DNA from: Macrostomum lignano
Lineage: Eukaryota
Length of the DNA: 64,000 bases
Direction of reading: 5' to 3'
Assembly: GCA_002269645.1 (NCBI GenBank)
Contig: NIVC01002954.1
Span: 1-64,000, forward strand
Each line of letters starts with the position of its first letter. Position 1 is the first letter of the stretch. The position numbers and the translations under genes are program-made. This document shows, piece by piece, positions 1 to 64,000 of this stretch. Under the pieces are notes generated by a model that ran no database searches, was not told the DNA's origin, and worked only from the letters and a program-made list of their open reading frames with translations.

Positions 1-2008
1 TTCCAAATATGCGGTCGCAGCAAAATCATATCCTGCTGATGTGCTACCACAAACGGCTGCGCCACGAATAAAATGTGCGGCATCTGCTCCTCCAGTTCGA
101 GCACCAAAACCCATAAGAGTTCCCGTTTTATCTAAATCTCCCAAGTTCCACTATCATATGTAAAAAAGTTTTGCCCAATTAGCGTATATGTATTAGCTGA
201 TACATTGTATGTGCTTATTTGATACCAAACTCTTTGATTTAAAATATTAATTTCAAAAAGATGCCAATCGCCGTTATCAATATTAGCATAGGTTATAGTT
301 TGATCTGCGTCATTAAGAACATCATTACGAGCTGTTGCACCGTCTGATTTTATATTGCTCCAAACAACCCCAACTCTATCATGCCATTCACTCGCAAACA
401 CAATCAAGCCGGCGCGGGTTGTTAACCCGGATCCAAATTCACTTGTTGGACGTTCGTGACAATATGCATAAAACCAAACAGCGTCAGCACCATCTCCTGT
501 AGTATTAGCAACTCGGAAATAGAAGGAGGCGGATATATTACGAAAATGGGTGAAATTAAATTGTAACGCTCCAGACCGACCCGATGCTTCATCAGTAATT
601 CTAGCACCATTTTGATAATCTATATAAGAAGCATCTCCAACAAAACTTCCTGTTGGAAAAATATCGCCGGCGGTGGTTGGGTTTTGATACCAGTCCAATT
701 GCAAATTACGGGCTCGTACAAAGCGGCATCAATTGCAGGTATTCCATCCAATTTTATTTTATCATTAAAAGACATTCGGCCATCCGCCGTTGTGTTACTC
801 GCGTGTCAACATAACCTTTAGTAACAACAGAACTGTTATCGTTTATATTAGAGACATTGTGATCGTATTGGAACCCATATCAATTGATTGATTAACTACT
901 CCAGATTTAAATCAAAATTGTAAAAGTCTGTCTATAAATCTGAAAGGTTGACAGACCCGGGTTTGTAGCACCCGAAGTTGATGTAAGACAGAACAATCTG
1001 AAATATGAATATGTTTTATCAAAATTTTGTGTGACATTAATTGTTTGAGTTGAGTTATTTATTGCTACAGAACTATCCACAGGTATTAATACGTCCCAAC
1101 TTGTATTGTCATTACTTCCCTCAAATCGCCATGATGCTGGATGCTCGGTTGAAGGTGATGGCCTACCACGTAAATCAATTTTATAACACATTATTGCGGA
1201 AGGGCATTGAACCTGAATCCAATAATCGGTTTGAGTATTATTTGTTGCCCAATCTGTTGAATCATTTCCATCAAACGCTTTCCAACTTGCAAAATCAGTT
1301 GTATTAAATGCAGTGCTTGCGGTTATTGCAAAACCATTTCCACTCCAATCTGCCATGGTAGGTATGTGACCAGTTTCAACCGTTTGGAATCGATCTGTTT
1401 TGGGGCTCCACCCCAACTAATTATCAACCTCGTTTTGGTATAAGAATCAGTTATATTCTTTTAAATTTAAGGAATTATCAACTTCAGTTTTGCTATAAGA
1501 ATCAGTTATATCTCTTTTTAAATTTAGGGAATTATCAACTTCGGTTTTGGTATAGAATCAGTTATATCTCTTTTTAAATTTAGGGAATTATCAACTTCAG
1601 TTTTGGTATAGGAATCAGCAACATTCCGTTTTAAATTTAGGGAATTATCAACTTCGGTTTTGGTATAAGAATCGGCCGTATTGCGTTTTAAATTTAATGA
1701 ATCATCTATTTGAGTTCGAGAATAAGAATCAGTTATATCTCTTTTTAAATTTAACCCATTGTCAACCTCTGTTTTGTATATGAATCGGCTACGTTCCGTT
1801 TTAAATTTAGGGAATTATCTATTTGAGTTTTGGTATAGGAATCTGCAACATTTCTTTTTAAATTTAGTTTAGTATCAACTTCACTTTTTTTATAACCTTC
1901 ATCTTCATTAATATATCGGTTATCTCCGAATGTAACACTTATTCCACCAGAAGTACCACCACCAGTACTTGATGTTCCGTTCCATGAGGGTGTTCCAGAA
2001 AATAACAT
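1..2008 (-). pseudogene. Putative fibre/receptor-binding protein, frameshifted: N-terminal anchor, ~8 x 19-aa shaft repeats, F5/8C discoidin domain, C-terminal L-type (ConA-like) lectin domain
   Basis: ORF 1751-2008 starts at AAAAATG. 57-bp repeats at ~1420-1880 encode DSYTKTEVDNSLNLKRDIT. ORF 907-1416 has WKAFDG..W / YWIQV / SWRFEGSND..W / YSYFRL (discoidin). Linker reads IDMGSNTI...VVTKGYVD. ORF 132-704 has GDGADAVWF, and the continuation below 131 reads GFGARTGG..H.I (legume-lectin-like). Several single-base frameshifts join the pieces. Confidence 0.7.
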
Positions 2009-2032
2009 TTTTTACTGTCTATTTTATAGAGT

Positions 2033-2477
2033 CTAAAATCGTATAATGCTTTGCATGATCATCTTAAATACTTCGGGGTTTACACGAGCTTCATTCGAAA
2101 GTCGATATAAAAAATACAACGCGCTTGCCCGCAATAACTTTTATCAAATGTTTGAAATTGTTCGTGATGATCTCCACATAAACGATTTTTAGTATGATTA
2201 AATTTGTCTTTTATTTCCTGTAACGGAGGAAGCGCGTATGAATCAAAAAAATAAACAAGTTTAGGTTTGAATAAACTGCTGACCAATGAACACCATTTTC
2301 TTTTGTTGTTTCAATATTAACAATGAAACATCCATATTGTGGTAAGTCTTTTATCTCATCTCGCATAACACATCTGAATGGTTTTATTTTTAACTGCCTC
2401 GCCCAATTTGTTAATTCGATATTGCTTGTTGTGTCCGTTCCATATCTTTGTTTAAAATCATCCCACGTCATGGTCAT
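2033..2477 (-). pseudogene. Adenain-like (Ulp1/adenoviral) cysteine maturation protease, frameshifted
   Basis: ORFs 2211-2477 and 2080-2286 together give NGVHWSAV...YFFDSYALPP...QFQTFDKSYCG (His, Asp, Gln and Cys of adenain-type proteases). Confidence 0.85.
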
Positions 2478-2507
2478 TTTATGTTCCTGAAAAACTCTTG
2501 GTTTTAG

Positions 2508-2681
2508 TTAGTTTGTAGGTGTGGGTTTTAACAATTCCTTTCTTATTTTATCAGCTTGTAACTGCCTTAATTTTGCTAGTTCTAGTTCGTAATTATCTTC
2601 AGCTTTTTTAACTTTTTCTGATTGTTTTTTTATTAAATTATTATCGTGCTTTGCACGCGAACATGTTGTTCGATTACCCAT
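2508..2681 (-). CDS. Small basic coiled-coil protein (57 aa) with MGNRTTCS N-terminus
   Basis: AAAAATG start like other element ORFs, open frame between penton and protease; no recognisable domain. Confidence 0.5.
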   Translation of the reverse strand: MGNRTTCSRAKHDNNLIKKQSEKVKKAEDNYELELAKLRQLQADKIRKELLKPTPTN

Positions 2682-2719
2682 TTTTACTATAGGAAACGGA
2701 CAAAGTCCGTGAACCAAAG

Positions 2720-3508
2720 GTTCGATAAACCTGTTTTATACGTAAAATTATTGTTATTGATTGCCCACCAAAACTTATTAATCTATCGCTTTCATCTACA
2801 ATCCTAATATAAATTGATTGAACGCTATATTGATTTAAAGGATAATATATTGGGGTTTGGGTGCAACAATCATTTTCTCTCCAATTGGAACAGCAAGAAA
2901 TGGGATTGAATAAATAATTCCACGTTGAACCAAAACTCCGTTATTATCTGTTATATAACCACCGTTTGATATGTCGGTTGTTATATTAATTGTATTAACT
3001 CCACCCTCAATATTTCCACTGTATCTCCGGTGCTTGATGTGGTAACTATTCGGGAATTAAATCCAAGTATGGTTCTGAGTGAATTTGCAATTGTGAAATC
3101 AACCTGATATCCGGATCCTAGTGATAGTGTGAATCTGCCAGACGGTAAATCAACACCTATAACAATTGCTCCTGTTACCCAATCACCATTAGTTGTTAAT
3201 TCTCCTTCTATATAAGCATTCAAATCAGTATAGCTATACGCTCCTGGGTTAACGCTAAATGTTGTCCAATTGGCTCCGGAATCTTTAGAATATCTAAATT
3301 GATTATTTGTTGCATTAATTAATTGAGGCATGTTGAAAACCGAAAATAGAATTAAACCTATTTGATAACTTAGGCTTTGATCAAGTTGTAATGGATCGCG
3401 CAATTGAATCCGTTGCTCGCTGGTTGTCATTATAAACTGTAATGTTGTACTAAATTTTGAATTAGTTCGATCTACCAATTGTTTTATAGTATTTAAATTT
3501 GTAGTCAT
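2720..3508 (-). pseudogene. Minor capsid protein (penton), frameshifted near 3015; 3' end approximate
   Basis: NNQFRYS...PGAYSYTDLN...SLRTILGF in ORF 2981-3547; continuation in another frame reads VNTINITTDISNGGY...IYIRIVDESDRLISFGGQSITIILRIK, typical of Polinton pentons. Confidence 0.8.
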
Positions 3509-3527
3509 TTTTATAGTGGAAATTGTG

Positions 3528-4320
3528 CTATGTCTCTTCTTCCTCATTATCTTCTTTTATCAAATTTGTTAAAATTCTATGTTTCCTTTCTAACCTCGGA
3601 TTGATATAAATATGTTTGTATTGGCTATCATCCCAAATTTTTTTACACATACTTTTAAATGGTTTTGCATCCAATCCGGGATTAAATCTAGCGTGAATAT
3701 TTTGTAGATCATAGTTATCTAAATCAAACATTACACAACAGCTAGCATTCTTTTTTATAATCGATTCTAATTCTCTAAAGGATTGAGTAAGATAAAAAGC
3801 TCCAATTCCATCTCCTCTACCACTAACAAAAATTTCCTTTTGCAATTCTTGATCACCGTCATTAATACAATCATCAAAAATAATTAGTGTTTTATCATGT
3901 TTTGGAATTTGATCATAGGCTAATCGGGTTGATACTCTAACAGTTGGGCGCGATCGGACGAAGTCCGCGACCCTTCGGGGCGATCGGTGATGTTTTCTGG
4001 CTGTTGTGCCATTGTTTTACATAAATCCTCAATGTCTGCTAGATTAAATCGCGGTTCGTCATCATCCTCATATTGCTCATATGCTCTTAACATTCTAAAC
4101 AAGACATCTTTTTTTAATTTGTTTTTTAATCCATGTTTAAGAAATTCATAATATTTTATTCTAGGTTTATTAGTATAAATTATTAAATTATTATAGTCTA
4201 ACATTCCATCTGTTGTTAATAAATCGTAAACAAAGTGTGTTTTTCCTTTACCTGATCCTCCGATTACTAAACAAAGAAAAGGATCATTTGGAAATATTTA
4301 TTGTGTTTTGCCTTTACCAT
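3528..4320 (-). pseudogene. A32/FtsK-like DNA packaging ATPase, frameshifted
   Basis: Walker A LVIGGSGKGKT (~4240-4275, upstream of the annotated ORF start), Walker B TLIIFDD (~3875-3895), then SGR...FYLTQS; split across ORFs 3920-4204 and 3528-3845. Confidence 0.88.
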
Positions 4321-4371
4321 TTTTAAAGAAATAATTTAAATAGGCGCGACGGTCGGAGACCTGCACTCATT

Positions 4372-5841
4372 TTACAATGGCGCGTCCCGAACAATCGTGC
4401 CATCAGCTTTAGCAATTGACATATATTCCTCTAGAAACAATACGTGTGCGTCTATGCCTGATTACCAGTTTTATTAATCTCTAACATATAATTAAGTCCA
4501 ATATTGGCTACGTTTTCTTTCTGTGCCGTTAGATCATAAACAACCACTGGATGAATGTTTAGAAACTCTGTGGGTGTACTGAGGGACGGCATACGCTTCA
4601 TTTTTGGCATAATCTTGATAATATTTTATAAAATCATTAACATTATTATTTGCAATATTTAGATTAAGAGGATCTTTAACCGGATAATATTGATCATCAA
4701 CCTGCAGGCGGATATTCTGAACATTAAACTCGTTAATAGCTGCAGCCGCATTGTCTGTTGCGGTGGCTGCTTGTTCTGCTATGGCACCGGATTGAAGCCA
4801 ATATAAATCCCCATTTGCTCTTTTACTCCTTCTATTTGTTATCTTAAACCAAACAAAAATATATCTCACCCGACGTTTTGATGTCAATATTTGCCACTGG
4901 AATGAATCCTGATTGTTATTAATGGTTCGCATAAAGTGTCTACGATTCAAATAAAATATTTCCTGATCATGCGTTAACTGATTATCGATGTGTTTTAAAG
5001 GTGGGGCTGTTGCCTCAATGGTTGGTACGACTGGTTGAATTGAATCTATACGAACTGCTATATCGGTTGAAATTGAGGTTCCATAAAGTATCCTAGGCTG
5101 ATATCCACCAGATATTTGCAACTGTATCCCAAATTTTAATCCTTTCCATACCCGATTTGGTGAAAAGAACCCAAATAGTGGAAAGATTGAAAAGTCTTGC
5201 TCATATGCTGTTGCTGTGGTTAAAACCGCTACTGGGAATTTATTCTGACGAGCTATAAAACCTGTATTAATATCTTTTGTATTAGTCATGGTGGTTACAA
5301 CTGGAACTATGTTTGTATTAAGGTAAACAATTAGCGCTGCAGTATCTGCACCGGCTGCGTTTTGTACATTAGGGAAAACTACTGCTTGACCGTTACCTTT
5401 ATCCGGCATCCACCCAACATTATCACCAACTTGTTTTGATAAATAAGTATAATTTAAATGTTTCAAAACTCCATTAATCTCTGCGGGGTTTGATGATGTC
5501 TCAACCTCAGCACCATTAACAGTTAGTTGAGCTTGGGAAAAACATTTATAAAACCAATCATTTTCTATTATTATTCCGGATCGATCTGCGATATCTCCGG
5601 CTGCAAGAGCAGTTCCATCATTTCTAGTATACAACCATCTAACGCGGAAAAACGCATTTTTCATATCCAATATAGTGTTGGTTGCGCCGATGTCAAAAGT
5701 TACCGTTCCAGTAGTAAAGTTATTTGAATTATCACTTGTTGGTAGGGTATAATTTAAATCTCTTACTCTGACCTCATTAATATACTGTCGGTGCTTTTTG
5801 AAATGAAATTTATCACTCCACATAGTTTTTGTTTCAGCCAT
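4372..5841 (-). pseudogene. Double-jelly-roll major capsid protein, C-terminus frameshifted
   Basis: 435-aa ORF with ILDMKNAFFRVRW, FSQAQLTVNGAEVE, RYIFVWF, NIRLQVDDQYYP. An alternative frame continues VVVYDLTAQKE... to a stop at ~4372. Position next to ATPase and penton fits. Confidence 0.8.
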
Positions 5842-5875
5842 TTTTTTAAGTTAAAAAAGTTTTTTATGTTAAAAA

Positions 5876-6541
5876 ATGAGTCAATTTATGGACGTTGATG
5901 GAGAGTTAGCGATTTATAAAGAGAAGCAAAGATATTCTGATTTTGTTAGAAATTTACAAAAAAGAAAGTTAGGAATACAATTAGCTGGCGAAAGATTTGC
6001 TGCTCCTTTTGTTAATCCTATTACTGGGAAAATTAGTGAACTAGAAAAAACAGATAAAGATCTTCTGGAAAAAATTGCTAAAAATACGGAGCCAAAAGAG
6101 GATGAAATTTTGGATGAGCCGCCTGCTTATGATGTTGATCAAGCACAATTGAGAATTGCAGAGATTAGACGTGCAGAGCGGGGCGATCGGGAACAATATC
6201 CAAGAGTACCAGCTAGTATTGCTGCGACAGATTTAGGTAATAATAATTATCGAATTGGTGGAGTTGATAAAAATCGAAATGAACTATATAGAGAATTGGG
6301 TGGAGCATATAATATTGTTATGAACCCTAGGGTAAAGTTTAACCCTGATTTATATACTAGGGATGAATTAATAAGTGCTAGAATTTTTTATGATGAGTTA
6401 GGAGGAGCTGTTAAAAATACCAGCTTGTATAAAAGGATTGTTAATTCTATAAATAACAAACCAGCTGTTGGTGATGGATTTAAAACTCCTAGAAAACTTG
6501 TTTTAGCTGCTGCGAAAGCTGCTGGACATACTGGTGTTTAA
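5876..6541 (+). CDS. Hypothetical element protein (221 aa), divergent from MCP
   Basis: Intact ORF with AAAAAATG start; no motif recognised. Confidence 0.7.
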   Translation: MSQFMDVDGELAIYKEKQRYSDFVRNLQKRKLGIQLAGERFAAPFVNPITGKISELEKTDKDLLEKIAKNTEPKEDEILDEPPAYDVDQAQLRIAEIRRAERGDREQYPRVPASIAATDLGNNNYRIGGVDKNRNELYRELGGAYNIVMNPRVKFNPDLYTRDELISARIFYDELGGAVKNTSLYKRIVNSINNKPAVGDGFKTPRKLVLAAAKAAGHTGV

Positions 6542-6569
6542 TTAATTGTTAAATTTATTTTTTTATAAA

Positions 6570-7187
6570 ATGGATGAAACAAAAATTTGTAATAAATGTA
6601 AAGAAGAGAAAATTTTGGATTATTTTAGATTTCGTAGAGATCAAAATAGATATTATAGTATTTGCAAACCTTGTGAGAGAAAGTATGATAAAGAATGGTA
6701 TGAGAAAAATCGTGAATATAAGCTTCAATGGAAAAAAGAATATGATAAAAATAATATAGAAAGGCGCAGAAAATATCAAAATGAAAGAAGATTAACTGAT
6801 GAAAATTACAAACTTATTTTAAACACACGAAATAGAATATATTCTCTTCTAAAATCTAATAATGCTCGAAAAAATAATCATACTGTTGATTACCTTGGTT
6901 GCTCAATTGAATTCTTTACTGATTGGTTAAATTTCACAAAACATTATTATGTGCCAAAAGATTATATTGGTGTTTTGCATGTTGACCATTTTATTCCTGC
7001 TTCATCTTTTGATTATCGCGATGAAGAACAAATTAAAAAGTCTGAAAATTGGAGAAATAAAAGATACTTAGTTGCTGTAGATAATATTTCAAAAAATGAT
7101 AAACAACCAACCATAGAAGAATTTGCAAAACAATTGGTGCTTTCATGTATTTTTAAGGCTATTAAAAATGAGCCAAATAGTGTTTGA
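6570..7187 (+). CDS. Free-standing HNH endonuclease with N-terminal CxxC..CxxC zinc finger
   Basis: AAAATG at 6570. CNKC...CKPC, basic helical region, then DYLGCS and LHVDHFIPASSFD...N.RN...LVAVDNISKNDK (ββα-Me HNH of the type found in large DNA viruses and phages). Stop overlaps the next gene's start. Confidence 0.85.
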   Translation: MDETKICNKCKEEKILDYFRFRRDQNRYYSICKPCERKYDKEWYEKNREYKLQWKKEYDKNNIERRRKYQNERRLTDENYKLILNTRNRIYSLLKSNNARKNNHTVDYLGCSIEFFTDWLNFTKHYYVPKDYIGVLHVDHFIPASSFDYRDEEQIKKSENWRNKRYLVAVDNISKNDKQPTIEEFAKQLVLSCIFKAIKNEPNSV

Positions 7188-8770
7188 AGGAGGATTGTTA
7201 GATGTTCAAAAAGGATTAACAAGCTTACCACCAATCTTTACTACTGGAAGGTATACAAATGAATTACACATCCCATCTTACAACTTCGCGGGTGGAGCTC
7301 GAGCTGTGCCCGAGTGGTAGATGCAAAGCTACTGCTAGTCACTATTAGTGGCAACACCAGCCGCTCACTCAATCCCCTAAAGCTTTAAGTACCACTTTGT
7401 TTTCGAAAGATTACAAAGGAACAGAGGTAACTCCTCTTCCCAACGGTAACAAGCTTGAAGATAAATATATGGGCAAGAGTGAATCGAAAACCTAACCTCA
7501 TATGACTTGAGTATGGTTGAGATGCAACGACTGTACGCTGGTGGGCTTGAAGGACTTAGTCAATCCTTATGATAGCTTAAGACACAGTCTACTCCTTTGT
7601 GAAAGCAAAGGTATAAAGGCCGGGTTGACTCGACTCGATCTCCGATTAAATCCTGATAATACTCCAAAAGCCGATTCAATTCCCATTAACGGTATTGATT
7701 GGTTAGCATACTATCATGACTTAGCATACAGAGATGCTGATAAGAACTCACCCGAGGAAGCATTAAGATTAAAACATGAAGCCGATCAAAAAATGATTCA
7801 AGGATTAGATAACTTGCAGGGATTATCAGTAGGTCAGAGATTAACTAGGTGGATGGTTAAAAAGATTTTGCAGTCTAAAGTTAAATTTGGTTTGGGAATT
7901 AATTATAATCAACATGGAAATAATTGTGTTGAGTGTTTGTTGTTAAGTGGCGGTGGGTTAAGTTCTGATGAGGCAAAGATTCTTCATAAAGAATATCGAA
8001 AACCTAAATTTTATAGAAAAATCATGAACTTCAAAAAGAACGAAATTTGGTATGCTGATTTAATGTCTATGCCGAACGAAAGAGGATATAAATATATCTT
8101 AACCATATTAGATGGTTTTACTCGATACGCGTGGGCTGTTCCTTTGAAATCCAAAAAAGGAGAGGATGTTGCTGCTGCTTTTAGAAGTCTTGGAGAAAAA
8201 AGCGAACGTTTGTGTGTTGACGAAGGAAAAGAATTTTACAATCCTCATATGTATAAATTATATCATTTTGAAAAAGGACAAGAAAGGAAAAAGGACGCGA
8301 ATGGGGAGTATATTAATAAAATTTATTCTATTTATGGAGAGAGTAAAAACGCATTAATAGAAAGATTTAATAGAACTTTAGGTAAGAAATTATGGTTTCA
8401 GTTTAGTCTTAATGGTAACCAAAAATGGGTAAAAATATTACCAGACGTAGTGAAAGATTATAACAATTCATATCATTCAGCTATAAAGATGACTCCTCAA
8501 CAAGCTTATAACAATCCTGAAAATGTTAGGGTTACTTTTGGAAAATTTGAAAAAAAGAAAACTAAAGATTTTAAAGTTGGTGATTCTGTTTATATCTATA
8601 AATGGAAAGATAAGTTTGAAAAAGGAAGAAAAGGATATTGGAAGATAAGTGAGAAATTTACTATCAGTAAAGTTTTAAATACCAATCCTACAACCTATAT
8701 AATTGCTGATAAGGACGGTGAAGAAATATTGGGTTCTTTTTATGAGAATCAGATATTATCTGCAAACTAA
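7168..8770 (+). CDS. Parvovirus-type phospholipase A2 (PLA2X) fused to retroviral-like DDE integrase; exon 1 7168-7293, exon 2 ~7620-8770
   Basis: Exon 1 ends HIPSYNFAG (Ca-loop). Exon 2 has (P)G..RLDLRL...PINGIDWLAYYHDLAY (PLA2 HDxxY), then KFGLG, then integrase WYADL / CVDEGKEF / IERFNRTL (D-D-E) and FKVGDSV...GSFYENQI. Confidence 0.88.
7294..7619 (+). ncRNA. Group I self-splicing intron (IC1/IE-like architecture with P5abc, no internal ORF)
   Basis: P1: exon CGGGU pairs with IGS GCCCG 7308-7312 (U·G at the splice site). P3: CACCAGC 7355-61 / GCUGGUG 7537-43. P4: UCACUC 7365-70 / GAGUGA 7477-82 with tandem AA J4/5. P5b has a GAAA loop. P7: A(C)GACUGU 7527-34 / ACAGUCU 7584-90 with the G-binding G-C pair. 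J8/7-S element UAAGACACAGUC. P9: CCUUUGU-GAAA-GCAAAGG 7594-7611. Terminal G at 7619 (or 7618). Confidence 0.9.
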
Positions 8771-8780
8771 GTTCGATCAG

Positions 8781-9005
8781 TTACTTAAGACAACATGGTA
8801 GTAAATTTTTTATAACAAACAAAAACAATATTATTACAATAATTGTTACTAATATTATTATTGACATTTGTTCAACTGTTATCAAACTTAAATTTTCATT
8901 AAGTTCATTAATTGGAACATTTCCGATGTAGGAATAGTTTACCTTCATTTTTTTATATATATTTTTCACAATAAATGTCGTTTCTGTTATAGAATAATAG
9001 TTCAT
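8781..9005 (-). CDS. Small membrane protein (74 aa, single C-terminal TM helix)
   Basis: AAAAAATG start; hydrophobic IIILVTIIVIILFLFVI followed by a Cys pair. Confidence 0.55.
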   Translation of the reverse strand: MNYYSITETTFIVKNIYKKMKVNYSYIGNVPINELNENLSLITVEQMSIIILVTIIVIILFLFVIKNLLPCCLK

Positions 9006-9021
9006 TTTTTAAATATTTTTT

Positions 9022-9336
9022 TCACATAAAAATTTCACTTTCATTCTCTGAATCACTGGTTTCATATGAACTATTTGTTGATTCGGAATCTGTTGATCTA
9101 ACCTCCCAATCATCCGAATTTAAATAATCTCCAAGTTGAAATATTAACTCACCCTCTTGTTCTAAATCATACATCTCATCTAGCTCTAATGGATAAAGTT
9201 TTAGGTCGTGCTTGTCGTCATATTTTAAATAAACTTCATCAATTATTCCATTCAAAATATGTTGTTTTATTATCTCTGCATTTTTAGCAACAGTCTCAAA
9301 AGCATCACTAACAGAAAAGGTGTAAACTCGGGTCAT
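9022..9336 (-). CDS. Small acidic protein (104 aa)
   Basis: AAAAATG start, intact ORF, D/E/S-rich tail. Confidence 0.55.
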   Translation of the reverse strand: MTRVYTFSVSDAFETVAKNAEIIKQHILNGIIDEVYLKYDDKHDLKLYPLELDEMYDLEQEGELIFQLGDYLNSDDWEVRSTDSESTNSSYETSDSENESEIFM

Positions 9337-9390
9337 TTTTAGTAACAGAAAAAGACCCTTCGCGCCTGCGGCGCGGGCTAGGGGTTATAG

Positions 9391-9661
9391 AGTAGTAGTA
9401 TATAAAAAGACGCTTCTAGATCAGACCTTATTTTAATGGCCGTTTGTAAGGTCTTAAGAGGGGGGACGCGAGGGGGGTGTTGGGGAGTGTTTGGAAGTGT
9501 TTGGAAGTGATTTTTATTGTTAGGGGTGATTATGGGTGATTAGATGTATTAATGGTGTTTAGATGTGTTTTTTTATTTACCCCCCGTGTCCCCCCTCTAG
9601 ACCCTTAAAACGGTCATTAAAAAAGTGCTCTGGGTCTAGAAGCGTCTTTTTATATACTACT
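9391..9661. repeat. Element terminus (TIR end) that is itself an imperfect inverted repeat
   Basis: 9394-9420 AGTAGTATATAAAAAGACGCTTCTAGA is the exact reverse complement of 9635-9661; inner arms ~9430-9478 and ~9580-9625 are imperfectly complementary. Confidence 0.85.
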
Positions 9662-11536
9662 CTTCTGACACACAGTTTAGTGCTTCTGACACACAGTTTA
9701 CTGCTTCTGACACACAGTTTAGTGCTTCTGACACACACAGTTTAGTGCTTCTGACACACAGTTTACTGCTTCTGACACACAGTTTAGTGCTTCTGACACA
9801 CACAGTTTAGTGCTTCTGACACACAGTTTACTGCTTCTGACACACAGTTTACTGCTTCTGACACACACAGTTTAGTGCTTCTTACACACAGTTTAGTGCT
9901 TCTGACACACAGTTTACTGCTTCTGACACACAGTTTAGTGCTTCTGACACACAGTTTAGTGCTTCTGACACACACAGTTTAGTGCTTCTGACACACAGTT
10001 TACTGCTTCTGACACACAGTTTAGTGCTTCTGACACACAGTTTAGTGCTTCTGACACACAGTTTAGTGCTTCTGACACACAGTTTAGTGCTTCTGACACA
10101 CAGTTTAGTGCTTCTGACCCACACAGTTTAGTGCTTCTGACACACAGTTTACTGCTTCTGACACACAGTTTAGTGCTTCTGACACACACAGTTTAGTGCT
10201 TCTGACACACAGTTTACTGCTTCTGACACACAGTTTACTGCTTCTGACACACAGTTTAGTGCTTCTGACACACAGTTTAGTGCTTCTGACACACAGTTTA
10301 CTGCTTCTGACACACAGTTTAGTGCTTCTGACACACACAGTTTAGTGCTTCTGACACACAGTTTACTGCTTCTGACACACAGTTTAGTGCTTCTGACACA
10401 CACAGTTTAGTGCTTCTGACACACAGTTTACTGCTTCTGACACACAGTTTAGTGCTTCTGACACACACAGTTTAGTGCTTCTGACACACAGTTTACTGCT
10501 TCTGACACACAGTTTAGTGCTTCTGACACACAGTTTACTGCTTCTGACACACAGTTTAGTGCTTCTGACACAGTTTAGTGCTTCTGACACACAGTTTAGT
10601 GCTTCTGACACACAGTTTACTGCTTCTGACACACAGTTTAGTGCTTCTGACACACAGTTTAGTGCTTCTGACACACACAGTTTAGTGCTTCTGACACACA
10701 GTTTAGTGCTTCTGACACACACAGTTTAGTGCTTCTGACACACAGTTTACTGCTTCTGACACACAGTTTACTGCTTCTGACACACACAGTTTACTGCTTC
10801 TGACACACAGTTTACTGCTTCTGACACACAGTTTACTGCTTCTGACACACACAGTTTACTGCTTCTGACACACAGTTTACTGCTTCTGACACACAGTTTA
10901 GTGCTTCTGACACACACAGTTTAGTGCTTCTGACACACAGTTTAGTGCTTCTGACACACACAGTTTAGTGCTTCTGACACACAGTTTACTGCTTCTGACA
11001 CACAGTTTACTGCTTCTGACACACACAGTTTACTGCTTCTGACACACAGTTTACTGCTTCTGACACACAGTTTACTGCTTCTGACACACACAGTTTACTG
11101 CTTCTGACACACAGTTTAGTGCTTCTGACACACAGTTTAGTGCTTCTGACACACACAGTTTAGTGCTTCTGACACACAGTTTAGTGCTTCTGACACACAC
11201 AGTTTAGTGCTTCTGACACACAGTTTACTGCTTTTGACACACAGTTTAGTGCTTCTGACACACACAGTTTAGTGCTTCTGACACACAGTTTACTGCTTCT
11301 GACACACAGTTTACTGCTTGTGACACACACAGTTTAGTGCTTCTGACACACAGTTTACTGCTTCTGACACACAGTTTACTGCTTCTGACACACAGTTTAG
11401 TGCTTCTGACACACAGTTTACTGCTTCTGACACACAGTTTACTGCTTCTGACACACAGTTTACTGCTTCTGACACACAGTTTACTGCTTCTGACACACAG
11501 TTTACTGCTTCTGACACACAGTTTAGTGCTTCTGAC
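9662..11536. repeat. Host minisatellite, 21/23-bp unit CTTCTGACACACAGTTTA(G/C)TG
   Basis: Direct tandem array; explains the VRSTKLC/SEALNCV ORFs. Confidence 0.97.
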
Positions 11537-12004
11537 TACCGCCGCAAATGCCTGGCTGAAAAATTACAATTTTGTTTTTCTATTACCTCAATGTAAACAC
11601 GCAGTATGCATTGTTGAACTGAAATGTGCCTATCTAATATTGAAATCCCCCCGAGGGAAAAAGCCTGTGCGATGGCAAAAATGTTGATATTCGATATGAA
11701 TAATATTATCCCATATCCCCAATATTCGTTTCAAAGGCTGAGATCGCCTAACACTGCCTAGTAAACTTTATAATGCTTTCATTGTTTTATCTCTATCAAT
11801 TGTTTACAAGGGATGACTTTTGAGTTGTACGTACTGGTGCTAGTGCCTCGATCGTGTGGGAGAAACGTGTTTATCGAAGTTCAACAAAATGTAGATATAT
11901 GTTGTCGGCATTAATTACGATCTTATTTTTTATGGAACGAAACCGAGTGAACTTTTTAAAGTGCAGGAAAATAATAGTGCACTTTGCGAGTACAAAAATA
12001 GGGT

Positions 12005-12300
12005 GCGGCCCAGGCTCGATTCCAAGTGCAGTCGTAAAATTTGGAGCTAAATTGGAATCTCAGCTTGGCTCTCTGCTCGTGCAATTAACGGCCTTGAGGT
12101 CCAACCCCCAAGGCACAGTAAAATGTACATACCTAACGATAAATAACGTTAGAGCCGCTGTAAACTCCTGTGTGAGTGTGTGCCTGTGCGTGTGACTGCG
12201 TACGTATCAACGCGCATGTGTGTTTGCGGAATGGGCAGTAATGCCTCTCGCCGGTTGTGTGACAATGTCGCTTTAAGTAGTTCATGTCAAAAGTGCACAG
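12005..12300 (+). mobile_element. tRNA-derived SINE copy (head diverged)
   Basis: B-box-like GGCTCGATTCC at ~12013; body is the reverse complement of 55763-56050. Confidence 0.6.
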
Positions 12301-12370
12301 ATTACGCGCTTTCTGCAAACACCGATGCACGGAGTGCTCATCATTTCAACAGAGTGCAATTCATAACGAC

Positions 12371-15300
12371 ATGCCGTTCAAGTGGGTGTCGGTGGAGAAC
12401 TGCAGCTCTGGCTGGACAACCCGGCAGCATCCAATCGACGACGGCTACGACGGCAGCCCGGCGGCCCGCTGTCTGGAGATTGTCGACGCCGGTTTGCACC
12501 TGGTTGCCGCCTGCTGCAACCTGTTCTCGTTGGCGGTGTTCGCCACACCTCTGTCCAGTGGCAGCCGGTTGGCTAGCAGTCCGATGGGCCGCCTGCTCAG
12601 GCTGCTGTGCTCAGCAGAGATTGCCTACGCTCTGGCCAAGGTGGTGCCCGAGTTGGGTCTGCATTTCGTTGAGACGGCTTGGCCCGCCGCCTGTTTGCAG
12701 GTGAGATTCTTATCACGAGGTAGCAGATTTTACGAGTAGATTGGAGCTCACTTGCCGTTACACACCAGAAACTCTCGGTGTTCTTATAATCATCACATGC
12801 ACTCTCGGTGTTCTTACAATCGTCACATGCACTCTCGGTGTTCTTACAATCGTCACATGCACTCTCGGTGTTCTTACAATCGTCACATGCACTCTCGGTG
12901 TTCTTACAATCGTCACATGCACTCTCGGTGTTCTTACAATCGTCACAGGAACTCTCGGTGTTCTTACAATCGTCACATGCACTCTCGGTGTTCTTACAAT
13001 CGTCACAGGAACTCTCGGTGTTCTTACAAGCGTCACAGGAACTCTCGGTGTTCTTACAATCGTCACATGCACTCTCGGTGTTCTTACAATCGTCACAGGA
13101 ACTCTCGGTGTTTTTGAAAGCGTCACAGAAACTCTCGATGTTCTTGCAAGTGTCACGGAACTCTCGCTGTTCTTGAAAACGTTGCAGGAACTTCCGGTGT
13201 TATTGCAAGCGTCACAGGAATTCTTAGTGCTCTTGTAAGCGCCAAATGAACTCCCGGTGTTCTTGCAAACACTTCAAGAACTCCTAGTGTTTTTGCTGGT
13301 ATTCCTGGTATTCTTCCAAGCGTGATGCACCTGGTCCCTCGGTGACCTTGCCTGTGACTTCTTATAGTAAAAGTTTATATTATGGAGGTGATAGTCTGAT
13401 GTACGCACGTACATTAAAGGAGTATGAAATGTACACAACTTTTGCAAGAGATAGCCTAATCTTAAGTAGTGCAAAAAGAATCAGTAAAACTCTTGAAGTG
13501 TGTGCCAAAAAGATTGGTCCTAGCCGATCACGCGTTCAAATCTTACCGCTTTTGTTGACACCACATTTTAAAGCTTACAATATTACACCCGTGTCTTATA
13601 GGCATTGTCCACCATTGGCGGTCACGCCTTTCTGTCGCTTCGAAATTGGTGGGTAGCCGTGATCTGCTGCGCCAGGTATCTGGCTGTTCGAGGGCCGATG
13701 CGAAACACGAAGGTGGCAGTCATTGGTTCGGCTAATCTGATTGAACGATGGTCGAGATTGATTTTTGTTACTTTATTTGCCGTATCTGTGGCCGAATCAA
13801 TTGGACTGAGTGCTGCTTTTGATCTTGAAGGTAATTTGGGTAATCCTGATAAGGAGAATCATACATTTCTGCATCAATAGTGACACTACTGCCGCCTACT
13901 CTGTCACTACGTGCCGCCTTTGTCGACATGTCGACTGCATGTAGCTTTTGATCTTTGCTGCAACTTTAGAGAATAAGCCTTTGATCTTGGGTGTATTTTA
14001 GTAGAATCAGACATGTCGCCTTTGATCTTGGATGCATTTTAGTATAATTAGATATGCCGCCTTTGATCTTGAGTGTATTTCAGTAGATTTAGACATGCCG
14101 CCTTTGATCGTGGGTGTATTTTAGTAGAATTAGACATACCGCCTTTGATCTTGAGTGTATTTTAGTAGAATTAGACATACCGCCTTTGATCTTAAGTGTA
14201 TTTTAGTAGAATTAGACATACCGCCTTTGATCTTGAGTGTATTTTAGTAGAATTAGACATACCGCCTTTGATCTTAAGTGTATTTTAGTAGAATTAGACA
14301 TACCGCCTTTGATCTTGAGTGTATTTTAGTAGAATTAGACATACCGCCTTTGATCTTAAGTGTATTTTAGTAGAATTAGACATACCGCCTTTGATCTTGA
14401 GTGTATTTTAGTAGAATTAGACATACCGCCTTTGATCGTGGGTGTATTTTAGTAGAACTAGACATGCCGCCTTTGATCTTGAGTGTATTTCAGTAGAATT
14501 AGACGTGTCTTTGCTGATAGCTCGTACTCGTACATGTCCCAAACTATCCAACATGATGCTATTCCAAACCCGACCTCTTGAAATCCCGATACGCCCAGTC
14601 ACGCTATGCAACAAGCGTCCTACACGAGTTCGCGTGCTGGCTGGTCACTCCAGCTCCGCTGGCCTGGAGCTGCTGGAGGCCTGCCTGCTGCTATCACAGT
14701 CAGCCGTGCCTGTGGTAATTGTGTCCACTTTCTGCTGCCTGACTGTGCGACTTGTACGACGATGGCAAAGCTTGGAGCTTGGCGAATGCAGCGGCTACGG
14801 AAGGTGGGTCGCTGACTTTTACTGACGGCACCTTTACTTTCTCTATTCAGTCGTTTCCAAATGCCTTATTCGCTATGTAAGCTGCAAACAAGGACAAGAA
14901 AGTCGTAGGCTGTATAATAATTAGTACAGGAGGGCTGCGGCCACCCTGCATGGTGCAACGCCTTCGGCGACATTGTCCCGAATCCATGCAGAGCTGAGGC
15001 AACTCTGCCCAGTCCGCTGACTCTTGAGAACAGACAAGCGCACCAATACTGTACGCAGACACGCATTCATACGCACGCTCACACAGGGTGTACATTGGCC
15101 CTGGCTTTCTAATTGTACACTCCCTGTGCCTCGGGATTGACATCAGCGTGAATTTCACGACAACTGCACAGGTGGGAGAGTTGCATGACTGTTTCCGAAC
15201 GCACCATGGTTCAATGGTAGCAGGGTTAAGGATGTATACGTTCACGATGCACAATACACTACTTGTGAGTACATGATTTTTGTGTTAGCTTCGCGAATCA

Positions 15301-16537
15301 GTTGCGTTTTTACTCGAAAAATTGCGGTATTGATATTAGTCTGATTTTGGGCCAGTCTGTGTAAGTTTAAGTGAGTAAGATTAATCTCGTAGTAAGATTA
15401 AGAAGACCAAAGACTTTGCTTGTCTATTATGCGATGAACTTAAGGAGTTCAACCAAATGTATGGAGAATAGGGGTCACAAAATCCCGTATTCTGTCAATC
15501 CCGGGATTGATATTTTCCACTACCATTCTTGTCATAGAATTTTTATAATGTCATAAAAATTCTGCGACTGACATTTTTATAACGCATGGTAGGAGCTAAA
15601 GGGGTAATGCTAGTCTGGTAATGTATTGATGATATATAACATTATATACACATTCTACTCGTAATATAAATATTGTACTAAATGCATATATATTATGTAT
15701 AACTCCTATACATAATATATCAGACATTATAAAAGCATAACATTAACTTTCCGGGATTGAATCCCGACCCTGTGAATCCCTGGATCTTAGGGCTTTTTCC
15801 GGGATCCCGGGATTGTGGCCCCTAATGAAAAAGTCTATGTGCAGTTTAGAAGTTGGATTTCTGGGTGGGACGTAGAGGGTAAGAAAGAAATGGTGATTGA
15901 GGTTTTGCGGTAGTCTTTGGGCGCGTGTATAATGTTGGGGGTGGGGGGTGGGGCAGCTTAACTGCTAGCTCGCAAAGCGAAGGCACGAGTGCTTTGCGTG
16001 ATATCGATCGTCTATAGCCTGATGTACGTTTATCAGTTTACAACTCTAGCTCCACTGTACATAGATGGGACGAGAAATGGTTCGGGGTGGTAGACCAACG
16101 TCGCATTATGTACGTAGGGGTATGGAAACATTTGGGAGGGGTTGGGGTTTCAGCACATATTGAATGAGTGTACATTTTCCATTGTTCCCAACCCTTCCTT
16201 CTCTTCACTGACACATCCTTAGCCGCAGACGGCGCGCCGAGGTCACAGGCACAGTGACGCGCACAGTGCTGGCTCTGACTGCTGTGTTTGTCACTCTGGA
16301 ACTGCCACTGCCACTAGCACTGGGCATCGCATTCTGCTATAGTGCCACGCGCCAGACCGCGGCTGTCTATCGCCGAGTCGCTGGCATGCTAGTAGCAGCT
16401 CTTGACAGCGTGTGCTGTTTGTGTACTGCTTCGCCTGCGGCAGGTACCGACAAGCGGCCGCGGAACTGACTAGCCGTCTAGCACCTCAATGTCTGCGGCG
16501 GCGGCGGGTACTGCGGAGGGAGCAGCAGCAGGCCTAA
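12371..16537 (+). CDS. Divergent rhodopsin-like (peptide-receptor/orphan) GPCR; exons 12371-12700, 13602-13830, 14521(or 14599)-14803, 16223-16537; 1-nt frameshift near 16410
   Basis: GT/AG sites with matching phases (0, 1, 2). N-glycosylation site NCS. TM1 ..AACCNLFSLAVF; TM2 LLCSAEIAY; TM3 LRNWWVAVICCARYLAVRGP; TM5 AVPVVIV; TM6 TRTVLALTAVFVTLELP; TM7/H8 LDSV..LFVYCFACGRYRQA in the shifted frame. Confidence 0.78.
12770..13330. repeat. 30-bp intronic minisatellite ACTCTCGGTGTTCTTACAATCGTCACATGC
   Basis: Tandem array decaying toward the 3' end. Confidence 0.95.
13975..14510. repeat. 41-bp intronic minisatellite GCCTTTGATCTTGAGTGTATTTTAGTAGAATTAGACATACC
   Basis: Tandem array. Confidence 0.95.
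14960..15175 (-). mobile_element. Old diverged copy of the same SINE body
   Basis: GGCAACTCTGCCCAGTCCGCTGACTC...GTGTACA resembles GGCATTACTGCCCATTCCGCCGACTC...GTGTACA at 55813-55900. Confidence 0.45.
15469..15824. mobile_element. hAT-like MITE
   Basis: TIRs TAGGGGTCACAAAATCCC / GGGATTGTGGCCCCTA, subterminal CCCGGGAT motifs, imperfect 8-bp TSD ATGGAGAA / ATGAAAAA. Confidence 0.65.
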
Positions 16538-16699
16538 CTGCTATAATGAGGAGAAATTGTGTAGAGACTGTCTCTTCACTTGGCTATCCCATCATTGTCC
16601 AAATAAAATGCTTCTTTGTTTGCTCTCACGTTTAATAAACCTCCCATCGATGCTTATTGCCCTCTTATCATTATTGTTCATTAGCCTCACATCAATCCT

Positions 16700-19640
16700 C
16701 ATTATTCCCACCCCATTATCCTCACCAATTATCCTCACACCAATATCCCTAACTCATTATCCTCACCCCATTATGCTTTCTTTATTTATCCTCACCCCAT
16801 TATTTTTACACCATTATCCTCACCCCATTATCCTCACCCCATTATCCTCACCCCATTATCCTCACACCATTATCCTCACCCCATTATTTTCACCCCATTA
16901 TCCTCACCCCATTATCCTCACCCCATTATCCTCACCCCATTATCCTCACCCCATTATCCTCACACCATTATCCTCACCCCATTATTTTCACCCCATTATC
17001 CTCACCCCATTATCCTCACCCAATTATCCTCACCCCATTATCCTCACCCCATTATCCTCACACCATTATCCTCACCCCATTATCCTCACCCCATTGTCCT
17101 CACCCCATTATCCTCACCCCATTATCCTCACACCATTATCCTCACCCCATTATTCTCACCCCATTATCCTCACCCCATTATCCTCACCCAATTATCCTCA
17201 CCCCATTATCCTCACCCCATTATCCTCACCCCATTATCCTCACCCCATTATCCTCACCCCATTATCCTCACCCCATTATCCTCACCCCATTATCCTCACC
17301 CCATTATCCTCACACCATTATCCTCACACCATTATCCTCACCCAATTATCCTCACACCATTATCCTCACCCCATTATCCTCACCCCATTATCCTCACACC
17401 ATTATCCTCACCCAATTATCCTCACCCCATTATCCTCACCCAATTATCCTCACCCCATTATCTTCACCCCATTATCCTCACACCATTATCCTCACACCAT
17501 TATCCTCACCCCATTATCCTCACCCCATTATCCTCACCCCATTATCCTCACACCATTATCCTCACCCAATTATCCTCACCCCATTATCCTCACCCCATTA
17601 TCCTCACCCCATTATCCTCACCCCATTATCCTCACCCCATTATCCTCACCCCATTATCCTCACACCATTATCCTCACCTCATTATCCTCACCTCATTATC
17701 CTCACCCCATTATCCTCACTCCATTATCCTCACACCATTATCCTCACCCCATTATCCTCACATCAATGCTAATTACCCCTTAGAATCAAAGCTCAAGAGA
17801 ATTGTACTTACAGATCTCCTCACCCAATTATCCTCACCCCATTATCCTCACCCCATTATCCTCACCCCATTATCCTCACCCCATTATTCTCACCCCATTA
17901 TCCTCACCCCATTATCCTCACCCCATTATCCTCACATCAATGCTAATTACCCCTTAGAATCAAAGCTCAAGAGAATTGTACTTACAGATCTCCTCACCCC
18001 ATTATCCTCACCCCATTATCCTCACCCAATTATCCTCACCCCATTATCCTCACCCCATTATCCTCACACCATTATCCTCACCCCATTATCCTCACCCCAT
18101 TATCCTCACCCCATTATCCTCACCCCATTATCCTCACACCATTATCCTCACCCCATTATTCTCACCCCATTATCCTCACCCCATTATCCTCACCCAATTA
18201 TCCTCACCCCATTATCCTCACCCCATTATCCTCACCCCATTATCCTCACCCCATTATCCTCACCCCATTATCCTCACCCCATTATCCTCACCCCATTATC
18301 CTCACCCCATTATCCTCACACCATTATCCTCACACCATTATCCTCACCCAATTATCCTCACACCATTATCCTCACCCCATTATCCTCACCCCATTATCCT
18401 CACACCATTATCCTCACCCAATTATCCTCACCCCATTATCCTCACCCAATTATCCTCACCCCATTATCCTCACCCCATTATCCTCACACCATTATCCTCA
18501 CACCATTATCCTCACCCCATTATCCTCACCCCATTATCCTCACCCCATTATCCTCACACCATTATCCTCACCCAATTATCCTCACCCCATTATCCTCACC
18601 CCATTATCCTCACCCCATTATCCTCACCCCATTATCCTCACCCCATTATCCTCACCCCATTATCCTCACACCATTATCCTCACCTCATTATCCTCACCTC
18701 ATTATCCTCACCCCATTATCCTCACTCCATTATCCTCACACCATTATCCTCACCCCATTATCCTCACATCAATGCTAATTACCCCTTAGAATCAAAGCTC
18801 AAGAGAATTGTACTTACAGATCTCCTCACCCAATTATCCTCACCCCATTATCCTCACCCCATTATCCTCACCCATTATCCTCACCCCATTATTCTCACCC
18901 CATTATCCTCACCCCATTATCCTCACCCCATTATCCTCACATCAATGCTAATTACCCCTTAGAATCAAAGCTCAAGAGAATTGTACTTACAGATCTCCTC
19001 ACCCAATTATCCTCACCCCATTATCCTCACCCCATTATCCTCACCCCATTATCCTCACCCCATTATTCTCACCCCATGATCCTCACCCCATTATCCTCAC
19101 CCCATTATCCTCACATCAATGCTAATTACCCCTTAGAATCAAAGCTTAAGAGAATTGTACTTACAGATCTCCTCACCCAATTATCCTCACCCCATTATCC
19201 TCACCCCATTATCCTCACCCCATTATCCTCACCCCATTATTCTCACCCCATGATCCTCACCCCATTATCCTCACCCCATTATCCTCACATCAATGCTAAT
19301 TACCCCTTAGAATCAAAGCTTAAGAGAATTGTACTTACAGATCTCCTCACCCAATTATCCTCACCCCATTATCCTCACCCCATTATCCTCACCCAATTAT
19401 CCTCACCCCATTATCCTCACCCCATTATTCTCACCCAATTATCCTCACCCCATTATCCTCACACCATTATCCTCACCCAATTATCCTCACCCCATTATCC
19501 TCACCCAATTATCCTCACCCCATTATCCTCACCCCATTATCCTCACCCCATTATTCTCACCCCATTATCCTCACCCCATTATCCTCACATCAATGCTAAT
19601 TACCCCTTACAATCAAAGCTCAAGAGAATTGTACTTACAG
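16700..19640. repeat. 15-bp minisatellite CATTATCCTCACCCC with a recurring ~58-bp unique insert (higher-order repeat)
   Basis: Insert ACATCAATGCTAATTACCCCTTAGAATCAAAGCTCAAGAGAATTGTACTTACAGATC recurs at ~17760, 17935, 18767, 18940, 19113, 19287 and 19588. Confidence 0.95.
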
Positions 19641-19929
19641 ATCATTCAAAATCAATTGTGATTTGATTCCTAAAATGAACAAAATCCTAAATTCCTAAAA
19701 CGTGTGATTTGATTACACGTCCGGTGTGTCTTCGTTATAAACATTAGTTTTAAAGATTTCAACAACATCTGTGTCATTGTTGTAATAAATTAAGTCATTC
19801 AAAAAAATTCGAAAAAAAGAAAATCTTTCGAAGAAATTTGCTTTTACACATACTAAGTTACAATTTTCAGTTGCCACTACTTTAAGTATGAAGTTGAAAC
19901 GATAAGTAAAAAATATTTTTTACCGTAGA

Positions 19930-20785
19930 ACTGGGAGTGACACTACTGGAAATCTAGAGGATTTAAGAGTGAGATGTGAGATACGGGATCCAGGAATGAG
20001 AATGGGGATTTCAGTGAGATTGGGAATCTGGGAGTGAGAGTGGAAATCTGGGAGTGAGATTAGGAATCTAGGATTTAGATTGGAATCTAGGAGTGAGATT
20101 GGGAATCTGGGAGTGAGAGTGGGAATCTGGGAGTTAGATAGGGAATCTGGGAGTGAGATTGGGAATCTGGGAGTTAGATAGGGAATCTGGGAGTGAGAGT
20201 GGGAATCTGGGAGTTAGATAGGGAATCTGGTAGTGAGATTGGGAATCTGGGAGTGAGAGTGGGAATCTGGGAGTTAGATAGGGAATCTGGGAGTGAGATT
20301 GGGGATCTGGGAGTGAGATTGGGAATCTGGGAGTGAGATTGGGGATCTGAGAGTGAGATTGGCGATCCGGGAGAGAGATCGGGGATCTGGGAGTGAGATT
20401 GGGAATCTGGGAGTGAGATTGGGGATCTGAGAGTGAGATTGGCGATCCGGGAGAGAGATCGGGGATCTGGGAGTGAGATTGGGGATCTAGGAGAGAGATC
20501 GGGGATCTAGGAGTGAGATTGGGGATCTGGGAGTGAGATTGGGGATCTGGGAGTGAGATTGGGGATCTGGCAGTGAGATTGGCGATCCGGGAGAGAGATT
20601 GGGGATCTGGGAGAGAGATTGGGGATCTGGGAGAGAGATTGGGGATCTGGGAGAGAGATTGGGGATCTGGGAGAGAGATTGGGGATCTGGGAGAGAGATT
20701 GGGGATCTGGGAGAGAGATTGGGGATCTGGGAGAGAGATTGGGGATCTGGCAGTGAGATTGGGGATTTGGGAGTGAGATTGGGTA
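19930..20785. repeat. 20-bp minisatellite GGG(A/G)ATCTGGGAG(T/A)GAGATT
   Basis: Tandem array. Confidence 0.93.
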
Positions 20786-21699
20786 ACTAATGATACTGTC
20801 TGCAAAAACACATTAAGAATATCTGGTTGTACGGGCAAGCTGTCAGGTCCCAAGTGAGTAAGTGAGTCAATCCCACCGGATCGTGTCCCAGCATGAAGGG
20901 ACAAGCTTTTGCACTAATTAGGCGGCTAGCTGTGGGAAGCTTCTTGAGATGATGAGGCTTACTGGCAAGGTAGGATCTGGGAAGACCCAATTCCGAAAGA
21001 AAAAGTTGCTTTGCCTCTAGTCATTTATCCCAGTCTCTCTACCTGTCTTCTCGCTTTCTCTTTTTCGTTAGTTTGGTCTCCTCTTTCACCTGTGCCCAGT
21101 CAGTGGGCTATATTTTGCCAATGCACACTGCCTGTTGCGTGCATGGAACTGGGCGGTAGGGAAGGTGGTAAGGAGGTCGCGTAAGGTCACACTGCTCACT
21201 CGCTGCCCAGATACGAGCTACACCGAGAGGAAGATCAGGAAGCGACCTCGGCTCTGAGAATGTCGAACAGGGCAAAAAAATTTCTGTCTGGATAATTTAT
21301 CATCTCACAGCTTTTTGTTAGTTTTTTCGGATATTAGTAAGAGTAATCTATCTTGGCAGCAGCTCTGTGGGGGCAGTTGCTATCCGTCACTGTTTGAGTA
21401 CCCTCTTGCCTGTCTGCCTCTTCTCCCTCTCTCAATCTTTCTTACCTCTTCTGTTCCGAACAGGGCCAGCTTCATTATGAATTATCCATCCAGTTTATCA
21501 GTGCCTTGTACTTTTTAGGTAGACCTGTCCGAGCTCATTTATTACTCTGCAGCTGGTGTTTTTTTCTGTCTCTTAAATCTGGCAATGTTCGGCTGGCCCG
21601 CTGGCTAATTCTCTTCCCATGGGAATTAGGGATTAAGGACACTGGCTAGTGCGTGTATGCCACTGGAGGGAAGATTCGGGGAGGTAGAAAGATGAAAGC

Positions 21700-22030
21700 A
21701 GGAGAGGCAGACGGAGAGGAAGAGGGAGAGGGAGAGGGACAGGGAGATGGAGAGGGAGAGGGACAGGGAGCGGGAGAGGGAGAGGGAGAGGGAGAGAGAG
21801 AGGGAGAGGGAGATGGAGAGGGAGAGGGACAGGGAGCGGGAGAGGGAGCGGGAGCGGGAGCGGGAGAGGGAGAGGGAGCGGGAGAGGGAGCGGGAGCGGG
21901 AGCGGGAGAGGGAGAGGGAGCGGGAGCGGGAGCGGGAAAGGGAGAGGGAGCGGGAGCGGGAGAGGGAGAGGGAGAGGGAGAAAGAGAGAGGAGAGGGTGA
22001 GGGAGGGAGAGAGGGAGAGGGAGAAGGTGA
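21700..22030. repeat. GA-rich simple repeat (GAGGGA/GAGCGG)
   Basis: Hexamer-based purine tract. Confidence 0.9.
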
Positions 22031-22339
22031 AGGAGAGGCAGAGAGGGAGAAACTATTTAGAAATATTTATAAATATATATTTTAACCTGTTGAGAGAAGA
22101 AAGGGAGGGTAGAGAAAGCGACAAGGAAGTAGATGAAGAGAAAGAGAGAGTGTGGAAGAACGCTAACTACCAGCTGTTGAGCACTTGGCTCCTCCCAGCT
22201 GTCCCAGCAATGGGGGGGGCGCCCATGCAGAGCCAGCCAATCCAGTCAGCCCAGCACCCCCCCCCCCCAAAATACTGGACCCCTTATCAGTCCCCGGTTC
22301 CCCCAGAAACCAAACTCGCACGGAGCAGACGATCCTGGC

Positions 22340-44504
<22,165 letters not shown>

Positions 44505-47500
44505 CAGTTCGAGTGAGGTGGTTGCGTGCTGAAGTAGTGAAGTGGGCGCTGTAAGATTGAAATGGGCGCTGAAGGAATGATCAGAGATGGCTACTATTGA
44601 AATAAGGGTGCGTGTATTGCAGTAGCAGAGCTTGGAAACAATGCAGGTGTAATTAAAGGAGTATTGTACAGTATATACGCTCTATATAAAGATTTGTATT
44701 CGGAAATGCTTCGTTTTCAACTATTATACATGTGCACCACGGACACGTTTTGATTGGGCTCAACTGACTTTAAATTTTTTATTCGGATTTGATCCATACG
44801 CTACGTACATGTACATGTGAATTTAAATTTGATACATGTATTTTATTCCAATTTTATTATCAACAATTAGTCACGAAAGCGCCAAAGGCTGGAAACGTAC
44901 AGTTAACATTCGATCTTGCTTGTCTCAAGCACTTAATTTTTCAAAATTTATAAGAGCTACAAATTGGTTTGCCACTAAACTCTCATACTTTTTGTTGTGT
45001 TAAATTTCCTAATTGCTTCAACGTACCCAATAAAGTTCAATATAAATACAAACATCTCATCTAATAAATTAACGGTTTGTTATTTTGTTCTTTTGTTAAA
45101 ACTCACCGAAACTTCAATTTTACACGAACTCAGTTTTTATCACTCGCTGTACTCTGTACACCTGATCGAATCAAGTTGTACATAGAACATTGACGTTGCC
45201 AATGCATTAACAGCATTACGCACATGTCATGGCACTGGCAGTGATAAGATGACAGACTAAAAAAGAATCCGTTGCACTTGTTAACCATGCTAACCTATTT
45301 AAGTTCGATTGTACACTGTTACACATTAGTTCGTGTCGTCAAGCTTTACTCTTAAGTCTAGGACTCCAGTACTAGTAGCCAGTAGGTAGCCTAGTAGGCC
45401 TACGTCTGTAGTACGTAATAGGCCTTAAGCTTAGGAGGTTCTGGTTGTACTGTGTCAGTGTCTGTAGCTGTAATGTTGACGTAGTGTAGTAGGGCCTAAA
45501 ATCAGAAAAAGCACTAAAATTACCACGGCACGTGGACTCATTTTCTGGGGTTAGGCCTACAGTCATTTTGGCAAAAAGACCTTTTGGCAAAGGGCATTTC
45601 GGCGAATTAGATACTATTAGCCCCTGGTGCCATAAGCTCCTGCTGCCTATGCTGTCTATATATAAATATAATTAAATGAATGGTTAATGGGTTCCAGTAA
45701 TACACATACACAGATACATTAGTTTACAAACACCAAAGTCTATCAGTCTAGAAAGCTTAAGTTTCATGCTAATTTGAAGGCTTAACTATTTATTTTAAAT
45801 TAGGCCTATATACACCTATTATTTAAAGGTGCCTATGTTATATTGTCATATGACTATTTTGCATGACTTTTCTATGAAATTATATGAATTAGGCCTAGCC
45901 TCCTAGCTAGTCCTAGATAAAGCAATTGATTAGGCTAAGGCCCTAGCTAGACCCTAGGCCTAAAAGGATCCTAGTCATTGTCAAATAGTCAAGTCAACTG
46001 GTGCTTTATCAACTAAAAAGCCATTGCCTTTAAATCACTTTATCATTTGGTCAATCAATAGGCGCATGACCAAGACCGCCACACACCAAGACCGCCACAG
46101 CTCTTACTGGCTACTGGAATTGAGGGGGAGCTACTAATCTTCCAGCATTGCTATTGGTTGTGATGGGTTGTGGAGTTAGATGAGGAGGAAGCGTCCCAAG
46201 ATTGGTCACGAATAAGTGGCCCAAAACGATTGCAAGTCAACCAGGCAATTTTAACAATATCTTTAACAAAACCACAATTTGTTACTTTTAGCAGTAGATG
46301 AGCATGAATAATGCTTTTGAGAGCAAAAGCTTGAGTAATTAGATTTAACTTCACTTTCAAAAAAGCGCCTCTCAAAATGCAATTGCAGGTTGCTGTAATT
46401 TGAAAAGTTTTTTACGAGCTCGCACATTCGTATATTCGGCGTCTGGGTGCGTAGTGCATTACGGACAAACAAATCTAAGCGTCTTGATATGTGCTATGGT
46501 ATGTGGATTTAGAGGTGTCATTCATTTTGACGAAGGTTTACATGTATTTTGACGAAAGCAAGTTAACAACTATCGTTCACTCACATAACAGAAAAAGCGC
46601 ATCTTAGGCCCAATGCCTATGATATGTTACATGTCTGGAAATGTACGAGCACGAGCACTGTGTGTATTTCATTGTGTACTCAAAGCCGGGAATTTCGGAG
46701 AAAGCAAAGGGAGGAGATGAGAGTAAATTTACATGCACATGTAATGAGAGAATTTATGGAGAGGGGTTAGGAGATCTCGATCTCTCTCACTCTCACTCTC
46801 TCTCTCACTCATTTCACACCCACTCCCACACTGACACACTTTCTCACTCTCACTCTCTTACTCACTCACTCACTCACTCACTCACTCACTCACTCTCTCG
46901 CTTTTAATTCATTTCTGAATTTCAGGCACTATAATAAATTACAGAATTTTTCACACATTTGATCTTTTGCCTCCGATTTTTAAATGCAAATATCCTTTAC
47001 TCTCGCGCACTGCGGCAACTTTGCACAGGTACAGTGTGAGCTACATGTACATGCATTTTTTCAAAGGGTACTGATCGATAAATACTGATTTTGACAATTC
47101 TGACATCTCTTCAAAATATACCAAACTTCTTGATACATTTAATGTAATAAATGTAATACAGAGATGCACGTATGTGCATATGAGTGCAAGGTACATGTAC
47201 ATGTACACGTTTTCCAATCTATCTGTGACGTTTTTTCTAGCCGATCAGGAATTATCAATAGCAGTCAAATTTTTGCAGCTGAAATCACATTCAGCGTTAT
47301 GCAAAAAGGAAATATTTGCGAAATCAAAAAGCCGTTTTTAAAGCACTGCAAACTGTGGTCTGAGCCTTGCCGCTCGCAAATAAGTATTGCGGTGTGATGC
47401 GCTCCGTTTATATTTCGGGAGTCCATGCGGTGGAGATGCTTGAATTAGGTGAAAAATATGCAAACTTGAAGATATCAGTGGATAGGGCAGATCGAAGGGA

Positions 47501-48419
47501 GATTTGCGAACAAATTGTTAGAAAACAATGGTTGCATACTTTTGCAAAATGCTTGCATTCATCTGTTAGAACAGTTGTAGCTAGTATCGGACATGTGAAA
47601 TATGCAAAATACCATAGATCGGACCAATGGCACAATCATTTTTTATTTTAGATAGACTTCTTTTAGTCCCATCAAAGTTTGCATGTACTTCTGAGGTCAT
47701 GACCTCATGCTCATGCTGTACTTGGCAGATCCAGGTTTTCGCTCCAGGGACCTCGCTTGGTTGCACTATTACACATGGGAACACCAACTGCAATATAGAT
47801 GCCAAGCCCACATACGCTCGTACGTTGCTCAGAATTTAATTGAATTCAATCTGATCACACTATATTGAATACCCGCAGCTATTTTGAAATATTTGATAGC
47901 TATATCTCTAACGCCGGCCCCTCGTAAAAAATCCGTTACTATCCAAATCTTTTTTGTGCCCTCCTTTTGAACTCAGTACATTAATTGGAACTCACAGTTA
48001 TATATACAAACAGTTTTTTTAAGCTCGACTCGAGTCCATGCAGTTCAGGGGTTGCACCCAGAGGGGGAGGGGTCAAGGGAGGAAAATTCCGGGGTCTGCC
48101 CCCTCTTGCCAGTGCCACCTCTCTCCGTAACACCCCCCCCCCCCCCTAAAATTTTTTGAGTGCGCCCCTCGTTCCGTTTAAGATTTATGGCTTGGTATTT
48201 TAAAAATGCACGGCCGTTGCATGTAGCCTATAAGCGATGAATTTCAGAACCTATAAGAGATAACAAGTTAAGTACAGCTGTTTTTGTTACTATACGATCT
48301 ATTCGTGGTAACTGGGTGGAGAGTATTTGCTTCCTGTCTTGATTTAATAAGAACCCTGAGACAGTTGGCTAACCAAGCAAGCTGTCAATGCATTCATTCT
48401 AAAAAAGTGATAAATTTTT

Positions 48420-48830
48420 GACTGAAATAAAAGTGCAGAATGTAATGGCATGCGAAAAATGATGGCATTTAGAAGGTAATAATTAATAGCTTTACCTGTG
48501 CGCCGCATATGGACTGAAATAAAAGTGCAGAATGTAATGGTGTGCGAAAAATGTTGGCATTTAGAAGGTAATAATTAATAGCTTTACCTGTGCGCCGCAT
48601 ATGGACTGAAATAAAAGTGCAGAATGTAATGGTGTGCGAAAAATGATGGCATTTAGAAGGTAATAATTAATAGCTTTACCTGTGCGCCGCATATGGACTG
48701 AAATAAAAGTGCAGAATGTAATGGCATGCGAAAAATGATGGCATTTAGAAGGTAATAATTAATAGCTTTACCTGTGCGCCGCATATGGACTGAAATAAAA
48801 GTGCAGAATATAATGGTGTGCGAAAAATGA
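48420..48830. repeat. 92-bp tandem repeat (~4.5 copies) inside the MULE
   Basis: GACTGAAATAAAAG recurs at 48420, 48512, 48604, 48696 and 48788. Confidence 0.95.
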
Positions 48831-49873
48831 TCAAAGACGCAAATGGCATCCCGGTCCCACACAGGGTGCTGTAGCCAGGTTGCACGCACGTATTCCGTTA
48901 GCTCTAGAAGGCGCTGATTCTCTCCTGCCATTGCAGTGCAGGCTGCAAGGCCATCTAGCATGCAAGGAGCCGGCAGACAAGGAATCGAAAGCAGCATGCG
49001 TACTAATAACTTTACCGCAGGGGAAGTCGCATACTGCACCTGCAATCCAAGAGACTGGACTCGCCTGAAAACAGCCTGGCAGTAATGAAAAAAGCAGCCA
49101 CGAACTTGGGCTGCTGGATAAACTAGCCGAATGGCTTGCCAGGCGGCCGACTCAAAGTCGCAGATAAATTGGACAGGTGCATTACCAGTCAACTCCCATA
49201 CCTGCCGGAAGCAGGCTTGGTAGTCAGCCTGAGCCTTAACTGACATCAGAAAGAATGCCAGTGGTACCAGACGCTCTTGATTGTCGCAGCGAATGGCTCC
49301 ATGAAGGCTGTACAGCTGCATGAAAGGCGCCTTGACAATGCCGAATGTGCCATCGCAGTGCAGAATGCGTCGTGTGGACAGGATCTCCCGTTGTGTCGCA
49401 GACATGAAGACAAAGTGCCGTCCATTTGTCTCTGGCACAGTAACGTCCTGCAAATGGAACTCTGGGGGCACGTGCTCGGGATCAACCTGAAAATGGATGT
49501 TAGCTGGCTCTGCGGGGCGGCTTTTTTTACGAGAATAATTAGCATTGCGACTTAAGGAATCTATATTAATCACTGCCTGCACTTCTTGGGGTAGCTCTCT
49601 TACTTTCTCCTCAGCGATGATGCGAGCAGATTTGAATGGCGCTCGCTTTGCTTCCGCTTTTACCTGAGCTGCAATACGTCGTTTTTTAACTGGCTGATCG
49701 ACTGGATCGCAGGTGTGCTCTTTCAAGGCTTCAATGGTTCCGTCTTGTCGCTTGACGGCTGAGCCCAGGCATTTCGGTGCAGTTTTGTTGCAACGGTAGT
49801 AAGTGTTGCCGTTTCGCCGGCTCTTGACATGCATCAAGCGGCCAAGATCACGCCTGACGTACTGCACCAGCAA
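48830..49873 (-). CDS. MULE transposase (FLYWCH-like zinc finger + DDE domain), main exon; C-terminal part not located
   Basis: YYRC..C...H.C; LHCDGTF...FMQLYSLHG; ICDFESA...VRGCFFHYCQAVFRRVQSLGL; YVRATWL...W. Confidence 0.9.
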
Positions 49874-50733
49874 GTCAAAAATAGTTTTAGAACGTATTTT
49901 TTAATAAACAGGGAGAACATCCGAAATCAAAGTAAACGATTACTGTACATGTGATATGTGCATGCATTTTTGTGCCATACATTTTGATTGTAATAAGAGC
50001 GATTAGAGTAACTTTTGAGTGAGTGATCAGTGTGCAAGTGAGTGAGTGAGCGAGTAAGATACATGTAGAGGGTGAGAGAGTGAGTGAGTTAGTGATTGAG
50101 TGATTTAAAGTGAGCATGAAAGCTGCTTATAACAGGCCTCGTACAACTCGATCGAGGCCCAGCTCGTACAAATCACTGACTACTTTAGTGTCGTTTTTAT
50201 AGGAAGCCTGTACATGTACACGCAATAAAAACGGTATGGCTGCACGACTCACCATCCCGTAACCTCTAAATACAAGTGCATGTTAGCCTGCCTGCCTGCG
50301 ATCGAATTGGCAAATTTGCATTGGCAATCGGACATGCTCGAATCACACATGAAAACTCACATTATAACAAATTATAACAATGATAACCAACTCAAGGACC
50401 ACATTCGAAACTGCGAATTAAGAATGCAGTTAAGTCAAGAGCCTTTTTTCACAGCTTTCTACTAATAGTAGCTGTTTATTTAGGATTGATAGTTCCTTTA
50501 CAATTCAAATTGAATGAAAAAACGAGGAAGGCTCACTCAGGTCCGCCCGGCCCGCTCACCGGTTCCTCTCTCGCGGCCTTGTCGTCCCCATCTCACCCCT
50601 CCCCCAGCACCATCCAATAACATGGCGAGCCAAATTCCTCCCCCTAGCTCCCCTAAGTGTGGCGGTCTTGGTGTGTGGCGGTCTTGGTCCTACACCAATC
50701 AATAGGCCTAGACATTTAAATTTTAAATATAGT

Positions 50734-52702
50734 CAGTGTTGCTACAGGCTGCGTTTTTAACGTAGCTGCATTTTTTCTTTGAAAAATCTGCGTTTGTGCA
50801 TTTTTTTCTGCGTTTTTTCATTCTGCATTTTTACTTGCTAGCTGTTTTGTTGGTGACTTAAGTGGTCCTTTTTGCTGTTGTATTATCTAAAATCCCACGT
50901 TTTATGTTTGTTGCATCAGCTTTGTTTATCTTAAAATCCATTGTTTGAAAAATACAAAGAAAACTACTTCCTTCATTTGGGGTCGCTTCACAAGCTCGAA
51001 ATTTCACAACCTCGAAAAGCACATCCTTTCAAAAATCCGAAACTTCATAGGCTCGAAAATTCACAACCTCGAAGACCATTTTAGCAGCCAACTTCATAAG
51101 CTCGAATCTTCACATCCTCAAAAACCATTTTAGCAGCCAACTTCAAAAGCTCGAAATTTCACATCCTCAAAAGTTTTAGCAGCCGACTTCACTTTTAGTC
51201 TTTGGTTTGGGTTAGGATTGGCTAGGGTTAGGCTAGTATAGTGTTTCGAGGATGTGAAATTTCGAGCTTGCGAAAGCAACCCCTTCATTTTATTCTGCAT
51301 TAGCGTGTATTTTTGTCTTTATTTTGTATATAGATCATTCGCAATCTTCCAATCATTCGCCAGTAGGACCAGCTGAGTAGGTAATACAAATTAGTTAACC
51401 ATTTTAGCAATCGCTTCATCATGTCCTGCAAACTTGCAGTGTTATGTGGCAGTGATGTGACACAACATCAATAATATGGCCTAAATATTGTTGTATTGAA
51501 CTGCTAAAGAACAGCAACAGCACCAAATTTGGGAAGTTTGATTAGCACATGTGTAGGACTGTGTAATTGGGGAGGTATCAGATCAGGTGCCTAGTAGAGT
51601 AACTACAGAAGTTATTTTACAGTAGTAACTGGCGATCTTGGCTATACACAAACATGTTATACAATATTTTGGGACTCTATATCCAACATGTAGCCAACTG
51701 ACTGGCTACTAACCAGAACTAGAATGACTTGCCTTTACCACTTTACGATGGGAACTGGGAAACGTGCGCATTAGGGTAATCTATTCTATTCTATAATCTA
51801 ATCTATTCTATATCCAACATGTATTGCTAATAGGCAAATATGAACAACAATGGATAATAGATAAAAAAGTTTTAGTATAAGGAAGTTAGACCATGTGAAA
51901 AAATCGGACAGAACTTTCTGGACAACCCAATAAGTGCAGGATAAGTTGCGTATCCTAGTTTGTCTATTAGCCAATATCCATCGGCCAATTTTTGTGCACT
52001 CGCTGGCTGCTGCTGATTAAAGAGGAAATACATAAATTTTTGCATGTGACCATTTATGACATCTGCTGGTTGGCTGGTAGCCGTGTTGATTTTGGAATAA
52101 AATGTACTGATGTACTCTCAGCCTTTTTACTATCGTATTGCTTAGCATCGTCGTGATTTTCTATTACGCATTAGATATAAGAACATGTTTCGTTGCTAAT
52201 GTATCTTGTTAATCATCCTAGGGCTGCTAGTCACTTGTGTGCATTTATACAGTATAGTTGTATGTCCAGGGCACAGTGCTAGGATGTTTCAGGGCCTAGA
52301 TCATTTCTCTGTATTCTACTAATAGTGCAATGTAAATTTGTTCCTCGAACTCCTTGATGTCATTCATCATTATTTGCTCAACAGACAAGGGTACAGCCTG
52401 CAGTTGTGCAACTCGAGAACAGCTTCTTAATACTTGTATTAGCTACTGACTGGCATCTAACATGTAATGTACTAGCAGTTCGCATCTAAAAATTAAGGAC
52501 AGCAGGCTTCGGATTTGTTAAGAAAATTGTTGCTTTACACGGTGCCGTGTACATATGCAAAAACACAGAGCACACCCACGTAGGCAGGGCAGAGGCATGA
52601 ATGTACAATAGAGTAGTTCTGAGCTTCATTATAATTTTTAGTACTGCCTGCGTTTTTTTTATTGGCTGCGTCTATTTTTTTTAAATGCCTGTAGCAACAC
52701 TG
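50734..52702. mobile_element. Non-autonomous hAT-type element, ~2.0 kb
   Basis: 16-bp TIR CAGTGTTGCTACAGGC / GCCTGTAGCAACACTG and perfect 8-bp TSD AATATAGT (50726-50733, 52703-52710). Confidence 0.88.
50979..51283. mobile_element. MITE nested in the hAT element
   Basis: ~40-bp imperfect TIRs GGGGT(C/T)GCTT..CAAGCTCGAAATTTCACA.CCTCGAAA and 7-8-bp TSD (C)TTCATTT. Confidence 0.75.
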
Positions 52703-54469
52703 AATATAGTCACTTTGTCAATTGCCAATTGCAACTATAACACTTTATAATGGTAGTCATTTCATCAACTCATAGGGCCTAACTATGCATTATGTATATA
52801 TATAATATATGTAGTGCAGTGCAATATTATGTTTATATTTTCATGGCTATATTTAGACTATACTAAGAATTATTCTAATAAACTCTAATATAAATGAAGC
52901 AGGTTAATTAATTTTAAACTTAAAGTGCAATATACTGCATTGACATAGGCCAGCTTCTAGTTAATTCAGTAATAAGACAATCTAGCAATGTCAATAGACA
53001 ATCTGGCAATAGTCAAATTGGCAAAAGATAACCTAGCAATAGATTTGGTATTGTAGATTTTTAGTTTTTGATGTAGATAATTATATTTTACAAATTTACA
53101 TATATAGATAAGTAACTTTAAGATAGCTAGCATCTTTTCTAATAAAATGGTATATATAGCTGTACTTCTGACATAATTTAAAGTGTTACATCAAACATTT
53201 TATTGAATTAATATAATCTGATTACAAAATAAGTGTGCAACATTTAGTGAGAATATAAAGAACATATCAATTTAATGCAGTTTCCCATTTTTAAAGCAAT
53301 ATTATCATTTAGGGATGCTAATTCTGGTTAACCAGTTAACCAAAAAACCAGTTTCAGCCCCAAAAAGCAGTTTTCCAAGTACAGTTTTTGCACTTCTAAA
53401 TTATTTTATTAACAATTTTTATTATTTTTTATGAACATGCTAAGTCTCATGTTACAGTTTATTTTTGTATTGTTATATCACACATCGTAATTAATACAAA
53501 CTACTTATGCAAGATTTGTATCTGTTCAACTATAATTTACAAATGACAAATGATGAATAATTATTTATAGATGAAATATATTATGAAAAGGAATAGAGCC
53601 TAATCTAATAATCATATTGATCAAATGAACAAAGCAATATGCAATATATCTATTTTAATATTTAATATTTTAATATCTTTTTATCTGCACTATCTGCAAT
53701 ATATCTATTTTAATATAAAATTATTAGCTGCAACTATTACCTATTATTTAAACAGTTCATTTTTATTGATAATAAGATAATAAGATCAGTAGAGAATGCA
53801 AAGCAGGTGTATTAATGTACTGATTTACTTTTCCAGTTATTATTCCACTTTATCTGTTTGTACCAAAAAAAACTGCCAACCTTAACAAAATTTCCAATTG
53901 AAAATGAAAAAAATTGAATGCATCCTTCATTTGGTAATAGGCAAGTACACTAAAGAAAGAAAATATGATATGAAATCAATTTCAAGCGTATTTTTTTGGT
54001 GCAAGCACACTAAATAAATGACCTTTTTTGAATGGTCTGACAGCAAAAATTGGAAAACTGGTTTTGAAACCAGCCTATAGGCTGGCCTATAGGCTGACCT
54101 ATAGGCATGTTACTAGCAATCTAGTGCCTCCCTTTGGGGTTTGAAATAAGCAAGGAGCAAAAATTATTGATGCAAATCAATTATAAAGCACATTTTCTTA
54201 AGAACCAATTCCTTCAGTTTTATAAGTGACTTTATTTGAGTAAAATTGTCATAGACAAAGATGTTTGCTAAGGATATCTTTTTTGTAAAAGTAACAAAAT
54301 AGAACAGTAAGCACCCCCCCCCCCAAATGCAATAGCAAGCACCCCCAAAATACAATACCAAGTATCCCCCAGATAGCACCCCCAAGATAGCAAGTACCCC
54401 CCCCCCTTCCCAAGAGCAAGCCTCTTGCCTCCTGATATCAAGCATCCCCTGATCATCTAGTGCGATAAT

Positions 54470-55200
54470 CTCTTATTTATCAAGTGCAATAATCCTTGGT
54501 TTATCAAACACAGTAATCCTTAGCTTATCAAGTACAGTAATCCTTGGTTTATCAAGCACAATAATCCTTGGTTTATCAAGCGCATTAATCCTTAGTTTAT
54601 TAAGTGCAGTAAGCCTTGGTTTATCAAGTGCAGTAATCCTTGGTTTATCAAGTGAAAAAATCCTTGGTTTAACAAGTGCAATAATCCTTGGTTTATCAAG
54701 TGCAGAAATCCTTGGTTTTTTATCAAGTGCAGTAATCCTTGGTTTATCAAGTGCAGTAATCCTTGGTTTATCAAGTGCAGTAATCCTTGGTTTATCAGGT
54801 GAAAAAATCCTTGGTTTATCAAGTGCAGTAATCCTTGGTTTATCAAGTGCAGTAATCCTTGGTTTATCAAGTGCAGTAATCCTTAGTTTATCAAGTGCAG
54901 TAATCCTTGGTTTATCAAGTGCAGTAATCCTTGGTTTATCAAGTGCAGTAATCCTTGGTTTATCAAGTGCAGTAATCCTTGGTTTATCAGGTGAAAAAAT
55001 CCTTGGTTTATCAAGTGCAGTAATCCTTGGTTTATCAAGTGCAGTAATCCTTGGTTTATCAAGTGCAGTAATCCTTAGTTTATCAAGTGCAGTAATCCTT
55101 GGTTTATCAAGTGCAGTAATCCTTGTTTATCAAGTGCAGTAATCCTTGGTTTATCAAGTGCAGTAATCCTTATCAAGTGCAGTAATCCTTGATTTAGCAG
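54470..55200. repeat. 24-bp minisatellite AATCCTTGGTTTATCAAGTGCAGT
   Basis: Tandem array. Confidence 0.95.
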
Positions 55201-55762
55201 TAATCCTTTCAAGAGTAATCCTTACTTTCAAAAATCCAAGATGTATAGGAACTAAGAGCTTTCAAATGTTACAATGCTAATACTTCTATCCTACTATTCC
55301 ACTACCAATGTTGTGCTATAGTTGTGCTAAATTGCATTAGTGCTATTTGTCCTATTCTAAAAAAATCCTACAAATGCCCAATTCTATTGGGTTTTCAATA
55401 TATAAATTTATTTCCAAGGAATTGATTGTAAAACATAGCTCAATACATTTTTATTAGCAGTTCTAGTATCATTCAAATATACTTTGGTAGCATTTCTGAT
55501 ATATTCTAGTAGCATTAATGTAATATAGTCTAAGTAGTCATTTTGGTATATATATTATTTCTAATCTAGTCAATACTTAGATTAGAGGGTCATGGCACTA
55601 CTCTTTGTATATTTGCATAGGCTACCAACTCTCTAATAAATCTCTGAAGCATTTTTAGTATGGTCATTTATAGCAATTTGTCAATTTGTTTGTGTTGTAA
55701 ATTTGTATTTGTATTGCCCCATTACACTGCCATTTTTTATTTTTATTAGAGGCAGGGGAGTT

Positions 55763-56103
55763 GTGTGCACCCTGGCGCACTTTAAGCGACATAGGCACAC
55801 AACCGGCGAGAGGCATTACTGCCCATTCCGCCGACTCCCCTGAGCAGGCCGCAAGCGCGCGGATACGTACGCAGGCACACACTCACATAGGAGTGTACAG
55901 CAGCCCTAACTTTATTTTATCGTTAGGCATGTACACTTCACTGCGCCTTGGGGGGGGGGGGTTGGCTCTCAAGGCCGTTAATTGCACAAGCGAGCCAAGC
56001 CAAGATTCCAATCCAGCCCCAAATTAATGTGGCTGCACTTGGAATCGAGCCTGGGTCGCTAGCACATCAGAGCAGCTGCGCTACCGCTGGGCTACAGCCC
56101 CCC
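55763..56103 (-). mobile_element. tRNA-derived SINE, best-preserved copy
   Basis: Minus strand reads GGGGCTG-TAGCCCAGCGG (A-box)...GGCTCGATTCC (B-box)...GCAGCCAC, a tRNA-like head, followed by a body shared with 12005-12300. Confidence 0.7.
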
Positions 56104-56223
56104 TCTCATTACACCGCCAAGAATGATAAATAATAACAAACAATTAAATAATGAATCATTGAATATTAACTTTTAAAACTTTTAAAACTTGCCCCATTAC
56201 AATGCCAAGAATTGCCCCATTAC

Positions 56224-57555
56224 CAGTGTTGGGCAAAGTTCTGGCACTTCTGGCACTTTTAGTACCCAAAGTTACTTTTTTTAAAGGGGCACTTTTTTCT
56301 GGGTCATTTTTTAGAATGCCAGACTTCGGTAACGAAAGTTACCTTTTGATAAGTCTGGTCCTCCAGTACTTGAAAATGAAATTTTAGGTTCCAAACAGCC
56401 AATTTAGCACTAAATATTTCCCAAAGGCACAAAACTTTCACCAAAATACTCGTAGTACAAATATAAAAAGGTAAAAAGACACGATGCTAGTTCGTGTGGT
56501 TTTTACTTTTTAAGTTAAAACACAATTTAAGCAGATCATAGAATAATAGAATAAAGTAATTAAGGTTAACTACTAATGCTGAAACAAGGCACTTTCAAAA
56601 CAATAAACACTCTTAAACAACTCCTTGCAAGTTTTCTAACAAGGATAACTAGCAGTACACCAGGACGCTACACTCGTGATTAGTGGAAAATATTTTGAAG
56701 GCCGATTTCTTTATTTAGATGTTCGTGCAGGACGACACGAGTGATGCATTCTAAGAGTTTTTTACTTTTAACTCTGAGGCTAATTATAATTTTCTAATTG
56801 CAGCGCATGGCACTAATCAAGTTATTTAAAGTCTTGTGCATTGGTCCATCTATCAAATTCCATCCATTTGTTGTCCTGGTATCTTTTCTCTTAATTGTTA
56901 ACTGGCATTTCCAAGACTGGCTGCCAGAAGATTATCATTGATTCTAAGTGAGTCAGCAGTACAAAAGTATACTTACAATACTGTAAAAGTATAGCTGCTA
57001 TAAAACTACAGCACAATACTATGTAGTAGGGCGATGAGAATTACCCACAAAAACTAAAAGTCGTCTGGAGTATACTAATTGTGACACATATTCTACTAAT
57101 TGTGACACACCTATTGGACAAAAATTATCTCGATACATACTTCTGAGTCTTCAGAGTCAGAATCAACATTTGAAAATTGGCCTCCAAATTTTTTTCTACT
57201 AATTGCGAGTGTAGCGTCCTGATATATCAGATACTGATATTCATTGTTTTGTAAAGGTTTTGTTTATTCCCTTGAATTTTGGATGCGATAATAATAAAAA
57301 ATATTTATTATTATTGTTGCATCTTTATTTAAGAAATAACAGCAGGTATAACTCTCAGCCAACACATACTTTTTGTTTTTTTCACAAAGACATGTACAAA
57401 CACTTTTTAATCGGCGGCTATTTAAAATTAGAAAGGACCGGTAACGGAAGTACCGGAAGTTACTTTTTATAAAAAGTAACGGTACCGGAACAAGTGCCAG
57501 AAGTTACCTTCCTTGGAACCGGAAGTTACTTAACCAGTACATTTGCCCAACACTG
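56224..57555. mobile_element. Non-autonomous hAT-type element (~1.3 kb) inserted in a minisatellite
   Basis: TIR CAGTGTTGGGCAAA / TTTGCCCAACACTG, subterminal AAGTTAC motifs, perfect 8-bp TSD CCCATTAC (56216-56223, 57556-57563). Confidence 0.88.
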
Positions 57556-58130
57556 CCCATTACACTGCCAAGAATCGCCTCATTACACTGCCAAGAATCG
57601 CCCCATTACACTGCCAAGAATCGCCTCATTACACTGCCAAGAATCGCCCCATTACACTGCCAAGAATCGCCTCATTACACTGCCAAGAATCGCCCCATTA
57701 CACTGCCAAGAATCGCCTCATTACACCGCCAAGAATCGCCTCATTACACTGCCAAGAATCGCCTCATTACACCGCCAAGAATCGCCCCATTACACCGCCA
57801 AGAATCGCCCCATTACACCGCCAAGAATCGCCCCATTACACCATCAAGAATCATCCCATTACATCGTCAAGATGCCCCCCCCCCCCTGTTACACTCAAGA
57901 ATCATCCCATTACATCGTCAAGAATTGCTCCATTACACCAACAAAATTGCCCCATTACACCCCCAAGAATCGCCCCATTACACCGCCAAGAATCATCCCA
58001 TTACATCGTCAAGATTCCCCCCCCCCCTGTTACACTCAAGAATCGCCCCATTACATCATCTGGAATCCCCCCCCATAAATTACAGCCGAGAACCGCCCAT
58101 TACGCCGTCAAAAATCCCCTATTACCCAAA
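57556..58130. repeat. 23-bp minisatellite CCCATTACACTGCCAAGAATCGC
   Basis: Tandem array; one or two units also lie left of the hAT at ~56190-56223. Confidence 0.92.
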
Positions 58131-58814
58131 GTTGTGGTGTGTAAATGTACTCACGAGCCTCCGATTCGAAACATTTTTTTACAGAGAAAAGCATTAAAAA
58201 TTAGGTCTTGAGATATGAAAGTACATTTATCATGCTGAAGCTGTTGGCTTTCCACTTGTAAACAGAACAGCTCAAGCTTGAAAAAAACCGAGAAGAGAAA
58301 ATACGGTAAGGAATTCAAGAGGCCAAGAGACAGGGGCAAGAAATAGTTAAGTTTCTCAAACTGGGTTTCTTCGGCAATGTTTTGCGAACAAAGTGTGACT
58401 ATGGCTAAATGGCCAGGTACAGAAGAATACGAATGCATTTCTCCTTTTTACTGCCGAAAACTGCCTCTAAGCAGGAGGAGGGTTGGGGTCAGGGCGGGTT
58501 ACCTTTTAATGTTAGTCATTTTTTTGAATGGAAGATAGAAATGCGCCTCAGGGTAGGCATAAATGCAGCTGGAGGAGGCACTATGTATATAAATAAGGTT
58601 TTGTGCTCTCTGATGCATTCTCTTTATTCTTTCAATTGAGCTCTGAGCGTCAATAAACTCAGCTGGCTTGTGGCACCTTGTCTATGGGACAATTTTGCAT
58701 TCTAGTAAACTCGAGTTCATCGCTATTAACTGTAATATTGCAGATTTTGTTGCCTGCAAAGAGCAGCAAGTTATTTAGCGAAGCTAAGGCTGTAGGAGAA
58801 AACTGAAGACTAAA

Positions 58815-61800
58815 ATGTCTCGGCGTAGCGATTCGCGTCACTCGTCGCCTTTGTCGGTTCGCTCGTCTGCAGCCTCGGTCACCGAGCCGTCGGATCGTCT
58901 GCTGAGGTCTGAGTGCCGCCGCCAAGGTGGCAAGCATTGCGGTCACGTGGAATGCCAGGTAAATCATTGCTGTGTATTATCTAGAATGTGTCTTGTCCAT
59001 CATGTGGAATGTGTCTTGTCCATCATGTGGAATGTGTCTTGTCCATCATGTGGAATGTGTCTTGTCCATCATGTGGAATGTGTCTTGTCCATCATGTGGA
59101 ATGTGTCTTGTCCATCATGTGGAGTGTGTCTTGTCCATCATGTGGAGAGTGTCTTGTCCATCATGTGGAATGTGTCTTGTCCATCATGTGGAATGTGTCT
59201 TGTCCATCATGTGGAGTGTGTCTTGTCCATCATGTGGAATGTGTCTTGTCCATCATGTGGAATGTGTCTTGTCCATTATGTGGAATGTGTCTTGTCCATC
59301 ATGTGGAGTGTGTCTTGTCCATCATGTGGAATGTGTCTTGTCCATCATGTGGAGTGTGTCTTGTCCATCATGTGGAGTGTGTCTTGTCCATCATGTGGAA
59401 TGTGTCTTGTCCATCATGTGGAGTGTGTCTTGTCCATCATGTGGAGTGTGTCTTGTCCATCATTTGCAGTGTGTCTTGTCCATCATGTGGAGTGTGTCTT
59501 GTCCATCATGTGGAGTGTGTCCTGTCCATCATGTGGAATGTGTCTTGTCCATCATGTGGAGTGTGTCTTGTCCATCATGTGGAATGTGTCTTGTCCATCA
59601 TGTGGAGTGTGTCTTGTCCATCATGTGGAATGTGTCTTGTCCATCATGTGGAGTGTGTCTCGTCCATCATGTGGAGTGTGTCTCGTCCATCATGTGGAAT
59701 GTGTCTCGTCCATCATGTGGAGTGTGTCCTGTCCATCATGTGGAGTGTGTCTTGCCCATCATGTGGAATGTGTCTTGCCCATCATGTGGAATGTGTCTTG
59801 CCCATCATGTGGAATGTGTCTTGTCCATCATGTGGAATGTGTCTTTTCCATCATGTGGAATGTGTCTTGCCCTTCATGTGGAATGTGTCCCACAGGTCCA
59901 TATAACCTGAAGACTCATTAGTCATCGGTCTAGCGCTCTGCCATAAATATGCCTCATAAACATAACTCCGCAGGTGCGCTCGTCTCTATCCCGCCGATCA
60001 GGGGGTCATCAGCATGACCATGCCGCTCCAAGCCAGACGGCGACGCCCTCGTCTCTGTCCCCGACGCTGTCCACCGTATCGTCGTCCATAACAGACGCCC
60101 CAGCCGCCGTGGCTGCTGTTGGCAGCGTTGGAAATCTTCGTGGCTATCGAAATCGACGCATAGTAGAGAGCGCTGCAAGCGGCTCTTTGACTACTACGTC
60201 TACTAGAACTACTACTACTACTACTTATACTACTAGGCGAGTAGTAAGAAGCGGAACTAGCGCTAGCGGCAGTGTCAGCAATAGTGGATTCGTTGGCCTG
60301 CGATCGCGGCTAAGCTTTAGCAACAATAATAGCAACAGAAGCAGCCAAGAAGAGGAAGACGAAGAACTTCAAGAAGATGTCGACCAGCAGTTGGTTGCTT
60401 CTGAAAGCAGCAGCAAAATTGGCAGTTTTAGACGAATGTTAAGCGGCGGTTTCAGTTCCTTGTTGTGGAGCAGCAATAGTAATAACAGCAACAAGCGACA
60501 GACAGTGGAAGCTGAGGATGAGAGAGATATTGATGAAGCGCAGCTCAGCGATGCGGACGATCTGGTTATGGAGAAAGGGTCTATTGAAGCTCGCCTCGGC
60601 ACTAAAGACAATTTAGTGCCTGTTTATAGTGACCAGCTGGCCTCCACTGCCGCCGAGGACGCTGCGGGTGGCGTTGCCATGGAAACCAGAGCGAGAAGGC
60701 CAAGTCTAATTAGACGCGCGACTCATCCGTTGCTATGGTTACTTGGCGCGATCTATTATTTTGCTAAGCTGACTTTGAATCGTACTGCTAACAAATTATC
60801 AAACACAGCAAAGCATACGGTTGCCATGGTAACCAGTGGAATTGCGCTGTTATTAAATTCGGCACGCGCTGCTAGCTGCAGACTGGCAACAGGTATTGGT
60901 CAAGTTGGCGGCGGTATTAGGCGCGGATTCGCCAATGCGTTCGCTATGACTGTCGGTTCTGTTGCTTCCATGCTGAGGTACGCCAACAGGGCGACTCTTG
61001 TAGCCACTGCCTCTACTAAGTCCATAGCTGGTTGCGTCCTGCAGTACTCTGCGTCCGCAGTTCAAACCTTGGTGCTAACTACTCGAGAAAGAACCTATCG
61101 CAGTTTTGTTTTGATTAGTCCAAGCCGCAACAGGCACTTCTCCTGCTTGTGCTTTCTTGTCTTGCTTCTGCTATTGCTGCTGATTGTAATTGGTCTTCTG
61201 CTTTGGCTGGTGCCGACTAGTTCTGGGTACTACTCAAAACTGTCGCCGTCAGTCAGTCGGGCAGCAATCCGAGAGTCTGTCTCATCAGCTAGCAAGTCTG
61301 TTGCCAAGTTTGCTAGCCAAGCTTGGCATGTTGCCAACTCCGCTTCTAACTGCCTGTTGCTATGGTTACGCGATAGTTTTGTTGCTATAGCAACCATGGC
61401 TGCTAGCTTGGTGCCAACTTGGCCAGCTACTAATTTATCGACAGAGTCGAAGATTCCTTCGTCAGCTACGCCGCTGCCATCGCCGACTCCTGCTAGTGAG
61501 ACTGGCGCTGCCGCCAGTCCTGGCTGCTGTGGCGGCGTTGATCTGTCAGCTCTGGAACTGCAGGTGTCCGGTCTGCGCACCGCTGTAGCTGATCTTCAAC
61601 AGCAACGTCTTGATGCTGCTGCTGCCGCTGCGGCTACCACTTCTGCCGCCGCAGTTGATGTAGCCTCCATTGAAACTGTGCAGACTCTTGCTAACCAGCT
61701 CAAACAGTTGGAGCTGCGCTTTGCCAATACGGAAGCATCCACGGAGAAACTGTCTGCTTCGGTTAAGCTAGCAGTTGAGCAGTCGGCCGCCGCTCGTTCA

Positions 61801-62838
61801 GCTGATTCTGCCGAAGCTCTGTCAGCTTCTGTATCGTCAAAACTGGCCAGCGTCACGTCTCAGGTTGACTCCATTGCTCAGCGTTTGAGTCGCCAATTGG
61901 ATGAGACAGCGGCTACAGCCGACGCAGCCGCCGCCGCCTCAGCCGCCGCTGTGGCCGCTGTCAACCAATCAGAGTCCGCCAGGCGCTTAGAGCTAGCCAG
62001 CCTGCGCGCCGATCTAAGCAGACTAGCCAATCAGCATCGGAGATATTTCATCACAGTGTGGAATCGTGTACAATTATTGTCTGAATCGAATGCCGACTTG
62101 TTAGCTAGGAAAGATTCCGATTTTAAACAACAGCAACAGCAGCAAAAACAATTAGCAGATATTGAAGAGCTGCGAAAATCGGTGCTAGAATTTCAAACTC
62201 GTCTTAATCGATTAGAATCTGTTCAAGCTTCCATTTCTACTGGCAGCAGTAGTATGAGTGGCATGTCAGATTCTAAATCGGCCCGATGCCAATCGCCAGC
62301 CGATGAACTGGCAGATTTTGCTTTGCACACAGCCGGCGGCTATGTTGTCAGCATCCGGTGCACCAAGGCCTATACAGTTAAACGATCCTATTTCCACCTG
62401 TTCGGCGTACCTGTATTCTCCTATTCAAATGGGCCCAACGTTGCCCTACAGCCTGGCCTGCAGCTGGGCGAGTGCTGGCCATTCCTAGGCTTCCCCGGTC
62501 ACGTGATTGTCCGCCTGGCCGCGCCCGCCCGCGTCAGTCACGTGACCATTGATCACGTGCCGCGCAGCCTGACCTACAACGGGTCGGCGGACAGTGCGCC
62601 AAAGAATTTCTCAATCTACGGTCTGGTTAACGAGCAGGACTCATTTCAGCAGGCTCAGTTGCTGGGCGATTTTTCCTATGATGCCGATAAGGGACCGTCT
62701 AGCCAGACCTTCGCCATTCCGGCCGATAGTCCTCATCGCGATAGAGTCTATCCAGCTGTTGAACTCGTGATCCGCTCCAATCACGGAGCTGAGCACACCT
62801 GCCTATACCGGTTTCGGGTGCACGGCAGTTTGGTTTAG
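58815..62838 (+). CDS. SUN-domain inner nuclear membrane protein (SUN1/2, UNC-84-like); exons 58815-58958 and 59974-62838
   Basis: Phase-0 GT/AG intron. S/T-rich nucleoplasmic N-terminus, TM LCFLVLLLLLLLIVIGLLLWLV, coiled coils, C-terminal SUN domain DFAL..AGG.VV...GECWPF.G...VTIDH..SAPKNF..YG...SNHGAEHTCLYRFRVHG. Confidence 0.93.
58975..59890. repeat. 23-bp intronic minisatellite GTGTCTTGTCCATCATGTGGA(A/G)T
   Basis: Starts ~16 nt after the SUN exon-1 donor. Confidence 0.96.
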
Positions 62839-63379
62839 TAATAATAAAACAAAAAATAATTAATAAGAATGTATTTGGTCGCTTTCTTTTTACCTTTTCT
62901 TCCATCGGCTCGTTGTGTTTTTTTAGCTAACAGAAAACTAGAAAAATTGATTTATATCTCTCTAACACAGCTGCCAAACAATATTGCTAACTTGTTATTT
63001 TAGTTTTGTGTGCTTTTTCTAAAATTTATAAAGTAATAATCTAGCAACATTAGATGATTATATAAATTGTCTCATCTAACACAGCCTCCCCATAATGCAT
63101 ATTCAATATACACACTATATAATAAATATACGGCTTATACAATTCTTGTAGTTGAAAAGCAAATGTTAACAAACGAATTCATCATCATTATTTACTTAAT
63201 ATCTTCATATTCAGTCTTGTTTATTCGTCTGTCTTCCATAAATCCACACAATTTCGGAGAGCATTTGATTTAGTCATTTTCCACGATTGTTTGGCCTCCA
63301 TCTCCTTTCTATCTATTCACTCGATTCTCACTCTTTTCACTCTTTATTCTGTGCTTCCTGTCTTCTTTTCGCTGCTTTT

Positions 63380-64000
63380 TACCCTCCGCTTCCACTCTAT
63401 CTCCCGCATCCACTCTCTATCTCCCGCATCCACTCTCTATCTCCCGCTTCCACTCTCTATCTCCCGCTTCCACTCTATCTCCCGCTTCCACTCTCTATCT
63501 CCCGCTTCCACTCTCTATCTCCCGCATCCACTCTCTATCTCCCGCTTCCACTCTCTATCTCCCGCATCCACTTTCTATCTCCCGCTTCCAGTCTCTATCC
63601 CCGCATCCACTTTCTATCTCCCGCTTCCACTCTATCTCCCGCTTCCACTCTCTCCCGCTTCCACTCTCTATCTCCCGCTTCCACTCTCTCCCGCTTCCAC
63701 TCTCTATCTCCCGCTTCCACTCTCTATCTCCCACTTCCACTCTCTATCTCCCGCTTCCACTCTCTACCCCCGCTTCCACTCTCTATCTCCCGCATCCACT
63801 CTCTATCTCCCGCATCCACTCTCTCTCCCGCTTCCACTCTCTATCCCCGCTTCCACTCTCTATCCCCGCATCCACTCTATCTCCCGCTTCCACTCTCTAT
63901 CCCTGCATCCACTCTCTATCCCCGCTTCCACTCTATCTCCCCGCATCCACTCTATCTCCCGCTTCCACTCTCTCCCCCGCTTCCACTCTATCCGCGCTTC
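63380..64000. repeat. ~18-20-bp minisatellite CCACTCTCTATCTCCCGC(T/A)T
   Basis: Tandem array running off the window end. Confidence 0.93.

Follow-up and report, generated by a model that had tools for sequence, protein, structure and literature searches.

On contig NIVC01002954.1 of Macrostomum lignano, in the 64,000-nucleotide stretch of DNA that was analysed here (hereafter the window), the gene for a free-standing HNH nuclease lies directly before a gene that is split by a group I intron. The question raised by this locus is whether the two neighbours form a collaborative-homing pair, as proposed in the first-pass annotation, in which the nuclease would cut intron-less alleles so that both spread. 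Collaborative homing has been described for phages, e.g. for F-CphI and the psbA intron of cyanophage S-PM2 (PMC6083498 and PMC3984707).

Positions 1-9661 of the window are the right part of a Polinton/adintovirus-like element with 34% GC; its left part runs off the contig start, and host DNA follows beyond. The following features are used throughout the analysis:

4534..5841, minus strand: major capsid-like gene, identified from position and size; in other copies it reaches 490 aa, more than here
5876..6541, plus strand: conserved 221-aa gene, left boundary of the nuclease slot (ORF, profile searches)
6570..7187, plus strand: slot gene, free-standing HNH/EndoVII-like nuclease (ORF, PHROG profiles, relatives)
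7168..7293, plus strand: first exon (exon 1) of the gene for the PLA2X-integrase fusion, with the Gly codon of the Ca-loop as its last codon (intron-less alleles)
7289..7312, plus strand: P1 helix, U-G paired at the 5' splice site (between intron types A and B, the exon end covaries with the internal guide sequence)
7294..7619, plus strand: type A group I intron that lacks an ORF; it separates the Gly codon from the Pro codon, inside a GGNCC word
7620..8770, plus strand: exon 2, rest of the PLA2 domain and rve integrase (ORF, Pfam domains)
9394..9661, no strand assigned: right terminal repeat region of the element (comparison of copies)

Terminal inverted repeats and a 6-bp target duplication were present in all four complete copies checked, and a Pfam search identified an rve integrase, an A32-like ATPase and a PLA2 domain among the genes of the element. 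The capsid-like frame had no convincing Pfam match, and neither had the capsid-sized 490-aa frame of other copies. A frame of 1324 aa, with PF02945 as its sole Pfam match, carries what we take to be PolB-like motifs. Terminal repeats, 6-bp duplication, integrase, packaging ATPase and PLA2 are shared with alpha adintoviruses or PLA2X Polintons; in contrast to those elements, the PLA2 domain is here fused to the integrase and split by a predicted self-splicing intron (PMC8502044, in whose available text the single passage on an 'intron' concerns another virus group).

The insertion site at 7293/7294 was confirmed by three intron-less copies of the same family, and a natural intron-less copy reads as a single 424-aa ORF with PF08398 (E 2e-7) and rve. 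The motif at this site, previously given as YxGPG, reads Y-N-F-A-G|P-G instead, with the intron between the Gly and Pro codons. Because every Gly-Pro codon pair spells GGNCC, the intron splits a GGNCC word. Against RF00028 the type A intron of the window scored 43.6 bits (E 9.4e-10), under the gathering score of 50; at the gathering threshold Rfam gave no match in the window. A second type, B, which occupies the same site in other copies and is 67% identical to type A, scored 64.4 bits, above the cut-off (it was overlooked in a 40-kb batch and caught by a short scan). Both types are about 300-335 nt long, apart from one copy (L147) with a foreign insertion. In P1, the exon end forms the U-G pair, and exon end and guide sequence covary between the two types. 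The span 7294-7619 holds no nuclease-sized frame. Thus, the reading of a group I intron at 7293/7294 that encodes no nuclease of its own was borne out.

Splicing of the two types was assessed from their 3' ends and from selection on the exons. In the case of type A, both structure (our reading of P9.0) and homology with the 3' end of the intron in a metagenome contig, L196, suggest G7619 as the terminal G; in each of the 24 type A copies the frame is offset just past this base, so that splicing there would run into a stop only a few codons on. In the case of type B, the terminal base is A in 74 of 103 copies and G in the other 29, and an intron ending in A has been described as able to splice precisely (PMC6545197). 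For exon 1 the dN/dS ratio was 0.24, and for the opening 55 codons of exon 2, which precede its first Met, it was 0.07, with both intron types. This purifying selection on both exons gives indirect support for splicing, to which the type A exons do not contribute independently, since alleles recombine within about 25 nt downstream of the intron. No run recorded as RNA contained the stretch. The one joint across the intron in four presumed-RNA contig sets had the same letters as a genomic intron-less allele (L120) and is no evidence of splicing. Some contigs ended where exon 1 does, which a polymorphism located 31 nt further upstream accounts for.

The HNH gene itself is intact, as first annotated. 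Its ORF of 205 aa has no internal stop, shares its last 20 nt with the gene that starts at the ATG of 7168, and stops 106 nt short of the insertion site. The protein combines an N-terminal CxxC..CxxC finger, a long helix and a DH..N..N core, in which H140, N163 and N172 are invariant and D139 is invariant or nearly so among 19 aligned relatives. PHROG profiles matched as 'endonuclease VII' (E 1.7e-11) and 'HNH endonuclease' (E 5.3e-8); a Pfam search of the ORF gave no HNH match and a PDB sequence search no HNH relative. The family is large, with 15,606 representatives at E 0.001 or better in a protein search of 1.84 billion representatives. For the structure model, a confident one (pLDDT 91.5), Foldseek returned mostly HNH domains in weak rows (E 0.27 or worse), and the best hits of a VIA fold search (Z 6.0) were to unrelated chains. 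The dN/dS ratio of 0.47 and the retention of the catalytic residues in 70-71 of 71 full-length alleles show that the gene is under purifying selection; 24 of 95 alleles are not full length.

A census of copies was carried out in the host genome (G000, 764 Mb), which 86 Wnt matches mark as that of an animal. The exon 2 motif had 136 matches; 174 loci were read, from which 9 duplicates, loci of other families and 8 truncated copies were dropped, leaving 130 classified copies, some of which may be allelic duplicates of the assembly. The combinations were HNH with type B (82), HNH with type A (16), an Eco47II-like gene with type B (20) or type A (7), an acidic gene (2) and intron-less copies (3). 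The slot thus held HNH in 101 copies, the Eco47II-like gene in 27 and another gene, for the acidic protein, in 2. The intron was present in 127 copies, 24 of type A and 103 of type B, and slot type was independent of intron type (Fisher p 0.27). Clusters of near-identical alleles of the 221-aa gene are followed by 3-4 different slot alleles. All three intron-less copies retain GGNCC and carry HNH, two of them with a full-length ORF. Beside the Eco47II-like gene the intron was found in 27 of 27 read copies, and HNH stood without it in 3 of 101, a difference that is not significant. Similarly, 35 of 36 Eco47II-like matches extended into the intron, the remaining one being a decayed copy. Four matches to the junction pattern (L044, L052, L053, L065) proved unrelated to these elements.

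The alternative slot gene encodes a 167-aa protein. Its match to PF09553 (RE_Eco47II; E 3.9e-5) reached 23.8 bits against a cut-off of 25.9, which a relative, P0157, passes at 30.2 bits. Its Atlas neighbours are the Eco47II and EcoO109I clusters, and in a fold search its model resembled EcoO109I (TM 0.61-0.63) and AvaII, with E below 1e-3. E49, D65, E76 and K78 are retained in all 20 full-length alleles, with a dN/dS of 0.25; 6 of 26 alleles are not full length. EcoO109I recognises RGGNCCY and AvaII GGWCC. The recognition sequence of Eco47II is GGNCC (PMC12376442), i.e. the word that the intron splits, and from sequence profile and predicted fold we infer that the slot protein cuts GGNCC as well.

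Counts of this word were made in the element and in a series of controls. In four complete intron-bearing copies GGNCC occurred 0 times each against 20.6-24.7 expected, in four partial copies including the window 0 times against 10.6-19.1, and in an intron-less copy twice against 20.5, one of the two being the insertion site itself; these copies are related and amount to one observation, not nine. A further copy, C486, stands outside this table (left end not included) and had 5 sites, four of them in an inserted inverted repeat. Among all 256 words of the form abNcd, GGNCC was the most depleted (observed/expected 0.02, the next word 0.41). Across 124 copies, the 312 kb of upstream gene, slot, exons and integrase held 0 GGNCC; 6 lay in the one intron with a foreign insertion, and 7 in the 65 kb of the capsid side, in 4 copies and possibly in host flank. 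Regarding the controls, a third Polinton family of the same genome was not depleted (10 vs 12.8 expected), low-GC host stretches had 15 vs 16.4, the whole host part of the window 110 vs 170, a phage contig (L197) 5 vs 24 and a giant-virus locus (L193) 3 vs 9. In a second Polinton family of the genome, an 11.9-kb partial sequence had 3 vs 13.4, two of the three being insertion sites, which is suggestive of depletion there too. Altogether, under-representation of GGNCC is common, and it is the complete absence that sets the window family apart. The proteins of the element also have 0 Gly-Pro against 5.6-8.7 expected; as Pro-Gly is low too, this is not strong evidence.

The site depletion, together with sequence profile and predicted fold, likens the slot protein to Eco47II, EcoO109I and AvaII. 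It seems to differ from type II restriction enzymes in its company: a methyltransferase search found none in 12 ORFs, 11 of them from one complete copy and the set leaving aside two fibre-like and the short ORFs. We propose that protection would instead come from avoidance and from the intron. Restriction-modification systems of chloroviruses are a comparison case. An element-wide loss of GGNCC is also what would be predicted if the nucleases were domesticated weapons, the Eco47II-like enzyme degrading competitor or host DNA in lytic growth as a short-site restriction enzyme without methylase, with self-protection by avoidance and intron and with the cassette shuffled by ordinary recombination. 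Intron nucleases can indeed serve interference competition (PMC11620839), and linkage with the intron type, near zero along the rest of the element, decays to background by about 60 nt on the upstream and 25 nt on the downstream side. We nevertheless regard this explanation as improbable, as it accounts neither for the presence of both nuclease families beside or inside the intron in several lineages nor for the excess of cassette islands over controls, both described below. A weapon role would in any case be compatible with intron drive, as an added benefit.

The association of nuclease and intron extends beyond the window family. In L196, a PLA2X-integrase gene is interrupted between the same Gly and Pro codons by a group I intron, which holds, between P2 and P3, an Eco47II-like ORF 53% identical to the slot protein. 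Likewise, in a locus of the second Polinton family (L198), the intron at this Gly|Pro position encloses an Eco47II-like ORF; the encoded protein shows 67% identity, and the intron core is 82% identical to type B. Genome-wide, 28 of 28 RF00028 matches scored adjoin the end of an Eco47II-like match, L198 being the locus that was read. This second family also has 19 intron-less copies, on whose contigs 0 of 122 HNH matches were located. In the case of HNH, the best relative (P0005, 41% identity, from the search of 1.84 billion representatives) reads into the core of this intron lineage (E 1e-14) and has the same tail as the Eco47II-like P0170; among 153 HNH relatives from two protein searches it was the one that read into this intron. 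HNH and Eco47II-like nucleases thus appear, judging from these reading frames, to alternate inside the intron in another population. In an unrooted tree, free-standing alleles lie among embedded ones; its key branch is weak (73/87), and we draw no conclusion from it as to whether the nuclease entered or left the intron. Scans of viral contigs gave one distant phage-like HNH only (L197), three giant-virus contigs with the intron motif, all of the same locus, and no relative of the Eco47II-like alignment or of the PLA2X-integrase. A metagenome scan gave one locus.

Given this recurrence, one might still suppose a relic or chance neighbourhood, in which nuclease genes of composite introns decay upstream, the loss of GGNCC stems from an outside enzyme (of a helper virus or symbiont) and the introns are partly dead. 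The frame offset of type A and the terminal A of type B would agree with this, as would the alleles of both nucleases that are not full length and the scarcity of GGNCC in other viruses. However, both nucleases and both exons are under purifying selection with the catalytic residues intact, an A-ending intron can splice precisely, and the truncations may be assembly errors or post-integration decay. We consider a relic very improbable.

To what extent the cassette moves as a unit was approached through its linkage and flanks. The very low linkage along the element indicates that these genomes recombine freely, and for the same reason homing probably takes place among replicating genomes rather than between integrated copies. 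In nine copies with the HNH allele of the window, slot, exon 1 and intron differ by 0.07-0.5% and the flanks by 3-5.6%; the block of HNH, exon 1 and intron is thus nearly unchanged across several flanking backgrounds. Among 78 non-redundant copies, 27 of 56 near-identical cassette pairs had both flanks more than 2% apart, against 2/34, 2/37, 4/73 and 2/31 in control blocks, an excess that rests on two HNH clusters (7 and 9 copies) whose pairs are not independent. Four other cassette clusters had one background each, and one of nine integrase control clusters was mosaic on both sides. These islands suggest an HNH-driven movement of the cassette. Regarding the co-conversion tracts that the first reading had led one to look for, the island excess speaks for them, with its weight limited by the confinement to two clusters and by the pervasive recombination.

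With 127 of 130 sites occupied, many recipients probably already had an intron, and a target of HNH beyond the bare junction is thereby favoured. HNH may cut an allele-specific sequence near the junction, with the intron as passenger; the odds are about even between a requirement for the intron-less junction and recognition of allele-specific sequence in exon 1. Taken further, HNH could be a free-standing homing nuclease in its own right, acting by intronless homing or marker exclusion, that cuts heterologous alleles of exon 1 or of the upstream gene, with or without intron, and is protected by polymorphism, the intron having come near fixation via the Eco47II-like enzyme and being co-converted as a neighbour. 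Consistent with such independence are the three intron-less HNH copies, the position of exon 1 as the most variable segment of the locus (pi 14.6%), and the peak of HNH allelic diversity in residues 1-104 (dN 0.23 vs 0.10); in addition, both cassettes found on multiple backgrounds are HNH cassettes, though empty sites are rare. Against it, the closest HNH relative is encoded inside the intron lineage, in the position of the Eco47II-like gene, where nucleases that target the insertion site are usually encoded. On balance, full independence of HNH seems to us unlikely, if the most serious of the alternatives.

Overall, the proposed pairing of HNH with the intron stood in part. A partnership of nuclease and intron is well supported by the sequence comparisons, namely by P0005 in the intron lineage, by purifying selection and by the block on several backgrounds, and 98 HNH copies have the intron. 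The exclusive role of HNH did not stand: the Eco47II-like gene replaces it in 27 of 130 copies, slot and intron types are independent, and three HNH copies lack the intron. On account of the GGNCC avoidance, the indirect evidence for cutting of the intron-less junction fits the Eco47II-like gene, not HNH. The system is best read as a variant of collaborative homing for which the best evidence concerns the second nuclease.

The mechanism that we favour can be outlined as follows. The HNH gene would be one occupant of a nuclease slot that is paired with a group I intron in a recombining Polinton population. The Eco47II-like occupant would cut GGNCC, a word that the family would have purged by recoding. 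Gly-Pro of the PLA2 Ca-loop would not be recodable, so that the intron would split the remaining GGNCC in DNA and leave in RNA. On co-infection of a cell, almost nothing would then be cut but the junction in a relative that lacks the intron, and repair from an intron-bearing genome would copy intron and nuclease; competitors would be harmed too. This would amount to collaborative homing with a 5-bp restriction-type enzyme. HNH would be a second drive nuclease in competition for the slot; its nick or cut near the junction would lead to co-conversion of exon 1 and intron. An enzyme with a 5-bp site would damage host DNA as well, and for this reason it is presumably expressed only while the virus replicates. 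Such a two-part drive module, with the Eco47II-like enzyme as strict collaborative partner and HNH as rival drive nuclease near the same site, is in our judgement fairly probable.

Several observations were counted against this module. Cutting at a 5-bp site would be toxic for the host chromosome, and the scan of 12 ORFs gave no methyltransferase. With so few empty sites, recent cassette movement is hard to obtain through intron-less cutting alone. The three intron-less copies have GGNCC together with HNH, and slot and intron types are independent. The frame offset of type A, the A-ending type B introns (74/103) and the single intron-linked HNH relative (1/153) were counted as well, as were the low GGNCC counts in unrelated DNA and the score of the slot protein below the PF09553 cut-off.

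Compared with F-CphI and the psbA intron of S-PM2, the present system belongs to a virus-like element of eukaryotes that resides in the nuclear genome of an animal; its slot is filled by either of two unrelated nucleases, one of them apparently a short-site restriction type; and free-standing and intron-embedded states coexist in one genome. A PD-(D/E)xK homing endonuclease of a composite mobile group I intron is already known in I-Ssp6803I (PMC3424549), but its site is 17 bp long, whereas the site inferred here has 5 bp and specificity would come from the lack of other sites in the element. A further likeness is with protist Polinton-like viruses, which have 309-376-nt RF00028 introns in a short gene and free-standing HNH/GIY-YIG genes (PMC12220804); in the available part of that paper they concern few groups only, the gene hosting the intron is unannotated, and neither a link of intron and nuclease nor site avoidance is described. 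Collaborative homing without introns has been proposed for helicase and polymerase genes of Polinton-like viruses (PMC11296320; bioRxiv 10.64898/2026.10.13.758929), HNH insertions in Polinton polymerases are known (bioRxiv 10.1101/2023.08.22.554363), and the available text on coral polintoviruses makes no mention of introns (PMC11131425). Our literature search, with most subscription papers outside its scope, returned no work that describes animal Polintons with group I introns, intron nucleases of the Eco47II type or Polinton-like elements that avoid GGNCC.

In conclusion, we hold it slightly better than an even bet that a five-base restriction-type enzyme has turned homing endonuclease here through a genome-wide purge of its site, with the intron shielding the unrecodable Gly-Pro, and that free-standing and intron-embedded stages with two rival nucleases stand side by side in one animal nuclear genome. 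If true, this would extend collaborative homing from phages to a eukaryotic virus lineage that is endogenised in an animal. It would also place self-splicing introns in protein genes of an animal nuclear genome, whereas a 2013 review confines the group I introns of nuclear genomes to the rRNA genes of microbial eukaryotes (PMC3679873). The target of the Eco47II-like nuclease is predicted exactly, and a short-site cutter combined with genome-wide site avoidance suggests a new route to homing specificity. Finally, more than 130 copies and a second family would offer a population-scale snapshot of how mobile introns gain or lose their nucleases, a pathway so far proposed from two phage cases.

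The window also holds the following features:

907-1416, region of a fibre-like ORF, in which an F5/8 type C (discoidin) domain is recognised (E 9.8e-13)
9640-10730, tandem repeat array, immediately beyond the right end of the element

At 2800-5841 of the window, the frames of the ATPase, the minor capsid gene and the capsid end are broken or shortened relative to other copies, reflecting either decay or an assembly error. Foreign insertions were identified in several copies: approximately 830 nt lies within the type A intron of element copy L147, repeats interrupt the Eco47II-like gene (L071, L108), and C486 carries an inverted repeat (L184-L185). GGNCC sites are present in the insertions of L147 and C486. 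On C273, a GC-richer third Polinton-like family adjoins a second-family copy (L188:6800-10000, L169:1-1700), and no GGNCC depletion was detected in this third family.

The slot upstream of the intron-split gene has a third type of occupant, an acidic protein of 153-155 aa (L020:1031-1489; L093), for which a Pfam search gave no match. In the two divergent intron-less copies (L165, L166), part of the upstream gene is replaced by a segment related to this protein. Regarding nucleases elsewhere, residues 487-538 of the polymerase-like 1324-aa ORF at L178:3471-7442 form an endonuclease VII/HNH domain (PF02945); such a domain has been described for pPolB2 of nematode and oomycete Polintons.

In giant-virus contigs L193-L195, the major capsid gene has a related intron close to its 3' end, and two further RF00028 introns lie in a neighbouring gene, which we take to be late transcription factor-like. 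Type B introns vary in their last nucleotide (A in 74/103 copies, G in 29/103; e.g. L021:3782-4114), and an optional peripheral hairpin of 30 nt is shared with the second family's intron. In each of the 24 type A copies the frame is offset downstream of the predicted 3' junction, and all of them carry a synonymous tract, specific to this type, whose sequence is complementary to the intron 5' end (both at window:7620-7650). Type A introns may undergo alternative or regulated processing.

Follow-up and report, generated by a model that had tools for sequence, protein, structure and literature searches.

Introduction

Nuclear group I introns of subgroups IC1 and IE, such as Tetrahymena Tth.L1925, share a P1-P9 core with a G-C binding pair in P7 and are described as confined to the rRNA genes of microbial eukaryotes (PMC3679873). 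The IC1 introns have an extended P5 scaffold, and a nuclease gene sits near the P2 periphery in some copies and is missing from others (PMC3679873). In animals, group I introns are described as absent except in basal lineages and five sharks (PMC10964413). The hexacoral mitochondrial intron ND5-717, from a non-bilaterian animal, ends in A and is still spliced (PMC6545197). In Polinton-like viruses, one report confines matches to the Rfam group I model RF00028 to three protist groups; elements of Rhodomonas lacustris, Paulinella micropora and Desmodesmus armatus carry a group I intron of ~300-380 nt in a gene of ~50 aa upstream of the capsid gene, with no nuclease identified (PMC12220804).

Homing enzymes of the restriction fold have long recognition sites. 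I-Bth0305I is reportedly one such endonuclease. The PD-(D/E)xK-type enzyme I-Ssp6803I is encoded in a group I intron that splits its target (PMC3424549). In the collaborative homing of bacteriophages, a free-standing nuclease lies directly upstream of an intron without an ORF, an arrangement proposed as the forerunner of the intron-encoded form (summarised in PMC11296320).

Here we describe a group I intron in a 64,000-nt stretch of Macrostomum lignano DNA (contig NIVC01002954.1, positions 1 to 64,000; hereafter the window). It shares with the nuclear rDNA introns the P1-P9 core, the P7 binding pair, the extended P5 scaffold and, in related copies, a nuclease gene in the 5' periphery; unlike them, it lies in a protein-coding viral gene in an animal nucleus, and the nuclease is of restriction type. 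Like the protist introns, it is carried by an integrated Polinton-type element, but here the host is an animal, the interrupted gene encodes a PLA2-integrase, the splice sites are defined, and a nuclease and site avoidance are present. The preliminary description of this DNA had read the element as a vehicle for a ribozyme; that reading is supported for an animal, although such introns had already been reported in protist Polinton-like viruses (PMC12220804). In contrast to the long-site homing enzymes, the nuclease has its nearest counterparts among short-site type II enzymes (Eco47II family, EcoO109I fold), and a 5-bp word is avoided in the carrier genome. Whereas collaborative homing is described in phages, both of its states occur here in an animal Polinton with one enzyme family, and whereas ND5-717 is mitochondrial, the A ending is here a polymorphism within one type of nuclear viral intron.

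Structure of the intron

We found the PLA2-integrase gene of the window in two exons, and the intron between them folds into the following elements ("row" refers to the window's row of the intron alignment).

7168..7293, + strand: first exon (42 codons) of the PLA2-integrase gene; its last codon is the Gly of a conserved Gly-Pro
7294..7619, + strand: group I intron without internal ORF; its length up to the homologous omega-G (7619) is 326 nt
7289..7312 (7289-7294/7307-7312), + strand: P1, exon end with internal guide, U7293·G7308 at the 5' splice site
7355..7593, + strand: catalytic core with P3, P4, P5abc, P6, P7 and P8
7355-61/7537-43, + strand: P3, 7 bp, paired in the row
7365-70/7477-82, + strand: P4, 6 bp, fully paired in the row
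7383-7460, + strand: P5abc; P5a, P5b and P5c pair in the row
7483-85/7521-23, + strand: P6; P6 and P6a pair in the row
7527-33/7585-90, + strand: P7, with G7529-C7589, bulged C7528 and A7527-U7590
7544-7577, + strand: P8, paired in the row
7592..7619, + strand: P9.0 (C7592-G7618, U7593-A7617), P9 with GAAA loop, and omega-G 7619
7594-7600/7605-7611, + strand: P9, GAAA loop
7620..8770, + strand: exon 2, the rest of the PLA2-like domain and the rve integrase (rve E 1e-7; PLA2 E 0.011)

RF00028 matched 7207-7611 (E 8.2e-7; 521 nt searched). The covariance-model hit that the preliminary description had named as a check was found at 33.3 bits, under the gathering score of 50 bits, which is a library cut-off and not a biological criterion. 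Because of this shortfall, a scan of the whole window at the gathering cut-off gave no group I intron match. Relatives at the same site score 61-91 bits. The window type has a rewired P3/P4/P6 core in which J3/4, J6/7 and P4 depart from the Rfam consensus; with a model built from the intron family, it scores 144.9 bits, by construction. The folding energy by itself says little (z -2.3; 4 of 100 shuffles were equally stable). The strong evidence comes from comparison.

The 16 introns compared represent only about four independent lineages, and the structure applied to them was taken from the window intron. Pairing was found in 96.6% of 880 cells, and double changes in 29 of the 55 pairs. None of 500 shuffles reached this level, and registers slid out of place gave 40-54% pairing. 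P4 and P5 were excluded from the count owing to a one-column misregister by MAFFT, P4 being checked row by row only. Compensatory changes occur in P3, P6 and P7; P7 varies at 4 of its 6 pairs, and its G-C binding pair is present in 15 of the 16 introns. In P1, the exon base at -4 is G in 24/24 window-type copies, opposite a guide C (22 perfect), and A in 40/40 copies of the second and third intron types described below, opposite a guide U that the search pattern itself had specified; parsing left out 2 of the 28 type-3 loci. The geometry of P9.0 is the same in types 2 and 3 and in a viral relative (L076), with other base pairs.

The window intron has the U·G pair of P1, the P3-P7 pseudoknot with the G-C binding pair and bulge, and a P4-P6 domain; its terminal G7619 follows P9.0 and has a 10-bp P10 in the usual register (-11.4 kcal/mol). 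An ordinary spliceosomal intron was rejected on the ends, which are not GT-AG, and a 5' splice site at U7299 on its position in the P1 loop. We regard it as confirmed at the level of sequence comparison that 7294-7619 is a real group I intron. The helices of the preliminary description (P1, P3, P4, P5abc, P7, P9 and P9.0) lie where it had placed them, and covariation, counted outside P4 and P5, supports the structure.

P5abc is common to all types, and in the window it has an A-rich bulge. Its detailed motifs presumably resemble those of the Tetrahymena intron. The presence of the extension in all types points to subgroup IC1 (compare PMC3679873).

One site for several intron types

A DNA search of the 764-Mb genome, in which 40 of 162 candidates were scored, yielded 51 matches. 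Among them are 24 loci whose window-type intron is 92-100% identical, 14 loci that carry a second type, and a single intronless one. The intronless copy (C3967, locus L031) has a single open 424-aa frame across the site, which lies between the Gly and Pro codons in the PLA2 loop of the PLA2-integrase gene; it is an intron-minus allele of the kind that the preliminary description had envisaged. RF00028, searched genome-wide, gave 28 matches at 72-91 bits (28 candidates scored), which form a third type of 836-895 nt. Compared with the intronless protein, the exon-1 match of type 3 ends at residue 42 in 27/28 copies and the exon-2 match begins at residue 43 in 25/28. A 17-nt P5a motif had 161 matches in the genome and none for its reversed control; all 16 of those sampled were type-2 introns at the same site. 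Removal of the intron restores the reading frame in types 2 and 3, and likewise in IMG/VR contig L076, whose protein is 35% identical and whose fourth kind of intron, missed by Rfam, interrupts the same codon. The copies are not independent, many being near-identical, possibly redundant in the assembly, and recombining.

On these comparisons, the three types and the L076 virus use one site. The single intron of the preliminary description holds, but that account had missed the three-type family, the A-ending copies and the nuclease with its site avoidance. An 18-nt core motif matched IMG/VR twice, neither time with an intron, and a single-protein search of IMG/VR returned no relative. A family model revealed no intron in 80 metagenome loci or 5 other viral loci, most of which lack the PLA2 part. 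Two empty-site patterns matched the genome once and not at all; these were exact degenerate patterns, so the counts are lower bounds. Two contigs with two motif matches each, considered as a possible second intron site, proved to hold further copies at the same site.

Three observations concern the spread of the introns. Among L001-L024, a single intron type follows 13 different exon-1 ends, and the four codons next to its 3' junction are invariant, which suggests gene conversion between elements. Four PLA2-integrase proteins from outside this genome (P0003, P0033, P0039 and P0042) start in an in-frame intron 3' end or right at the Pro that follows the site, a hint that more distant Polintons also have introns at this position. 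In L024 (1890-2716), the P8 region of a window-type intron holds an insertion of ~835 nt. It has GGNCC pairs close to each end and is probably a mobile element of the host; inspection by eye for a nuclease gene within it found no such ORF.

The 3' splice site and the reading frame

By homology, G7619 would be the 3' splice site of the window. The frame relative to this omega-G breaks within the first 8 nt of exon 2, a stretch with 2 nt more than its counterpart in the intronless copy, and runs into a stop. The omega-G of the preliminary description is retained. The break is found in 24/24 window-type copies and is thus not a one-off indel; G7618, the alternative in that description, does lie in frame, as do G7624 and G7627. 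A contig from a public run spans both window-type junctions (7227-7673; one other letter, no gaps). Hence, the junction is not an assembly error.

G7627 has an 8-bp P10 of its own (-10.8 kcal/mol) that competes for the same guide as the P10 of G7619. Splicing of the window copy at G7619 with a stop soon after has an even chance in our estimation, and so does the alternative, in which one of the in-frame Gs (7627, 7618 or 7624) is used or the frame is recoded. The window lineage may exploit the competition between these P10 helices to switch between a truncated product and one in frame. At 7621-7637, a 7-bp hairpin is possible over the frame break, overlapping both helices.

An open exon-2 frame of 370 codons or more is kept in 18/24 window-type and 10/14 type-2 copies. 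Over 85 exon-2 codons, variants of the window type number 45 silent and 15 replacing (sites 53 to 202), in a count that kept 23 of 24 window-type copies and 35 of 39 rows and into which recombination can import such variants. Those private to the window type number 12 silent and 9 replacing.

We found that 16 of 30 type-2 introns end in A and not in G (L030, L032-L037, L039, L040 and 7 of L161-L176). In these, the G-C pair of P7 is intact and the codons after the intron show silent variation.

Contigs of four presumed-RNA public runs (4 of 23), compared with 6900-8100, had no window-type joint and are uninformative on expression. A joint of 7292 to 7644 in one public run was rejected as evidence of splicing because its letters are those of the intronless DNA allele, which has a base other than U at the end of exon 1.

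Eco47II-like nucleases inside and beside the introns

Type-3 introns hold an ORF in the 5' peripheral region, upstream of P3 and running into the core, which is full length in 13 of 26 introns. Its product matched Pfam RE_Eco47II (E 3e-6, above the cut-off); PDB sequence searches and NCBIfam gave nothing useful. The structural model (pLDDT 92) covers ~158 aa with no extra DNA-binding domain, and its best Foldseek match was EcoO109I (E 2e-4, TMq 0.65-0.71), at 13-14% sequence identity, with DdmD at rank 2 and AvaII at rank 7. D65, E76 and K78 are invariant in 14 nuclease sequences. The ORF is thus predicted to encode a PD-(D/E)xK fold with its catalytic residues. Eco47II cuts GGNCC (PMC10305163), and the sites of EcoO109I and AvaII are RGGNCCY and GGWCC, respectively (PMC12944874). 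By analogy with these enzymes, we infer that the type-3 nuclease recognises GGNCC.

Related genes also occur outside the intron. In the slot upstream of exon 1, the 38 window-type and type-2 copies have an HNH gene (29 copies) or an Eco47II-like gene (9 copies), never both; the window and the intronless copy have HNH. The free-standing and intron-encoded Eco47II-like nucleases are 60-69% identical. Nuclease matches in the genome number 111, and among those listed none is on the window's contig or C3967. Eight nuclease matches without a listed intron motif were spot-checked; none lay beside an empty site, and four were uninformative. Of 17 nuclease homologues from outside, 10 read on into ribozyme sequence, as judged by eye. 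In L045 (1092-1778), the nuclease ORF runs ~70 codons into the ribozyme core, a region in which the coding sequence overlaps the RNA structure. The upstream ORF of L076 is GIY-YIG-like. No partner methyltransferase was noticed among the ORFs listed for the elements.

The carrier elements avoid GGNCC

Codons for Gly followed by Pro always spell GGNCC. Hence, the conserved Gly-Pro forces a GGNCC site on the gene, and the intron splits it. The expectation that this word matters came from the Pfam name and was formed before counting.

We found no GGNCC in the window element against 12.1 expected (P 6e-6), and it is the most depleted of the 256 gapped 5-mers. It also ranks first of 256 in the type-3 element (0 against 11.2; P 1e-5) and in the left part of C3967 (1 against 8.7); in L076, the count of 0 against 2.4 is not significant alone. 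A stricter model lowers the expectations to 5.8 for the window element, 8.3 for the left part of C3967 and 6.6 for the type-3 element. Host DNA controls were not depleted (21 against 18.1 and 38 against 34.3), and three intronless PLA2-bearing relatives had 11 against 11.9. Unrelated integrase loci, pooled, had 322 against 406 (rank 6 of 256), or 322 against 323 under the stricter model.

The same avoidance appears in protein. Gly-Pro is absent from 4158 aa of element ORFs (6.8 expected) and from 2834 aa (5.3 expected), and Pro-Gly occurs 5 and 7 times in the same ORFs. In homologous proteins after residue 120, Gly-Pro was seen 15 times against 46 expected, with Pro-Gly equally scarce.

Of 38 loci of 3.2-4.0 kb, 34 lack GGNCC; the exceptions are L024, with its sites in the insertion, L034, L022 and L028. 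The intronless element has two GGNCC sites, one of which is the empty intron site, and the type-3 copy L055 has one just after the intron. The second most depleted word is CTNAG (about 0.35-0.6 of expected in window 1-9661, L073 and L177), which may reflect another nuclease or a general avoidance of CTAG-type words.

Carrier element and host genome

Polintons (Mavericks) have terminal repeats with AGTAGT ends and a 6-bp target-site duplication. The sister copy C3967 is 17,173 bp long, has AGTAGT-type ends and carries the same 6-mer, a 6-bp target-site duplication, on both flanks. Its family B polymerase lies in three ORFs, in which a direct Pfam PolB match was not obtained; their homologues carry PF03175, and one is named DNA-directed DNA polymerase. 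The window lacks the polymerase gene, and its contig starts mid-element. The C3967 features agree with the Maverick-Polinton definition quoted in PMC12220804. With pPolB and the rve integrase, a canonical Polinton/Maverick is supported as the carrier; the preliminary description was right about an integrated virus-like element, and its label of Polinton-like virus was too loose. The remaining parts of the element in the window are as follows.

3528..4297, - strand: packaging ATPase-like gene in two frames (Pox_A32 E 0.007-0.009, below the cut-off)
4534..5841, - strand: probable double jelly-roll major capsid protein, a lead only; C-end shorter than in L031
6570..7187, + strand: free-standing HNH/endonuclease VII-like ORF (PHROG endonuclease VII E 3e-11), overlapping the start of exon 1
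9393..9661, no strand assigned: right Polinton terminus, ending ACTACT; host minisatellite from 9662; the contig begins inside the element, so its left part is missing

The capsid candidate has Atlas neighbours at 0.97-0.98 with DJR/Capsid_N on 10-24% of members, and its recognition value is below the threshold of the tool. For a protease, there is a candidate by eye only, with no family match. An F5/8 type C (discoidin) domain ORF (907-1416, - strand) and a 57-nt coding tandem repeat (1419-1895) are possibly a fibre or receptor-binding gene. The termini of ~270 nt (window 9393-9661; L031:4896-5161; L073:1889-2154) are each flanked in turn by inverted arms, with an AGTAGT-type end on both sides. 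The polymerase of L073 (4345-7837), broken into three ORFs, contains a domain like endonuclease VII (Pfam E 4e-7); the same was reported for nematode pPolB2 (10.1101/2023.08.22.554363).

The genome has 86 Wnt exon matches and 18 troponin matches. Troponin marks bilaterians. Contigs C67, C506 and C952 carry both Wnt exons and the intron motif, which supports the claim of a group I intron inside a protein-encoding gene of an integrated dsDNA virus-like element in an animal nuclear genome. The miRNA markers mir-2 and mir-124 had no matches in the genome and are uninformative. The host part of the window is very rich in minisatellites and holds a SUN-domain ORF of 954 aa (59974-62838, + strand), a MULE transposase (48653-49873, - strand) and a diacylglycerol kinase domain (37955-38923, + strand).

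Discussion

We propose, at a probability of about 70%, that these introns combine homing with self-immunity through a short-site GGNCC nuclease, at a fixed Gly-Pro site. The intact, covarying structure suggests that the introns would be removed from the transcript by two-step group I splicing. They would spread and persist by means of a restriction-enzyme-like PD-(D/E)xK nuclease with a putative GGNCC specificity, whose gene is inside the type-3 intron or, in some copies, free-standing upstream of exon 1. The elements have been purged of GGNCC almost everywhere, and with it of Gly-Pro dipeptides. The one Gly-Pro that the protein family conserves encodes the word, as the genetic code dictates, and the intron splits it, so the element would be immune; intronless rivals would be cut at the site and then converted or destroyed. 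The intron thus splits the one spot in its gene that the neighbouring nuclease would probably cut. The window copy, which has no Eco47II-like nuclease, would use the enzyme in trans or the upstream HNH gene. A 5-bp cutter would also hit host DNA, so expression would be expected only in the viral phase. The two nuclease positions fit the route that has been suggested to lead from collaborative homing to an enzyme encoded in the intron (PMC11296320).

Several observations count against this model. Fold and family do not fix specificity, and the second Foldseek match is DdmD. A 5-bp enzyme that also cuts the host is difficult to reconcile with quiet integration, unless it is expressed in the viral phase alone. 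The window, most copies (29/38) and the intronless copy have HNH in place of the Eco47II-like nuclease. Finally, the frame break of the window type is unexplained by the model, and 16 of 30 type-2 copies end in A.

If the intron were truly mobile but served by an ordinary homing nuclease with a long target, the GGNCC avoidance would be a relic or imposed from outside, for example by the restriction enzyme of a co-infecting large DNA virus. PD-(D/E)xK homing enzymes with long sites do exist (I-Ssp6803I, 17 bp; PMC3424549), a short-site cutter should harm the host, and the Atlas cluster of Eco47II-like proteins is mostly viral, with Nucleocytoviricota commonest (score 0.90, a lead only). However, in two divergent Polinton families of this genome the avoided word is exactly what the enzyme family of the element itself predicts; the enzyme has only ~158 aa and no extra DNA-binding domain in its model; and intronless relatives do not avoid GGNCC (11 against 11.9). 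We consider ordinary homing unlikely.

The introns could also be non-autonomous relics, either fossils of a virus of another host or ribozymes that depend on host proteins, with the window-type and A-ending copies as passively spreading dead ends. Such decay would account for the frame break in all 24 window-type copies, the A endings and a window core that departs from the Rfam consensus (33 bits), but the core changes are compensatory in P3, P6 and P7, exon 2 has stayed open in most copies of both types, its window-type variants are mostly silent (45 to 15, on sites of 53 to 202), and A-ending introns are spliced exactly in vivo in hexacoral mitochondria (PMC6545197); we give this reading little credence. 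An artefact, be it a chance structure or contigs from a symbiont or contaminant, is largely refuted already and has next to no chance of being correct: the window's own Rfam score is below the cut-off, yet the covariation, the intronless allele, the 161 motif matches against none reversed, the 6-bp target-site duplication and the three contigs that also carry Wnt exons all speak against it.

Homing with self-immunity through a GGNCC nuclease thus remains our preferred reading. In a literature scope that left out most subscription journals, we found no earlier account of group I introns in Polintons of animals, nor of an intron combined with a short-site nuclease and with avoidance of sites. 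What is new is the Eco47II/EcoO109I-like nuclease of type 3, the same gene upstream elsewhere, the avoidance of GGNCC and the position of the intron. One extension, which we would as readily doubt as defend, is that an animal DNA virus practises restriction without a methylase: the GGNCC nuclease would be turned against rivals, perhaps the host, with the word purged from the viral genome and proteome and the one unavoidable site plugged by a ribozyme that would splice itself out of a nuclear mRNA.

A multi-copy family in mRNA genes of a bilaterian nucleus would overturn the statements that nuclear group I introns occur only in rRNA genes and that animals largely lack them (PMC3679873, PMC10964413). 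It makes testable the long-standing question of whether a group I ribozyme can splice from mRNA in an animal cell, and it offers natural variants for this: G- and A-ending introns, a rewired core, and a nuclease inside or beside the intron. Linked in this way, a short-site nuclease, genome-wide avoidance of its site and the position of the intron would represent an uncommon kind of homing, and likewise of self/non-self discrimination among viruses of animals.
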